Shown here piece after piece: positions 1 to 64,000 of a stretch of DNA of 64,000 nucleotides. The notes under the pieces are model-generated. The model saw only the letters and a program-made list of their open reading frames with translations, made no database searches and was not told the DNA's origin. Within the stretch, counting starts at the first letter, position 1, and each line of letters starts with the position of its first letter. Origin of the DNA: an uncultured Flavobacterium sp. (GTDB lineage Bacteria > Bacteroidota > Bacteroidia > Flavobacteriales > Flavobacteriaceae); contig CAYPSB010000002.1 of the NCBI GenBank assembly GCA_964413435.1, positions 9,189 through 73,188 of the forward strand. The letters run 5' to 3'. A program made the translations under genes and the position numbers.

Positions 1-660
1 CGTGTTGATTGCATTTTCAGAGCCATTAAGGATAAAATCAAAATCAGAGAAGATTTTAAAACCATAAGTTTCGGCGAAAGTTTCAATCAGTCCAAAAATA
101 AAGCTGAAAACAGAAGGGTTACTATTTATTACATTTTAGAAAAAGACTTAACTCGGGAAGACGAAATTCTGGGAATTAAAAAAGAAACTAACGAAGAAAT
201 CCCGAAACCTGAAATTGAGTATCCCGAAAAATTGGTGTTCGAAAACCCCAACGGAACAACCTCAGAATTTAAACTTGACCAAACTTTCATGAAAAAGATA
301 GGCGAGGCCAAACAGGGGGAAAAGATCAAAATCGAAAACCTGAATTTTATCATCAACACTTTTGCTGTGGTACCCGAATCGCGGGTAAAAATGTATGAGC
401 TTTTGGTTGTGCTCCAGAGAAATCCGCAACTGAAAATTGAAATTCAAGGCCATTTGTGTTGTATGCCGAATGACCGATTGGATTTGTCAACGCAACGGGC
501 TAAAGCCATTTATAATTTTTTAGTGGCTAACCAAATTTACCCGCCGAGATTGTCCTATAAAGGATTCGGCAGTACACAACCTATTTATCCGTTGCCCGAA
601 AAAAATGAACAGGAACGTGCGGCTAACCGTAGAGTCGAAATTTTAATTGTCGATAATTAG
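1..660 (+). CDS. OmpA-family protein with two OmpA-like domains (5'-partial, enters from upstream of window)
   Basis: Frame +1 is open from nt 1 (RVDCIFRAIKDK...), so track ORF 232..660 is only the tail of a longer CDS. C-terminus ...KIEIQGHLCCMPNDRLDLSTQRAKAIYNFL...RAANRRVEILIVDN is OmpA_C-like. Paralogous to the next two genes. Confidence 0.8.
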   Translation, partial: RVDCIFRAIKDKIKIREDFKTISFGESFNQSKNKAENRRVTIYYILEKDLTREDEILGIKKETNEEIPKPEIEYPEKLVFENPNGTTSEFKLDQTFMKKIGEAKQGEKIKIENLNFIINTFAVVPESRVKMYELLVVLQRNPQLKIEIQGHLCCMPNDRLDLSTQRAKAIYNFLVANQIYPPRLSYKGFGSTQPIYPLPEKNEQERAANRRVEILIVDN

Positions 661-661
661 A

Positions 662-1501
662 ATGAGGAGGTTTTGCTTTGTTTTATGGTTATTACCATTG
701 ATTGTCTTCTCTCAAAAGCAGTATGAAGTGTTCTTTGATTTCAACAAAGACTATCCAAATCAGGCTTCAATGGAAAAATGGAATCAATGGATAGCGGCCA
801 ATAAAACAGTTGAAGTTACCGGTATTTTTGGTTATTGCGACAGTGTTGATGACAGTAACTACAACAGAGAATTGGCTATGAGAAGGATTAACTTTGTTAT
901 GACGTTACTCAAAAAAGAGGCTATAGCTATCAACGATAAAGTGGAGTTAAAACCTTTCGGGAAAGATTTTAAATTTTCTAAGAAACAGGAAGAAAACCGA
1001 AAAGTAACATTTTTTTATACATCAAAAGAAGAAAAAACGAAAGAAAATAAGGAGATTGCCAAAACAGATGAGGCCATATCTTCATTTGACAGCCAAGCCT
1101 TAATTGAAAAAGAAGCATCACAGTTGGCCGTCAAATTTCAAAAGGCAAAAAAAGGTGATTTAATCAAAATTAATAACATCAATTTCCTGTTTAATTCTGA
1201 GCGAATTGAGGAACGGTCCCGACCTATCCTGGAAAAATTAGTGCAGATTATGCTTGATAACCCAAAACTGAGAATAGCCATACACGGTCATATATGCTGT
1301 AATCCGAATGTTATGGATACCAAATTATCGTATCGAAGAGCCTTAGTCATTTTCAACTATTTAAGAGATAACGGTGTCGAATTAAGCAGGCTGTCCTACA
1401 AAGGTTTTGGCAGCAATGATCCAATATACAAATTACCCGAACGAAACGAGGCTGAACGAAAAGCCAATCGCCGTGTAGAAATTTTAATCGTTGACAAATA
1501 A
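662..1501 (+). CDS. OmpA-family protein, tandem OmpA-like domains, secreted
   Basis: ATG at 662 gives signal peptide MRRFCFVLWLLPLIVFSQ; the track start 647 would overlap the upstream gene. N-domain GYCDSVDDSNYNRELAMRR...NRKVTFFY. C-domain IHGHICCNPN...LSYRRA...ANRRVEILIV. Confidence 0.8.
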   Translation: MRRFCFVLWLLPLIVFSQKQYEVFFDFNKDYPNQASMEKWNQWIAANKTVEVTGIFGYCDSVDDSNYNRELAMRRINFVMTLLKKEAIAINDKVELKPFGKDFKFSKKQEENRKVTFFYTSKEEKTKENKEIAKTDEAISSFDSQALIEKEASQLAVKFQKAKKGDLIKINNINFLFNSERIEERSRPILEKLVQIMLDNPKLRIAIHGHICCNPNVMDTKLSYRRALVIFNYLRDNGVELSRLSYKGFGSNDPIYKLPERNEAERKANRRVEILIVDK

Positions 1502-2274
1502 TGAAACATCTAATCATCATAGTATTGTTTTTGGTTTCCTTAAAAAGCACAGGACAAAACCAATTTGAAGTGTTTTTTGATTTCAACAAAGATTTTCCAA
1601 ATGAGAAATCGATTTTAGACTTCAACGAATGGTTTGCCAAAAACAAGGATATCGAAGTCATTAAAATGATGGGCTATTGCGACAGTGTGGATACCAAAGA
1701 TTACAACAAAAAACTGGCCGAAAGACGCATTGACAACGTTCAAAAATTACTCGAAAAAAGCGGTATTAAAATTCAGCAAAATTTAGAACGCATTGCGTAC
1801 GGAAAAGAATTTAAACAATCCAAAATTCAGGCAGAAAACAGGAAGGTAACGATTTTTTACAACGAAATTAAAAATGAAAAACCGATTGTTTCAAAATTAT
1901 CTGAAAAAATAATGAACTCCAAAGTGGGTGAGACAGTGGCTTTGCCCAACATTTATTTCTATAATAACTCGGCACGAATCGTTCCCAAATCAGAGCCCAC
2001 ACTACTTGAACTTCTTTGTGTCATGGAAGAAAATCCGAAACTGAAAATAGAAATACAAGGACATATTTGCTGCCAAAGAGTATACGATGTTAACGATGTT
2101 TCTTCTTCAAGAGCTCGTGCCGTTTATACGTACTTACTTCGCAATAAAATAGATAGAAAACGCATGACATTTAAAGGATACGGAACTTCACGTCCTGTGC
2201 ATCCCATACCTGAAAAATCTGCTCAGGAAGAAGATGAAAACCGTCGCGTAGAAATTATGATTCTGGAAAAGTAA
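1501..2274 (+). CDS. OmpA-family protein, tandem OmpA-like domains, secreted
   Basis: Start shares 1 nt with the upstream stop (TAATG). Signal peptide MKHLIIIVLFLVSLKSTGQ. GYCDSVDTKDYNKKLAERR...NRKVTIFY plus IQGHICCQRV...SSSRA...ENRRVEIMIL. Confidence 0.85.
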   Translation: MKHLIIIVLFLVSLKSTGQNQFEVFFDFNKDFPNEKSILDFNEWFAKNKDIEVIKMMGYCDSVDTKDYNKKLAERRIDNVQKLLEKSGIKIQQNLERIAYGKEFKQSKIQAENRKVTIFYNEIKNEKPIVSKLSEKIMNSKVGETVALPNIYFYNNSARIVPKSEPTLLELLCVMEENPKLKIEIQGHICCQRVYDVNDVSSSRARAVYTYLLRNKIDRKRMTFKGYGTSRPVHPIPEKSAQEEDENRRVEIMILEK

Positions 2275-2314
2275 TTCACAATTTACTACTCAAAATTCAC
2301 AATTCAAATTACTA
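2273..2314. repeat. period-7 AATT-type intergenic repeat
   Basis: aattcac aatttac tactcaa aattcac aattcaa attacta. An exact heptad recurs at 21-nt spacing. Confidence 0.8.
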
Positions 2315-2320
2315 TCTTTG
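2313..2320 (+). promoter_or_regulatory. Bacteroidetes -7 box (TATCTTTG) for purM
   Basis: Matches TAnnTTTG, 25 nt before the ATG at 2346. Confidence 0.55.
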
Positions 2321-2345
2321 CGCCACAACAACACAACACTACAAC

Positions 2346-3524
2346 ATGAGTTCTGATAACAGCCAACGCTACAATTTGCGCGGAGTTTCAGCTTCTAAAG
2401 AAGATGTACACAACGCCATCAAAAACATTGATAAGGGCTTATTCCCCAAAGCTTTCTGCAAAATTGTTCCCGATTATTTAACCAATGACGACGACTATTG
2501 TCTGATTATGCACGCAGACGGAGCGGGTACCAAATCGTCTCTGGCCTACATGTATTGGAAAGAAACCGGTGATTTATCCGTTTGGAAAGGTATAGCACAA
2601 GATGCGCTGATCATGAATATTGACGACCTGCTTTGTGTAGGCGCTACCGATAATATTTTGTTGTCTTCAACCATTGGAAGAAATAAAAATCTAATTCCGG
2701 CCGAAGTACTATCTGCCATCATTAACGGAACTGAAGAGTTGATTGCCGAGTTAAAAAACTTCGGAGTAACCATTCATTCCACAGGAGGCGAAACCGCTGA
2801 TGTGGGCGATTTGGTCAGAACTATTATCGTAGACTCAACCGTTACAGCCCGTATGAAACGTTCTGAGGTAATTGATAATGCCAATATCCAACCCGGTGAT
2901 GTTATTGTAGGTTTGGCTTCTTTTGGTCAGGCCAATTATGAAAAAAGTTATAACGGAGGTATGGGCAGCAATGGTTTAACTTCGGCACGTCATGATGTTT
3001 TTGCCAAGTATTTAGCCGAAAAATATCCGGAAAGTTTTGATGCTTCGGTACCCGATGCACTCGTCTATTCAGGAAATACCAAACTTACCGATTTTGTAGC
3101 TGGCTCCCCAATTGACGCCGGGAAATTAGTTCTCTCTCCAACTCGAACCTATGCTCCGATTATCAAATCAATTTTAGATAAATACACGCCAAAAGAAATT
3201 CACGGCATGGTGCATTGCAGTGGCGGAGCCCAAACCAAAGTGCTTCATTTTGTTGATGACGTGCACATAATTAAAGACAATATGTTTCCCGTTCCGCCAT
3301 TATTCAAACTAATACAAGAGCAATCCAAAACCAATTGGAAAGAAATGTACCAAGTCTTTAACTGTGGACATCGTATGGAATTGTATGTGCCCAATGCAAT
3401 CGCTTCGGATATCATCGAAATATCAAAATCCTTTGGCGTAGAAGCTCAAATAGTAGGTAGGGTAGAAGCTTCCGAAAATAAAAAACTCACCATTAGAAGC
3501 GAGTTTGGAACGTTTGAATATTAA
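2346..3524 (+). CDS. purM: phosphoribosylformylglycinamidine cyclo-ligase (AIR synthase family)
   Basis: 392 aa. PurM/AIR-synthase-type motifs IMHADGAGTKSSLAYMYW and GMVHCSGGAQTKV. Preceded by a -7 box. Confidence 0.8.
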   Translation: MSSDNSQRYNLRGVSASKEDVHNAIKNIDKGLFPKAFCKIVPDYLTNDDDYCLIMHADGAGTKSSLAYMYWKETGDLSVWKGIAQDALIMNIDDLLCVGATDNILLSSTIGRNKNLIPAEVLSAIINGTEELIAELKNFGVTIHSTGGETADVGDLVRTIIVDSTVTARMKRSEVIDNANIQPGDVIVGLASFGQANYEKSYNGGMGSNGLTSARHDVFAKYLAEKYPESFDASVPDALVYSGNTKLTDFVAGSPIDAGKLVLSPTRTYAPIIKSILDKYTPKEIHGMVHCSGGAQTKVLHFVDDVHIIKDNMFPVPPLFKLIQEQSKTNWKEMYQVFNCGHRMELYVPNAIASDIIEISKSFGVEAQIVGRVEASENKKLTIRSEFGTFEY

Positions 3525-3538
3525 TCAGAAAAACAACT

Positions 3539-3967
3539 ATGAAAATTAATCCCAAAAACGGTGTTGGTGAATTGTTATTCGGTATGAAACAAAATCATGT
3601 CGAAAGTATTTATGGTAAGCCTGACAAACAATTCAAAGATGAAGACGGCAATGTGATTTACCTGTATAACAACGAAAAAATCCGGCTGACCTTTTATGAA
3701 GATGAAAACTTCCGTTTGGGGTATATCATTACTTCCAATCCTCAGGCAACTCTTTTAGATCAGGTGGTCATGGGTAAAAACATCGATGAGATTAAAAATA
3801 ACTTGCCTTTCAAAACTTGGGAGCAAGAGGATTTTGACAGTACTGAAAATCACTTTAACGAAAGTAATTGGCTGATTCTTCAGGCCGAGTATGGAGTTGT
3901 AATACGGGTTGAATTAGGAGCCATCATCAAAGATAACGACGAATTCGACTGGAAATTTAAGGCTTAA
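3539..3967 (+). CDS. hypothetical cytoplasmic protein
   Basis: 142-aa ORF 14 nt after purM. No signal peptide and no motif I recognise. Confidence 0.6.
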   Translation: MKINPKNGVGELLFGMKQNHVESIYGKPDKQFKDEDGNVIYLYNNEKIRLTFYEDENFRLGYIITSNPQATLLDQVVMGKNIDEIKNNLPFKTWEQEDFDSTENHFNESNWLILQAEYGVVIRVELGAIIKDNDEFDWKFKA

Positions 3968-4245
3968 ACTATTTCTGCGCTTAAACCGGCTTCCAACAAT
4001 TGAGTACATTGAGGTTTTAACTCATCATACTGTCCGGTTTTTACGGTACATTTTCCTTTGTAATGAACTAAAATAGCACATTGTTCCGCTTGTTCTGAGG
4101 TATGTTGGCAAACTCGGATTAAGGTGTCAATCACATGATCAAACGTATTGACATCATCATTGTACAATACAATTTCGTTGTTTATTCCAACCAATTCTTC
4201 AACTAAAACGTCTTCTTGTATTTTTTCTATCGTGCTCATTTTCAT
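3964..4245 (-). CDS. clpS: ATP-dependent Clp protease adaptor ClpS
   Basis: 93 aa. VNTFDHVIDTLIRVCQHTSEQAEQCAILVHYKGKCTVKTG matches the ClpS core. Confidence 0.85.
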   Translation of the reverse strand: MKMSTIEKIQEDVLVEELVGINNEIVLYNDDVNTFDHVIDTLIRVCQHTSEQAEQCAILVHYKGKCTVKTGQYDELKPQCTQLLEAGLSAEIV

Positions 4246-4276
4246 TTCGTTTGTATTCCCGAATTTTTTTCGACTG

Positions 4277-5110
4277 CTAATTTACATATTTCAAAGAAAC
4301 CCAATTATTTCTTTCGAATTTTTTAACATAGGTGAGTCCTTTCTCAGTACAGGATGCATCAATAAACGGGATGTCTTCGGTATAAAATCCGCTCAATAAG
4401 AGAATGCCGTTTTTGTTCAGGCAATCCACATATTGTTGCATGTCGTTTAATAATATGTTGCGGTTGATGTTGGCGATGATCAAGTCGTATTTTTTTCCTT
4501 TCAGCAATTCGGCATCACCTTCATATACCGTAATCTCGTGACAATTGTTACGTTCTGCATTTTCAATCGAATTTAAATAGCACCAGTTGTCAATGTCAAT
4601 AGCGTCAATAGGTTTGGCACCTTTCATTTCGGCAAGTATGGCAAGAATAGCCGTTCCGCAGCCCATGTCAAGAGTTTTCATATTGGTAACATCAGTTTCT
4701 AAAAGATGTTGAATCATCATGTGGGTAGTTTCATGATGACCGGTTCCGAAACTCATTTTGGGTTCGATTACGATATCATATTCGGCTGTTGTTTTCGCAT
4801 GAAAAGGAGCGCGAACATGACATTTTCCGTCTACGTCGATGGGTTCGAAGTTTTTTTCCCACTCTTCATTCCAATTGACTTGGTCAATCTCTTCGATTGT
4901 GTAGGAAATAGTGAACTCAGGAGAATGTAGCAGATGAATATCATTCAGTATGTCTTTAGTACAAAGGTCTTTTTGAATGTAAGCGATAAATCCATTATCG
5001 GTTTCAATGAAACTTTCAAAAGGTTTTTCGCCCAATTCGGCGATTAAAATCTCGGAACCTAATTCTTTGGGCTCCACAGTAAAATGGTATCCTAAATAAA
5101 CGTTTGACAT
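4277..5110 (-). CDS. prmA: ribosomal protein L11 methyltransferase
   Basis: 277 aa. PrmA-like N-terminal domain and SAM motif LDMGCGTAILAILAE. Confidence 0.85.
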   Translation of the reverse strand: MSNVYLGYHFTVEPKELGSEILIAELGEKPFESFIETDNGFIAYIQKDLCTKDILNDIHLLHSPEFTISYTIEEIDQVNWNEEWEKNFEPIDVDGKCHVRAPFHAKTTAEYDIVIEPKMSFGTGHHETTHMMIQHLLETDVTNMKTLDMGCGTAILAILAEMKGAKPIDAIDIDNWCYLNSIENAERNNCHEITVYEGDAELLKGKKYDLIIANINRNILLNDMQQYVDCLNKNGILLLSGFYTEDIPFIDASCTEKGLTYVKKFERNNWVSLKYVN

Positions 5111-5176
5111 GCTGTAATTTTTTTGGCAAAGGTAACAATCAATAGCCGTACAGCGAAGTCATTTCAGGAAAACTTT

Positions 5177-5644
5177 TTAGTCTGATTTTACGATAGCTTT
5201 CAAACTGGCATTGGGTGCTTCATCCGTCTGAACGTAAAAAATCATCAGTTTGTTGTAGCGTTTATCATCAGCATCATAAAGATACGTTATCGTATTTTCT
5301 TTAGGGTTGTAGGTCAGTTTTCCTTTCATGAATTTTGAACGGATTAGCCAGGAACCTTCTTCGTCACTGTCCTGTTTAAATTGATAGATAGAACCATGAT
5401 GCATTCTGACCAAACCGTTATCTACCATGCTGACTACAATATATCCGTTAGATTTAGAACCAATTTCACGGATGTCAATAACGGAGTTTTCATATTCCGT
5501 TTCCATCAATTCGTATTTGTCGTAGTCTTTATTCCAAACATAGTATTTTCGGCTGTCTGATTGGAATCGTTTTTGAATATCTATTTGGGCAAGTAGGTTC
5601 AAACCACAAAATAGTAGGAGTACAAGGGTGAATTTCGCTTTCAT
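5177..5644 (-). CDS. hypothetical secreted protein
   Basis: 155 aa with signal peptide MKAKFTLVLLLFCGLNLLAQ. No recognised domain. Confidence 0.65.
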   Translation of the reverse strand: MKAKFTLVLLLFCGLNLLAQIDIQKRFQSDSRKYYVWNKDYDKYELMETEYENSVIDIREIGSKSNGYIVVSMVDNGLVRMHHGSIYQFKQDSDEEGSWLIRSKFMKGKLTYNPKENTITYLYDADDKRYNKLMIFYVQTDEAPNASLKAIVKSD

Positions 5645-5738
5645 TTGAATTTGACAAGATTTAGGTTTGTAAAACTATAAATTATTTTCGATTAAAAGCA
5701 AATAAAATCGATAAAATACATTTATTTGTTTTTAAAAT

Positions 5739-5783
5739 AAAAAAAACCTTTCAAATCAATGAAAAGTTTTAAAAATTTGAAAG
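5739..5783 (-). terminator. rho-independent terminator after tpiA
   Basis: Minus strand: CUUUCAAAU / AUUUGAAAG 9-bp stem with an 18-nt loop, then G + U8. Confidence 0.6.
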
Positions 5784-5791
5784 TTTTTTTC

Positions 5792-6544
5792 TTATATAGA
5801 AGCTACTATGGCAGCAAAATCTTCAGCTTTGAGAGCGGCTCCTCCTATTAATCCGCCGTCAACATCCGGTTTTGAGAAAATTTCTTTGGCATTGTCAGGC
5901 TTTACACTGCCTCCGTAAAGAATGGAAACGTCTTCGGCTATATCGCTTCCAAATCGCTTTCTTATGGTTTCCCTGATGAATTCGTGCATTTCCTGAGCTT
6001 GCTCGGGCGTGGCAGTTTCTCCGGTTCCTATTGCCCAAACGGGTTCATAAGCCAAAATGATTTGCTCCCAGTCTTTAGCCTCTAGATGAAATAAGCCATC
6101 GCGCAACTGATTTTCAACTACATTGAAGTGTTGTTTGTTTTGACGGTCTTTCAGTTCTTCGCCGAAACAAAAAATAACGGACATATCATGTTTTAGTGCA
6201 GTAGTTACTTTTTGAGCAAGAATGGCATCGGTTTCATGAAAATAGGCTCTGCGTTCCGAGTGACCCAGAATTACTCTGTTTACACCAATGCTTTTCAGCA
6301 TATCGGCAGATATTTCACCCGTGAAGGCTCCGGATTCGCTTTGATGCATGTTTTGGGCTGCAACGGCTATGTTCGTAAACTCCAGATGATCAACAGCAGA
6401 AGCTAAGTTGACAAAAGTTGGCGCTACTATGATTTGTGCTTCGGTATCAACAGGTAATTTGTCGATTAATTCATTTAAAAGGTCTTCGGTTTCTTCGGCA
6501 TTTTTATGCATTTTCCAATTACCGGCAACTATCTTTTGTCTCAT
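5792..6544 (-). CDS. tpiA: triose-phosphate isomerase
   Basis: 250 aa. VAGNWKMH..., ILGHSERR, AYEPVWAIGTG are classical TIM motifs. Confidence 0.95.
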   Translation of the reverse strand: MRQKIVAGNWKMHKNAEETEDLLNELIDKLPVDTEAQIIVAPTFVNLASAVDHLEFTNIAVAAQNMHQSESGAFTGEISADMLKSIGVNRVILGHSERRAYFHETDAILAQKVTTALKHDMSVIFCFGEELKDRQNKQHFNVVENQLRDGLFHLEAKDWEQIILAYEPVWAIGTGETATPEQAQEMHEFIRETIRKRFGSDIAEDVSILYGGSVKPDNAKEIFSKPDVDGGLIGGAALKAEDFAAIVASI

Positions 6545-7041
6545 TATTGTAAATTTTTTAAGGTCTCGTTTATTTTGTCAAAATCGGTTTCGATGGCTCG
6601 GTAAATTTGAATTTTACCCTTGCCGTCAAGTACAATGTAGCGCGGAATCCAATCTAAATTAATCGACTTACCAAATGCTCCCTTCATACCATCAGTAGCC
6701 CAATAATGGTCACCTTTTAGCTCGTGTTTCGCTATACCCGACTGCCATTTGTCAAATGCCTTATCCATAGAGATGAATACATAATCCACGTTGGGATTGG
6801 CCGCTTGCATTTCTTTTACTTTAGGCATTGCCTTAACACAATCTCCACACCAAGAAGCCCAAATTTCGATAACAGTTGGTTTTCCGCGGTGCTTTTCTAA
6901 AATTTCCTTGAATGTAATTTCGGAATTCTCAGGAGTAATCAATTTTTGCGTTAGTGCCTCTTTGGAAAAGGATTCTTTTTGTAATGTTGAAAACGCAAAA
7001 GCGATTACAATTACAACTAAGATTACAGCAATTTTTTTCAT
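6544..7041 (-). CDS. TlpA-like thiol:disulfide oxidoreductase (thioredoxin fold), secreted
   Basis: 165 aa with signal/anchor MKKIAVILVVIVIAFAF and CxxC motif WASWCGDC. Its stop shares 1 nt with the tpiA start. Confidence 0.8.
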   Translation of the reverse strand: MKKIAVILVVIVIAFAFSTLQKESFSKEALTQKLITPENSEITFKEILEKHRGKPTVIEIWASWCGDCVKAMPKVKEMQAANPNVDYVFISMDKAFDKWQSGIAKHELKGDHYWATDGMKGAFGKSINLDWIPRYIVLDGKGKIQIYRAIETDFDKINETLKNLQ

Positions 7042-7079
7042 TTTTTTAGTTTGTTTGGGGAAATTAAATCTATTCTGTG

Positions 7080-7391
7080 TCAGAGTTTTGAACTCGCTTT
7101 TGTTTTACCGTTTTTCAGGTAGTATAATTTGTGACTTTTTCTTTTGCGTTCACGTCTTTCTTTGCGCTTCTTGGTGTCATACAGATATTTCAGAATTACA
7201 ACAACTCCTAAAACGGATGTGAAAACTAAAGTACTTCCCAGGATAATCCAGATGGTGTTTCCCATTGGCGGATGTTCCATCGTTGAGATGTGATTCAAAA
7301 CATATTGCCCGATGAAGAAAACAATTACGCATAAACCAATGCCGATAAGTCCTCGTTCATTGATTTTTCTGGACATGATATACTTAATCAT
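7080..7391 (-). CDS. small two-TM membrane protein with strongly basic C-terminal tail
   Basis: 103 aa. Two hydrophobic helices, then KKRKERRERKRKSHK. Start uncertain; ATG at 7376 is also possible. Confidence 0.5.
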   Translation of the reverse strand: MIKYIMSRKINERGLIGIGLCVIVFFIGQYVLNHISTMEHPPMGNTIWIILGSTLVFTSVLGVVVILKYLYDTKKRKERRERKRKSHKLYYLKNGKTKASSKL

Positions 7392-7439
7392 AAGTGATGT
7401 TTTTATGGTTAAAAATACAAAATGATAAGCAAAGTAGGA

Positions 7440-8528
7440 CTATTTTTTTAATTCTGAATACGGTTTCTGAATTAATTTTTGATAGTCAACAGGGTCAAAT
7501 TTGTTATCCGTAATTCCCCAATAGTATTTGTATTCGTTCCCGTTCCATAAATATTTCACGCCCGGAGTATCTTTACCCGATCCCAAAACTTTCCAGAACG
7601 GAATCACTTCAATGATTTTATACGGATATTCAGCACCGGCAAATTTGAAAAAATCCGGAATCAAATCGGCTTCTTCATTCATGAAAATGATGTAGATTTC
7701 CGGGAAGTTTTTATTGGTTTTTTTCATTTCGGTTAACTCCTTGGCTGCTTCACGGCAATGATCGCAACCGGGTACAAAAAAGCAAAGTGTTTTTCGGCCT
7801 TTATCAATATTGGCAAAATACTGTGCATAGCCCGATTTGTGTTTTTCAGGTTCGTTGCTTTCGGCTTTGACTTCATTTTTAAGCGTTTCTGCTTTTTTCA
7901 GTGTGTCTTTTACAATTTGAGTCGAAGTAGTATCAACAGTCGCTTCTGCTGTAGTGTCAACAACATGTTCTTCCGGAGTGGAAACCGAAAATTTACTTTC
8001 CATCGGCTGTATGGGAGCCAACATGAATAATGCCAGGATTGAAGCAAAAGTCACCGAAGTCAGTACCCAGAAATTGTCTTTCTTTTCATTAGATTTTGGC
8101 ATAATAACAAACAGCCAAACTAACAAAGCTATAGCAACTACGTTTTTGATGATGGCTTCTATGGGAGTCATGGGTAACAAACTTCCAAAACAACCACAGT
8201 TTCCGGAGTTACCGCCGTCTTGAATGGTTACTATGGTTAAATGCGTTGTAAATACAGCCAATAGTAATATGGTGCCCGGAATAACAATGCTTCGCAAAAA
8301 GTGTTTTTGTAAAATTAAAAAGCCTAAGGCAAATTCAATTCCAATCAATATTCTGGAGAAATAGGGAGCAAAACCTTCCGAAAATCCCATAGGATACAAT
8401 TGCTTTACTTCAAAAGTTGAAATGGCAAAATAAGGCGATGGGTATAATTTGGCTACAGCAGATAATAGAAAAAGGAACGAAATGATGATTCGGATTCCCA
8501 AGGCAGTATTGTTTTTGGATAAACTCAT
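7440..8528 (-). CDS. MauE/DoxX-like membrane domain fused to thioredoxin-like domain (BT_3928-like family)
   Basis: 362 aa. About 5 TM helices with a GNCGCFGSLLPM motif, a low-complexity T/E/K linker, and a C-terminal Trx-like domain with CxxC (FFVPGCDHC). Confidence 0.8.
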   Translation of the reverse strand: MSLSKNNTALGIRIIISFLFLLSAVAKLYPSPYFAISTFEVKQLYPMGFSEGFAPYFSRILIGIEFALGFLILQKHFLRSIVIPGTILLLAVFTTHLTIVTIQDGGNSGNCGCFGSLLPMTPIEAIIKNVVAIALLVWLFVIMPKSNEKKDNFWVLTSVTFASILALFMLAPIQPMESKFSVSTPEEHVVDTTAEATVDTTSTQIVKDTLKKAETLKNEVKAESNEPEKHKSGYAQYFANIDKGRKTLCFFVPGCDHCREAAKELTEMKKTNKNFPEIYIIFMNEEADLIPDFFKFAGAEYPYKIIEVIPFWKVLGSGKDTPGVKYLWNGNEYKYYWGITDNKFDPVDYQKLIQKPYSELKK

Positions 8529-8538
8529 AACTTTTAAA

Positions 8539-9084
8539 TTAGTTTTGACCGAATTGCATCAAAATCAATGCAAAAACGGAGTAATTAATCATGTCTTGGT
8601 AATTGGCATCTATGCCTTCTGAAACCAAGGTTTTGCCTTGGTTGTCTTCAATTTGCTTCACGCGAAGCAGTTTTTGTAAAATCAAATCGGTTAGTGAACT
8701 CACGCGCATTTCCCTCCATGCTTCTCCATAATCGTGGTTTTTGGCTTCCATCAGCGATTTGGTTAAGGCAACCTTGGCGTCATACAGTTCAACGGCTTTT
8801 ACAACGTCTAAATCGGGTTGGTCTACTACACCTAAATCGAGTTGAATGAGCGCCATAATGCAATAATTGATGATTCCGATAAATTCGCCGGTTTCGTCTT
8901 CGTCTACTTTGCGGGTTTGGTTTTGTTGTAAGCTGCGGATGCGTTGTGCTTTGATAAAAATCTGGTCGGTAAGCGACGGTAATCTCAGTATGCGCCAGGC
9001 ACTTCCGTAGTCTTTCATTTTATTGCTGAAAAGTTGTCGGCAAATAGCGATAACCTTATCATATTCCTGAGAAGTATTACTCAT
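8539..9084 (-). CDS. DUF1599-like protein (internal duplication)
   Basis: ATG at 9084 (MSNTSQEYDK); the track start 9105 is a TTG extension. Two repeats: KDYGSAWRILRLPSLTDQIFIKAQRIRSL and HDYGEAWREMRVSSLTDLILQKLLRVKQI. Confidence 0.8.
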   Translation of the reverse strand: MSNTSQEYDKVIAICRQLFSNKMKDYGSAWRILRLPSLTDQIFIKAQRIRSLQQNQTRKVDEDETGEFIGIINYCIMALIQLDLGVVDQPDLDVVKAVELYDAKVALTKSLMEAKNHDYGEAWREMRVSSLTDLILQKLLRVKQIEDNQGKTLVSEGIDANYQDMINYSVFALILMQFGQN

Positions 9085-9209
9085 TTCAGTGTATCTTTGT
9101 ATCAATTTTTTTTACTTATGTACAGTTCTCCCTATAGGGTTCGTGTCAAAAGTAAAGAATAAAGATTGAAGTACAAAGGACTAAATCTTATAACTAAGTT
9201 AAAATACCA

Positions 9210-10028
9210 ATGACGATTAATTGCCTCGGAAACCTTATTGATTTGTCTGTTCCCAAAGTCATGGGAATACTGAATGCAACGCCCAATTCGTTTTACGACG
9301 GTGGCAAATATGCTAACGAAAACAGCATCCTTTTACAGGTAGAAAAAATGTTGACTGAAGGCGCTTCTTTTATTGATATAGGAGCCTATTCCAGTAAGCC
9401 GAGTGCTGAGTTCGTATCTGAAGAGGAAGAAATCAATCGTTTATTGCCCGTGCTCAAAATGGTGCTCAGAGAGTTCCCCCAAACCTTGATTTCGGTTGAT
9501 ACGTTTCGTGCCAAAGTAGCCAAGGCTGCAGTTGAAAACGGTGCATGTATCATCAATGATATTGCTGCCGGAAACTTAGACGAAAACATGATGGAAACGG
9601 TTGCCGGGTTACAGGTGCCCTACATCATGATGCACATGAGAGGTACACCACAAAGCATGCAAAGCCTGACGGAGTATGACAACATTACCAGAGATATGTT
9701 ATTTTATTTTTCAGAAAAAGTAGCTCTGGCCCGAAGTTTCGGGATAAATGATATTATCGTTGACCCCGGATTTGGTTTTGCTAAAACGGTAGAGCAAAAT
9801 TTTGAAGTATTGGGTAATTTAGAATTGTTTCAATCGTTGGAATTACCCGTTTTGGTTGGTGTTTCCCGAAAATCCATGATATATAAAACACTGAATACTT
9901 CAGCTGAATTTGCGCTCAATGGGACTTCGGTTCTGAATACTATTGCCCTGCAAAAGGGTGCCGATATTTTAAGAGTACACGATGTAAAAGAAGCTGTTGA
10001 ATGTATAAAATTAGTATCTCAACTATGA
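9210..10028 (+). CDS. folP: dihydropteroate synthase
   Basis: 272 aa. GILNATPNSFYDGG, DIGAYSSKP, DPGFGFAK and RVHDV are DHPS motifs. Confidence 0.92.
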   Translation: MTINCLGNLIDLSVPKVMGILNATPNSFYDGGKYANENSILLQVEKMLTEGASFIDIGAYSSKPSAEFVSEEEEINRLLPVLKMVLREFPQTLISVDTFRAKVAKAAVENGACIINDIAAGNLDENMMETVAGLQVPYIMMHMRGTPQSMQSLTEYDNITRDMLFYFSEKVALARSFGINDIIVDPGFGFAKTVEQNFEVLGNLELFQSLELPVLVGVSRKSMIYKTLNTSAEFALNGTSVLNTIALQKGADILRVHDVKEAVECIKLVSQL

Positions 10029-10660
10029 AAAAAATCATTGTAGCCGGAATTTGTTTTGTATTGTTTTCCTGCCAAAATAAAGAAGTGTTACTGCCCATGG
10101 CCGGTGAAACAGTAGTGGCTGATGTGCAGGACCATTCCCCGATTTACTTTTTCTTTAAAACCGAAGAAAAAGATACGCTGATTGAAGTCAACCGCAAGAA
10201 TTCCATAAGTTCCACCAATTGGTTGTTTAATATTGATAAGCGATTACCATTGCGTTTGGTTATTCCCGAAATAAAAAAACTTCAGAATAAAAAAGAGGGC
10301 AGCCTTCACAAAAGTGAAACATCGGAGAATTATTTTACTTACACCGATACAATCAAGAAACGCATGGCTTTTTTGCCATTTACCAAAATCAGATACAAAT
10401 ATGAAAAACCGGATGGGAATGCAACCGTGATTACCTTTGATGAAAATAATCTGGTGAGGTATAAGGATGAGGTTTTTTCAAAAGAACAATTGGCGGTTTT
10501 TTTAAATGATTCTTTAAAAGAAGTGCCAACCACCGTTACCTTTTGTTTCAGTAAAAAGCTGAGTTTCGGCAAATACATTCAGGATAAGTTATTCCTCAAA
10601 AATTTAATCATTATCAAAAGAGGTGTAATCATAAATCACAGCAAGGAATACATCTATTAG
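10025..10660 (+). CDS. hypothetical lipoprotein
   Basis: ATG at 10025 overlaps the folP stop (ATGA). Lipobox-like MKKIIVAGICFVLFSC. The track start 10001 is less likely. Confidence 0.65.
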   Translation: MKKIIVAGICFVLFSCQNKEVLLPMAGETVVADVQDHSPIYFFFKTEEKDTLIEVNRKNSISSTNWLFNIDKRLPLRLVIPEIKKLQNKKEGSLHKSETSENYFTYTDTIKKRMAFLPFTKIRYKYEKPDGNATVITFDENNLVRYKDEVFSKEQLAVFLNDSLKEVPTTVTFCFSKKLSFGKYIQDKLFLKNLIIIKRGVIINHSKEYIY

Positions 10661-10687
10661 TGTACAGCCGAATTGTTGCTGATTTTT

Positions 10688-11161
10688 TTATTGGTGGTGA
10701 TAAGGCTCATTGCGCAAAATCGTGAAACCTCTGTAAAGCTGTTCGATAAAAAATAATCGAACCATTTGATGCGAAAAGGTCATCAATGAAAGCGAAATTT
10801 TGCCTTGAGCCTTTTGGTATACTTCTTCGCTAAAACCGTAGGGACCACCGATAACGAATACCAATGTCTTAGTACCCGAATTCATTTTCTTTTGTAAATA
10901 ATCAGAAAAACCGACACTGGAGAAAGAGGTTCCGTTTTCATCTAACAAAATCAATTGATCGGTTGGAGTGAGTTTAGCCAAAATCAGTTCTCCTTCTTTT
11001 TCTTTTTGCTGGTTTTCAGATAAATGCTTTACATTCTTAATGTCCGGAATAATTTCCAAATCGAACTTGATGTAAAATGACAGCCTTTTGGTGTAATCCT
11101 CAATCAGGGTTTGCAGCGCTTTATTGTCGGTTTTGCCAATGGCGAGAAGTTTGATGTTCAT
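10688..11161 (-). CDS. rlmH: 23S rRNA (pseudouridine1915-N3)-methyltransferase
   Basis: 157 aa of SPOUT/RlmH type: MNIKLLAIGKT...FVIGGPYGF...SLSLMTFSHQMVR. Confidence 0.88.
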   Translation of the reverse strand: MNIKLLAIGKTDNKALQTLIEDYTKRLSFYIKFDLEIIPDIKNVKHLSENQQKEKEGELILAKLTPTDQLILLDENGTSFSSVGFSDYLQKKMNSGTKTLVFVIGGPYGFSEEVYQKAQGKISLSLMTFSHQMVRLFFIEQLYRGFTILRNEPYHHQ

Positions 11162-11169
11162 GCGGTTGA

Positions 11170-11910
11170 TTATTTATTCCAGATTTTCCACGCCTTTTCA
11201 GCTTGGAGGACTAACATTTCGTAGCCATTTTTGGTAACCGCTCCCTTTTTTTTGGCTTTTTTGAGAAACTGGGTTTCCTCCGGATTGTAAATCAAGTCAA
11301 AAGCGATGTGTTTATCAGTGAAAAAAGCATAGGGCAGAGGAGGGAATTCCTTGGTATTCGGACTGGTACCCAGAGGAGTGCAATTGATGATAATGTGATA
11401 ATTGTCAAAAGTGGTCGCGTTGATTCGATCGTAATCAATCATGCCTTCTTTAGATTCACGCGTCACGAAGGTGTACAGAATTCCGAGTTTGTCCAATGCA
11501 AACGCTACCGCTTTGGCAGCACCGCCGGTTCCGAGAATCAATGCTTTTTTGTGATGAGGTTGCAATAACGGCTCCAACGATTTCATAAATCCGTAATAGT
11601 CCGAATTGTAGCCTTTCAGTTTCCCTTTTTTGGTAAAACGTATCACATTCACCGCTCCGATTTGAGCAGCGTTTTTAGATAATTTTGCCAAATACGGAAT
11701 GATTGTTTCCTTGTAGGGGATGGTTACATTTAACCCTTTTAAATCGGGATTGTTGGCAATAACCGCCGGAAAATCTTCAATAGTGGGAATGTCGAAATTG
11801 TCATACATACAATCGACCAGATTTCCCAAAGTAAATTTTTCTGTGAAATACTTTTTGGAAAACGAATAGGAAATGTTTTTTCCGATTAGACCATACTGTC
11901 TTCTCGACAT
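11170..11910 (-). CDS. aroE: shikimate dehydrogenase
   Basis: 246 aa. YGLIGKNISYSFSK, NVTIPYK and LILGTGGAAKAV are AroE motifs. Confidence 0.88.
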   Translation of the reverse strand: MSRRQYGLIGKNISYSFSKKYFTEKFTLGNLVDCMYDNFDIPTIEDFPAVIANNPDLKGLNVTIPYKETIIPYLAKLSKNAAQIGAVNVIRFTKKGKLKGYNSDYYGFMKSLEPLLQPHHKKALILGTGGAAKAVAFALDKLGILYTFVTRESKEGMIDYDRINATTFDNYHIIINCTPLGTSPNTKEFPPLPYAFFTDKHIAFDLIYNPEETQFLKKAKKKGAVTKNGYEMLVLQAEKAWKIWNK

Positions 11911-13311
11911 TTATTCCGGTTTTTGATGTTTGTTAATGTATTCCTGAACCGATTTTCGCTCCCAAACAGAAGGAAATAAGTCGGTTATAATGGTATGGTG
12001 TTTGAAATTCAAACGCAGACCGTTGCTCAAATGAAACTTGGCTTTTTCTTCTTCATTCAACATAAAATGAAATCCAGCCAAACGGTATTCTACTTCATAT
12101 TCTTCCGGGAAATATTCTGCGGCCTGCAACAAGGTTAATACGGCATTATTGAATTCACCCAAATCTTTCATGATGTCAACCCAAAACAACCAGGTGTCTA
12201 GTTGGTAATCTCCAAATTCAACGGCTTTTCGGTACCCAAATTCAGCTTCTTCCAACAAGTTCATGGCTTTGTTGATGGTCGCAAATCGTTTCCAGTACAA
12301 TCGGTTTTGGTCGTCAATGGCCAATGCTTTGTTTACGTAGTATAACGCTTTTTGGAAGTTTTTTTGACGTACATAATAATCGGTTATCGCAATCCATCCT
12401 TTGTCTAAAAGCGGGTCTTCATGTACCGTTTTATTGAAATACTTTAAGGCTTCGGCTTTATTGCCCAGTTTTTCATAACATTTTCCTATGCGGAGTAAAG
12501 CATATGAGGTTGGATCGTCTAATTCAATGGTACGTTTGTAGCTTTCAATAGCCTCTTCGTATCTTTTTAATCGTTCCAAAGCTTTTCCTCTTTCCATATA
12601 AGCTCCGATGAATTCTTCATCTATATAAGAAGCTAATTCAAAAGAAGTGGCGGCCATCTCGTATTCTTTGAGTCCATAGTACAAGCGGCCCGACTGATGC
12701 CAGGCAATTTCACTGTACGGATTTCTGTCAATGTATTTTTTAAGATATTCTATAGCCTCTGCATTTTGGTCTAAAAACTCAAAACAGTACACAACGTTAT
12801 ATAAGGCTGATTGGTCTTCAATGTCTTCTTCCAAACATTTGATGAAACTCTCTTTGGCCAACTCCAAGTTATCCATAAACAGATATTCCATGCCCATTAA
12901 ATTGTAAACATCGGCATGATCTTCGGTATATTTTAAAGCGGTTTGCAAAAATTCCACTGCCTTGTCATGCTGATCTCTTTTGGAATAAATATTGGCTTTT
13001 TGAATGAAGATTTCTTCGTTAGTCGGCTCAATGGCGTACAATTCGTTGAGTAATTTTTCGGCCTGATCCAATTTGTCATCATACACCAACATTTCAACCT
13101 GAACTAGTTTTAATCCGGTCGATTTTGGGTGTTGTTCTAATCCTAACTTCAACGCTTTTTTTGCCAAAGTTGCTTTGCCCATATCAAGGTAATGCAGGAT
13201 GATTTCCTCGAATTCCTCAGAGTCGAAAAAGAATACTTTGTTGGTTTTCAACATCGATTCAAATTTCGATAAGGATAAGTTGTAGTCTTCTTCGTCGTGA
13301 TCCAGGTGCAT
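11911..13311 (-). CDS. tetratricopeptide-repeat protein
   Basis: 466 aa with multiple 34-aa TPR-like units (A..Y..AL..DP pattern). Its stop abuts the aroE start with 0 nt gap. Confidence 0.8.
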   Translation of the reverse strand: MHLDHDEEDYNLSLSKFESMLKTNKVFFFDSEEFEEIILHYLDMGKATLAKKALKLGLEQHPKSTGLKLVQVEMLVYDDKLDQAEKLLNELYAIEPTNEEIFIQKANIYSKRDQHDKAVEFLQTALKYTEDHADVYNLMGMEYLFMDNLELAKESFIKCLEEDIEDQSALYNVVYCFEFLDQNAEAIEYLKKYIDRNPYSEIAWHQSGRLYYGLKEYEMAATSFELASYIDEEFIGAYMERGKALERLKRYEEAIESYKRTIELDDPTSYALLRIGKCYEKLGNKAEALKYFNKTVHEDPLLDKGWIAITDYYVRQKNFQKALYYVNKALAIDDQNRLYWKRFATINKAMNLLEEAEFGYRKAVEFGDYQLDTWLFWVDIMKDLGEFNNAVLTLLQAAEYFPEEYEVEYRLAGFHFMLNEEEKAKFHLSNGLRLNFKHHTIITDLFPSVWERKSVQEYINKHQKPE

Positions 13312-13408
13312 AACAGTAGGGTTTAAAATTATCCTTAATAAAATTAGGGAAACGCTGTGCTTTTTTTAATAATTGTCGCTATTGTTGTAAACAATTTAAT
13401 TAACAATT

Positions 13409-13502
13409 GATTTGTGATTGATGATTAACGATTTTTGATTTTAGAAGTAAAAAAATCTGCAATCTTAATTCGTTAATCTTAATTCTTCATTCATCAATTC
13501 AT
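13409..13502. repeat. two period-7 blocks (GATTnnn x5; AAT/ATTCnnn x6)
   Basis: GATT at 13409, 13416, 13423, 13430 and 13437. Then aatctta attcgtt aatctta attcttc attcatc aattcat at 13461-13502. Confidence 0.8.
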
Positions 13503-14670
13503 CCATTGCCTGGATGATGATGGCACAACCTTCTCTGATTTCGTCTTCGGATAGGGTTAATGGGGGAGTAATTCTGATGGCACAACCTTCAAACAACAAC
13601 CAAAATAAAATCAATCCTTTATCCTGACATTTAAAAATTACTTTGTTGGTAATTTCGGGGTCGTCGGTCATGGCTGCAAGCATCAGTCCTTTTCCTCTGA
13701 CTTCCTTTATCAAAGGATGTACCAATAACTCCCGGAACAGTTTTTCTTTGGCTAAAGATTGCGAAATGTAGTCTTTTTCGAGAATTTCTTCCAAAGTAGC
13801 CAAACAAGCTGCCGCAATGACAGGATGTCCGCCAAAAGTGGTAATATGGCCTAATTTCGGATCATGGCTCAATAAATCCATGTATTTTTCGTTGGCAATA
13901 AAACCGCCAACAGGCATACCGCCTGCCATGCCTTTTCCTATTATGACAACATCGGGAACAACGTTGTAGTTTTCGTAACCGAATAGCTTTCCGGTTCTTC
14001 CGAATCCGGGTTGAATTTCATCAACAATCAATAACGCACCAACTTCCTCACAACGTTTTTTGACCTTGGCCAAAAAGTCATTTTTGGGTTCGATGAATCC
14101 CGCTCCGCCTTGAATGCTTTCCAAAATGATTCCGGCTGTTTTGGTGGTTATTTTTTGAATATCGGCCTCATTGTTAAAGGTGATAAAATCCACATCGGGA
14201 ATCAACGGGCGAAAGATTTGTTTGCGTTCTTCAAACCCCATCACACTCATAGAGCCCATAGTGTTACCGTGATAGGCATTGTGACAGGAAATCAGTTGGC
14301 TTCTGCCGGTTACACGACGAGCCAATTTTAATGCGCCTTCAGTAGCTTCGGTTCCCGAGTTAACCAAGTACACTTTATTCAGTGTAGGATGAAGATGTTC
14401 AACCAGTAACTTACAATAAGCTACTGCCGGATGTTGTGCATATTCGCCATAAACCATGACGTGGGAATATTTGTCTAACTGGTCTTTGATGGCTTGATTT
14501 ACCCTCTGGTTTTGATGTCCTAAACTACAGGCGGAAACTCCGGCCACAAAGTCGAGGTATTTTTTGTTGTTGGTATCGTAAATGTAGGAGCCCTTTGCAT
14601 ATGAAACTTCCATTCCCAGCGGATAGGGAGAGGTTTGGGCTTGGTATTTTAAAAAATCTTCTTTCATCAT
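13465..14670 (-). CDS. class III (PLP-dependent) aminotransferase
   Basis: About 400 aa. SGTEATEGALKLAR, LLIVDEIQPGFGRTGK and the TTFGGHP region are class-III aminotransferase motifs. Start ATG 14670 or 14667; track GTG 14676. Confidence 0.85.
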   Translation of the reverse strand: MMKEDFLKYQAQTSPYPLGMEVSYAKGSYIYDTNNKKYLDFVAGVSACSLGHQNQRVNQAIKDQLDKYSHVMVYGEYAQHPAVAYCKLLVEHLHPTLNKVYLVNSGTEATEGALKLARRVTGRSQLISCHNAYHGNTMGSMSVMGFEERKQIFRPLIPDVDFITFNNEADIQKITTKTAGIILESIQGGAGFIEPKNDFLAKVKKRCEEVGALLIVDEIQPGFGRTGKLFGYENYNVVPDVVIIGKGMAGGMPVGGFIANEKYMDLLSHDPKLGHITTFGGHPVIAAACLATLEEILEKDYISQSLAKEKLFRELLVHPLIKEVRGKGLMLAAMTDDPEITNKVIFKCQDKGLILFWLLFEGCAIRITPPLTLSEDEIREGCAIIIQAMDELMNEELRLTN

Positions 14671-14672
14671 TA

Positions 14673-16319
14673 TCACTTCACTACCGGTTTAGGGTTGTTT
14701 TTGTCGTAATCCAACGTTTCTTTTCGCGGAGCCAATGGCTTATCTTCTTTGGCCATTTCTGTCTTTCTTTGGGCTTGTATTTTGGCGTCCAATTCGTTTT
14801 CCTCAGGAGGAAAAATGTCATCTTTGGATTTTATGCGTTCGTCTCCGCGCCAAATGAATCCCCTCAGCTTACGGGCGTTTTCGGGTAAATCTTTTTCGGG
14901 GTAAATATCTCCGTCAACAGTATTGAAAAAAGTAATGGTGTCAATAGTGTTTTTGTCCAAAGTCATGTTGATTTTACTGCTCACATTTTTATTGATACCA
15001 ATCAGTTCATGTTGATCGTTTCGCATGTAGTACACCACTTCTGTGTTCTTGATGACATCTACTTCATAAAGTTTGTTGTCTCTGAATTTTCCGTACAGAT
15101 TTTGCCCTTTTACTTGATTGTAACCGGTGCCTAAAGTATCCTTAGAAACAATAAACGCGTTGTTCAATACTTTGAGCGAGTCAAGTTTTTCGGTCTTGTT
15201 GTTGCCAATGAGATGCATTACATCTCCGGTCATTTGGTTGTCATAATTCCAAAGAATGGGCTTTCCAATGAGCTTGGTTAAGGCTTTCTTTTGGTCAGAA
15301 TGGATGGAATCACATTTTCCACTCATGTCTGTTTTGTAAAAGCGCACATTGTTGAATCCGCGTACAATGCGTTCGCCGGGTTTTCCGGTAATGAGCATTT
15401 TTTTACCGTGAACGTACATCGAGTCTTGTTCAACCAAAGTAATAGCCACGGCTCTTTTGGTAATCATGATAGAATCGGTTTGCTTTTTAAGGTTGCGGAA
15501 AATTTCGGCGTAATGTCCCTTAATAAGCCCTTTGTTGATAGAATCGGTGATTTTTACATTATTAGTTGCTGAGGCGTATTCGCGGTTTCGGTCGTAATAT
15601 AAACTGTCTCCTTCAATCCGCCGGTCTTTGTATTTAATGTAAGATTTACGCAGAAAATGCGCTAAGTTTTTCTTGGTGTCATAAAACCCTTTTTCGGTAT
15701 AAATGTAATTTTCTTTGCTGGTTATGGTTGAAGGTCCAAACAAATAAGAATGCCCCGAATTGGTGTAATAATCCAAATGATTAGACTTGATGGTGTATTT
15801 AGGATTAGTGATGGTAACGGCCGTCAGAAACCGAAATTTTTTCTCCTTGGCATAATAGCGGCCCGACTTGCTTTTCAGCGTGTTTTCCTTATTGGTGATG
15901 GTTCCGAAGGTGTTGTAAAAAGCTTCCTGTACATTTCGGTCAAAGTTGATGGTGTCGGTTACCAACGTGGCTTCAGGTGAGCGCATGACCACATTTCCGG
16001 TAGCAAAAGCCTGCTTTACTTTGCCATTGTATTCGGCGTATTTACTGTTTAAAAAAAGGGTATCACCTTGAACCATTTGTACATCGCCAAATGCTTTGAT
16101 GTAGTTTTCCTTTTGAAAAAAATAAGCCTTATTACAGGTAAAAACTACGCCTTCATGACTCACTCTCACATTGCCGCGTAACAACAAGGCATCCGGGATC
16201 TCGGTTTGGTTGATATCTGAAAAATCGGCATACTCAACGTTTATTTGTGATGATTTTTGGGCGGAAACACCGTGAATCAATCCGAGTACTAATCCGAAGC
16301 AAAAAAATAACTTTCTCAA
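14673..16319 (-). CDS. OstA/LptD-N-terminal-like periplasmic protein
   Basis: 548 aa. Signal peptide MRKLFFCFGLVLGLIHGVSAQ. Repetitive beta-jellyroll-like segments typical of Bacteroidetes OstA-like proteins. Confidence 0.7.
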   Translation of the reverse strand: MRKLFFCFGLVLGLIHGVSAQKSSQINVEYADFSDINQTEIPDALLLRGNVRVSHEGVVFTCNKAYFFQKENYIKAFGDVQMVQGDTLFLNSKYAEYNGKVKQAFATGNVVMRSPEATLVTDTINFDRNVQEAFYNTFGTITNKENTLKSKSGRYYAKEKKFRFLTAVTITNPKYTIKSNHLDYYTNSGHSYLFGPSTITSKENYIYTEKGFYDTKKNLAHFLRKSYIKYKDRRIEGDSLYYDRNREYASATNNVKITDSINKGLIKGHYAEIFRNLKKQTDSIMITKRAVAITLVEQDSMYVHGKKMLITGKPGERIVRGFNNVRFYKTDMSGKCDSIHSDQKKALTKLIGKPILWNYDNQMTGDVMHLIGNNKTEKLDSLKVLNNAFIVSKDTLGTGYNQVKGQNLYGKFRDNKLYEVDVIKNTEVVYYMRNDQHELIGINKNVSSKINMTLDKNTIDTITFFNTVDGDIYPEKDLPENARKLRGFIWRGDERIKSKDDIFPPEENELDAKIQAQRKTEMAKEDKPLAPRKETLDYDKNNPKPVVK

Positions 16320-16335
16320 AGGGTTGAATTTTGGG

Positions 16336-16343
16336 CAAATTTA
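16336..16343 (-). promoter_or_regulatory. -7 box (TAAATTTG on minus) for the OstA-like operon
   Basis: CAAATTTA on the plus strand, 17 nt upstream of start 16319. Confidence 0.5.
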
Positions 16344-16633
16344 TGAAAATAGCAACAATGATGGTGGCAATTAAGAATTATTTATCAAACCTGGTGCTCA
16401 AATTCAATCTCTCTTTATTCTGTTTGTTTGGCAGGGTTTAGTGCAGCCAAATGAGCACTGTTTTTTTGAATTTCAAACGAAATCACTTTATTTTTAAATC
16501 AAAAATTTCATATTTTACTTTTTTTATTTATTTATGTTTTAAATTTAAACTATTTTGTCTTTTTTGATTTTTATAATAAATCTAATGTTTCATTTTTGCT
16601 TCATAAAATAAATGATTTTAAGGTTCAAAAGGT

Positions 16634-18250
16634 ATGTGTGGAATATTAGCCATTATAGGAAAAGGTAAAGACGAGCAGTTGGTTAAGCAGCTTTCAAAAA
16701 GGATGTCACATCGTGGCCCGGACGAGAGCGACATGCATATCACAGAAAACGGACATATATTAAGTCACGAACGTTTGTCTATTATTGATTTACATTCGGG
16801 CAAACAACCTATTCAGGGGTGTTCTTCTGCTTGGATGGTTCACAATGGGGAAATTTACAATCATCAGGAGTTGAGGGATACAGTTTTAAAAGACCATGTG
16901 TTTCGTTCCAAATCAGACTCTGAAGTTATAGTGCATTTATATGAAAAATTCGGTTATAATTTCGTGCATTTATTAGATGGTGACTTTGCTTTTGTAGTCG
17001 TTGACGGAGATGACTACATTGCAGGTCGCGATCCTTTGGGAGTAAAGCCGCTTTATTATGGTGTTGACGACCGGGGCAGAATGTATTTTGCCTCAGAAAT
17101 GAAACCCATTGCTGATCAGTGTAAAACATTTTCGACGTTTCCTCCGGGGCATTATTACACGGCAGAAACCGGATTTGTGAAGTATTATCAACCGGAGTAT
17201 GAAGATGTTAAAAAATGCAACGATGAGGTTGATTATGTGTTGTTAAGAGAAGCTTTGACAGAGGCTACCCGCAAACGGTTGATGAGTGATGTGCCTATAG
17301 GGGTGTTGCTTTCGGGTGGGTTGGATTCGTCTCTGACTTCCTCAATTGCCGCCCGTTTGTTGAAAGAAAAAGGAAAAGAACTGCATTCCTTTTCTATAGG
17401 ACTCGATAAAGAAGCTCCAGATGCTGTTGCTGCTCGTAAGGTGGCCGATTTTTTGGGGACTACTCATCACGAAGTTCATTTTACCATAGAGCAGGGAATC
17501 GCCATTTTGGAAAAGCTGATTTGGCATCTCGAAACGTATGATGTTACATCAGTAAGAGCGAGTACTCCAATGTACTTCTTGTCTAAGGCTATCACCGATT
17601 TGGGTATTAAAGTAGTGCTTTCCGGCGAAGGGGCTGATGAGGTTTTTGGGGGCTATTTGTATTTCAGAAATGCACCAAGCACTGAAGATTTTACCAAAGA
17701 AACCATTGAAAGAGTTCAGAAACTATTTACCGCCGATTTATTGCGTGCCGATAAGTCAACGATGGCACATGGATTGGAGGCTAGAGTACCGTTTTTAGAC
17801 AAAGCTTTTCTGGAAGTAGCTATGAAAATAAAAGGCGAAGAAAAATTGCCTAAAACATACGAAGGAAAAGAAAAATACATTTTAAGAAAAGCCTTTGACA
17901 CGCCAAATGATCCTTACCTTCCGGATGAAGTGTTGTGGCGCCAAAAAGAGCAGTTTTCAGACGGAGTAGGCTATAATTGGATAGATACTTTGATTGAGTA
18001 TTGCGCCTCTCAGGTAACCGATGAGCAAATGGCAGGAGCGTCAAAACAGTTTCCTTACAATACACCGGCTACCAAAGAAGCTTATTATTACAGAACCATC
18101 TTCCATAAATATTATCCACAGCTTAGTGCGGCGCAAACCGTGCGCAAATGGATACCAAAATGGCAGGAAAATCAAGATCCGAGCGGAAGAGCCAATGCAG
18201 CTCACGTTAAAGCGGATGTTGAAATCGCAAAGTCAAGTGTAATTGCTTGA
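16634..18250 (+). CDS. asnB: asparagine synthase (glutamine-hydrolysing)
   Basis: 538 aa. N-terminal MCGILAIIG (Cys2 Ntn nucleophile) and PP-loop LLSGGLDSS. Confidence 0.93.
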   Translation: MCGILAIIGKGKDEQLVKQLSKRMSHRGPDESDMHITENGHILSHERLSIIDLHSGKQPIQGCSSAWMVHNGEIYNHQELRDTVLKDHVFRSKSDSEVIVHLYEKFGYNFVHLLDGDFAFVVVDGDDYIAGRDPLGVKPLYYGVDDRGRMYFASEMKPIADQCKTFSTFPPGHYYTAETGFVKYYQPEYEDVKKCNDEVDYVLLREALTEATRKRLMSDVPIGVLLSGGLDSSLTSSIAARLLKEKGKELHSFSIGLDKEAPDAVAARKVADFLGTTHHEVHFTIEQGIAILEKLIWHLETYDVTSVRASTPMYFLSKAITDLGIKVVLSGEGADEVFGGYLYFRNAPSTEDFTKETIERVQKLFTADLLRADKSTMAHGLEARVPFLDKAFLEVAMKIKGEEKLPKTYEGKEKYILRKAFDTPNDPYLPDEVLWRQKEQFSDGVGYNWIDTLIEYCASQVTDEQMAGASKQFPYNTPATKEAYYYRTIFHKYYPQLSAAQTVRKWIPKWQENQDPSGRANAAHVKADVEIAKSSVIA

Positions 18251-18282
18251 GTTTAGTTTGAAGTTTAGTTTGTTTGTTAAAG

Positions 18283-18314
18283 AACGTCTGTCATTTTTGA
18301 TAGGCGTTTTTTTT
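18283..18314 (+). terminator. rho-independent terminator after asnB
   Basis: aacgtctgtca-tttt-tgataggcgtt (11 bp including 2 G-U pairs), then a T-run. Confidence 0.7.
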
Positions 18315-18391
18315 GTTGAAATATTGCCGAAAATGTTAATAACTTAAGGCTTTTAACATTGTTTTGGGATAGGAAATGAGGCGCGTTTTCA

Positions 18392-18399
18392 TATATTTG
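18392..18399 (+). promoter_or_regulatory. -7 box (TATATTTG) for gyrB
   Basis: 37 nt before the ATG at 18437. Confidence 0.55.
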
Positions 18400-18430
18400 C
18401 GTGTTAGACAAAAAATACATTTTACGATAA

Positions 18431-20377
<1,947 letters not shown>

Positions 20378-20414
20378 AAATTAAATAACATAACAAATAT
20401 AAATTTACAAAAAA

Positions 20415-21350
20415 ATGAAAGTTACGATTGTAGGAGCTGGAAATGTTGGGGCAACATGCGCTGATGTGATGGCTTACAGAGGAATTGCAAGCGAGATTGT
20501 TCTTTTGGATATCAGAGAAGGTTTTGCAGAAGGAAAAGCGTTGGACATCATGCAGTGTGCTACCAATACCGGGTTCAATACCAAATTGACCGGTGTTACC
20601 AATGATTATTCAAAAACAGCCGGAAGCGATGTGGTGGTAATCACCTCAGGAATTCCGAGAAAGCCGGGAATGACCCGTGAGGAGTTGATTGGAATCAATG
20701 CCGGTATTGTGAAGTCGGTTGCAGAAAACCTGTTACAACATTCTCCTGATGCTATCTTCGTAATTGTTTCTAATCCTATGGATACGATGACATATTTGGC
20801 ATTCAAATCATTAGGATTGCCTAAAAACAGAATCATTGGTATGGGTGGTGCTTTAGATAGTTCTCGTTTCAGAACGTATTTGTCTTTGGCTTTGAATAAA
20901 CCGGCGAATGATATTTCGGCTATGGTTATCGGTGGTCACGGCGATACTACTATGATTCCGTTAACACGTTTGGCCTCATACAACGGAATTCCGGTTTCTC
21001 AGTTTTTATCCGAAGAACAATTGGCTAAAGTAGCAGCAGATACGATGGTGGGAGGTGCTACACTTACGGCTTTATTGGGGACTTCGGCATGGTACGCGCC
21101 GGGAGCTTCAGTAGCGTATTTGGTTGATAGTATTTTAAACGATCAAAGAAAGATGATTGCTTGTTCGGTATTTGTAGAAGGCGAATACGGACAAAATGAT
21201 ATTTGCATCGGGGTGCCATGTATCATTGGTAAAAACGGTGTGGAAGAAATTGTGGATGTAAAATTAAACGAGGCTGAAAAAGCATTATTTGCTAAAAGTG
21301 CCGATGCAGTTAGAAGCATGAACGATGCTTTGGCAACCGTTTTGGGATAA
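20415..21350 (+). CDS. mdh: malate dehydrogenase
   Basis: 311 aa. MKVTIVGAGNVGA Rossmann motif and IGGHGDTTMIP of the LDH-like MDH family. Confidence 0.92.
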   Translation: MKVTIVGAGNVGATCADVMAYRGIASEIVLLDIREGFAEGKALDIMQCATNTGFNTKLTGVTNDYSKTAGSDVVVITSGIPRKPGMTREELIGINAGIVKSVAENLLQHSPDAIFVIVSNPMDTMTYLAFKSLGLPKNRIIGMGGALDSSRFRTYLSLALNKPANDISAMVIGGHGDTTMIPLTRLASYNGIPVSQFLSEEQLAKVAADTMVGGATLTALLGTSAWYAPGASVAYLVDSILNDQRKMIACSVFVEGEYGQNDICIGVPCIIGKNGVEEIVDVKLNEAEKALFAKSADAVRSMNDALATVLG

Positions 21351-21374
21351 TCATTTATCACAAATCATAACAGT

Positions 21375-21407
21375 AAAACCCGAATTGGAAACAATTCGGG
21401 TTTTTTT
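21375..21407 (+). terminator. rho-independent terminator after mdh
   Basis: cccgaattg-gaaa-caattcggg, a perfect 9-bp stem, then T7. The A-run on the left makes it potentially bidirectional. Confidence 0.85.
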
Positions 21408-21430
21408 ATTGAAACAGTAGGGAAAGGCAA

Positions 21431-21457
21431 TAAAAAAGCCCCGAAAATTCGAGGCTT
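21431..21457 (-). terminator. rho-independent terminator after rplS
   Basis: Minus strand: AAGCCUCG-AAUUUU-CGGGGCUU (one G-U pair), then U6. Confidence 0.75.
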
Positions 21458-21481
21458 GTTTTATAATCAGAAAGGATGGAA

Positions 21482-21832
21482 TTATCTTCTTCTTTCTTTG
21501 ATTTTTGCTTTTTTACCAGTAAGTTCTCTGAAGTAGAAAATACGAGCTCTTCTAACTTTACCTCTTTGGTTTACTTCGATTTTTTGTAATGCAGGCATGT
21601 TTACAGGGAAGATACGCTCAACACCTACAGCTCCTGACATTTTACGGATTGTGAAAGTTTCAGTCAATCCTGCACCTTTTCTTTGAATAACAACTCCTTT
21701 GAAAAACTGAGTTCTTGTTTTCTCACCCTCTTTAATTTCGTAGTACACGGTGATGGTATCTCCGGCTCCGAATTCAGGGAAATCTTTTTTGGTCGATAAT
21801 TCGTTATTTACGAAATCTACTAAATTTGCCAT
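21482..21832 (-). CDS. rplS: 50S ribosomal protein L19
   Basis: 116 aa with FGAGDTITVYYEIKEGEKTRTQFFKGVVIQRKG, typical L19. Confidence 0.95.
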   Translation of the reverse strand: MANLVDFVNNELSTKKDFPEFGAGDTITVYYEIKEGEKTRTQFFKGVVIQRKGAGLTETFTIRKMSGAVGVERIFPVNMPALQKIEVNQRGKVRRARIFYFRELTGKKAKIKERRR

Positions 21833-21905
21833 TTTTATTAATTATTATGGTTTAAAATCAGAGCAACATTCACGGTTCTCGCCAGAGGTTGGTCTAATGT
21901 GGGGG

Positions 21906-21913
21906 CAAAGATA
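21906..21913 (-). promoter_or_regulatory. -7 box (TATCTTTG on minus) for rplS
   Basis: CAAAGATA on the plus strand, about 74 nt upstream of the rplS ATG. Implies a 5' UTR of about 65 nt. Confidence 0.5.
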
Positions 21914-21996
21914 AAAAAGAATTGACAATTAACAATTATAAATTGATAATTTTTTAAACCTGTAATCAGTTCATTATCAATTGTTAATTATCAATT
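21912..21996 (-). terminator. candidate trmD terminator built from AATT heptad arms
   Basis: 18-bp AT-rich inverted repeat (17/18) with a 41-nt loop, followed on the minus strand by CUUUUUUAU. The T-run overlaps the rplS -7 box. Confidence 0.4.
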
Positions 21997-21999
21997 ATT
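21920..21999. repeat. period-7 AATTnnn blocks forming an 18-bp inverted repeat
   Basis: aattgac aattaac aattata aattgat aattttt (21920-21954) and cattatc aattgtt aattatc aattatt (21972-21999). 21920-21937 is the reverse complement of 21979-21996 at 17/18 positions. Confidence 0.85.
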
Positions 22000-22675
22000 C
22001 ATTCTCCAACAAGTCCGGGCGTCTGTTTTTAGTGTGCTCATACGCCATATCCTCGCGCCATTTTTCAATTTTGGCAAAATGACCACTGGTCAAAACCTCG
22101 GGAACTTTCCAGCCTTTGTAGTCAGCCGGGCGGGTATAGATGGGTGGCGAAAGCAGGTTATCCTGAAAGCTGTCGGTCAAAGCGGAAGTTTCATCACTCA
22201 AAACTCCGGGTATCAATCGAATCAGAGCATCACATAATACTATCGCGCCAATTTCGCCACCGGACAGTACATAATCGCCTATCGAAATTTCTTTAGTAAT
22301 GAAATGATCGCGAACCCGTTGATCTACTCCTTTGTAATGTCCGCAGAGTATGATGATGTTTTCGTACATCGACATGGTATTGGCCATCTTTTGATTCAGC
22401 GTTTCCCCATCGGGAGTCATGTAAATCACTTCGTCGTACTGTCGCTGACTTTTTAAAAAAGTAATGCAGTCATCAATAGGTTGTACCATCATGACCATAC
22501 CGGCTCCTCCGCCAAACTGGTAGTCGTCTACGCTTTTTTGCTTGTTCTTGGTATAATCTCTAAGATTGTGGAAATGAACTTCTACCAAGCCTTTTTCAAT
22601 AGCACGCTTCATAATAGAGGCTTCAAAAGGGCTTCGCATCAATTCCGGCAGTATGGTGATAATGTCTATTCGCAT
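21995..22675 (-). CDS. trmD: tRNA (guanine37-N1)-methyltransferase
   Basis: 226 aa. [22 protein letters not shown] and [10 protein letters not shown] are TrmD motifs. Confidence 0.93.
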
Positions 22676-22692
22676 GGTTTCAATTCAGTCGT

Positions 22693-22700
22693 CAAATATA
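22693..22700 (-). promoter_or_regulatory. -7 box (TATATTTG on minus) for trmD
   Basis: CAAATATA on the plus strand, 18 nt upstream of start 22675. Confidence 0.5.
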
Positions 22701-22715
22701 AGTCACTCGGGTGAA

Positions 22716-23189
22716 TTACACGCCAAATTGTTTCAAATGATGATCTAAATGCATGGTGTGCATTTTGCTCCATTCGTCATAGGTCAATTCGCCAAAGAAA
22801 GGGTGATTGGTGGTTTTGATGGCGTCTTTTCCCAAATTGGAAAAAACAGTTATTTTTTCAATCAGTTCGTTTTTGGTTTGATCAAAGTCGTAGCGTGCTG
22901 TTCTGATAAAAGCAGGAGCAGTAGGGCTGTTCTTCTTGAAATCGTTGGAACTGAATACTTTTCCTTTGAGTAGTTTTCCAAAAAAACGCATTATAAAATT
23001 GGTTCTCATAGGGGTGTGGCCAAAAGTGAAATCCAACGGAGCCTGACAATGCGACAACATTTGGTCTACGGTCATTTTCCCCCATAATGCTTTGCTCTCC
23101 GGGGTTAGTTGGTTGATTCTGTCAATGATTAAATCATTGTCGGCTTTGCTGTATATCGAACTCATGTTTTCATTTTTATTGGTGGCCAA
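22716..23189 (-). CDS. DinB-superfamily / DUF1569-like protein
   Basis: 157 aa. Ends ...[29 protein letters not shown], as in DUF1569/DinB-like four-helix proteins. Confidence 0.7.
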
Positions 23190-23206
23190 AATTACAATTT
23201 ATATGC

Positions 23207-23214
23207 TACCTTTG
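23207..23214 (+). promoter_or_regulatory. -7 box (TACCTTTG) for the PPIase gene
   Basis: 25 nt before the ATG at 23240. Confidence 0.55.
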
Positions 23215-23239
23215 CATTGCATTTATAAAAATATACACA

Positions 23240-24172
23240 ATGGAAAACGGAATATACGCTAAATTCAATACCACTAAAGGTCCGATTTTAGTAAAATTGA
23301 CACACGATTTAACTCCGGGTACGGTAGGTAATTTTGTTGGGTTGGCCGAAGGGCAATTGGAAAATTCAGCCAAACCAATGGGAAAACCCTACTACGACGG
23401 ATTAAAATTTCACCGTGTTATTCCTGATTTTATGATTCAGGGAGGCTGTCCGCAAGGAACCGGAACGGGTGGTCCGGGGTACAACTTTGACGATGAATTT
23501 CACGTTGATTTAAGACATGATAAACCGGGAGTATTGTCTATGGCAAACGCCGGTCCGGGAACTAACGGTTCTCAATTCTTTATTACACACGTTCCCACTA
23601 CTTGGTTAGATGACAAACATACGGTATTCGGCCACGTGGTAGAAGGTCAGGATATTGTCAATCAAATTGTACAAGGCGATATCATCGAAGGTGTTGAAAT
23701 CATCAGAGTAGGTAAGGAAGCTGAGGAATGGAATGCCATTGAGTCATTCAGAACATTTGAAGGTTCGAGACAAAAAAGAATCGAAGAAGCCAAAAAACAA
23801 GCTGAGGCCGCTATGGAAAAATTGGCTGCCGGTTTCGAAAAAACCGAAAGCGGATTGCGTTATAAAATAATCCAAAAAGGAAACGGTAAAAAAGCTGAGG
23901 CAGGTAAAACCGTTTCAGTGCATTACACCGGACAATTGGAAAACGGTAAAACCTTTGATTCTTCTTACCCAAGAAAAAAACCAATCGAGTTTCCTTTGGG
24001 AAAAGGTCATGTTATTGAAGGTTGGGATGAAGGTATTGCTTTGTTGCAGGTTGGAGATAAAGCGCGCTTTGTTATTCCGTCTTACTTAGGATATGGTTCG
24101 AGCGGAGCAGGGGGAGTTATTCCGCCTAATGCTACCTTGATTTTTGACGTTGAGTTAATGGACGTAAAATAA
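23240..24172 (+). CDS. dual-family peptidyl-prolyl isomerase (N-terminal cyclophilin + C-terminal FKBP)
   Basis: 310 aa. Cyclophilin motifs [13 protein letters not shown] and [21 protein letters not shown] motifs [32 protein letters not shown] and [10 protein letters not shown]. Confidence 0.9.
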
Positions 24173-24196
24173 TTTAAGATTAGTTAAATAGTTAAA

Positions 24197-24224
24197 ATCC
24201 CGACAATTTTTGTTGGGATTTTTT
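24197..24224 (+). terminator. rho-independent terminator after the PPIase gene
   Basis: atcccgac-aattttt-gttgggat (one G-U pair), then T6. Confidence 0.7.
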
Positions 24225-24256
24225 ATACATTTACCTAAACCAATAAACTAATAATT

Positions 24257-24568
24257 ATGAAATATAAAGTAATGTCTTTGGCAGTATTGACGGTAATTAT
24301 TTACTCGTGTGCTTCCAAGTCGAGCGTGCCTACTGCCGAAGTCCCAAAAACACCTGAAACTAAAAAAGAAGCAGTTGTTGCATTGAGCCCTGAGTTAGCA
24401 GAAGGTAAAGCTCTTTATGAAAATAATTGTGCTAAATGCCACAGATTGTATGATGCCAAAGAATTTTCACCTGAAAAATGGAAACCTATAGTAGCTCGTA
24501 TGCAGAAGAAAGCGCATCTTGATGATGTACAAGGACAAAAGATTTTTAATTATGTAGCAATGCAATAA
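24257..24568 (+). CDS. small c-type cytochrome lipoprotein
   Basis: 103 aa. Lipobox VIIYSC and a single heme motif CAKCH. Confidence 0.75.
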   Translation: MKYKVMSLAVLTVIIYSCASKSSVPTAEVPKTPETKKEAVVALSPELAEGKALYENNCAKCHRLYDAKEFSPEKWKPIVARMQKKAHLDDVQGQKIFNYVAMQ

Positions 24569-24574
24569 TCTCTG

Positions 24575-24598
24575 AAACACTCTTTTGAGTGTTTTTTT
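24575..24598 (+). terminator. rho-independent terminator after the cytochrome c gene
   Basis: aaacactc-tttt-gagtgttt, then a T-run. Confidence 0.75.
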
Positions 24599-24609
24599 AG
24601 TTTTATTAT

Positions 24610-24951
24610 ATGGAAGAAAAAATATCCTGGTCTGATTTTGAAAAAGTGGAAATGCGTGTGGGAACCATCATGATGGTGAACGATTTTCCCGAAGCCCGTA
24701 AGCCGGCATATCAGTTGACCATTGATTTCGGAAATGAAATCGGTTTGAAAAAAACATCTGCACAAATTACAAAACGATATGCTAAAGAGGATTTAATTGG
24801 AAAACAGATTGTGGCTGTTGTCAATTTTCCCCGAAAGCAAATAGGGACGTTTATGAGCGAATGTTTGGTGCTGGGTTCTGTCGGTGGCGACAATGATGTG
24901 GTCTTACTTACTTCGGATATGAAAGTTGAAAACGGATTGCGTATTGGTTAA
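24610..24951 (+). CDS. tRNA-binding domain protein (CsaA/YgjH-like)
   Basis: 113 aa. DFEKVEMRVGTI...AYQLTIDFG...VVNFPRKQIG is an OB-fold tRNA-binding domain. Confidence 0.8.
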   Translation: MEEKISWSDFEKVEMRVGTIMMVNDFPEARKPAYQLTIDFGNEIGLKKTSAQITKRYAKEDLIGKQIVAVVNFPRKQIGTFMSECLVLGSVGGDNDVVLLTSDMKVENGLRIG

Positions 24952-25181
24952 TCCTTTTTCAGTTTTTTCAGAATACTTACAATCAGGCTCAAGCAACTCA
25001 TCGCTATAAAAACAATGGCGATGTAAAATGAAATTTTCACCGGAGTGGTTTCGCGCTCGTGATTGTTGAGGTTCATGTTCAGAATCCAAATCCAGAAGAG
25101 AACACTCAATGCGTGAAACGGTATTCCGTATTTGTCTACAAAATCGGTAAATCGTTTGAGGTAAAGTGCCATTTTTTGCAT
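24948..25181 (-). CDS. small membrane protein
   Basis: 77 aa with two hydrophobic segments. Function unknown. 4-nt convergent overlap with the upstream + gene. Confidence 0.45.
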   Translation of the reverse strand: MQKMALYLKRFTDFVDKYGIPFHALSVLFWIWILNMNLNNHERETTPVKISFYIAIVFIAMSCLSLIVSILKKLKKD

Positions 25182-25195
25182 AGTCTTTTAAATTT

Positions 25196-25221
25196 AAAAA
25201 GCCCGAAATCTTCGGGCTTTT
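25196..25221 (-). terminator. rho-independent terminator after the DUF3276 gene (bidirectional shape)
   Basis: aaaaa gcccgaa-atc-ttcgggc tttt. Confidence 0.75.
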
Positions 25222-25224
25222 ATA

Positions 25225-25602
25225 TTAAATATCGTCAAAATCAATATCGGTGAAACTCTTCTCGGTCTGAGCTTTCTCTACCGGTGTTTCTTGTTGGTAT
25301 TCTCTTTTGAAATCTTTTTGATGTCTTTCAGAGATTACCTCTTCTCCTTTGTGATTCAAAACATAAGCAGTCATCTCTTCTAAAATATCAGTAAAGGCTG
25401 CAAAGTCTTCTTTGTATAAATAAATTTTGTGTTTCTTGAAGTGAAAAGAACCATCTTCTTCAGTGAATTTTTTACTTTCAGTGATGGTGATGTAGTAATC
25501 ATCGGCTTTTGTGGCTCTTACATCAAAGAAATAAGTTCTTCTTCCGGCTCTTAAAACTTTAGAAAAAATCTCATCTTTTTCTAACATATCATTTTCTCTC
25601 AT
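25225..25602 (-). CDS. PUR-alpha-like nucleic-acid-binding protein (DUF3276)
   Basis: 125 aa with FSKVLRAGRRTYFFDVRATKADDYYITITESKK typical of Bacteroidetes DUF3276. The start could be ATG 25587. Confidence 0.8.
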   Translation of the reverse strand: MRENDMLEKDEIFSKVLRAGRRTYFFDVRATKADDYYITITESKKFTEEDGSFHFKKHKIYLYKEDFAAFTDILEEMTAYVLNHKGEEVISERHQKDFKREYQQETPVEKAQTEKSFTDIDFDDI

Positions 25603-25672
25603 ATTCTTTCAGTCGATTAATAGTGTTTCTATACAGTTCAAAAATGATAAAATTTTTGTTACCAAACAACAA

Positions 25673-27430
25673 TTAATTTAATTCTTTTTCCGAAAGTTGT
25701 TTCAGGTATAATTCGGCATAATACCCCTCTTGGTTTACTAATTGATTATGAGAACCTTCTTGTATGATTTGTCCCTCATCAATGATGATGATTTTATCGG
25801 CATTCTTGGCCGAAGACACTCTGTGACTGACAATAATGGTGGTTTTGTCTTTTGAAATCTCAAGCAGATTGTTGAGGATTCGTTCTTCGGTTTCGGTATC
25901 CACAGCTGATAAACAATCGTCAAAAAGCAATATCGGCGGATTTTTAATGATGGCTCGGGCAATGGAAACCCGCTGTTTTTGACCGCCCGATAGAGTGATC
26001 CCGCGTTCCCCTAAAACGGTATCGTACTGCTTGTTGAAATGTATGATGTTGTTGTGTACCACTGCTTTTTTAGCGGCAGCAATTACTTCTTCGTCGGTAG
26101 CATTTTCCTTGCCGAATTTGATGTTATTTTTAATGGTGTCCGAAAACAAAAAGGCATCCTGCGGTACTATGCCAATACTGTTGCGCAAATCATATAAATT
26201 GACTTCATCTATTTTTTTGCCGTCAATGGTGATACTGCCGTTTTTAATGTCATACATGCGGGTAATCAAAGATAGGATGCTCGATTTTCCCGAACCGGTT
26301 TTGCCTAAAATGGCCAGTGTTTCTCCTTTTTTTACGGTGAATGAAATGTTTTGCAATGCTTTGATTTCAGTGTCCTCGTAAGTGAAACTTACGTTTTTGA
26401 ATTCAATTTCTCCTTCAATAGCAGTATGTTCTTCGGTTTTGTTCTTGATTTCGGGTTCTATTTTTAAAAACTCGTTAATGCGTTTTTGCGAAGCCTCGGC
26501 CTCCTGAACCAATGATGAAACCCAGCCAATAGAAGCCACCGGCCAAGTCAACATGTTGATATACAGAATAAATTCGGCTATGGTACCGATGCTTTTGATT
26601 GTTCCGTCAATGTACATCAACCCGCCGAAATAAATCACAGTCAAATTGCTGACGCCAATCAGGGCAATCATTAGCGGTCCGAATAAGGATTGTACACGTG
26701 CCAAACTCATGCTTTTCGTTTTGCTTTCTTTGGCCAGTTCAACCAAATTATTCTGATACTGATCCTCCAAAGCATAGGCTTTCACTACCCGGATTCCTGA
26801 AAATATTTCCTGCGTAAAACTGGATACTTTTGATAAATATTGCTGAAAAATAGTACTGCGTTTGTTGATTTCACTGCTCAGTTTAAAAATAATGTACGAT
26901 AACAGCGGTAACGGCAACAGGGTGTAAAGTGTCAACTTGGGCGATACATTATACATATATATAATGACTACGGCAAAACGAATGAAGGTATTGATGGTAT
27001 ACATTACCGCCGGGCCAACATACATACGAACCTTGCTCACATCTTCACTGATACGGTTCATTAAATCACCGGTTCGGTTGCGCTTGTAAAAGTTTTGGTC
27101 CAAAACTTCGTAATGCCTGAATACTTCGTTTTTCAAATCAAATTCCACATGCCTTGACATCACTATTAAGGTCTGGCGCATCAGGAAGGTTAAAACGCCG
27201 GCAATCAGTGTGGTGCCTAATATCCAAAGGATGTTATGAATCAATTCGGTTTTGATAACAGCGCTGCTCAGATTGTTTTTATGAAAATCTTCGATAATCA
27301 TAAACGATTTGCTGATGAGCTTCGGAGTAAAAAGAGAGAAAATTTGGGCAACTATAGTGATGATAATTCCTAATAAAAAGTGGAATTTGTATTTGATAAA
27401 ATATTTGTTTAAATATTGAAGTTCTTTCAT
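25673..27430 (-). CDS. ABC transporter, fused permease/ATPase (MsbA-like exporter)
   Basis: 585 aa. Six-TM domain plus NBD with Walker A GKTGSGKSS, signature LSGGQKQR and Walker B ILLFDD. Confidence 0.9.
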   Translation of the reverse strand: MKELQYLNKYFIKYKFHFLLGIIITIVAQIFSLFTPKLISKSFMIIEDFHKNNLSSAVIKTELIHNILWILGTTLIAGVLTFLMRQTLIVMSRHVEFDLKNEVFRHYEVLDQNFYKRNRTGDLMNRISEDVSKVRMYVGPAVMYTINTFIRFAVVIIYMYNVSPKLTLYTLLPLPLLSYIIFKLSSEINKRSTIFQQYLSKVSSFTQEIFSGIRVVKAYALEDQYQNNLVELAKESKTKSMSLARVQSLFGPLMIALIGVSNLTVIYFGGLMYIDGTIKSIGTIAEFILYINMLTWPVASIGWVSSLVQEAEASQKRINEFLKIEPEIKNKTEEHTAIEGEIEFKNVSFTYEDTEIKALQNISFTVKKGETLAILGKTGSGKSSILSLITRMYDIKNGSITIDGKKIDEVNLYDLRNSIGIVPQDAFLFSDTIKNNIKFGKENATDEEVIAAAKKAVVHNNIIHFNKQYDTVLGERGITLSGGQKQRVSIARAIIKNPPILLFDDCLSAVDTETEERILNNLLEISKDKTTIIVSHRVSSAKNADKIIIIDEGQIIQEGSHNQLVNQEGYYAELYLKQLSEKELN

Positions 27431-27575
27431 TTTTGATGGGTAAAAATGGGGTTTAAAAACTTTTTCTTGTTAAATTTTTAAAAATAATGAATTTATTAAA
27501 TTCTTGGTTTAAATTGATTTTATTAACAAATTACTAATTATCCCTGATTTGAGTGAGTTTTATTGAATAAAGTTT

Positions 27576-27583
27576 TAATTTTG
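27576..27583 (+). promoter_or_regulatory. -7 box (TAATTTTG) for the amino-acid dehydrogenase gene
   Basis: 41 nt before the ATG at 27625. Followed by the palindrome ggacttttt/aaaaagtcc (27587-27605). Confidence 0.45.
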
Positions 27584-27624
27584 TCGGGACTTTTTAAAAA
27601 AGTCCAAATTTTAATAGCTAAAAA

Positions 27625-28731
27625 ATGACTTCAGAAATCACTACCCCCGCAGAGCTACAAAAGATGGATCCGGTTTTCGGACAGCTCTCTTTTGATAATC
27701 ATGAACAAATTGTTTTTTGTAACGACAAAGATACAGGTTTAAAAGCAATTATCGGTATTCACAATACGGTTATGGGACCGGCTCTTGGCGGAACGAGAAT
27801 GTGGAAATACAACAACGAATGGGAAGCGTTGAATGATGTTTTACGTCTTTCCAGAGGAATGACTTATAAATCTGCTGTTACAGGGTTGAACCTGGGTGGT
27901 GGAAAAGCGGTTATTATCGGTGATGCCAAAGCCGACAAAACGCCTGAAATGATTACTCGTTTCGGACAGTTTGTAGACTCATTAAGCGGAAAATACATCA
28001 CTGCTGAAGATGTGGGAACCACAACAGAAGACATGGACCGCATTCACGAAGTGACCAATTATGTAACCGGAATTTCAGAAGCTAAAGGAGGTTCAGGAAA
28101 TCCTTCTCCGGTAACGGCTTACGGAGTTTACATGGGAATGAAGGCTGCTGCCAAATACCAGTTTGGTTCAGACAGTTTAGGTGGTAAAAAGATTTTAGTA
28201 CAAGGAACAGGACACGTAGGTGAAACACTAATCAGCCATTTGACAAACGAAGGTGCTGAAGTTTTTGTTTCAGACATTCATCAGGATAAAATGGAGAATA
28301 TGGTAGCCAAGTACGGTGCCAAAATTTTCACTGGTCCGGATTTATATGCGGCTGATGTAGATATCTACTCTCCATGTGCTTTAGGGGCTACTATTAATGA
28401 TGAAACTATTTACAAGATAAAAGCTAAAGTAATTGCAGGAGCGGCTAACAACCAGTTGGCTGTTGAGTCGGTTCACGGTCAGATTTTAAGAGAAAGAGGT
28501 ATTGCTTACGCGCCTGACTTCTTAATCAATGCCGGTGGAATCATTAATGTTTATGCCGAAATTGTAAAATACAGTAAAGAAGAAGCCATCAGAAGAACTG
28601 AAAATATCTACAATACTACTTTGGAAATTTTCAATTTTGCCGATGCCAATAACATCACTACGCTACAAGCAGCTATGCAGGTTGCGCAAAATCGTATTGA
28701 CGAAAGAAAAAAAGAAAACGCCAATAAATAA
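27625..28731 (+). CDS. Leu/Phe/Val (Glu-family) amino-acid dehydrogenase
   Basis: 368 aa. GPALGGTRMW, LGGGKAVIIGD and the VQGTGHVG Rossmann motif. Leucine dehydrogenase-like. Confidence 0.85.
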   Translation: MTSEITTPAELQKMDPVFGQLSFDNHEQIVFCNDKDTGLKAIIGIHNTVMGPALGGTRMWKYNNEWEALNDVLRLSRGMTYKSAVTGLNLGGGKAVIIGDAKADKTPEMITRFGQFVDSLSGKYITAEDVGTTTEDMDRIHEVTNYVTGISEAKGGSGNPSPVTAYGVYMGMKAAAKYQFGSDSLGGKKILVQGTGHVGETLISHLTNEGAEVFVSDIHQDKMENMVAKYGAKIFTGPDLYAADVDIYSPCALGATINDETIYKIKAKVIAGAANNQLAVESVHGQILRERGIAYAPDFLINAGGIINVYAEIVKYSKEEAIRRTENIYNTTLEIFNFADANNITTLQAAMQVAQNRIDERKKENANK

Positions 28732-28753
28732 TCGAGCGTTTTTAAAATATTAC

Positions 28754-28761
28754 TATTTTTG
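28754..28761 (+). promoter_or_regulatory. -7 box (TATTTTTG) for nusB
   Basis: 50 nt before the GTG at 28812. Confidence 0.4.
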
Positions 28762-28764
28762 CAA

Positions 28765-28792
28765 AGCGAAAGATTTTCTTTCGCTTTGTTAA
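28765..28792 (+). terminator. hairpin between the amino-acid dehydrogenase gene and nusB (terminator or 5'-UTR structure)
   Basis: agcgaaaga-ttt-tctttcgct, a perfect 9-bp stem, followed by ttgttaattttt. It lies just downstream of a TATTTTTG box, so its role is ambiguous. Confidence 0.4.
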
Positions 28793-28811
28793 TTTTTAAA
28801 AGTTCTTATCC

Positions 28812-29750
28812 GTGTTAAACAGAAGACATATTCGAGTGAAAGTGATGCAGTCCATCTACGCAATGCATCAAAAAAGTTCTGATGAATTAGAGAAAGAAGA
28901 AAAGTTTTTAATTCAAAGTATCGATAATATTCAGGATTTATATTTAATCATGCTGTCTTCGCTGATTGAAATCAGAAAAAAGGAAGAGGCTTTCTTAGAA
29001 ACTTCCAGTAAAAAACACTTAGCTACCCCGGAAGAAAAAAATCCCAACAGAAAATTTGTCAATAACGCTGTACTGCTGCTTTTAGAAGAAAACAGTTCGT
29101 TAAGCATTGCTTTGGAAAAACGTAAAATTGACAACTGGTCGATGAATGACGACTACATTTTGATTTTGTTGAACGAAATTAAAAAAAGCGAATTGTACCA
29201 AAAATACATGAGCACCAAAAAAACAACGTTTGAAGAAGACAAACAGTTTGTAGTTGACTTATTCACCGAAGTGTTGGCTCCCAACGAAAAGCTATACGAA
29301 TACCTGGAAGATCACAAACTAACTTGGATAGACGATATTCCGTTGGTAAATACCCAAATTCAAAAGCAGTTAAAGCAAATAACCGAGAAAGACGATTTCA
29401 AAGTAATCAAACTTTACAAAGATGAAGAAGACAAAGAGTTCGTCGGTTCATTGTTCAGAAAAACAGTATTGAATGAAGTGTCTTTGGCCAAAGAATACAT
29501 CGATAAAACTCCCAATTGGGATGCCGACCGTATAGCCGAAATAGATACCATCATCCTGAAAATGGCCATTTGTGAGTTCCTGAAATTCCCATCCATACCG
29601 GTAAAAGTAACCATCAATGAGTATTTGGAAATAGCCAAAGAATATTCAACTCCGAAGAGCAGTATCTTCATCAACGGAATTTTAGATAATTTGGTCAAAG
29701 AATTTGAAACCGAAAACAAAATCAAGAAAACCGGCAGAGGTTTAATGTAA
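28812..29750 (+). CDS. nusB: transcription antitermination factor NusB (long Bacteroidetes form)
   Basis: 312 aa with a GTG start. N-terminal NRRHIRVKVMQSIYA and C-terminal INEYLEIAKEYSTPKSSIFINGILD are NusB hallmarks, separated by a long insert. Confidence 0.85.
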   Translation: MLNRRHIRVKVMQSIYAMHQKSSDELEKEEKFLIQSIDNIQDLYLIMLSSLIEIRKKEEAFLETSSKKHLATPEEKNPNRKFVNNAVLLLLEENSSLSIALEKRKIDNWSMNDDYILILLNEIKKSELYQKYMSTKKTTFEEDKQFVVDLFTEVLAPNEKLYEYLEDHKLTWIDDIPLVNTQIQKQLKQITEKDDFKVIKLYKDEEDKEFVGSLFRKTVLNEVSLAKEYIDKTPNWDADRIAEIDTIILKMAICEFLKFPSIPVKVTINEYLEIAKEYSTPKSSIFINGILDNLVKEFETENKIKKTGRGLM

Positions 29751-29762
29751 TATATTGTTATA

Positions 29763-30176
29763 ATGATTAAAAAAGCGACTTTGTTGGCTGTTGTAGCGCT
29801 GTTGGTAATTACAACGTCCTGCAAAAATGAAAAGGAAACAACACCTGCTGCTGAGACCGAAATGACTTTTGAAACTCAAAAACACGATTTCGGAACAATT
29901 ACTCAGGGCGATAAAGTGGAATATGATTTCAAATTTAAAAATACCGGAAAGGCTGATTTGATAATTACCGATGCCAAAGGCTCTTGTGGGTGTACCATCC
30001 CCGAGTATCCGAAAGAACCGGTTGCGCCGGGTCAGGACGGTGTCATTAAAGTTTCATTCAATTCCGCCGGGAAGATAGGGGAAAACTCCAAATCAGTAGT
30101 CCTGTCAGCAAATGTTCCCGAAGGAAAAAAAATATTATATATTCAATCTAACATAGTTCCGAAAGGAGCGAACTAA
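29763..30176 (+). CDS. DUF1573 domain lipoprotein
   Basis: 137 aa. Lipobox ITTSC. FDFGTI...V...F.F.N.G...L.I......CGCT pattern (AKGSCGCTIPEYP). Confidence 0.85.
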   Translation: MIKKATLLAVVALLVITTSCKNEKETTPAAETEMTFETQKHDFGTITQGDKVEYDFKFKNTGKADLIITDAKGSCGCTIPEYPKEPVAPGQDGVIKVSFNSAGKIGENSKSVVLSANVPEGKKILYIQSNIVPKGAN

Positions 30177-30189
30177 AAACATCCCTATT

Positions 30190-30462
30190 ATGAATTCAAT
30201 GTTTGCGTTACAAATGGTCGCCTTGTTGGCAATTTTTTATTTCTTTATGATCAGACCACAACAAAAGAAAATAAAACAGGAAAAAGAATTTGAAGCCGGA
30301 TTAAAAGTAGGCGATAAAATCATCACTAAAAGTGGTTTCCACGGAAAAATCGTAGAACTGGGCGAAGGTACTGTAATCATCGAAACCATGTCGGGAAAAC
30401 TGAAAATTGAGCGCTCAGCCATTTCTGTAGAAATGACCGCCGCCTTAAATAAGAAAGCATAA
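30190..30462 (+). CDS. yajC: preprotein translocase subunit YajC
   Basis: 90 aa. IFYFFMIRPQQKKIKQ...GDKIITKSGFHGKI is YajC. Confidence 0.9.
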   Translation: MNSMFALQMVALLAIFYFFMIRPQQKKIKQEKEFEAGLKVGDKIITKSGFHGKIVELGEGTVIIETMSGKLKIERSAISVEMTAALNKKA

Positions 30463-30480
30463 ACGGTAAATGATGAATGG

Positions 30481-30508
30481 GTAATTAAGAATTACGAATT
30501 CAAATTTC
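30481..30508. repeat. period-7 repeat (gtaatta agaatta cgaattc aaatttc)
   Basis: Read directly. 13 nt (30488-30500) are the reverse complement of 30615-30627. Confidence 0.75.
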
Positions 30509-30520
30509 CACATTAAAAAA

Positions 30521-30552
30521 CCCAAATCTCTTCATAGGGATTTGGGTTTTTT
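30521..30552 (+). terminator. rho-independent terminator after yajC
   Basis: cccaaatc-(10 nt)-gatttggg, then T6. Confidence 0.8.
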
Positions 30553-30594
30553 ATTTATTAATAAATCAAGATACTCACAATCAACAAGCCCCCA

Positions 30595-30629
30595 ATACGT
30601 AATTCCCAATTCGTAATTCGTAATTCTAT
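30595..30629. repeat. period-7 repeat (atacgta attccca attcgta attcgta attctat)
   Basis: Read directly. Includes the stop codon of the YdeI-like gene. Confidence 0.8.
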
Positions 30630-31201
30630 CTGTATTTATCATTCAACCCACGACCTTCCAGAATCATCGGTTTTACTTTTTCCAGCCGCGTGATTTTTGT
30701 TTTTTCCTGCTTGGCGGTTGCCAGATATTCCCAATATTCTTTTTGTTTAAACGGAGTGAGCTGTTCAAAAGCGGTGTGCAGTTCTCGGTCTTCTTTTAAA
30801 ACTGCAGCCAAAAAATCACAATGCATCGCTTCTTTTTTTTTAGGCTTGATAGAAAGTCCGGCCTTTTCATTGGCTATAGCCTCCTTGATGTATCGTAAGA
30901 TTAGGAGTTCATCAATCTCCTTTGCCGATGTGAAGCGCCACTGACGCAGTCCACGGGTAACCCCTTCATTGGCATTCACCAACACTTTGGCCTCGTCTTT
31001 CAGGAAAACCCCGTTCCAAAACCAAATCACAAAAAAGTTTTTAAAGCCTCCGATACCCAACACATTTTTGTTGTTCAGCGTGTAAACTTCACCGCCCCAC
31101 TTGGTGGTTTCTGTCAGTTCGGTCTTTTGAATAATACCGCGCAACAAGCCGAGTTCCTCGCCCCATTGATTGACTTTATCCCAAACAGGTGTTTCTTTCA
31201 T
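30626..31201 (-). CDS. YdeI/OmpD-associated (DUF1801-containing) family protein
   Basis: ATG at 31201 (MKETPVWDKVNQW...). The track start 31243 is a TTG extension adding a non-signal hydrophobic stretch. The C-terminal ...FEQLTPFKQKEYWEYL... is YdeI-like. Confidence 0.75.
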   Translation of the reverse strand: MKETPVWDKVNQWGEELGLLRGIIQKTELTETTKWGGEVYTLNNKNVLGIGGFKNFFVIWFWNGVFLKDEAKVLVNANEGVTRGLRQWRFTSAKEIDELLILRYIKEAIANEKAGLSIKPKKKEAMHCDFLAAVLKEDRELHTAFEQLTPFKQKEYWEYLATAKQEKTKITRLEKVKPMILEGRGLNDKYR

Positions 31202-31282
31202 AGTACTATACAGTAAGAATATTAGGTGTAACGTAATTTTCAATCCGCCGGTTACAACAGTTAAAAAAATACCACAGCTCGC

Positions 31283-31400
31283 GTCAGTTCGATTGATTTT
31301 CCGTCAGTTCAAGTGTTTTCAATCAGTTCGAGTGTTTTCAATCAGTTCGAGTGATTTTTGGTCAGTTCGAGTGATTTTCCGTCAGTTCGAGTGATTTTTA
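31283..31400. repeat. tandem repeat, 6 units of 19-20 bp (consensus TCAGTTCGAGTGATTTTCCG)
   Basis: TCAGTTC starts at 31284, 31304, 31323, 31342, 31362 and 31382. Each unit holds the imperfect palindrome TCAGT-TCG-AGTGA. Lies between the pepT stop (31441) and the YdeI-like start (31201). Confidence 0.95.
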
Positions 31401-31440
31401 CGAAGTAAAAATTGTATCGAGAACCTTTCGCGCTAAAACG

Positions 31441-32712
31441 TTATTTCTTCTTACCCTTACCCGCTTTACTGAAATCAGTGGTAGCAGTCAATTCGGCAAT
31501 TTTTACAATCACATCTACTGCTTTTTGCATACTTTCTACCGGAACATATTCGTATTTTCCGTGGAAGTTATGACCGCCGGCAAAAATATTTGGACACGGT
31601 AACCCCATATAGGATAAACGACAACCGTCAGTACCACCGCGAATAGGCTTGATTAATGGCTTAATCCCAAGAGATTTCATGGCTTTTTCGGCCAAATCCA
31701 CGATAAACATCACCGGCTCTACTTTTTCCTTCATGTTATAGTATTGGTCAGTGATTTTGGTAATTACAATATCTTCTCCGAACTGTTTGGCAAATTTCTT
31801 ATTGAATTTTGCAGTTATTTTTTCGATTAAGGCTTTACGTTGTTTGAACAACTTCATATCGTGATCGCGGATGATAAGCTCCAGTTTGGTTTCTTCAATG
31901 CTTCCCTGTAATTGGGTCACGTGAAAGAAGCCTTCGTATCCTTTGGTTTCCTGCGGAGTTTCTCCTTTGGGCAATTCATTGATAAAATCATTAGCCAACA
32001 ACATCGAGTTAATCATTTTACCTTTGGCATAACCCGGATGAACTGATTTTCCTTTGAAAGTAATTTTTACTCCCGCAGCATTGAAATTTTCATATTCCAA
32101 TTCACCAATCTGACTGCCGTCCATAGTGTAAGCCCAGTCGGCTCCGAATTTTTCCACATCAAACAAATCGGCACCACGTCCTATTTCTTCATCAGGGGTA
32201 AAACACACTCTGATTTTTCCGTGTTTGATGTCCGGATTTTGAATCATGTGCTCCATAGCGGTCATGATTTCAGTAATACCGGCTTTGTCATCAGCACCTA
32301 GTAACGTTAAACCATTTGTGGTAATCAGGGTTTGTCCTTTGTAAAGCAATAAATCTTTAAAGTAATTCGGCGAAAGTACTATGTTGTGCTCCTTGTTTAG
32401 TATGATATCTCCTCCGTCATAATTTTTCACAATTTGAGGCTTAACATCTTTTCCGGTAAAGTCTGGAGTAGTGTCAAAGTGGGCTACAAATCCTATGGTT
32501 GGCACCTTGTGGTCTACGTTAGAAGGTAGCGTGGCCATTACATAACCGTGTTTGTCAATGGTTACCTCGGTCATCCCGATGGCTTTGAGCTCGTCTACCA
32601 GTTTGTTGGCTAAATCAAATTGTTTTTTTGTACTTGGAGTTGTAGTGGAGTTGGGGTCCGATTCGGTGTCAATAGTGACATAACTCACGAAACGGTCAAT
32701 AATATGTTGCAT
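31441..32712 (-). CDS. pepT: peptidase T (tripeptide aminopeptidase, M20B)
   Basis: 423 aa. [32 protein letters not shown] and GGTDG are PepT motifs. Confidence 0.92.
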
Positions 32713-32727
32713 GATTTTATTTTTTCA

Positions 32728-32735
32728 CAAATATA
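32728..32735 (-). promoter_or_regulatory. -7 box (TATATTTG on minus) for pepT
   Basis: CAAATATA on the plus strand, 16 nt upstream of start 32712. Confidence 0.5.
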
Positions 32736-32769
32736 ATTAATTACGAATTGGGAATAACAAATTACCGAT
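32735..32769. repeat. period-7 repeat (aattaat tacgaat tgggaat aacaaat taccgat)
   Basis: Read directly. 32739-32755 is the exact reverse complement of 30602-30618. Confidence 0.8.
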
Positions 32770-32834
32770 TGCAAGTTATTCTAGGCTGATTATTTGGTGA
32801 AAAATGCTTTGTACTGAACTTGCAGAACAGGGCG

Positions 32835-33452
32835 TTAATTGTCAGAGGGTTCTCTTCGGTTCCAGATATTAAAATCCAACTTAAACTTTTTGTCTTTAAG
32901 CAAAGAAAACCAGTCAATGAACAACAAAGCACAGAGCATTACTATTCCAATAACCATTCCGGTGATGGATTGCCAGGACAAGGTTTCGCGAAACATCTCG
33001 TCTACATTTTCTGAGGCAAATTTACCCAGATGTACGGCTGTCGCATCGCTGATGAATTTGCCGATAAAAAATCCCGGAATAATTTTGATGGGTTTGATTC
33101 GGGCCATACCGCCGGCTAAAAATAAGGGGGTGGTAGGCAACGGCAGTAAGGAATAAGTAACAATAAGGAGCTGACTCTTCCAGCCGTTTTTACTTATTTT
33201 TTCTCCGAGGAACTGCACTTCTCTATTCTTTTTGGCTTTAAATATTTTCTCCGATAACAGGGGTATGTATAGTGTGAGCACATACCTTCCTGATATAGAA
33301 CCCGCAACTCCTACAACAGTAACCCACCAGGCATTTAAATTGTACATGATTTGTAACGGAACCATAATGGTAAGTGCCGGCGGAAACGGAATAGGAACAA
33401 CGTCAAATAAAAAAGCGCCTGCAAAGACTAAAAAATAGTACCACCACATCAT
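32835..33452 (-). CDS. integral membrane protein (DedA/VTT-like by eye)
   Basis: 205 aa with 4-5 hydrophobic helices. Family assignment is weak. Confidence 0.6.
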   Translation of the reverse strand: MMWWYYFLVFAGAFLFDVVPIPFPPALTIMVPLQIMYNLNAWWVTVVGVAGSISGRYVLTLYIPLLSEKIFKAKKNREVQFLGEKISKNGWKSQLLIVTYSLLPLPTTPLFLAGGMARIKPIKIIPGFFIGKFISDATAVHLGKFASENVDEMFRETLSWQSITGMVIGIVMLCALLFIDWFSLLKDKKFKLDFNIWNRREPSDN

Positions 33453-33503
33453 AGATTGCGAATTAATTAAACAACACTAATATTATTTTGCTAAGGTGCA
33501 TTT

Positions 33504-33549
33504 TTTTATAAAACTGCCCCCAATAAGTATCTAACTTTTTGAGGGCAGT
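33504..33549 (-). terminator. candidate terminator after the fused E1 gene
   Basis: Minus strand: ACUGCCCUC / GGGGGCAGU 9-bp stem with a 19-nt loop, then UUUUAU. Confidence 0.5.
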
Positions 33550-33569
33550 CTATTAGGTTTCTTACGATA

Positions 33570-35975
33570 TTAATATAAACTCGGAAAGGCATCCGGTTTG
33601 GCTTCGTGCATAATGGCGTATACCTTTTCAAAAACATCTTCAACCGAAGGTTTTGAAAAATAATCACCGTCAGTTCCGTAAGCAGGTCTGTGTGCTTTGG
33701 CTGTTAGGGTTTGTGGCTGGCTGTCCAGGTGTCGGTAACCGTTTTGTTCTTCTACAATTTGTTGTAGTAAATAAGCGGAAGCACCACCCGGAACATCTTC
33801 ATCTACCACCAATAAGCGGTTGGTTTTGGCAATACTTTTTACACAATCTTGTCTAAGATCAAACGGCAATAGCGATTGGGCGTCTATGATTTCTACATCA
33901 ATTCCGATTTCCGAAAGTTCTTTGGCAGCCTGCTCTATAATTCTCAATGTAGAACCGTATGAAACGATGGTGATATCAGTTCCTTCTCTTAAGGTTTCAA
34001 CCACTCCGATTGGAGTTTTGAATTCACCTAAATTGGTTGGCATTTTTTCTTTCAAACGGTAACCGTTCAAACATTCCACTACAAGTGCAGGTTCGTCAGT
34101 TTCCAACAAAGTGTTGTAAAAACCGGCGGCTTTAGTCATATTTCTCGGAACCAAAACGTGAATACCGCGAATGGCATTGATGATCATTCCCATAGGCGAA
34201 CCCGAATGCCAGATACCTTCTAAACGATGTCCTCGTGTTCTGATGATTAAAGGCGCTTTTTGTCGTCCGTGAGTTCTGTATTGTAAAGTTGCCAGGTCAT
34301 CACTCATGATTTGGATGGCGTACAACAAATAATCTAAATATTGAATTTCAGCTATAGGACGCAAACCACGCATGGCCATTCCTATACCTTGTCCAAGTAT
34401 GGTAGCTTCCCTGATACCGGCATCGGATACACGCTGTTCTCCGTATTTTTCCTGCATGCCTTCCAAACCTTGGTTTACGTCACCAATGTTTCCGCTGTCT
34501 TCTCCAAAAATTAAGGCTTCAGGGTATTTGTTAAAAATAGCGTCAAAGTTATCGCGCAATACTAAGCGGGCATCTACTTCTTCGGCGGTAGCGTCATAGC
34601 TAGGTAATACTTCAGTCGCGCTTAGCACATTTTTATCCGATTGTGAAAACAAATGCGAACTGAATTTTGGCTGAATTTTATCGGTATACGAGTTAATCCA
34701 GGTTGCCAATTGCGATTTACCGCTTTCGTTTACCAATAAACGTAAAACTTTACGGGCTGTGGTAATGATTTCTTTGCGAATAGGCTCTTTGATGGCAGCT
34801 AAATCGGCAGCATATTTTTCGATAAAAACCTTGTTAGCACTTGAAGCTGCAATCGAATTGAGTAGCGCTACTAATTCGTTTTGTTCTTCCTTGATAGGAG
34901 TTGTGAAAGCTGTCCATGCGGCTTTTTTACCTTCTGAAACTTCTTTTTTAGCTTCGCTGTCAATGGTATCTAATTCTTCGGCTGTAGCCAAATTATTTTC
35001 GATTAACCAATTGCGCATTTGTGCCAAACAGTCAAATTCGGCTTCCCAGGCCAAACGTTCTGCATTTTTGTAGCGTTCGTGTGAACCTGAGGTAGAGTGA
35101 CCCTGTGGCTGTGTCAATTCGTTTACATGGATCAATACCGGAACGTGTTGTTCACGGGCTATGGCTGAGGCTTTCTGATAAGTTTCAACCAATGCCGGAT
35201 AATCCCAACCTTTCACGGTCATGATTTCGTATCCGTTGTTGTCTTCATCTCTTTGGAATCCTTTCAGAATTTCAGAAATATTTTCTTTGGTAGTTTGATA
35301 ACGCGCATGAACCGAAATTCCGTATTCGTCATCCCAAACACTCATTACCATCGGTACTTGCAAAACTCCGGCAGCATTGATGGTTTCAAAAAACAACCCT
35401 TCTGAAGTAGAGGCATTCCCAATGGTTCCCCAGGCTACTTCATTTCCTTGGTTGGAAAAGGTGTTGAATTCCTCCAGACCGCGCACGTTTCTGTATATTT
35501 TTGAAGCTTGTGCCAATCCCAATAAACGTGGCATTTGACCGGCAGTAGGAGAGATATCGGCACTCGAATTTTTTTGCTGTGTTAAGTTGTTCCAATTGCC
35601 GTTTTCATCGAGCGAGTGAGTAGCAAAATGGCCACCCATCTGACGTCCGGCGCTCATAGGATCGTGAGCCAAATCAGTATGTCCGTATAAACCGGCAAAG
35701 AACTGCTGAATGGTCAACTGACCAATGGCCATCATAAATGTTTGATCACGGTAATAACCCGAACGGAAATCTCCGTTTTGAAACGCTTTGGCCATAGCCA
35801 ATTGTGGCACTTCTTTACCGTCACCAAAAATCCCGAACTTGGCTTTTCCGGTTAAGACTTCTTTTCGTCCCAGTAAACTACATTCGCGGCTGATTCTGGC
35901 AATTCTGTAATCGTTTAATACTTCGGCTTTGAAATCCTCAAAGGTAATTTCGGTTTTGGTTTGTGCTTCGGTCAT
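33570..35975 (-). CDS. 2-oxoacid (branched-chain-type) dehydrogenase E1 component, fused alpha+beta subunits
   Basis: 801 aa. TPP-binding alpha-like N-half (GNASTSEG...) and transketolase-like beta half (FGEDSGNIGDVNQG..., IVSYGS...). Confidence 0.85.
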   Translation of the reverse strand: MTEAQTKTEITFEDFKAEVLNDYRIARISRECSLLGRKEVLTGKAKFGIFGDGKEVPQLAMAKAFQNGDFRSGYYRDQTFMMAIGQLTIQQFFAGLYGHTDLAHDPMSAGRQMGGHFATHSLDENGNWNNLTQQKNSSADISPTAGQMPRLLGLAQASKIYRNVRGLEEFNTFSNQGNEVAWGTIGNASTSEGLFFETINAAGVLQVPMVMSVWDDEYGISVHARYQTTKENISEILKGFQRDEDNNGYEIMTVKGWDYPALVETYQKASAIAREQHVPVLIHVNELTQPQGHSTSGSHERYKNAERLAWEAEFDCLAQMRNWLIENNLATAEELDTIDSEAKKEVSEGKKAAWTAFTTPIKEEQNELVALLNSIAASSANKVFIEKYAADLAAIKEPIRKEIITTARKVLRLLVNESGKSQLATWINSYTDKIQPKFSSHLFSQSDKNVLSATEVLPSYDATAEEVDARLVLRDNFDAIFNKYPEALIFGEDSGNIGDVNQGLEGMQEKYGEQRVSDAGIREATILGQGIGMAMRGLRPIAEIQYLDYLLYAIQIMSDDLATLQYRTHGRQKAPLIIRTRGHRLEGIWHSGSPMGMIINAIRGIHVLVPRNMTKAAGFYNTLLETDEPALVVECLNGYRLKEKMPTNLGEFKTPIGVVETLREGTDITIVSYGSTLRIIEQAAKELSEIGIDVEIIDAQSLLPFDLRQDCVKSIAKTNRLLVVDEDVPGGASAYLLQQIVEEQNGYRHLDSQPQTLTAKAHRPAYGTDGDYFSKPSVEDVFEKVYAIMHEAKPDAFPSLY

Positions 35976-36158
35976 ATGAAATGCTGTATTGAAGTAACAA
36001 ATTTAAATAAAAAGTAGTAACTTTTGCTATTTCGGCAAAAAAATACCATTTCGGTTTCTGTAATTTTTTGCTAATTAAACAAGTGTTAATTATAAAATAT
36101 CTAATGATAATTGGATTATACGAAGAATAATGTAAATTTTAGTCGGTTTCAGCCGGCT

Positions 36159-38972
36159 TTAAAACCATTTTCGGGTAAAAAGATTGATGAGGGTTTCAGG
36201 CCTGAAGGTAACGATAAAACGAATTTTTTCGCCATAATTTTTATCGCCTACCTCCCAACCGTTATTGGAATATACCGGAAGATATAATTCAAAATAATCG
36301 GTAACCAGATTGAGTCGAATTCCGCTGTCGTACACAAATTTTCCGCAGGTCTCTTTATTTTTGATAGCACCCAAATCACCGTAGGCTTCAATCCAATTCC
36401 AAATACCATAGCTGGCGTTAAGGGTTGTCATCCAACGGTTAGCAAATCGGGTTTCGAGTTTTGACTTGAAAAAACCATCCATGATGATGGATTGCTGGCT
36501 GAACAAACCGGTTTTTTCAGAACGTCCCAAGTATTCACTTTCAAACAAATAATCAGTAGGTCGGTCCAGTCCGAAACTGAAATAATCGTCTTCGGTTTTG
36601 TTGTGTAAAAAGGTTCCGGCAAAGAAGCGCAGGTTGAGCTGTCGGTTGTCGTCAAACAGCTTTCGGTATTGTACTTCCGAAGCCAGTTTTCCGAAGGTTT
36701 TTGAATATTGAAAATCGCCCAGAAAATGAAAATGATGGGTCACTTCGGTTTTGGTATTGACATACTTGACATTAAAAACCTGATAGGTTCGGGTATCTTC
36801 AGAGGTTGTGTAAGCCGATTTTTGTTTATCGACCATAATTTCTTTGATAATGATTGATGATTTTTGGTTGTCGCGGAAATCATCAGGCCTGAAATTCAGG
36901 AATACCGTAGGTGCTACTTTGCTATAATAGGCATCGGGTGCATAATGCAGATAATGACCACCCAGCATGTATTTTATATTGTACAGGTGGCTGTCGCGAT
37001 TGTATTGGTTTACGAAAAACAAAGCTTTTCCGGAAAGGTTTCTGGTTTTGGTGGAAATCGTCGGGTTGACATCAAAAATGAAAGGCTTATCCAAAATAGT
37101 TTTGTTATGAAAACGGAATCCGGGTAAAAATCCGTCATACAAATTGTACTCCAGCGTAGGCACATAAAGGATTTGGTTGTAATAAGGATCTTCCAAATCT
37201 TTCATGAAATTGAATTTTATCGGTCTGTTGTTCAAACGAAATCCGCGCAACGACTGCCAATTGTTTCTCAAGTTAAACTCGGGTACTTCATTTTTGTAAT
37301 TGATGACAATTTTTTCGGCTTCGTTTCTCGGTACGGTAAAAATGCTGTCATTTTTGAAAGTATCAATCCATTTTTTAAAAACAACCTGTTTGTCTTTGAT
37401 GCCATACACCGGAATAGGGACATTGGTTTCTGTTTTGTTTTTGAGTTTAAAACTGACGCTGTCTTTGGTACGGGTAAAGTCTTCAAATTTGAAATCGATG
37501 ATGTCGCGCGACTCAATGATTTTGTCAAAAAACCAGTTGATTTTCTTAGGCGAATTGTTGGTCAGTATCGTTTCAAAATCTTTGCGTGTGGTTTGTTGGG
37601 TCTGATTCAAAACCAAAAACTGACGAATGCTGTTCTGTACAATGTCATTTCCAAGGTAGCTGTCGAGGTATTTCAAACTTAGACCGGCTCGGTATTTAGA
37701 GGCAATTTTTTCATTGAATTTGATCAGCGTATTTTTGGCATTACCCAAAGGTTGATCCAAATTTTTACGGGCCATCAGCATATAAAAATAACTGTACTGT
37801 CCGTTGAATCCCAGACTTACCAGATTATAACCACGAACCAAACGTAACTTGGCTACACTGCCCATCATCTTGCTGTCGGGGTGAAACTCTTCTATGTATT
37901 TCATCATGATATACACCTGAATACCGTCATAAATCCAGTTGTCCTGCCTTGGGTCGAGTTGGAGTGTGCTGTGCAGATAGTTGTTGAGGTAGGTTTTCAG
38001 GAATTTAATCTCGTATAAAAACTCATCTGAAAACGGACTGATAAAAACGGGTAACTGATTCAATCCGTAGAAAGGATTACGCTCGTAATCGGCTTCTGCT
38101 ACGGTTATTTTTTGATTGGGAAACTGTCCTAAATTATCGCTGACAAAATTGACAATTTTATCAATCACAATCGCTTTCTGAATCTCATTCAATCGGGTAT
38201 TTCGCAAATCGGAAACCACTTCCAGGCTACCGTTTTTATATAAAGAAAAAGCGGCATTGGCATCAATGAATAAATTAAAGTCCAAGCGGTTTTTGCCCGA
38301 AAGACGGTAATGATTTTGTTGATTTAGCGTTTCTTTGCTAATTTCGTTCAAATCAGAATTCAATGTCAGGTTTTGCGGAATTTTAACCTCCAAATCATAA
38401 TCAGAAAGACTGTTGGCACAATCGTCGAGGTTGAGATTGTTGTACTTTACAAAGGCGTGATTTTCGTAACGCGCCGGCAACAAAAAACAATTTTTCAGAT
38501 ACATTTTTCCGTTCTCACCATACCCGAATTTGGTAAATTTATCACTAGGTACTTTCACGAAATACGTGAGCGAAAGAGTAACTTTTTGATTAGGCAAAAG
38601 CTTATCTCTTAATCTGATTTGAATCACATCCGGATGGTTGGAATCGCGTTCCCAAGTCAGGAAGGTTTTGTTTTGATCAATGATGGTAATGTTATCTGTG
38701 CGGCCTCGTTCTTTTTCTTTAGCCAAATGAAAACTGCGTTCAAATTCGTCTGAAAACCGTGCTGCCAGCGGCGTGTTCTTTGAACTGTAACCATTCATCC
38801 AGTCATTCAGAACAATATGGTTCAAAGTATCGTTGGTTTGATTGTAATACGTCAGCTCCTGAATGACAGTCAGCATTTTTTTATCGCTGTCAACTTCTAC
38901 AATCATTTTAGAATGATGTTGAGCTGCAGCTATAAAGCTGAAAAAGAAAAGTATGTAACTTAATTTTCTCAA
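36159..38972 (-). CDS. large secreted protein: M1-peptidase-like region lacking HExxH plus Omp85-like C-terminal region
   Basis: 937 aa. TTG start overlaps the upstream stop (TTGA) and yields signal peptide (M)RKLSYILFFFSFIAAAQ. No HExxH anywhere. ...NNYLHSTLQLDPRQDNWIYDGIQVY sits where M1 enzymes have HExxH...WLNEGFAxY. The C-terminus ...YGDLGAIKNKE..FVYDSGIRLNLVTDYFELYLPVY...FTRKWF ends in Phe. Confidence 0.75.
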   Translation of the reverse strand: MRKLSYILFFFSFIAAAQHHSKMIVEVDSDKKMLTVIQELTYYNQTNDTLNHIVLNDWMNGYSSKNTPLAARFSDEFERSFHLAKEKERGRTDNITIIDQNKTFLTWERDSNHPDVIQIRLRDKLLPNQKVTLSLTYFVKVPSDKFTKFGYGENGKMYLKNCFLLPARYENHAFVKYNNLNLDDCANSLSDYDLEVKIPQNLTLNSDLNEISKETLNQQNHYRLSGKNRLDFNLFIDANAAFSLYKNGSLEVVSDLRNTRLNEIQKAIVIDKIVNFVSDNLGQFPNQKITVAEADYERNPFYGLNQLPVFISPFSDEFLYEIKFLKTYLNNYLHSTLQLDPRQDNWIYDGIQVYIMMKYIEEFHPDSKMMGSVAKLRLVRGYNLVSLGFNGQYSYFYMLMARKNLDQPLGNAKNTLIKFNEKIASKYRAGLSLKYLDSYLGNDIVQNSIRQFLVLNQTQQTTRKDFETILTNNSPKKINWFFDKIIESRDIIDFKFEDFTRTKDSVSFKLKNKTETNVPIPVYGIKDKQVVFKKWIDTFKNDSIFTVPRNEAEKIVINYKNEVPEFNLRNNWQSLRGFRLNNRPIKFNFMKDLEDPYYNQILYVPTLEYNLYDGFLPGFRFHNKTILDKPFIFDVNPTISTKTRNLSGKALFFVNQYNRDSHLYNIKYMLGGHYLHYAPDAYYSKVAPTVFLNFRPDDFRDNQKSSIIIKEIMVDKQKSAYTTSEDTRTYQVFNVKYVNTKTEVTHHFHFLGDFQYSKTFGKLASEVQYRKLFDDNRQLNLRFFAGTFLHNKTEDDYFSFGLDRPTDYLFESEYLGRSEKTGLFSQQSIIMDGFFKSKLETRFANRWMTTLNASYGIWNWIEAYGDLGAIKNKETCGKFVYDSGIRLNLVTDYFELYLPVYSNNGWEVGDKNYGEKIRFIVTFRPETLINLFTRKWF

Positions 38973-39859
38973 GGTTTGGATTTGGGTTTAAAAAAGGCAT
39001 TGAAGACCACTTTGGTAAATGCTTCAGCTCCTGCTTTGTTCATGTGACCGCAAGTAGAGAAATACTTATCATCGGTAACCGCGTTTTCAAAATGGTATAT
39101 TTCAGGATACACCGAATTGATGTGGTTGAAATAATCCCGGTTGATGGTACTCATACACATGGGCGTTGTCATAGCAATCAGTCTGATGTTGTTGGCTTTA
39201 CAAATGGCTTTAATTTCTTCGTAAGCTACATTTTTTTTCGGATAATATTTTGATAAATCAGCCGGAATCATTTTACCACCGTGGGATTCCAAAGGGTGAA
39301 AACCGTCATTATCCAAATTATTCGTTCTCTTATGAACAAGTGAGGCGTACATTTCCCTAAACCCAACACGGGCATCGTAATGCAAATAACGATAGAATGG
39401 GATATACAGTAATTCGTAATATTCGGGTATCGATTTGTAATGATCGCGAATGATTTGTGACCGGTGCAAATAAGGCATGAACAAAGAACGAATCGCTTCC
39501 GAATGATCGTTGGTGTTGATGTTTAGATCTACCTGAAGAATAAGGGTTTTGATTTTGTAATGCCGTTCCATCATCAATTTCAGCATCAGGGCTGATTCTT
39601 CCAAACGGGAACGGGTAATACCAAAATTAAAGGTCTTATACCCGTAATCGTTGAATATTTTCGGTACAAAATGATTATTCACTCTGGAAGAACCTAGGAA
39701 AACTACATCGTAATTTTTATTTTTGGAATTATAGAGGTAATCAATTTTGGTTCTCGAATCCGATTGCAGATAAACAGTGGTATACAATACATCCAGCAGT
39801 CCCATAGTGAGCAGGAGCAAGGCCAAAGATTTGAGTATGAAAAAAAGAAACTGTTTCAT
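38969..39859 (-). CDS. membrane-anchored SGNH/DltD-like protein (MBOAT partner)
   Basis: 296 aa. N-terminal TM anchor, VVFLGSSRV (Ser block I-like), and C-terminal CGHMNKAGAEAFT (His block V-like). The ATG shares 1 nt with the MBOAT stop (TGATG). Confidence 0.75.
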   Translation of the reverse strand: MKQFLFFILKSLALLLLTMGLLDVLYTTVYLQSDSRTKIDYLYNSKNKNYDVVFLGSSRVNNHFVPKIFNDYGYKTFNFGITRSRLEESALMLKLMMERHYKIKTLILQVDLNINTNDHSEAIRSLFMPYLHRSQIIRDHYKSIPEYYELLYIPFYRYLHYDARVGFREMYASLVHKRTNNLDNDGFHPLESHGGKMIPADLSKYYPKKNVAYEEIKAICKANNIRLIAMTTPMCMSTINRDYFNHINSVYPEIYHFENAVTDDKYFSTCGHMNKAGAEAFTKVVFNAFFKPKSKP

Positions 39860-41292
39860 CAGAATTGAAAATAAATGAATTCTTTATAATCCGAAAACAC
39901 TCCCAATGCTAGGATAGCCGCCAAACACAGGCTCAATTTTAACCAACTGAATTGACCCGAAATCGGTTCTGTTTTTGTTCGGCTGTTCCATTCGGCCACT
40001 ACAAAGACAAGTATTAATGGTATTAATTCATAATTGTATCTCTCGATGGCAAAATACTGCTCAGAAAAAATACCGTTTTCAAACAATCTCTTGATGTATT
40101 GGTACGCATCGGTTATAGTTCTGGCTCTGAAAAATATCCAGGCCAAACACGTAAGCCCAAAGGTAATCAGTATATTAAATACAATGCGTGCCGAAGTTAA
40201 GTTCAGCCCTAAACTAAATTCTTCAAGGTTTTTCCGGTTTCGATTCAGTAGCAATAGCGGCAGGAAATACAAGGCATTTATAAATCCCCAAGCTATAAAC
40301 GTCCAGCTGGCGCCGTGCCAAAAACCACTTACCAAAAAGATGATAAAAGTGTTTCTGACTTTCAGCCACTTAGAACCTTTGCTGCCACCCAGCGGAATGT
40401 ACAAATAATCGCGGAACCAAGTGGTTAACGAAATGTGCCACTTGCGCCAAAACTCGGCTATATCTCTCGAAAAGTAAGGATAATTAAAGTTTTTCAGCAA
40501 ATCGATACCGAAGAGTTTCGAGGTACCTAAAGCAATATCGGAATAGCCCGAGAAATCGCCATAAATTTGGAACGCAAAATAAACGGCTCCCAATACCAAC
40601 GACAATGAATTCATGGAATGGTAATTGTCAAAAACTGCATTGGCATAAATGGCGCACGAATCGGCAATAACCACTTTTTTGACTAGGCCCCATACAATTT
40701 GGTATACCCCTTCTTTGGCTTTTTCAAAATTGAATTTACGTCTTCTTTTTACTTGTGGCAAAAGGTGAGTCGCCCGCTCTATGGGCCCGGCCACCAGCAA
40801 AGGAAAATAACTGACAAACAGGGAATAATCAACAAAGTTTTTTTCCGATTTGATTCTGCCGTAATAAATATCGATGATGTATGACAGGCCATGAAAAGTA
40901 TAAAAGGAAATCCCGACCGGTAGGATTAAATCCAGTAGAATCGGGCTGGCTTTCAGACCGAACGATTGCAGGACTTCGGCAAAAGACTCGGCAAAAAAGT
41001 TGTAGTATTTGAAAATACCGAGGAATCCAATATTGATGGAAATGCAGAGCCACAGCCATCTTTTTCGTTCGGATGGAGTAGTGCTCTTTTCAATTTTCAT
41101 TGCGGAAACATAGTCCAGCAAAGTAGAAAAAACCAATAGGAATAAAAACCGCCAATCCCAGCATGAGTAAAAGTAATAGCTGGCAAGGATGAGTATGTAG
41201 TTCTGATTGATTTTCGATTTATGCCCTACAAACCAATACAGTATAAAAACTATAGGCAAGAAAATGGCAAAATGAAACGAGTTGAAAAACAT
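39859..41292 (-). CDS. MBOAT family O-acyltransferase (AlgI/DltB type)
   Basis: 477 aa, polytopic. FWRKWHISLTTWFRDYLYIPLGGSKGS and SGFWHGASW signatures. Confidence 0.92.
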   Translation of the reverse strand: MFFNSFHFAIFLPIVFILYWFVGHKSKINQNYILILASYYFYSCWDWRFLFLLVFSTLLDYVSAMKIEKSTTPSERKRWLWLCISINIGFLGIFKYYNFFAESFAEVLQSFGLKASPILLDLILPVGISFYTFHGLSYIIDIYYGRIKSEKNFVDYSLFVSYFPLLVAGPIERATHLLPQVKRRRKFNFEKAKEGVYQIVWGLVKKVVIADSCAIYANAVFDNYHSMNSLSLVLGAVYFAFQIYGDFSGYSDIALGTSKLFGIDLLKNFNYPYFSRDIAEFWRKWHISLTTWFRDYLYIPLGGSKGSKWLKVRNTFIIFLVSGFWHGASWTFIAWGFINALYFLPLLLLNRNRKNLEEFSLGLNLTSARIVFNILITFGLTCLAWIFFRARTITDAYQYIKRLFENGIFSEQYFAIERYNYELIPLILVFVVAEWNSRTKTEPISGQFSWLKLSLCLAAILALGVFSDYKEFIYFQF

Positions 41293-41311
41293 AAATCAGT
41301 GGGCAAAATAT

Positions 41312-41339
41312 AGAAAAAGCCCGAAGCAAAGTTCAGGCT
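41312..41339 (-). terminator. rho-independent terminator after the LOG gene (upstream boundary of the MBOAT unit)
   Basis: Minus strand: AGCCUGAA-CUUUGC-UUCGGGCU (one G-U pair), then U5. Confidence 0.7.
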
Positions 41340-41346
41340 TTTGGTA

Positions 41347-42072
41347 TTAAAAGTTAGGGCTGAGGTTGTATTTTTTATAAAAGTTATCCAATACTTCTAC
41401 TACTTCGTCCTCAGTATCCACAATTTTTATCAGATTCATATCTTCCGGGTTGGCATTGTGCTCTCTTTCAATCATTACTGTCTTAATCCAGTCAATCAGG
41501 CCTGACCAAAATTCTCTTCCCACCAGTATGATTGGAAATTTACCAATTTTTTTGGTCTGAATCAAAGTAACAGCCTCGAACAATTCGTCTAATGTTCCGA
41601 AACCACCCGGCATTACCACAAAACCTTGTGAATATTTTACGAACATCACTTTGCGTACAAAGAAATAGTCGAAGTTCAGGTTTTTATCTTTGTCAATAAA
41701 CGGATTGTAGTGCTGCTCAAAAGGTAATTCAATGTTTAATCCTACCGAAGTCCCGCCACCGTTGTGTGCTCCTTTGTTTCCGGCTTCCATGATACCTGGG
41801 CCACCACCGGTGATGACACCGTATCCGGCTTTACTGATTTTGTAAGCTATTTTTTCAGCCAACAGGTAGTATTTATTGTCCGGTTTTGTTCTTGCCGAAC
41901 CAAATATGGAAACACAAGGCCCAATGCGCGCCATGCTTTCGTATCCGTTCACAAACTCCGACATGATTTTAAAAATCGCCCAAGAGTCGTTGGTTCGTAT
42001 TTCGTTCCAGGTTTTTTGTTTTAGTTTTTCCTGGATTTTATCATCTTCATTTAAAAATTCGTCTCTCATCAT
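41347..42072 (-). CDS. LOG-family (TIGR00730) nucleotide phosphoribohydrolase-like protein
   Basis: 241 aa with GGGPGIMEA and PGGFGTLDELFE motifs. Confidence 0.88.
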   Translation of the reverse strand: MMRDEFLNEDDKIQEKLKQKTWNEIRTNDSWAIFKIMSEFVNGYESMARIGPCVSIFGSARTKPDNKYYLLAEKIAYKISKAGYGVITGGGPGIMEAGNKGAHNGGGTSVGLNIELPFEQHYNPFIDKDKNLNFDYFFVRKVMFVKYSQGFVVMPGGFGTLDELFEAVTLIQTKKIGKFPIILVGREFWSGLIDWIKTVMIEREHNANPEDMNLIKIVDTEDEVVEVLDNFYKKYNLSPNF

Positions 42073-42112
42073 TATATTCTTTTTAATGTAATTTATGGTT
42101 AAAGCAAACGCG

Positions 42113-42120
42113 CAAAAATA
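42113..42120 (-). promoter_or_regulatory. -7 box (TATTTTTG on minus) for the LOG gene
   Basis: CAAAAATA on the plus strand, about 41 nt upstream of start 42072. Confidence 0.5.
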
Positions 42121-42179
42121 CTCTTTTTTTTATAATACCCTAACCAATATAACGGAATGTTTAATACGTTCAATATAGG

Positions 42180-43193
42180 TTAACGGGCAATCATTTTTCT
42201 CACATAAGGTTCTGCTTTCGCTGCTATGAAATAGGTGATTCCGCATAAAATAAGTATCGGAATAACAGGTAATAAAATAAAAGGGATACCTGTAAAGTTC
42301 TTGTCCAATTTAACAATCAGGGCTATCATTGCATTTTCATGAACCAAATACAACGGATAACTGATAAAACCCAAAAAAAGTAAAATGGAATTGGTAAAAT
42401 AAACTCGGAATCGTTCAAAATAAATAGGAACATAGAATAATGCCGCTAAGCAAATTCCGAATGCCAGTGTGCGATTTCCGGCTTTCATCATGTATAATTC
42501 TACTGCGGTTACGATGACAGCAAACAAAAAGTATTTCTGTTCTTGTGTTTTGAAAAACAAATACGCGGCACATCCGCCGGCAAACCACCCGTAATACTCA
42601 AGTGAGAGAAAATCAGAAACCGGCCAAAAATAGCTGTCCTGATGAGTATTGAGGTAGATAGAGGAGAGATATAAAAGGGTCAGGATGATTATAGCTTTGA
42701 ATTTATCCAAATAAAAATACAGTAAACCGAAGATTAAATAGAATTTTACTTCTACAAACAAAGACCAAAAGGCACCTTCCAAGGGTTGAATGGTATTGCC
42801 TGTTATTACCTTAATCCATAATGGGTCAATAAAAAATAACCCCGGAATCACCGACGATACATCCGGTTTTCCCATAGGTCTTTCATATAAAAGAAAAGCG
42901 GTGGTAAATACTAAAATAGTAGCAATCAGCATCCCCGGGAATAACCTTAGCCAACGTTTGTATAAAAAAGTGAGGATGTTTGTGTTTTTCTCCAGCGACA
43001 TTAAAATCACAAAACCCGAGATGAGAAAAAACAATTGCACCCCCAAATACCCATCTTTAAAAACAGGAAAGGAAGCGAATTGGTCACCATACGGAACAAC
43101 GGAAGTCCATCTGGAATAGGCGTGAAACAACACCACCAATAAGATTGCAACCCCGCGCAGTCCGTCTAAAAAATCAATTCTTTTTCCCTCCAT
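42180..43193 (-). CDS. acyltransferase-3 (OafA/YrhL-like) membrane O-acyltransferase
   Basis: 337 aa. RIDFLDGLRGVAILLVVLFH and about 10 TM segments. Starts 13 nt after the uvrA stop. Confidence 0.85.
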   Translation of the reverse strand: MEGKRIDFLDGLRGVAILLVVLFHAYSRWTSVVPYGDQFASFPVFKDGYLGVQLFFLISGFVILMSLEKNTNILTFLYKRWLRLFPGMLIATILVFTTAFLLYERPMGKPDVSSVIPGLFFIDPLWIKVITGNTIQPLEGAFWSLFVEVKFYLIFGLLYFYLDKFKAIIILTLLYLSSIYLNTHQDSYFWPVSDFLSLEYYGWFAGGCAAYLFFKTQEQKYFLFAVIVTAVELYMMKAGNRTLAFGICLAALFYVPIYFERFRVYFTNSILLFLGFISYPLYLVHENAMIALIVKLDKNFTGIPFILLPVIPILILCGITYFIAAKAEPYVRKMIAR

Positions 43194-43206
43194 ATTTGAC
43201 TGCGGA

Positions 43207-46038
43207 TTATGACAATTCTTTTTTCAAAAACTGAGCCGTGTAGCTTTTTTTATTTTTTACTATTTCTTCCGGAGTACCTTCAGCAACCACCTGACCGCCA
43301 CCTTTTCCACCTTCGGGACCAATGTCAATGATGTAATCCGCCAGTTTAATCACGTCCATATTGTGCTCGATGATCAAAATGGTATTGCCTTTGTCGACCA
43401 ATTTGTTAATCACATCCATCAACACACGGATATCCTCAAAATGGAGTCCGGTCGTAGGTTCGTCCATGATGTAGAGCGTATTACCCGTATCTTTTTTAGA
43501 CAATTCCGTTGCCAGTTTGATGCGTTGTGCTTCTCCGCCCGAAAGTGTCGTGCTTTGTTGTCCCAAGGTGATATAGCCCAAACCAACATCTTGAATCGTT
43601 TTGACCTTGCGGTAAATTTTTGGGATGTTTTCAAAGAAAGGCACTGCCTCATCTACAGTCATGTTCAATACATCCGAAATCGATTTGCCTTTGTAGCGAA
43701 TCTCCAGCGTTTCCCGGTTAAAGCGTTTGCCCTGACAGGTTTCACATTCCACATACACATCGGGTAAAAAGCTCATTTCAATGGTACGTACCCCCGAGCC
43801 TTCACAGGTTTCGCATCTTCCACCCGAAACATTAAAACTGAAACGCCCCGCTTTATACCCGCGAATCATGGCTTCCGGAGTTTGGGTATACAAACTTCTG
43901 ATTTCCGAAAATACATCGGTATAAGTGGCCGGGTTGCTGCGTGGTGTTCTTCCAATCGGACTTTGGTCAATATCGATAACTTTATCAATATGCTCCAAAC
44001 CTTCGATTTTCTTGTACGGCTGCGGTTTTTTTACCCCGTTAAAATAGTATTCGTTGAGTATCGGATATAAGGTTTCGTTTATTAAAGTCGATTTCCCGCT
44101 GCCTGAAACTCCGGTCACACAAATCAGTTTGCCCAAAGGTAGTTCAATTGAAACATTTTTCAGATTGTTTCCGGTAGCTCCTGTGAGTTTTAAAAACTTG
44201 CCGTTGCCTTCACGGCGTTTCTTCGGTACCTCAATCTGCATTTTGCCGTTGAGGAATTGCGCCGTAATCGTATTTTCTTTTAAGAGCTCTTTCGGTGTGC
44301 CTTTACTAATGATTTCACCGCCATGTTTACCGGCTTTCGGACCAATGTCAATCACATAATCGGCGCGTTCTATCATGTCTTTGTCGTGCTCTACCACCAA
44401 AACCGAATTCCCGATATCGCGCAACTGTTCTAACGAATGAATCAGTTTTTCGTTGTCTCTTTGGTGCAAACCAATGCTGGGTTCATCCAAAATGTACAAT
44501 ACACCTACCAATTGGGAACCAATTTGCGTGGCCAATCGGATGCGTTGCGCTTCACCACCCGAGAGCGATTTAGAACTTCGGTTCATCGACAGGTAATTCA
44601 AGCCTACATTCACTAGGAACCGCAAACGGTCTTTGATTTCCTTGACAATTTCGGAAGCAATAAGTTGTTGTTTTTCGGATAAATGTTGGTCTAAATCATT
44701 AAACCACGCCGATAAATCCGAAATATCCATAGTCGATAAATCGAAGATGTTTTTCTCGTGAATACGAAAATACAAGGCCTCTTTTTTCAGGCGCGAACCA
44801 TGACATTCCGGACATTCAATTTCATCCATGAATTCTTTTGCCCAGCGCTTGATAGAAGTGGAGCCGCTTTCGTCGTATTGGTTTTTGATGAAATTCGAAA
44901 TCCCTTCAAATTCAATTTTATATTCTTTGGTAATGCCCAAGGTTTTGGAGGCCACCGAAAACTTTTCCTTGCCACCGTTGAGGATGATTTCCATAGCTTC
45001 GGCCGGAATTTTTTCGATAGCGTCTGTTATCGTAAAGCCGAATTTTTCGCCTATGATTTCCAATTGCTTGAAAATCCACGAGCTTTTGTATTCGCCCAAC
45101 GGCGCGAAACCACCGGCTTTGATGGAAAGTTTCGGATTGGGAATTATTTTTTTCTGATTGATTTGATGCACGGTACCCAAACCTTTACATTCTTCGCAGG
45201 CGCCTTTGGGCGAGTTGAAGGAAAACAAATTCGGCTCCGGATTTTGGTAGGAAATCCCCGAAGTAGGACACATCAAATTTCGGCTGAAATAACGGACTTC
45301 ATTGCTGTCCTGATCCAAAATCATCAACACATTTTCGCCGTGGTACATGGCTGTCTTGATGCTTTCGGCCAAGCGTTTTTCATTATCTTCATTGGGCTCA
45401 ATGACCATCCGGTCTACAACAATTTCGATGTCGTGGGTTTTGTAACGGTCGAGTTTCATGCCCGGAACCAAATCTTGCACTTCGCCGTTTACACGAACTT
45501 TCAGGAATCCTTGTTTGGTAATTTGTTGGAACAATTCGGCATAATGCCCTTTTCGGGCGCGAATAATCGGCGCTAAAATATTGATACGTTTCCCGCTGAA
45601 ATTCTGAATAATCAAATCCTTAATTTGCTCATCCGAATACGAAACCATTTTTTCACCGGTCACATAACTGTAAGCTTCGCCGCCACGGGCAAAGAGCAAA
45701 CGCAAAAAATCGTAGATTTCGGTTATAGTGCCAACGGTAGAACGCGGGCTTTTGCTGGTGGTTTTCTGCTCGATGGCGATTACCGGAGAAAGGCCGTCAA
45801 TTTTATCTACATCGGGGCGTTCCAAACCACCCAAAAATTGTCGGGCATAGGCGGAAAACGTTTCGATGTATCGGCGTTGTCCTTCGGCATAAATAGTGTC
45901 AAAAGCCAAAGACGATTTTCCCGAACCCGAAAGGCCGGTGATGACTACCAGTTTTTCGCGCGGAATAGTGATGTCGATATTCTTCAGATTGTGAACTCGG
46001 GCACCGAGAACTTCAATGGTATTTTCTGTTTCAAGCAT
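43207..46038 (-). CDS. uvrA: excinuclease ABC subunit A
   Basis: 943 aa. Two ABC modules ([10 protein letters not shown] and [10 protein letters not shown], two LSGGEAQR signatures) and CxxC zinc modules. Confidence 0.97.
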
Positions 46039-46116
46039 AGCAATTTAGCAAAACGCAAAGGTAGTGTTTTGGATAGAATTTTTAAACAGCGTCCGGGAAG
46101 TTATTGTCAAAAAAGA

Positions 46117-47937
46117 TTAGTCAATAATCATTTCTCTCAGTTTGTGGCGATAGCTCTCCAGCACGTCAATTTTTGACAGAAAACCAAAGTATTTTCCTTT
46201 GTGAACCACCGGTAAAATAGCCGCTTTTGAACTTTCAAACAGCTTCATGATTTTTTCGGGTTTGTCTTCAAACAGGATGAATTCTTTAGGCTGGCTGATG
46301 AATTCACTCAGGGTCATGAATTTCACCGTATTCGGATTGAAGATAAAGGCTTTCACTTCATCAAAATCAATAATTCCCATCAGTGCTCTGTGCTCATCGA
46401 GTACCGGGATTATTTTTTGTTCGGTGGTGGCAAAAATGCTGACGACTTCAGTGGTCGAATCCTGTAATGAAAGGGTTCTGTAATTTTGCTGAACCAAATT
46501 GTAAAAATCAATGCTTTGCAGGATGTTTTTGTCTTTGTCGCTGGTAAATACATCTCCTTTATCGGCCAACGATTTCACATCCATGGAGTGTTTTTCAAAT
46601 TGTTTGGATACGGCAAAACTCACCGAAGACACGATCATCAGCGGCACCATCAAATCGTAGCCTCCGGTGATTTCTCCGATAAGGAAGATAGCCGTTAGTG
46701 GAGCATGAAACAAGCCACTAAGTATACCGGCCATCCCTACGATGGTAAAATTGGCAATGGGCAAATGATGCGTAAAGTTTAACAGATTGACCGTTTTGGC
46801 CACAAAAAATCCCAAATAGGAACCCACAAAAAGCGAGGGAGCAAAGTTACCTCCGTTTCCGCCACTGCCTAAGGTCAATCCGGTAGCGAAGGATTTTAAG
46901 AGCAGTGTAACTCCCACAAACAACAAAAGCACCCATTCGTTGCTCTTGAATTTTTCGAGCATGGTGTTGTCTAATAAAACGCCCGGATTTTTGGAAGCCA
47001 AGGTTTTGATGCTTTCGTATCCTTCACCAAAGAGTGTGGGGAAGAAGAAGATTAGAATAGCCAAAATGGATGCTCCGAACAATGCTTTTCGGTAGCCCTT
47101 GTTTTTGAAACTCCCGAAAAACTTTTCAATTTTCTGAAAATTCCGCGCGTGATAAATTGATGTCAAACCGGCCAAGATGCCCAAAAGCACATAATATGGG
47201 GTGTTGTGGTAATCAAACTTGAGGGTTTGTTCGAAATTCAATAACGTATCCCGACTCAAAACCACTGTAGAAATCAAGGCACCGGTGGCCGCGGAGATGA
47301 TAATCGGGATGAATGCCGAAATGCTAATATCGGTCAAAACCACTTCGATGGCAAACAATACCCCGGCTATGGGCGCGTTGAAGGCAGCACCGATACCGGC
47401 CGCCACACCACAAGCCAAAAGCAGAATCCGGTCTTTTTGTGATAAATGGTACTTCTGTGCAAAGTTAGAGCCAAAAGCAGCTCCGGTAACCACAATCGGG
47501 CTTTCCAAACCGGCAGAACCTCCGAGTCCTACGGTTAGGGAACTGGTTACGATTTGGGCATACATTTGTTTTTTGGGCATGATGCCGCCTTTTTTTGCTA
47601 CGGCATACAATACTTTGGAGCTTCCTTTTTCGATGTGATTGCCCAAAAAATTCCGGACCACGAAAACGGTCAGTAAAATCCCCGCAATCGGCAAGAGACT
47701 GTTGATGTAGGGAAGTTTTAAAAATACGTTGATATCATTAGCCAAAAGGAAAATGTTGTGGGCAAAACTCTTTAGCAAAATCACAGCGAACGAGCATGTA
47801 ATGGCCACGGCTACACAAGCAAAATAAATAAAGTTTCTTTCGCTCAACTTGTCTTTCAAAAGAAAAACCAAATGCTCGGCTCTCCTGAAAATACTTCTGA
47901 ATAAAATTTTAAAAAAGGAAGCTTTATTTGATGGCAT
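46117..47937 (-). CDS. ClC-family chloride channel/transporter with C-terminal CBS pair
   Basis: 606 aa. GLGGSAGLESP, GAAFNAPIAGVLFAIE and a CBS-like C-terminal region. Confidence 0.88.
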   Translation of the reverse strand: MPSNKASFFKILFRSIFRRAEHLVFLLKDKLSERNFIYFACVAVAITCSFAVILLKSFAHNIFLLANDINVFLKLPYINSLLPIAGILLTVFVVRNFLGNHIEKGSSKVLYAVAKKGGIMPKKQMYAQIVTSSLTVGLGGSAGLESPIVVTGAAFGSNFAQKYHLSQKDRILLLACGVAAGIGAAFNAPIAGVLFAIEVVLTDISISAFIPIIISAATGALISTVVLSRDTLLNFEQTLKFDYHNTPYYVLLGILAGLTSIYHARNFQKIEKFFGSFKNKGYRKALFGASILAILIFFFPTLFGEGYESIKTLASKNPGVLLDNTMLEKFKSNEWVLLLFVGVTLLLKSFATGLTLGSGGNGGNFAPSLFVGSYLGFFVAKTVNLLNFTHHLPIANFTIVGMAGILSGLFHAPLTAIFLIGEITGGYDLMVPLMIVSSVSFAVSKQFEKHSMDVKSLADKGDVFTSDKDKNILQSIDFYNLVQQNYRTLSLQDSTTEVVSIFATTEQKIIPVLDEHRALMGIIDFDEVKAFIFNPNTVKFMTLSEFISQPKEFILFEDKPEKIMKLFESSKAAILPVVHKGKYFGFLSKIDVLESYRHKLREMIID

Positions 47938-47984
47938 TAGAATCAGACTTTGAAAACGCTAAAATACGATAACAACCGTCAATT

Positions 47985-48569
47985 TTAAAGTTCGGCCAAC
48001 TTTTGTTGGCAATGTTTTCGCAATTCTTCAAAAAACTGCTTGAATTCGGTTTCAAATTCGACATAAAATTGCTGCAATTCTACGATAGATTCGTGCATGG
48101 CCACCCGGTTTTTGGTGCGGTGGTCCATTTGGAACATAATCATTTCTAAACCTTCAATAGTAGCGTAACTTACCAGCCAATTGCGGCCAATCATGTAAGG
48201 AAGCATTCCTTTGGCTTTCTCGGTGAGCAAATCGTGCTTGTCTTTCAGTAAGGAATAAAATGTTTCGGCATAAACTTCCAGTTTTTCATCGGAATACGTT
48301 TTCCAGTTTTTGGCCAAAAAATGATCATAAAAAATGTCCATAATCACACCCGAGTAATGACCGTATTTTTCGTGAAGTCGGTGCTTGCTTTGTCGGTAAA
48401 TAGGATGGAAATCCGTAAAACTGTCTATCGAGCGGTGAAGCAATATGCCTTTCTTAACGTCATCACTATACTTTTCATAACTGTGTCCGCGAATGCTGTC
48501 CGCCATGAAGTTTCCGATTTTTACCAAATCGTTTTCGCCGGAAAGGTAAATGTGAGCGAGGAAGTTCAT
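47985..48569 (-). CDS. acpH: acyl carrier protein phosphodiesterase
   Basis: 194 aa. MNFLAHIYLSG...GNFMADSIRG...LHRSIDSFTD is AcpH-like. Confidence 0.8.
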   Translation of the reverse strand: MNFLAHIYLSGENDLVKIGNFMADSIRGHSYEKYSDDVKKGILLHRSIDSFTDFHPIYRQSKHRLHEKYGHYSGVIMDIFYDHFLAKNWKTYSDEKLEVYAETFYSLLKDKHDLLTEKAKGMLPYMIGRNWLVSYATIEGLEMIMFQMDHRTKNRVAMHESIVELQQFYVEFETEFKQFFEELRKHCQQKLAEL

Positions 48570-48575
48570 GAGCCT

Positions 48576-48624
48576 AATTTAGGGAATTTAAATTAGAAAT
48601 TTTGAATTTTAAATTAGAATTGAA
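48576..48624. repeat. period-7 repeat (aatttag ggaattt aaattag aaatttt gaatttt aaattag aattgaa)
   Basis: Read directly. aaattag recurs at 21-nt spacing. Confidence 0.75.
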
Positions 48625-48637
48625 AAATGGCATTCTT

Positions 48638-48645
48638 TATATTTG
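48638..48645 (+). promoter_or_regulatory. -7 box (TATATTTG) for glmM
   Basis: 42 nt before the ATG at 48688. Confidence 0.5.
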
Positions 48646-48687
48646 TGAGCATTTAAAAATTAACATTCAAAACTTACACAATATACA

Positions 48688-50076
48688 ATGACTCTAATTA
48701 AATCAATATCAGGAATTCGAGGAACCATTGGCGGCAAAGTAGGCGATAATTTAACGCCGGTAGATGCGGTGAAATTTGCCTCCGCTTATGGCACTTTCCT
48801 TAAAAATAATATCAAAAAAGAGAAACTCAAAGTGGTTATTGGTCGCGATGCGCGTATTTCGGGGCCAATGATTCACAATTTAGTGGTCAATACGTTGATT
48901 GGTTTGGGCATTGATGTGATTGATTTGGGATTGTCTACAACTCCTACTGTAGAAGTTGCGGTGCCTTTGGAACAAGCCGATGGTGGTATCATTTTAACCG
49001 CTTCCCACAATCCGAAACAATGGAATGCGTTGAAATTGTTGAATGCGAAAGGAGAATTTTTGAGCGGAGCCGATGGAAGCAAAATTTTAGAAATTGCCGA
49101 AGCCGAAGCTTTTGATTTTTCGGATGTAGATAGTTTGGGAGAAGTGACCATTAATGATGCTTACATGGACATTCACATTGATGAAGTATTAGAGTTGCCA
49201 TTGGTAGATGCCGAATCAGTTGCCAAAAGAAAATTCAAAGTAGTGGTGGATGGTGTGAATTCATCGGGAGGGATTATCATTCCGAAGTTATTGGAGCAAA
49301 TGGGTGTGGAGTGTGTCAAACTATACTGCGAACCCAACGGCCATTTTCCGCACAACCCGGAACCCTTAAAGGAACACTTGGGCGACATCTGTAAATTGGT
49401 CGTTGAAGAAAAAGCCGATTTTGGAATCGTGGTAGACCCTGATGTAGACCGTTTGGCCTTTATTTCGAACGATGGCGAAATGTTTGGCGAAGAATATACT
49501 TTGGTGGCTGTAGCCGATTATGTGTTGAGCAAAACCCCGGGCAATACCGTTTCGAATATGTCGTCTTCCAGAGCGTTGCGCGACATTACCAATAAGCACA
49601 ACGGAAGCTACCAAGCCAGTGCCGTGGGAGAAGTTAATGTGGTAGAACTGATGAAGGCAACCAACGCCATTATTGGTGGCGAGGGCAACGGCGGTATCAT
49701 TTATCCGGAGTTGCATTACGGTCGTGACAGCTTGGTAGGCGTGGCATTGTTCCTGACGCATTTGGCCAATTTAGATATGACTGTAGCCGAATTGCGCGCA
49801 TCGTATCCGCAGTATTATATGAGTAAAAACAAGATTGAGCTTACGCCCCAAATTGATGTGGATGGAATTTTAAAAGCCATGACGGAAAAATATAAAACCG
49901 AAAATATATCGACGATTGACGGCGTGAAAATCGATTTTCCGACAGAGTGGGTACACTTGCGCAAGTCAAACACCGAACCGATTATTCGCATCTATACCGA
50001 GGCACCGACTCAGGAAGCAGCGGACACTTTAGCCATGCGCATCGTAAATGAAATTAAAGCAGTGGCTGGAATTTAA
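48688..50076 (+). CDS. glmM: phosphoglucosamine mutase
   Basis: 462 aa. GIRGTIG, phosphoserine loop LTASHNPKQWN, DPDVDRL and GGEGNGG. Confidence 0.9.
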   Translation: MTLIKSISGIRGTIGGKVGDNLTPVDAVKFASAYGTFLKNNIKKEKLKVVIGRDARISGPMIHNLVVNTLIGLGIDVIDLGLSTTPTVEVAVPLEQADGGIILTASHNPKQWNALKLLNAKGEFLSGADGSKILEIAEAEAFDFSDVDSLGEVTINDAYMDIHIDEVLELPLVDAESVAKRKFKVVVDGVNSSGGIIIPKLLEQMGVECVKLYCEPNGHFPHNPEPLKEHLGDICKLVVEEKADFGIVVDPDVDRLAFISNDGEMFGEEYTLVAVADYVLSKTPGNTVSNMSSSRALRDITNKHNGSYQASAVGEVNVVELMKATNAIIGGEGNGGIIYPELHYGRDSLVGVALFLTHLANLDMTVAELRASYPQYYMSKNKIELTPQIDVDGILKAMTEKYKTENISTIDGVKIDFPTEWVHLRKSNTEPIIRIYTEAPTQEAADTLAMRIVNEIKAVAGI

Positions 50077-50094
50077 TTTTAAGACATATTACTT

Positions 50095-50133
50095 AAAAAG
50101 AAACCCTTTCAATCATCGAAAGGGTTTCTTTTT
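50095..50133. terminator. bidirectional terminator between glmM(+) and the VOC gene(-)
   Basis: aagaaaccctttc-aatcatc-gaaagggtttctt, a 13-bp perfect stem flanked by A-run and T-run. Confidence 0.85.
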
Positions 50134-50142
50134 AAAATCTAA

Positions 50143-50577
50143 TTACTGTTTTTCGTTTTCATCAAAATTCACCATCCAATGAATGCCGAACTTATCTTTG
50201 AACATTCCGAAATAAGCACCCCAAAAGGTCTTATCCATAGGCATAAAAACAGTGCCACCGGCTGACAATCCGTTGAAGATTCTATCGGCCTCTGCTTTGC
50301 TTTCGGTATTGATGGAAACATGAAAATTAGTGCCCATAACTACTTCACCACTTTGTTGGTTGCTGTCTCCACCCATTAAAACAGTGTTGCCAATAGGCAG
50401 TGATACATGCATGATTCTTTCCGCATCTTGTTCAGAAATGCTTTCACAGCCTTCCATAGCGGGCATGTTTTTGTATTTCCCTATATAGGGAAACTCACCT
50501 CCAAAAACGGATTTGTAAAATAAAAATGCTTCTTCACAATTTCCGTTGAAAATTAAATAAGGATTTACTTGTGTCAT
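50143..50577 (-). CDS. VOC-superfamily protein (PhnB-like)
   Basis: 144 aa. NPYLIFNGNCEEAFLFYKSVFGG...FGIHWMV is PhnB/3-demethylubiquinone-MT-like. Confidence 0.8.
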   Translation of the reverse strand: MTQVNPYLIFNGNCEEAFLFYKSVFGGEFPYIGKYKNMPAMEGCESISEQDAERIMHVSLPIGNTVLMGGDSNQQSGEVVMGTNFHVSINTESKAEADRIFNGLSAGGTVFMPMDKTFWGAYFGMFKDKFGIHWMVNFDENEKQ

Positions 50578-50597
50578 TTGTTGATTGTTTAATTTGT

Positions 50598-51002
50598 TTA
50601 TTTGATTTCGGTATATTTTTTAAAATTATCTAAAATATTCTGCCAGCCTTGGCGTTGCATTTCTTCTGGGTTTTGGCTTTCGGGGTCAAAACTTTCGGTA
50701 ACGGTAATGCCCATCGGAGTTTCCTCAAACGTAATGTTTACTTTTCTGCCATCGGCCATTACGTATTCTATCAATGCAAATTCTTTTACTGCTGTGTATG
50801 TGCCTTCAAAATCAAAACTCATAGCACCGTCTTTAGAGGCCATAGTGGCACAAAATGTTCCGCCTATTTTAAGGTCGTTGCTGGCTTTTGGCGTATGCCA
50901 ATCATCAGAAGCATGGTTCCATTGAGTAATGTGTTGGGGTTGAGTCCAACATTCCCAAACTTTTGTTATGGGTGCGTTTACGGTAGTTTTTATGGTTATC
51001 AT
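50598..51002 (-). CDS. SRPBCC (Aha1/AHSA1-like) domain protein
   Basis: 134 aa. ...VWECWTQPQHITQW...GWQNILDNFKKY pattern. Confidence 0.75.
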   Translation of the reverse strand: MITIKTTVNAPITKVWECWTQPQHITQWNHASDDWHTPKASNDLKIGGTFCATMASKDGAMSFDFEGTYTAVKEFALIEYVMADGRKVNITFEETPMGITVTESFDPESQNPEEMQRQGWQNILDNFKKYTEIK

Positions 51003-51361
51003 TTTTTTTGTTTGTTATTGTTTTCGGTTACTTTGAATTGTACTATTTTGCTAATTAATTCATGAGGAATCGGTTGGTTTAAAGGAAATTGTACAGCTCC
51101 TTTAGAGTTTTTATACGAAGTTATATCTTTTTCAAAAGCTTTGATGCCGGATGCGGTGGGATAAAAACCGATGTGGTTTTTACAGGCTGCAAAATATACT
51201 AAAACACCACCGTATTTAAAGGCAGGCATTTGGTAGCTGATGGTTTCTTCAGCCTGAGGCGCTGCTCTTTTTATGGTTTGCCTGATCGATTTCAACAGCT
51301 CCTGCATTGCTTCTGTTTGTTGAGCAATATATTCGTCTACCGTTTTAAAAGATGTTTTCAT
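50999..51361 (-). CDS. DUF1801 (YdhG-like) domain protein
   Basis: 120 aa. VDEYIAQQTE...ISYQMPAFKY...HIGFYP. ATGA overlap with the downstream gene. Confidence 0.78.
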   Translation of the reverse strand: MKTSFKTVDEYIAQQTEAMQELLKSIRQTIKRAAPQAEETISYQMPAFKYGGVLVYFAACKNHIGFYPTASGIKAFEKDITSYKNSKGAVQFPLNQPIPHELISKIVQFKVTENNNKQKK

Positions 51362-51571
51362 TTATATTAAAATTTCACATGAATAGCCCTGAGATTGCAT
51401 CGCTTCTATGATGGTTGACGGATTGATATTTCGGCCTTCAATGCGCAATATTTTATCACAATCCTCTAAATCAAATCCAATAGAAAAACCAGAAAACCGA
51501 TCAGACAAAAGTGCCACTAAGGTATTTGCCTGTTTTTTTTCCTGAACATTCGTTTTGAATATTTCTACCAT
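51362..51571 (-). CDS. small hypothetical protein (69 aa)
   Basis: Its stop abuts the next start with 0 nt gap. No cysteine or metal motif. Possible beta-alpha-beta fold by pattern only. Confidence 0.55.
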   Translation of the reverse strand: MVEIFKTNVQEKKQANTLVALLSDRFSGFSIGFDLEDCDKILRIEGRNINPSTIIEAMQSQGYSCEILI

Positions 51572-51612
51572 ATTTCCTCGACTTTATAAAGCAAGCTTGA
51601 AAAACAACTTAC

Positions 51613-51990
51613 TTATTTTTCGGTTGCAATTGGATTCAGTTTGTGATGATATACATAAGATACAACCAATATGGCTAAGAAAATTAATGGGAATGCGGCA
51701 GAAAAATTGAATCCCTCTACACAAGTATAACTGATACTGGCAAAAATAAAATCGAATCCGAAACCGGCATAAGCCCATTCTTTTATGTTTTTGGGTATTT
51801 TGGGGATAATCAAAATCAACGATCCTAAAACTTTAAACACTACTAACGCAGTTCCAAAATATTCAGGATACCCTAAATGTCGAATGCCCTCCTTAGCCAT
51901 CTCGGTTTGAGAGGTGAATGCCGGCATGACACCTTCAAAGAGAAAGAGAATACCGGTGGTAACCCAAAAAATGATTTTGTCTTTTTTCAT
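51613..51990 (-). CDS. DoxX-like membrane protein
   Basis: 125 aa with four hydrophobic helices. First gene of a five-gene minus-strand cluster. Confidence 0.7.
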   Translation of the reverse strand: MKKDKIIFWVTTGILFLFEGVMPAFTSQTEMAKEGIRHLGYPEYFGTALVVFKVLGSLILIIPKIPKNIKEWAYAGFGFDFIFASISYTCVEGFNFSAAFPLIFLAILVVSYVYHHKLNPIATEK

Positions 51991-52020
51991 AAGTTATTTG
52001 TTTTTAATAGATTAGTATAA

Positions 52021-52028
52021 CAAATGTA
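52021..52028 (-). promoter_or_regulatory. -7 box (TACATTTG on minus) for the DoxX five-gene cluster
   Basis: CAAATGTA on the plus strand, 31 nt upstream of start 51990. Confidence 0.5.
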
Positions 52029-52093
52029 ATTTAGAAATTTGTACCGAGGATAACCAAAAAAGTTAAACTTAGGGGCATTTAGGACAAATTAAG

Positions 52094-52101
52094 TATTTTT
52101 G
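52094..52101 (+). promoter_or_regulatory. -7 box (TATTTTTG) for the GlxA/AraC regulator
   Basis: 14 nt before the ATG at 52116. Divergent from the DoxX cluster promoter. Confidence 0.5.
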
Positions 52102-52115
52102 AGTAAACAACCATT

Positions 52116-53090
52116 ATGAAACGAATCGGATTAGTATTGCCATTGGATTATAAGCTTTTGAGTGTGGCGGCACTCTTGGAAGTGTTGGAAACTACCAATA
52201 AATTGGTTGTTCAACAAGGACAAGACCTTCCTTTCTCTATTCATTTGTATCAAGTGCCCGCTCAACTTGAAAGTGGTGAAGCTACTTTTCACGATTACAG
52301 CATTCAATCCGTAAATAAGGTTGGAGGCATATTGGATTTGATATTGATTCCTGCATTTACCACTTCGGATATGCAGGCTACCATTGGTAAAAACAGAGCT
52401 TATATTCCGTGGTTGCAGCACCAATATCAGGGTGGCGCTGAAATTGCCAGTTTTTGCTCGGGCGCATTTTTATTTGGAGCATCAGGCTTATTAAACGGAA
52501 AAAGTGCCACTACTCATATTGATGCCTGCCCGGCTTTTGCCCGCATCTTCCCCGAAGTAAATTTGAAACCAAACGAAACCGTTACAGCAGACAGCCGGAC
52601 TTTTACCAGCGGAGGATCAACTTCTTTATTTCATTTGATTATTTTGTTGGTACAAAAATATTGCGGACACGAAATAGCCATTCAGGTTGCTAAGTTGTTT
52701 GCCATTGATATGGATCGATACCAACAAAGTTATTTCGGTACTTTTCGACCAAATTATACGCATAATGATGCGCTGGTTTCTTCAGTGCAAGAGAAGATTG
52801 AGAAGCATTTTGATAAAATTGAAAGTTTAGACGAAGTGTTGCAAGATGTTCCTGCAAGCCGTCGCAATTTGGTTCGACGATTTAAACTGGCTACCGGTAT
52901 TCCACCTATCGAATACCTGCAAAATATAAGAATAGAAACCGCAAAACGACATTTGGAGCAAGGCCGCCTTTCGGTTTCGGAAATCATTGACAAGTCAGGC
53001 TATACCGATCCGAAATCATTTCGAAAGATCTTTCAAAAAGTAGTAGGGATGAAGCCGTTGGAGTATCGGGAGAAATTTAAAGTGCGTTAA
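52116..53090 (+). CDS. GlxA-type transcriptional regulator (DJ-1/PfpI-like domain + AraC HTH)
   Basis: 324 aa. The C-terminal ...IEYLQNIRIETAKRHLE...SEIIDKSGYTDPKSFRKIFQKVVGMKPLEYR is an AraC HTH. The N-half is GATase1-like. Confidence 0.85.
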   Translation: MKRIGLVLPLDYKLLSVAALLEVLETTNKLVVQQGQDLPFSIHLYQVPAQLESGEATFHDYSIQSVNKVGGILDLILIPAFTTSDMQATIGKNRAYIPWLQHQYQGGAEIASFCSGAFLFGASGLLNGKSATTHIDACPAFARIFPEVNLKPNETVTADSRTFTSGGSTSLFHLIILLVQKYCGHEIAIQVAKLFAIDMDRYQQSYFGTFRPNYTHNDALVSSVQEKIEKHFDKIESLDEVLQDVPASRRNLVRRFKLATGIPPIEYLQNIRIETAKRHLEQGRLSVSEIIDKSGYTDPKSFRKIFQKVVGMKPLEYREKFKVR

Positions 53091-53092
53091 TG

Positions 53093-54010
53093 TTATTTTT
53101 TCTCAATCCATAGACTACCACCAATATTCTGATATGTTAAAGGCATTTTTTCGTATACTTCTTTATGTAGCAAATGCATGTAGTGATTGAAGTATTTAAT
53201 TTCATACTGATTATTGTACATCAGAAACGCTCTTAGGATATAATCTTCATTCCAGTTGTACCCTCTGTAAATCCAGTCTTTCGGATATTCAAAGGGATAA
53301 AAGATATCATGAAAATGAATAATTACCCCGCTTTTGAGCGAAGGTAAAATTTCAAACAAAATGTAATTCACATCACTTCCGGTTTTGGTTACATGGGTAC
53401 TGTCCACAAAAAGGATGTCACCGGCGTTCAATTTTTCGAATACATCCAACGGGATAGTTTGTGCATCATTCGGAAAAATAGTGACGTTTTTTTTATCAGT
53501 TTCAGTTATCAGCGAGTACAGTCTCTCCGGATACGGATCGATGAACGTCAGCTTTATTTCATTGTTGAAAAACAATTCGTTGGTGTCAAGCATCAGGGCA
53601 GAGGTGTGTCCGGAACCGATTTCAATGATTTGTTTCGGTTTGTAATGACGTATCATGGAATACAAGATGATGCCGTCAGTATACGAATAGGATGAATTTT
53701 CAAACTGATAGCGTTGATTGTCATCTTTTATACTTTTAAAAGGCATTTCGTCATAATATCCTTCAAATGCTTTAGCCAGTTGTTTTTGATGTTCTGTTCT
53801 CAAATCAATTCCTGCAATTCCCTCAACGTTGAGGTTTTTCCATATTTGATCTTCCCGACTTTTAATTTCGGCAATGTTAAAAACCGGAGAATAAAAATGA
53901 CCGTTAGGAAAAAGGCACTGTTGCGACTGCTGATACAACGGTTTTATATAAGGCAGCTTGTTCAGTTGCGCTTTTATGAGGTTATAGATTTTAGTTTTTA
54001 ATTTCATCAA
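53093..54010 (-). CDS. class I SAM-dependent methyltransferase
   Basis: 305 aa. Motif I IIEIGSGHTSAL, LTFIDP and ILFVDSTH (Methyltransf_24/CmcI-like by eye). N-terminal FPNGHFYSPV motif. Confidence 0.8.
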   Translation of the reverse strand: MMKLKTKIYNLIKAQLNKLPYIKPLYQQSQQCLFPNGHFYSPVFNIAEIKSREDQIWKNLNVEGIAGIDLRTEHQKQLAKAFEGYYDEMPFKSIKDDNQRYQFENSSYSYTDGIILYSMIRHYKPKQIIEIGSGHTSALMLDTNELFFNNEIKLTFIDPYPERLYSLITETDKKNVTIFPNDAQTIPLDVFEKLNAGDILFVDSTHVTKTGSDVNYILFEILPSLKSGVIIHFHDIFYPFEYPKDWIYRGYNWNEDYILRAFLMYNNQYEIKYFNHYMHLLHKEVYEKMPLTYQNIGGSLWIEKK

Positions 54011-54055
54011 TTTAGATTTTCTTTAGTAGAGATTTGACAATGAAACTTTCTGAAT

Positions 54056-56680
54056 TTACATAGTTCCATCTTCGTTTTCTTTGTCCAGATACTCCTGAAC
54101 AATCTCAATGGCATTGGTTACCACATCACTCAAAGCAGTTATAAATGTACCTTCCTGAGCACTGTTGATGGCGTGTTTAATGGCCTCGGTTTCCTTGGTG
54201 ATGATTTCATGAGTGACTGATTTTCCCGAAGATTGTATGCCCTCCATGATTAGACCGATGATTTCTTCTTCGGTACGGCCTCTTAAATGTTTTTCCTGTC
54301 TGATGATGATGTGATCAAACATTCTGGCCGCAATGGTTGCACATTCTTTGATGTCTTCGTCGCGTCGGTCTCCTACACCGGCAATGATACCGATTTTTTT
54401 TGTGGCTTCTACTGACGATAAATATTCTTCTACACCGCGATATCCGGACGGATTATGCGCGAAGTCGATCATGACTTTGAATCTTTTGAAATCAAAAATA
54501 TTCATACGACCCGGCGTTTGTGCGGCACTCGGAATAAAGGTTTGCAATGACAGGCTGATGTCTTCGGTTTTGAATCCTTGTAAATACGCTGCCAGCGTAG
54601 CAGCCAAGGCATTAGCAATCATGAATTTGGCTTTACCACCCAAGGTTAACGGAACGTGTGTGGCTCTCTCAACCCTGATTTTCCATTCGCCTTTTTTAAT
54701 GGTAATGTACCCGTTTTCATAAACGGCCACAATTTTTCCTTCTTTGGCGAACTTTTGAACCGTAGGATTGTTCTCGTCTAAGCTGAAGTAGGCAATGTTG
54801 CAACTCAATTCGTTGGCAATTTTCAGACATTGCTCATCTTCGGCATTCAAAATGGCCCAACCGTCTTTTTTAACCGATCGGACCACGACACTTTTAACCC
54901 GTGCCAAATCATCTAAAGTATGAATGTCGGCCAAGCCTAAATGATCTTCTTGTATGTTGGTTATGATGGCAATATCGCAACGACTAAACCCTAAACCGGC
55001 TCTCAGGATTCCACCACGGGCAGTTTCTAAAACGGCGAATTCGACCGTTGGATCTTTTAAAATGTATTCGGCAGATAATGGTCCGGTAGTATCGCCTTTT
55101 TCCATCATGTGGTTTTGGATGTAAATTCCGTCGGATGTGGTGAATCCTACTTTGTATCCGTTGTTTTTAACAATATGGGCAATCAAACGGGTAGTGGTGG
55201 TTTTACCGTTGGTTCCGGTTACGGCTATAATGGGTATGCGACTGGGTTTTCCCGGTGGGTAAAGCATATCAATTACAGGAGCAGCCACGTTTCTGGGTAA
55301 CCCTTCACTCGGTGCCAAGTGCATGCGGAATCCTGGAGCGGCATTCACTTCAAGGATACAGCCTCCGTTCTCTTTGAGGGGTTGTGTAAGGTTTTCGGCC
55401 ATGATATCAATACCGCAAATATCCAGTCCTATGACGCGCGAAATGCGTTCGCACAGAAATATGTTCTCGGGATGCATCATGTCGGTCACATCTACTGACG
55501 TTCCGCCGGTGCTGAGGTTTGCTGTTGATTTAAGGTATACGATTTCTCCGTTTTTGGGAACGGTTTCTAAAGTGTAATTTAATTTTTCGAGCAAGTCTAG
55601 GGTGTCTCTGTCTACGTCAATTTCAGTCAGTACATTTTCATGTCCGTATCCGCGGCGTGGATCTTTGTTGGTTTCTTCAATTAATTTTTGGATGCTGTCT
55701 GAGCCGTTACCCACCACGTGAGCCGGAACTCTTTTGGCAGCAGCTACCAGTTTATTATCAATGATTAAAACCCTGAAGTCGAAGCCCGTGATGAATTTTT
55801 CTACTATGACTCTGCGGCTGTATTTTTGGGCATAAGCTAAGCCCGATACTGCATCTTCCCAAGTCACTACGTTAATGGAAGCTCCTTTTCCGTGATTTCC
55901 ATCGAGTGGTTTGATTACGATGGGGTAGCCTATTTTTTTTATGGTATTTTCTAAATCTTCTTCGTCTACACAAATACTGCCGCTGGCCACCGGAATAGAA
56001 GCCATATCAAGCATGCGTTTGGTTTCTTCCTTGTTACAGGCAATGTCAACCGCTATATTGCTGGTTTTGCAGGTAATGGTAGCCTGAAAGCGCATTTGGT
56101 TGATGCCGTATCCTAATTGTACTAAGGAGTTAGTTCCTAAACGAATCCACGGAATATCACGTGCTACAGCCTCATCAACAATACTTCCTGTCGAAGGCCC
56201 TAAACGCACCCGTTCTCTTATTTCGCGCATTTTTTGGATGTCGGCTTCAACATTATATGATGTGCCGGCTATTAAAGCTTCGGCTATGGCTACGGCGCTT
56301 TCAGCAGCAAACATTCCCACGCTTTCTTCGGTGTAGCTGAACACTACGTTGTATACCCCGGGTGTTTTAGTTTCTCGGGTTCTCCCGAAACCGGTTTCCA
56401 TACCGGCCAATGTTTGAATTTCGAGGGCAATGTGTTCAATCACGTGTCCCATCCAAGTGCCTCGTTCTACTCTTGAAAAAAAGCCTCCTCTAGTACCTTC
56501 GGAGCAGCGGTGTTCAATCATGGTAGGGAACATGGCTTCTATGCGCTCGCGGAAACCTTCAATTTTGTTAGTAGGCGATTGTTCCATTTCCTCCAGATCC
56601 AAACGCATTTGGATTAATTTTTTGCGTTGTACACTCCAAATATTCGGTCCGCGTAATGCTTGTATTTTCAGAATCTTCAT
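54056..56680 (-). CDS. cphA: cyanophycin synthetase (CphA1-type)
   Basis: 874 aa. N-domain MKILKIQALRGPNIWS...RLDLEE, central ATP-grasp, and a Mur-ligase-like M domain with P-loop VTGTNGKTTT. Confidence 0.92.
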   Translation of the reverse strand: MKILKIQALRGPNIWSVQRKKLIQMRLDLEEMEQSPTNKIEGFRERIEAMFPTMIEHRCSEGTRGGFFSRVERGTWMGHVIEHIALEIQTLAGMETGFGRTRETKTPGVYNVVFSYTEESVGMFAAESAVAIAEALIAGTSYNVEADIQKMREIRERVRLGPSTGSIVDEAVARDIPWIRLGTNSLVQLGYGINQMRFQATITCKTSNIAVDIACNKEETKRMLDMASIPVASGSICVDEEDLENTIKKIGYPIVIKPLDGNHGKGASINVVTWEDAVSGLAYAQKYSRRVIVEKFITGFDFRVLIIDNKLVAAAKRVPAHVVGNGSDSIQKLIEETNKDPRRGYGHENVLTEIDVDRDTLDLLEKLNYTLETVPKNGEIVYLKSTANLSTGGTSVDVTDMMHPENIFLCERISRVIGLDICGIDIMAENLTQPLKENGGCILEVNAAPGFRMHLAPSEGLPRNVAAPVIDMLYPPGKPSRIPIIAVTGTNGKTTTTRLIAHIVKNNGYKVGFTTSDGIYIQNHMMEKGDTTGPLSAEYILKDPTVEFAVLETARGGILRAGLGFSRCDIAIITNIQEDHLGLADIHTLDDLARVKSVVVRSVKKDGWAILNAEDEQCLKIANELSCNIAYFSLDENNPTVQKFAKEGKIVAVYENGYITIKKGEWKIRVERATHVPLTLGGKAKFMIANALAATLAAYLQGFKTEDISLSLQTFIPSAAQTPGRMNIFDFKRFKVMIDFAHNPSGYRGVEEYLSSVEATKKIGIIAGVGDRRDEDIKECATIAARMFDHIIIRQEKHLRGRTEEEIIGLIMEGIQSSGKSVTHEIITKETEAIKHAINSAQEGTFITALSDVVTNAIEIVQEYLDKENEDGTM

Positions 56681-56997
56681 AGTTAGGATGGTTAATGATA
56701 TGAAATGTTAATGATTTTGTTAAAAATAGAAAAATATTTGTTTGTTGGTACTACTTTTTTTGCACAAAAGTGAAAAAGAGGATGAGGCTGGAGTTTGGTA
56801 GCTTTTTTTGAATTTGATTTTCAGGTTTTTAGGAGTTTTGTGCTGCGGCAAAAATGACACTCAGACTTTATGAAGTGAGGATTTTCAAAATGCAAATTGC
56901 TTACAGATACAAAAGACGACAGCCGTTTAGCCCCGATGGGAGTGGCTACCGTGTAGCGCGGACAGCGGGAAAAGGGATTTCAAAAAGGCGCAAGCCA

Positions 56998-57843
56998 TTA
57001 CGCTTCTGCAATAAAATCGGCAATTTTTTGGTACAACTCGTCGTTGTGCAAGCTGTGACCGAATCCGGCGGTTTCGATGTAGGTGGCGTTTTTCCAGTTT
57101 TGAGCGTACATTCTGCCTTCGTCAACAAGTATCACATTGTCGTGCAGGTCGTGAGCGATGATGGCTTTTTGATGAAACTGTTTTGCGAACAAGTGTCCCG
57201 AAAAATCGTTGATGTGGATGTTGAATTTCTCAAAATAGTAGCTTTCCAGCAGAGATTGAATCTTGGTGTTCAGACTCAAAAGGCGAATGAAGTTATCGCT
57301 TATTTTCTTGAAACTGGAAGGAGCGCCCAGTAAAACGATTTTTTCGACATGGTCGTTTGGGTACTTGTGTAAGTAGTAGGTGATGGCAGCCCCGCCTATG
57401 GAATGGCCGATCAGTGTTTTGGGTTTGTATTTTTGGGCCAAAACATGGATGAATTCGGCATATTTCGGGGTATTGAATTCCTTTCCATCCGTGAGGCCGT
57501 GAGCCGGTGCATCGATGGCGATGATGGTATTGGGAAGTTTTTTGAGATAAGGTAGTATTTTTTTCCAGCGCGAGGCGTTACTTTCCCATCCGTGTACTAA
57601 GAGTATGACCTCATTGTTGCCTTCCCATTTGTAGGCTTGTATGTTTTCGTTATTAAAGGTAAACGTTTCTTGGGTGCTGTTGCGTAAGGTTTTGGGCAGT
57701 TTGTTTTTGTGGAGTCTCCCTTTTCGGGGCTGACTGAAAAAACGATAGGCTATTGTTTTGGCCTTTTCGGCATTGACATAACTCAGGCAGTTGAGGTAAA
57801 GGCCAATGGATTTGGTGATGAAGAAGAGTTGTATTTTTTTCAT
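56998..57843 (-). CDS. alpha/beta-fold hydrolase
   Basis: 281 aa. HGWESN oxyanion region, nucleophile elbow IGHSIGG, late GFGHSLH. Confidence 0.8.
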   Translation of the reverse strand: MKKIQLFFITKSIGLYLNCLSYVNAEKAKTIAYRFFSQPRKGRLHKNKLPKTLRNSTQETFTFNNENIQAYKWEGNNEVILLVHGWESNASRWKKILPYLKKLPNTIIAIDAPAHGLTDGKEFNTPKYAEFIHVLAQKYKPKTLIGHSIGGAAITYYLHKYPNDHVEKIVLLGAPSSFKKISDNFIRLLSLNTKIQSLLESYYFEKFNIHINDFSGHLFAKQFHQKAIIAHDLHDNVILVDEGRMYAQNWKNATYIETAGFGHSLHNDELYQKIADFIAEA

Positions 57844-57876
57844 AAAAAAATCCCGAACGAGTCGGGATTCATGATA

Positions 57877-58656
57877 TTATAAGTGAGCAAATAATTGTTT
57901 CATTTTTTCTCTTTCTTCTTCGGCCAGAGCTGCATCGACTAAAATTCTTCCTGAATGCTCATCGGTGATGATTTTTTTGCGGGCAGCAATTTCAACCTGA
58001 GTTTGTGGCGGAATGGTAAAGAACGAACCGGCAGAAGCACCACGCTCAATAGATACTACGGCTAAACCGTTGCGAACGCTTGAACGGATTCTTTTGTAGG
58101 CTGCTAATAAACGGGGTTCGATTTGGGCTTCATATTCAGCTGATTTTTCCATCAAGAAGTTTTCTTCTTTTTGAGTTTCGGCCATGATATCATTCAATTC
58201 GGCTTTTTTGTGTTTTAAGTGAGCTGTTTTTTGGTCTAATTTTTCTTTAGAATTTGAGATTACTTCTTTCTTGTGTTCGATAGAAGCTTTTAATTCTTTG
58301 ATTTGTTTTTCAGCCAATTGGATTTCCAATTCCTGAAATTCTATTTCTTTGGATAGTGAGTTGAACTCTCTGTTGTTGCGAACATTTTTTTGTTGCTCGC
58401 TGTATTTTTTAATTGCGGCTTGGTGCTCCTCGATGGCATTTTTTTTGGTCTTGATTTGCTCTTCAATCGCAACTAAGTCGCTTTTTAATTTATCTAAACG
58501 AGTGCTTAAACCGGTAACTTCATCTTCTAAATCTTCTACTTCTAAAGGTAATTCTCCTCTAACGTTTCTGATTTCATCAATTCTGGTATCTATGATTTGT
58601 AAGTCGTAGATAGCTCTCAATTTGTCTTCAACACTTAGTTCTTTTACTGTCGCCAT
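57877..58656 (-). CDS. COG1579/DUF164-family coiled-coil protein (zinc-ribbon cysteines absent)
   Basis: 259 aa. Long coiled coil. The C-terminal ...RGASAGSFFTIPPQ...IITDEHSGRILV aligns by eye to the C4 zinc ribbon of the family, but the protein contains no Cys. Confidence 0.8.
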   Translation of the reverse strand: MATVKELSVEDKLRAIYDLQIIDTRIDEIRNVRGELPLEVEDLEDEVTGLSTRLDKLKSDLVAIEEQIKTKKNAIEEHQAAIKKYSEQQKNVRNNREFNSLSKEIEFQELEIQLAEKQIKELKASIEHKKEVISNSKEKLDQKTAHLKHKKAELNDIMAETQKEENFLMEKSAEYEAQIEPRLLAAYKRIRSSVRNGLAVVSIERGASAGSFFTIPPQTQVEIAARKKIITDEHSGRILVDAALAEEEREKMKQLFAHL

Positions 58657-58659
58657 ATT

Positions 58660-59754
58660 TTATAAGTACTTAACGGGATTTGTATTTTCTTCCGAAAAAA
58701 TGATGGCAAAATTAAGGATTTTTTTCTTAAGAAAATCAACAATGTAATTTTTTGTAAATCTTTCACTTTCAAAGTGCCCAATGTCGGCTAAAACCAATTG
58801 ATTTTCAGATTCGTAAAAGTTATGGTACTTCAAATCAGCGGTTAAAAAGATGTCGGCTCCGGCTTGTTTGGCATTGCTGATGGCGAAACTTCCCGAACCG
58901 CCAAGTACGGCCACTTTCTTCACGGTTTTACCCAATAAAGCACTGTGTCGGATGCCGCCGCATTGCATTTTATTTTTGACAAAAGTTAAAAAATCAGATT
59001 CAGGCATAGGGGTTTCGAGCTCGCCAATCATGCCTAATCCTATGTTTTGATGTGCATTTTGCAAATCGTAAATCTCATAAGCTACTTCTTCATATGCGTG
59101 GTTGGCAAACAAGGCTTTCAGAATTTTGCTTTGCAAGTGCTTTTCAAATGTTACTTCGATTTTGATTTCTTCGTTTTCAACAAATTCAAAGCGCTCTCCA
59201 ACTTGGGGATTGCTGTCTTCGTTGCCCATATAGGTTCCGATGCCTTTGGAGTTGAAACTGCAATCCTCATAGTTGCCTATTTTTCCGGCTCCGGCATCAA
59301 ATAAAGCATTGCGCAGTTCTTCCACATTTTCAGGAATGGTGTAGGTTACTAGTTTTTGAATGTAATTTTTTTTCGGAATTAAAATTTTGGTATTGACCAA
59401 TCCTAAAGCATCGCAGAAGATTTTGTTGACTCCTTGTTTATGATTGTCTAAAGCCGTGTGTACCGCATAGATAGCGATGTCGTTTTTGATCGCTTTGAGT
59501 ACGGCCCGTTCCACATAATTTTTACCGGTTATTTTCTTCAAACCCGAAAAAAGAATGGGGTGGAAGCATACTACCAAATTACAGTTTTTAGTGATGGCTT
59601 CTTCGATTACACTTTCCAAAGCGTCGTGGCATACGAGTATTCCGGTGGCTTCGGCATTGGCATCGCCCACCAACAATCCTACATTGTCAAAATCTTCGGC
59701 ATAAGCCAACGGAGCCATTTCTTCGAGTATATTGAGTATTTCTTTTATTTTCAT
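58660..59754 (-). CDS. Nif3-like dinuclear metal centre protein
   Basis: 364 aa. AEDFDNVGLLVG, VCFHPILF, AIYAVHTALD and IGHFESE motifs, with the PII-like insert form. Confidence 0.88.
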   Translation of the reverse strand: MKIKEILNILEEMAPLAYAEDFDNVGLLVGDANAEATGILVCHDALESVIEEAITKNCNLVVCFHPILFSGLKKITGKNYVERAVLKAIKNDIAIYAVHTALDNHKQGVNKIFCDALGLVNTKILIPKKNYIQKLVTYTIPENVEELRNALFDAGAGKIGNYEDCSFNSKGIGTYMGNEDSNPQVGERFEFVENEEIKIEVTFEKHLQSKILKALFANHAYEEVAYEIYDLQNAHQNIGLGMIGELETPMPESDFLTFVKNKMQCGGIRHSALLGKTVKKVAVLGGSGSFAISNAKQAGADIFLTADLKYHNFYESENQLVLADIGHFESERFTKNYIVDFLKKKILNFAIIFSEENTNPVKYL

Positions 59755-59776
59755 GAGTTATATGTACAGTTTTCGG

Positions 59777-60346
59777 TTAGGTAGCCCATTCGTTTAAATA
59801 TTCTTTAATAGTCCACACGCCGTTTACTTTTTCAAACAACAAATAACTGCCGCTGTTATGCTCTATGTTTCGGTAAAAGGCAACTTTCACCAAAGCAAAA
59901 TTGCTGTTGTCAAAATAAATGGGTTTACTCACAATCATCAGACGTTGATTGTTCAGCCCGAAACGGTCGGATACAATTTTGTATTCTTCAAACGACAGGC
60001 AGGCGTTGACTTTGCTCTTCAAATACTGATTCTGATTATCGAACAAGATGTTGTATTCTTTTGACCAATTTTCATCAATGGTGATGTCGATTTGTTTCTT
60101 GATTTCAGCAGAGTTTTTTTTCAGAATATCGCTCTTGGAAATTACTTCGAGTACTTCTTCGTTATTGGGTGCTTTTTTGCAGTAAAAACTCAGCAGTTGC
60201 AGTCGCTCTTTGGCAATGACTTTTTCGTTTTTATAATATTTGGTAAAAATGATTTTCAAAAGAACAGCATTGTCTGATTCTTGCGAAAAGACGGCAGGAG
60301 AAGCCAGCAGCAGGATAAAAAGGATTTTTATTAAAGAGGTTCTCAT
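59777..60346 (-). CDS. hypothetical secreted protein
   Basis: ATG at 60346 gives signal peptide MRTSLIKILFILLLASPAVFSQ. The track start 60379 adds 11 non-signal residues. Confidence 0.6.
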   Translation of the reverse strand: MRTSLIKILFILLLASPAVFSQESDNAVLLKIIFTKYYKNEKVIAKERLQLLSFYCKKAPNNEEVLEVISKSDILKKNSAEIKKQIDITIDENWSKEYNILFDNQNQYLKSKVNACLSFEEYKIVSDRFGLNNQRLMIVSKPIYFDNSNFALVKVAFYRNIEHNSGSYLLFEKVNGVWTIKEYLNEWAT

Positions 60347-60405
60347 CAATGCAGTTGAAATCGAATAATTTTCATTCAAAGATAAAAAATCGTTACTTTC
60401 GTGCT

Positions 60406-61425
60406 ATGATTTTGTTGCGAAAATTACTTTTTCCTTTTGCCATTTTGTATGGCTTTGTTACCGCTCTGAGAAATTATCTTTACGATAAGGGGATTTTTAA
60501 ATCCTATACTTTTGATATTCCGGTGATTGTTGTTGGAAATTTGAGTGTCGGAGGTACCGGAAAAACACCACAGATTGAGTATTTAATTCGGTTGCTTTCG
60601 CCCCAATATAAGGTCGCGACTTTGAGCAGAGGATACAAAAGAAAATCAGTTGGTTTTGTTTTGGCCGATGAAACCGCTACTGCCGAAATGCTGGGCGATG
60701 AACCGTTTCAGTATTTTCAAAAATTCCCTCATATTCAGGTGGCTGTTGATGCTGACCGTCGTAACGGAATAACGCAACTGTTGAATCAAAAAGAGAAACC
60801 CGAAGTCATTTTATTAGACGATGCTTACCAACACCGCAGAGTGAAAGCCGGATTTTATATTTTATTGACTGCATACGACGATTTATTTTGTGATGACTTT
60901 ATGCTTCCAACCGGAAACCTTCGCGAAGGCAGAAGCGGTGCCAATAGAGCCGATATGATAATTGTCACAAAATGTCCGCCCGAAATTACGCAACTTGCGC
61001 AGGAAAACATCCGAAAGAGGATAGGTTTTGATGTGCCGTTATTTTTCAGTTGTATTGAATATGACGAGAAAGTTTACAATCAAAAAGAGAGTTTAGAGGT
61101 AAGCGAATTAAAATCCGCAGCAAAAGTTTTAGTAGCCGGAATCGCCAAGCCACAACCTTTTTTTGAATATTTAAAATCTCAAAATGATGATGTTATGGTT
61201 TTTCCTGATCACCATTATTTTAGCGAAAACGATATTTTAAACATAAAAAATAAAGCAGGCGACAAAATTATTGTTACAACCGAAAAGGATTTTGTACGTT
61301 TGCAGGCTGTCATTTTGAAAGCGCAATTATATTATTTACCTATCAAAAGTAAATTGATTTCGAATCGGGAAACTTTTGACCAAATTATTTTAGATTATGT
61401 GGGAACTTGTTCAGGAAACCGTTAA
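60406..61425 (+). CDS. lpxK: tetraacyldisaccharide 4'-kinase
   Basis: ATG at 60406 (MILLRKLLFPFAILYG). P-loop GNLSVGGTGKTP and LDDAYQHR. Confidence 0.88.
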   Translation: MILLRKLLFPFAILYGFVTALRNYLYDKGIFKSYTFDIPVIVVGNLSVGGTGKTPQIEYLIRLLSPQYKVATLSRGYKRKSVGFVLADETATAEMLGDEPFQYFQKFPHIQVAVDADRRNGITQLLNQKEKPEVILLDDAYQHRRVKAGFYILLTAYDDLFCDDFMLPTGNLREGRSGANRADMIIVTKCPPEITQLAQENIRKRIGFDVPLFFSCIEYDEKVYNQKESLEVSELKSAAKVLVAGIAKPQPFFEYLKSQNDDVMVFPDHHYFSENDILNIKNKAGDKIIVTTEKDFVRLQAVILKAQLYYLPIKSKLISNRETFDQIILDYVGTCSGNR

Positions 61426-62209
61426 CTATATTAAAAAAACAACCAACTTCACACCTGAGTACGGTGTTATTTTAGGCTCGGGCTTAGGAAGTTTTACCAA
61501 CGATATAAAAATCGAATACACATTACCGTATAGCGAGATTCCTAACTTTCCGGTTTCTACGGTAGAAGGTCACAAAGGGGCTTTGGTATTTGGTACTATC
61601 GGCGATAAAAAAGTGGTGGCCATGCAAGGAAGATTTCATTATTATGAAGGATATTCTATGCAGGAAGTTACGTTTCCGGTTCGTGTCATGAAGTACATCG
61701 GAGTGAATAAATTGATTGTTTCCAATGCTTCGGGTGGAGTGAATCCGAATTACAAAGTGGGTTCTATAGTAGTGATAAATGACCATGTCAACATGATGCC
61801 TGAACATCCGTTGAGAGGAAAAAATGATGAGCGTTTCGGACCTCGATTCGTTAACATGAGCGAGCCTTACAGCGTTAAAATGATTGCAAAAGTGAAAGAA
61901 ATAGCGGCTTCATCTGACATTGAAGTGTTGGATGGTGTATATATGGGATTGCAGGGACCTACTTTTGAAACCTTACACGAATACAAAATGGTAAAAACCA
62001 TAGGAGCCGATTGTGTAGGAATGTCAACTGTTCCTGAAGTAATTGTTGCCCGTCATATGGAGTTGGAAACCTTTGGTATTTCCGTTATTACAGACATTGG
62101 CAGCGAAGAGCACTTGGAGTCGATTACCCACGAAGAAGTATTGAAAGCCGCTCAGGCAGCTGAACCTCACGTGAGACATCTGATTAAAGAGTTGATACTG
62201 CAGTACTAA
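61397..62209 (+). CDS. purine nucleoside phosphorylase (PNP family, inosine/guanosine type)
   Basis: 270 aa with GRFHYYEGY, SNASGG and GMSTVPE motifs. Overlaps the lpxK end by 29 nt. Confidence 0.88.
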   Translation: MWELVQETVNYIKKTTNFTPEYGVILGSGLGSFTNDIKIEYTLPYSEIPNFPVSTVEGHKGALVFGTIGDKKVVAMQGRFHYYEGYSMQEVTFPVRVMKYIGVNKLIVSNASGGVNPNYKVGSIVVINDHVNMMPEHPLRGKNDERFGPRFVNMSEPYSVKMIAKVKEIAASSDIEVLDGVYMGLQGPTFETLHEYKMVKTIGADCVGMSTVPEVIVARHMELETFGISVITDIGSEEHLESITHEEVLKAAQAAEPHVRHLIKELILQY

Positions 62210-64000
62210 GTCAAATTTTGGGCAATCACCCGATAAAAATTTTCCGGATCAAAAGGTTTGGTGATGACATCTGTCATGCCGAACGATAACAGCATTTCCC
62301 GATTTTCATTGAGTGAAATAGCGGTCAGTGCTATGATTGGTTTTTTCGAGTCAAATTCGCGGATGTGTTGAGTGGCAATGGTACCGTTAATACCCGGTAA
62401 ATGTACATCCATTAGTACCAAATCAAAATCATTCTCGGTTTTAAGCAATTCGATTGACTCTTCACCATTGTCGATGATTTTGCATTTCATGCCTTTGTTC
62501 TCGAGCATTTTTTTGGTAACCATTTGGTTGATTTTGTTGTCTTCTACCACCAATATGTATTTGTCTTTGAGTACTTCTTCTGAATAGAATTTAGGTTTTT
62601 CGATCATGATTTGTTGTTCGCCACGCAACAAGTTTAATTCAAATTCAAAGGTAGTTCCAACACCTACTTCGCTTGTCAGGGTGATTTCGCCTCCCAATAA
62701 ATCAACCAGTTTTTTGACAATGGTCAATCCTAATCCGGTACCGCCGTATTTGCGGTTGATTTCAATAGAACCCTGCGAAAAACTGTCGAAAATGGTCTCT
62801 TGTTTTTCTTCCGGAATGCCGATACCCGTATCGCTCACAGCAAACTTGATTCTCGAGAAATCCTCTCCACTTTCTATACATTTGGCTGTAACGACTACTC
62901 TTCCGTCTTTGGTAAATTTCAGAGCATTATTGATAAGATTGATGAAGATTTGGGACAGTTTGGTAGGGTCGCCCAATAACATGTCAGGTACTTTTTCATC
63001 TATATCCAAAATAAATTCATTGTTATTTTTGGAAGCGATTTCATGCATTGAATGTTGAATGTCGAGGAGCAATTGCTTGATGTTAAAATTGATGTATTCA
63101 ATTTCGATATTATTAGACTCAATGCGGTTGATTTCGAGAATTTCGTTTATGAAAGTCAACAGGTAATTCCCGGAAAATTTCAAGGAATTCAGGTAGTGCA
63201 GTTGTTTCTTCTTGGGTTTGTCTTCCAACAATAAATGGGTGATTCCGTTTATGGCATTGAGCGGAGTACGGAGTTCATGACTAACCGTGGATAGGAATTC
63301 GGCTCTGGCTTTGGAGGCTTTTTCGGCCTTTTCTTTGGCAATTTGTAATTCTAAATTTTTCTCTTTAAGGAGAATGTTTGATTGGTTTCGGATGATGTTA
63401 TTCTTATACAGCGATAAACTCAATAACGACAAAATTGAGATTAAAGCGATGGCTAACACACTGATGAGTTTGGCAAACTTGTTGGTTTTTTGCTGGACTT
63501 CATTTTCACGAGTCATGATTTCCAACGCTTTCAGACGTTCGCTTTCTTTGAAATCGGCATAGTCGTTTGAATCCAGTTTTTTGTTGTTGAGTTGCATCAA
63601 ACTGTCCTTTAGTTTGACGTGTTCTTTTAAGTAGGCATATGATTTTTTAACATCTAAAAGTTTGTCATAAACCGTGCTCAGCTCCAACAAAATTTTTGTT
63701 TTTTGATCCAGATTTTTGTCTTGGGTATTGAGTTCTAAGGCTCTGTTGAGGTAGTTGGCGGCCAAATTGTTGTGGTTCAAATTCTGCTCAATGCAGCCTA
63801 GTTGATACAAAGCTTCTGCTCTGGTTTTGAATACTTCTTTTGAATCGTTTTTAGAGGCGATTTCCGTTAACAATCGCACGGCTAATTCTGTTTTACCTTT
63901 GTTTTTATACAATATGGCTTTTTGTAAATTCAAAAAACCGGAAGCATCAATCTTCAGAGAATCATAAATGGATTGCGCTTTTTCAAAATTGTTTTCGGCT
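62206..64000 (-). CDS. hybrid sensor histidine kinase/response regulator with N-terminal TPR region (5'-partial)
   Basis: The frame stays open to nt 64000 (AENNFEKAQSIYDSLKIDASGF precedes the track TTG). H-box SHELRTPLNAI, HATPase (DTGIGIP, GTGLGL), REC (LVVEDNKINQ...DLVLMDVHLPG). Confidence 0.88.
   Translation of the reverse strand, partial: AENNFEKAQSIYDSLKIDASGFLNLQKAILYKNKGKTELAVRLLTEIASKNDSKEVFKTRAEALYQLGCIEQNLNHNNLAANYLNRALELNTQDKNLDQKTKILLELSTVYDKLLDVKKSYAYLKEHVKLKDSLMQLNNKKLDSNDYADFKESERLKALEIMTRENEVQQKTNKFAKLISVLAIALISILSLLSLSLYKNNIIRNQSNILLKEKNLELQIAKEKAEKASKARAEFLSTVSHELRTPLNAINGITHLLLEDKPKKKQLHYLNSLKFSGNYLLTFINEILEINRIESNNIEIEYINFNIKQLLLDIQHSMHEIASKNNNEFILDIDEKVPDMLLGDPTKLSQIFINLINNALKFTKDGRVVVTAKCIESGEDFSRIKFAVSDTGIGIPEEKQETIFDSFSQGSIEINRKYGGTGLGLTIVKKLVDLLGGEITLTSEVGVGTTFEFELNLLRGEQQIMIEKPKFYSEEVLKDKYILVVEDNKINQMVTKKMLENKGMKCKIIDNGEESIELLKTENDFDLVLMDVHLPGINGTIATQHIREFDSKKPIIALTAISLNENREMLLSFGMTDVITKPFDPENFYRVIAQNLT

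Follow-up and report, generated by a model that had tools for sequence, protein, structure and literature searches.

The window analysed here, a stretch of 64,000 nucleotides, lies on contig C2 of a draft Flavobacterium genome (G000; 108 contigs, 93.75% complete) and carries a gene for cyanophycin synthetase (cphA), which is followed on the same strand by a methyltransferase gene (MT) and preceded by a gene for an alpha/beta hydrolase (abH). The genes and elements of the locus are arranged as follows:

52116-53090, plus strand: gene for an AraC-family regulator with a DJ-1/PfpI-like domain (FtrA-like; Pfam HTH_18 and DJ-1_PfpI)
53093-54010, minus strand: MT, class I SAM-dependent methyltransferase (Methyltransf_24, Pfam PF13578), 305 aa from a TTG start
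54011-54055, minus strand: spacer between cphA and MT, 45 bp
54056-56680, minus strand: cphA, encoding CphA1, 874 aa (TIGR02068 and Pfam domains)
56681-56997, minus strand: spacer between abH and cphA, 317 bp, a junction apparently made by rearrangement, its cphA-proximal part native to cphA
56723-56695, minus strand: sigma-70-like site upstream of cphA (promoter scan)
56709-56729, minus strand: 21-nt block upstream of cphA, conserved in rearranged and canonical arrangements
56925-56976, plus strand: Flavo-1-like repeat on the abH side of the junction (Rfam RF01705)
56998-57843, minus strand: abH, alpha/beta hydrolase (Pfam Abhydrolase_1; GHSIGG)

This layout, with MT co-directional with cphA and 45 bp downstream of it and abH upstream beyond a 317-bp spacer, had been described in the original prediction and agrees with the ORF coordinates, while the motifs named there (MKILKIQALRGPNIWS, GTNGKTTT, EIGSGHT, FVDSTH and GHSIGG) are all present. 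MT has an alternative start, an ATG at 54007 one codon after the TTG, giving 304 aa, the length of the database cluster representative. At its 3' end MT comes within 2 bp of the stop codon that ends the convergent AraC/DJ-1 regulator gene; the product of the latter matches the NCBIfam FtrA model below the cut-off. A simple scan found neither a terminator-like nor a promoter-like site in the 45-bp gap, in agreement with the earlier remark that no terminator was visible between cphA and MT, and it placed a terminator-like site between abH and cphA; MT may be transcribed by read-through from the cphA promoter. The -7 box of Bacteroidetes has the consensus TAnnTTTG. An exact search for it returned no match between cphA and MT, nor on the minus strand in the spacer upstream of cphA, but is uninformative; the window contains 93 exact matches against 77.7 expected.

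The description of the cphA product as a full-length enzyme of the CphA1 type is borne out by a TIGR02068 score of 1272.8 bits, well above the curated equivalog cut-off of 850, across residues 2-864 of 874, and by the presence of three domains: Pfam places the Cyanophycin_syn N domain (PF18921) at residues 25-137, RimK/ATP-grasp at 216-321, Mur_ligase_M at 487-698 and Mur_ligase_C at 724-847, and the P-loop GTNGKTTT is present. The solved CphA1 structure 7lg5 is matched with 1016 bits over residues 1-862 (phmmer). Identity to CphA of congeners is 85-99% (85-92% where the congener has a canonical cluster), and dN/dS values of 0.009-0.024 indicate purifying selection. We predict that cphA at this locus is functional and encodes an ordinary cyanophycin synthetase 1.

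That no degradation gene lies nearby had been noted previously, and indeed a scan of 20 ORFs from 42180 to 63933 gave no match to Peptidase_S51, Asparaginase_2 or IadA. In a search of the whole genome, contigs C1 and C3 yielded the sole matches to S51 and Asparaginase_2, and C2 yielded none. On C1 is a cyanophycinase gene, cphB (G000:C1:47946-48740), with 226.9-227.1 bits in TIGR02069 against a cut-off of 126.6; its product matches the solved cyanophycinase 7uqv (phmmer, E 5.9e-50) with the GTSAGA stretches aligned, and we take the serine of this stretch to be the nucleophile of the C1 enzyme. Directly after cphB comes a gene for a putative IaaA-type isoaspartyl peptidase (an Ntn hydrolase; C1:48900-49709), which scores 249.9 bits in Pfam PF01112 (Asparaginase_2, cut-off 27); in the NCBIfam beta-aspartyl-peptidase equivalog it reaches 127 bits where the cut-off is 567. 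No IadA exceeds the TIGR01975 cut-off anywhere in this 93.75% complete genome, the best of four matches reaching 27.8 bits against 331.25. Of the two routes of degradation envisaged at the outset, that by unlinked enzymes is the one we recover, as a canonical cphB with an adjacent IaaA-type gene on C1; the 'unconventional' route falls away, since the C1 enzymes belong to conventional families (TIGR02069 and Asparaginase_2). The genome is thus predicted, from these matches, to encode the complete conventional cyanophycin pathway (cphA, cphB and iaaA), and annotation should record neither an absence of degradation genes nor a novel step of modification.

The proposal that abH is an unconventional cyanophycin-degrading enzyme, taking the place of CphB at this locus, draws on its co-directional position immediately upstream of cphA and on its serine-hydrolase fold with the GHSIGG motif, but we would give it a barely appreciable probability given that a terminator-like site and the 317-bp spacer separate the two genes, that the genome has a canonical CphB, and that abH follows CdsZ in G023, G024, G019 and G009, where cphA is elsewhere. 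Because it stands beside CdsZ in such genomes, we regard abH as a backbone gene of a NIF3-CdsZ-abH block that also occurs with no cphA nearby, and as a candidate cyanophycin hydrolase it is rejected.

In the survey by Sharon and colleagues (2023, Sci Rep; PMC10206079), cphA1 and a cyanophycinase gene are clustered in 535 of the 658 genomes having both and unlinked in 123, while just 33% of cphA1 genomes have cphA1 in a cluster with a degradation gene of any kind. The premise of a usual clustering of cphA with cphB and/or a dipeptidase gene is consequently true only in part: it stands for genomes with both genes, and does not stand for cphA1 genomes at large. Within the genus, where 173 of 401 genomes carry cphA, our neighbour survey comprised the 11 cphA-bearing genomes among 24 sampled; cphB-iaaA lies divergently beside cphA in seven of these (G019, G022, G002, G023, G003, G006 and G013), cphB alone in one (G014), and neither in three (G009, G024 and G017).

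The position of the C1 genes relative to cphA becomes intelligible when the flanking genes are compared. In G023, G024, G019 and G009 the order is NIF3-CdsZ-abH-RluF. The window reads NIF3-CdsZ-abH-cphA, and on C1 RluF, on the minus strand, is divergent from cphB and iaaA on the plus strand. Both junctions, RluF<>cphB and abH-cphA, are common to G158, G260, G161 and G017, and in G260 they lie approximately 1.07 Mb apart on a single 3.27-Mb contig. The right-hand flank of cphB-iaaA on C1 is the same as in the canonical clusters of G019, G022 and G023. Aligning the regions upstream of rearranged and canonical cphA identified the cphA-proximal part of the spacer as native: the 21-nt block is present exactly in the rearranged loci of G000, G158, G260, G161 and G017, and in the canonical cluster of G022.

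We propose an ancestral state with one divergent cluster, cphA<>cphB-iaaA, as found in most congeners examined. In the lineage of G000, one inversion (or a reciprocal recombination with the same outcome) that broke the cphA<>cphB spacer and the abH-RluF spacer would have brought cphA next to the NIF3-CdsZ-abH block, with cphB-iaaA remaining beside RluF. In this process cphA would have moved with its own proximal upstream region, and for that reason its regulation is probably unchanged. The two reciprocal junctions fit one inversion, in at least five genomes of the genus; as G000 is a draft of 108 contigs, we infer the inversion from the junctions and not from one molecule of this genome.

Alternatively, cphA, with or without MT, might have been acquired horizontally and inserted between abH and the AraC gene, in which case cphB-iaaA on C1 would be a separate scavenging locus. 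The flanks of cphA are certainly unlike those in most congeners, and MT is patchy in its distribution and in one genome (L052) stands beside an integrase gene. However, the encoded CphA is 85-92% identical to that of congeners with canonical clusters, the upstream 21-nt block is the same as in canonical G022, the C1 flank agrees with that of G019, G022 and G023, and the ORFs scanned at 42-64 kb include no integrase or transposase. Furthermore, RluF, displaced from abH, is found exactly beside cphB on C1, which is predicted by inversion and not by insertion. We consider horizontal acquisition very unlikely, and the reciprocal junctions, together with the native block upstream of cphA, lead us to reject transfer of a cphA-MT unit.

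The Flavo-1-like repeat at 56925-56976 scores 34 bits in RF01705, below the gathering score of 42 (E 1.7e-4), in a genome with 44 matches, of which 18 exceed the gathering score. A copy above the threshold occupies the abH-RluF spacer of G023, another is found in the cphA<>cphB spacer of G002 (one of eight canonical loci scanned), and the orientations of these two would suit an inversion. A repeat-mediated inversion predicts copies at both junctions, but the 109-bp RluF-cphB spacer on C1 has none at E <= 0.01, and for this reason Flavo-1 as the recombination substrate stays a conjecture.

The original prediction had suggested that MT modifies the polymer or the enzyme, and its distribution is the obvious point of comparison. 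Among 401 genomes of the genus an ortholog was found in 11, compared with 173 for cphA, and it lies near cphA only in G000, G158, G260 and G161, all four of which are collinear over about 20 kb; the AraC/DJ-1 regulator gene adjoins MT in the other three as well. The cphA-MT spacer is similar in G158, has diverged in sequence and length in G260, and in G161 is replaced by about 1.46 kb containing a 380-aa GAF/PAS gene. G017 shares the inverted cphA locus, yet its cphA and MT are on separate contigs, and the downstream neighbours of cphA there encode a 152-aa protein and an M23 peptidase. Synteny is therefore largely absent in relatives, and when conservation of the pair is sought in the genus and across phyla, it does not exceed background synteny (adjacent or near in four of the 11 MT-bearing genomes, and at none of 17 other loci).

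Among the 19 MT loci examined across phyla, cphA is nearby at two, both from this clade, and at none of the 17 elsewhere. Neighbouring genes for glycosyltransferases, FkbM, rhamnose or ABC-2 exporters occur at 10 of those 17, which amount to nine distinct contexts, L069 and L070 being the same locus in duplicate. Similarly, in G248, G118 and G156 MT is co-directional among genes for GT2, GT4 and either UDP-GlcNAc 2-epimerase or GDP-mannose dehydratase. Of the settings that could be recognised at the loci examined, clusters for polysaccharide or O-antigen synthesis are the most frequent. It lies outside any glycan cluster in Flavobacterium G289, G215 and G017, and an assignment to glycans is therefore contextual and not universal. 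In L052, a Flavobacterium MAG, MT adjoins an integrase gene. MT is, then, a sporadic accessory gene of the widespread Methyltransf_24 family, and it would have become a neighbour of cphA through a later, clade-restricted rearrangement.

The MT product scores 38.1 bits in PF13578 (cut-off 26.3); an NCBIfam scan matched no family, and a sequence comparison with solved structures returned nothing at E <= 1. NCBI and JGI name the family 'class I SAM-dependent methyltransferase' and 'predicted O-methyltransferase YrrM'. Residues E130, G132 and G134 of the E-x-G-x-G SAM motif are invariant across 31 sequences, and D198, D203, H206, H232, H234 and D235 are likewise invariant; D198, D203 and D235 are candidates for the metal-binding acidic triad of cation-dependent enzymes of the COMT/CCoAOMT type. 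The AlphaFold model (pLDDT 91.3) has a Rossmann-type methyltransferase fold, and its best matches are COMT/CCoAOMT-like proteins, TrmR, SpnH, MeT1 and CmcI (Z 12.3-14.4; the COMT domain of 7ud6 scores 14.4 and SpnH 14.0); Foldseek gives a probability of 1.00 to CCoAOMT-like O-methyltransferases, and the sugar O-methyltransferases SpnH and MeT1 are within the top 12 fold matches. Protein isoaspartyl and protein arginine methyltransferases do not appear among the best 50 fold matches listed, an absence that rules out neither. From its gene-cluster context and COMT/CCoAOMT-like fold, MT is most likely an O-methyltransferase for a sugar in a surface glycan.

The strongest form of the proposed link would make MT a partner of CphA1 in this clade, co-transcribed with cphA and methylating cyanophycin (at the Arg guanidino group or a free Asp carboxyl), beta-Asp-Arg or CphA1 itself. 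The two genes share a strand, and their 45-bp gap has no terminator-like site, so that co-transcription, and with it some functional tie, may exist; G158 and G260 retain the adjacency and G161 the proximity over dS values from 0.7 to above 2, and MT is under purifying selection (dN/dS 0.02-0.04). Yet collinearity extends equally to the entire block of about 20 kb, the ortholog is far rarer than cphA (11 against 173 of 401 genomes), the GAF/PAS gene intervenes in G161, and G017 has the inverted cphA locus with MT on another contig. Of 19 MT loci across phyla, the two with cphA nearby both belong to this clade, the recurrent neighbours of the family are glycosyltransferases, and the fold resembles those of small-molecule and sugar O-methyltransferases; in G260, moreover, the cphA frame is interrupted, perhaps by a sequencing error, and MT is intact. 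We regard such a partnership as very unlikely indeed. A variant in which a glycan-type MT, once under the cphA promoter, was co-opted to methylate cyanophycin or beta-Asp-Arg (yielding, for example, aspartyl methyl esters or methyl-arginine) seems to us exceedingly unlikely; if true, it would make this cyanophycin the first to be modified naturally, and our literature searches turned up no natural modified cyanophycin, only chemical methylation of the polymer (in the review PMC8560796).

The locus very probably represents ordinary cyanophycin metabolism with degradation genes unlinked by an inversion, and MT a fortuitous neighbour for which no role in cyanophycin metabolism is indicated. What it adds is a reciprocal rearrangement that appears to have cut a cyanophycin cluster exactly in its divergent promoter region, such that synthesis and degradation are now about 1 Mb apart in a near-closed relative. 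The retention by cphA of its proximal upstream block and the Flavo-1 repeat at the junction are of modest evolutionary interest.

In comparison with known systems, the core of MT (residues ~94-305) superposes on cation-dependent COMT/CCoAOMT-type O-methyltransferases, including SpnH (4cdz), MeT1 (6g7d) and CmcI (2bm8), with an rmsd of 2.8-3.6 A, but structural-alignment identity is just 13-18% and, unlike these relatives, MT is extended at its N terminus by about 90 residues, among them the nearly invariant H38 and Y40. CphA1 of the window has the N domain, ATP-grasp G domain and Mur-ligase-like M domain of the solved CphA1 structures (7lg5, 7wac and 7lgm); as a protein it is unremarkable, and in contrast to the common cphA<>cphB-iaaA cluster of congeners, its gene differs by genomic position only. 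Like the clusters described in PMC10206079, the genome is predicted to have all three steps, with cphB and iaaA adjacent, but unlike most of the two-gene genomes in that account its cphA is unlinked from cphB-iaaA, placing it in the minority state (123 of 658).

The synthetase locus of the source genome (G000) is laid out as the original prediction had it, and the ORF list and translations contain all of the peptide motifs that it quoted. In what follows, other G numbers denote compared genomes, mostly of the same genus, L numbers denote loci taken from them, and C numbers denote contigs; the window is G000:C2:9189-73188. The features of the locus in the window are these:

56998-57843: alpha/beta hydrolase gene, upstream of a 317-bp spacer before cphA
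54056-56680, minus strand: cphA, the cyanophycin synthetase 1 gene, 874 aa
54011-54055: gap of 45 bp between cphA and the methyltransferase gene
53093-54010, minus strand: methyltransferase ORF, 305 aa, with a TTG start and an ATG one codon later
52116-53093 region: gene for an FtrA-like AraC/DJ-1 regulator, convergent with the methyltransferase gene, with 2 bp between the stop codons

Judged by its sequence, the large protein can be assigned unambiguously to CphA1; it scores 1272.8 bits against TIGR02068 (cut-off 850), matches the Pfam cyanophycin-synthase N domain, ATP-grasp domain and both Mur-ligase domains, and reaches 1016 bits with the solved enzyme 7lg5 (phmmer). For the methyltransferase, Pfam gives Methyltransf_24 at 38.1 bits against a cut-off of 26.3, and an NCBIfam scan gives nothing. 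Both genes are present in one copy each in G000. A scan of 20 ORFs at 42 to 64 kb confirmed the reported lack of a degradation gene near cphA, with no peptidase S51, Asparaginase_2 or IadA among them.

Two explanations had been offered for this lack: that the polymer is degraded by unlinked or unconventional enzymes, or that the methyltransferase modifies the polymer or the synthetase in a new variant of cyanophycin metabolism. The unlinked enzymes exist, and they are conventional. Whole-genome searches located a cyanophycinase gene (cphB) at C1:47946-48740 (226.9 bits against a curated cut-off of 126.6) and, directly 3' of it, an Asparaginase_2 gene of IaaA type (iaaA; C1:48900-49709, 249.9 bits). 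Solved cyanophycinases match the cphB product, 7uqv at E 5.9e-50, and the GTSAGA stretch lies within the alignment. With this pair present on C1, the polymer has its conventional degradation enzymes, merely unlinked from cphA. No IadA came out of these searches; the top match has 27.8 bits, where the cut-off is 331. There is a second peptidase S51 gene, unlinked to cyanophycin genes (G000:C3:35122-35733), which scores 184 bits with PF03575 and only 25.6 bits with the cyanophycinase model; the protein it encodes is probably an S51 peptidase of another kind.

Of 24 genomes sampled from the genus, 11 have cphA, and the ORFs around it were compared over some 8 kb to either side, as far as the contigs reached. 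A divergent cphB-iaaA pair lies beside cphA in seven of these (G019, G022, G002, G023, G003, G006 and G013), cphB alone in one (G014) and neither gene in three (G009, G024 and G017); G030 and G039, from other families, likewise have cphB adjoining cphA. One contig of G013 (C25; L048, L049) has two cphA genes, whose products are 85% and 51% identical to CphA of the window, and cphB-iaaA occurs only beside the first.

To the right of cphB-iaaA, C1 of G000 has the genes that G019, G022 and G023 have on that side of their canonical clusters; to the left of cphB is the gene for a 270-aa RluF-type pseudouridine synthase. In G023, G024, G019 and G009 an RluF gene follows the hydrolase gene in a NIF3-CdsZ-hydrolase-RluF block, and in the window the hydrolase gene is followed by cphA instead. 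The hydrolase-cphA and RluF-cphB junctions are both common to G158, G260, G161 and G017, and in G260 they lie about 1.07 Mb apart on a single 3.27-Mb contig. One inversion, with breakpoints in the hydrolase-RluF spacer and in the divergent cphA-cphB spacer, would produce both junctions, and the gene orientations are consistent with it. G000 is a draft of 108 contigs, and it is from the junctions that we infer a single inversion separating cphA from cphB-iaaA. In this rearrangement cphA would have kept the proximal part of its upstream region; a 21-nt block, 28 nt ahead of the start codon, has the same sequence in the rearranged genomes as in the canonical G022 (six genus genomes in all), independently of what lies further upstream, and is recognisable upstream of cphA in G019, G023 and G003. 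This block (window 56709-56729, minus strand) overlaps a sigma-70-like site at 56723-56695, and could serve as the promoter of cphA or as a site for a regulator.

Just after the hydrolase gene, at the junction, there is a copy of the Flavo-1 RNA motif (window 56925-56976, plus strand; RF01705, 34 bits, short of the gathering score of 42), one of 44 matches in G000, of which 18 are over threshold. Copies over threshold occur in the unbroken hydrolase-RluF spacer of G023 and in the cphA-cphB spacer of G002 (locus positions L094 11250-11318 and L042 5400-5469). The orientations of these copies would fit an inversion mediated by repeats; the RluF-cphB junction on C1 yielded no copy.

The second explanation requires the methyltransferase to be a partner of cphA. 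Its ortholog (E <= 1e-30) occurs in 11 of 401 genus genomes, including G000, and cphA in 173. Of the ten other copies, whose surroundings were all compared, only three have cphA upstream:

G158: CphA 99% identical, methyltransferase 96%; same contig as L055, whose record is of Flavobacterium silvisoli RD-2-33 and shows the arrangement of the window
G260: CphA 96% and 93% in two frames, methyltransferase 86%; cphA frame interrupted
G161: CphA 92%, methyltransferase 67%; same contig as L053, with a 380-aa GAF/PAS gene between the two

The intervening gene in G161 (L053 5748-6890) encodes a GAF and PAS_3 protein, whose closest relative in G000, on contig C6, is 45% identical over 151 residues. 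The break in G260 (L081, about 7960-7980) is due to the loss of one base from an A-run, which is A5 there and A6 in the window, and is either a sequencing or assembly error or a real frameshift that would make cphA a pseudogene; the methyltransferase gene there is intact. A whole block of about 20 kb is collinear in these three genomes and G000, and the adjacency therefore tells nothing beyond shared descent. The convergent pairing with the FtrA-like regulator gene is kept in the same three and absent from the other seven. In G017, which also has the inversion, a 152-aa gene and an M23 peptidase gene come next after cphA, and the methyltransferase gene is on a separate contig between thioredoxin-like and DUF2200 genes; it was therefore in a subclade, and later than the inversion, that the methyltransferase gene came to adjoin cphA. 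The gene of about 152 aa also lies 3' of cphA in the canonical G023 and G022 (L029 3144-3602 in G017; L043 7000-7455; L041 10456-10917). The three proteins share 45-49% identity and match no Pfam or NCBIfam model, and the gene was not found in G000 (tblastn, E <= 1e-5); it occurs downstream of cphA more widely than does the methyltransferase gene, which is not a conserved partner. In line with the original prediction, a simple scan detects no terminator-like hairpin in the 45-bp gap; the gap sequence is similar in G158 and diverged in G260. If the methyltransferase gene were read through from the cphA promoter, that would suit a latecomer as well as a partner.

The methyltransferase family is a large one, to which 5328 of 5830 candidates belong at E <= 0.001; these proteins are named at source 'class I SAM-dependent methyltransferase' or 'predicted O-methyltransferase YrrM'. 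Across phyla, 19 loci were compared, and both with cphA belong to the G158/G161 clade. Ten of the other 17 have glycosyltransferase, FkbM methyltransferase, rhamnose-synthesis, ABC-2 exporter or PMT_2 neighbours, representing nine distinct contexts (L054, L056, L057, L059, L065, L066, L067, L068 and L069, with L070 a duplicate of L069); the rest have unrelated neighbours. Within G248, G118 and G156 the gene is co-directional amid GT2, GT4, UDP-GlcNAc 2-epimerase or GDP-mannose dehydratase genes, and in G231 a Poly_export gene is two genes away; G289, G215 and G017 offer no glycan-type context. In a structure model from 31 sequences (pLDDT 91.3), the core (residues 94-305 approximately) resembles COMT/CCoAOMT-like O-methyltransferases, TrmR, SpnH, MeT1 and CmcI at Z 12-14, just above the general Rossmann methyltransferase background (Z 10-11 at rank 50). 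Of these, SpnH is a rhamnosyl O-methyltransferase and MeT1 a mannose O-methyltransferase; scores of this size point to a type of enzyme and not to its substrate. Features specific to the family are some 90 N-terminal residues and the invariant D198, D203, H206, H232, H234 and D235. Purifying selection acts on the gene (dN/dS 0.02-0.04). We infer that it encodes a glycan O-methyltransferase and is stranded away from the cluster it came from.

The observation behind the original prediction stands, as does, of its explanations, only that of unlinked enzymes, which here are conventional; the variant involving the methyltransferase is not supported, and co-option of this enzyme to modify cyanophycin is highly improbable. 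Literature searched on cyanophycin with methyltransferase or methylated yielded neither natural methylation of cyanophycin nor a cphA-methyltransferase pairing; the accessible text of PMC8560796 describes solely chemical methylation with formaldehyde. For F. psychrophilum, a transcriptome paper includes a report of cphA co-expressed with proteases (PMC9723704, in the part available). According to counts excerpted from Sharon et al. 2023 (PMC10206079), cphA1 lies within 5 kb of a cyanophycinase gene in 535 of 658 genomes having both, and in 33% of 1614 genomes with cphA1 at least one degradation gene is clustered with it; on these counts an unlinked cphA is a known minority state, and the locus departs in nothing from known cyanophycin metabolism.
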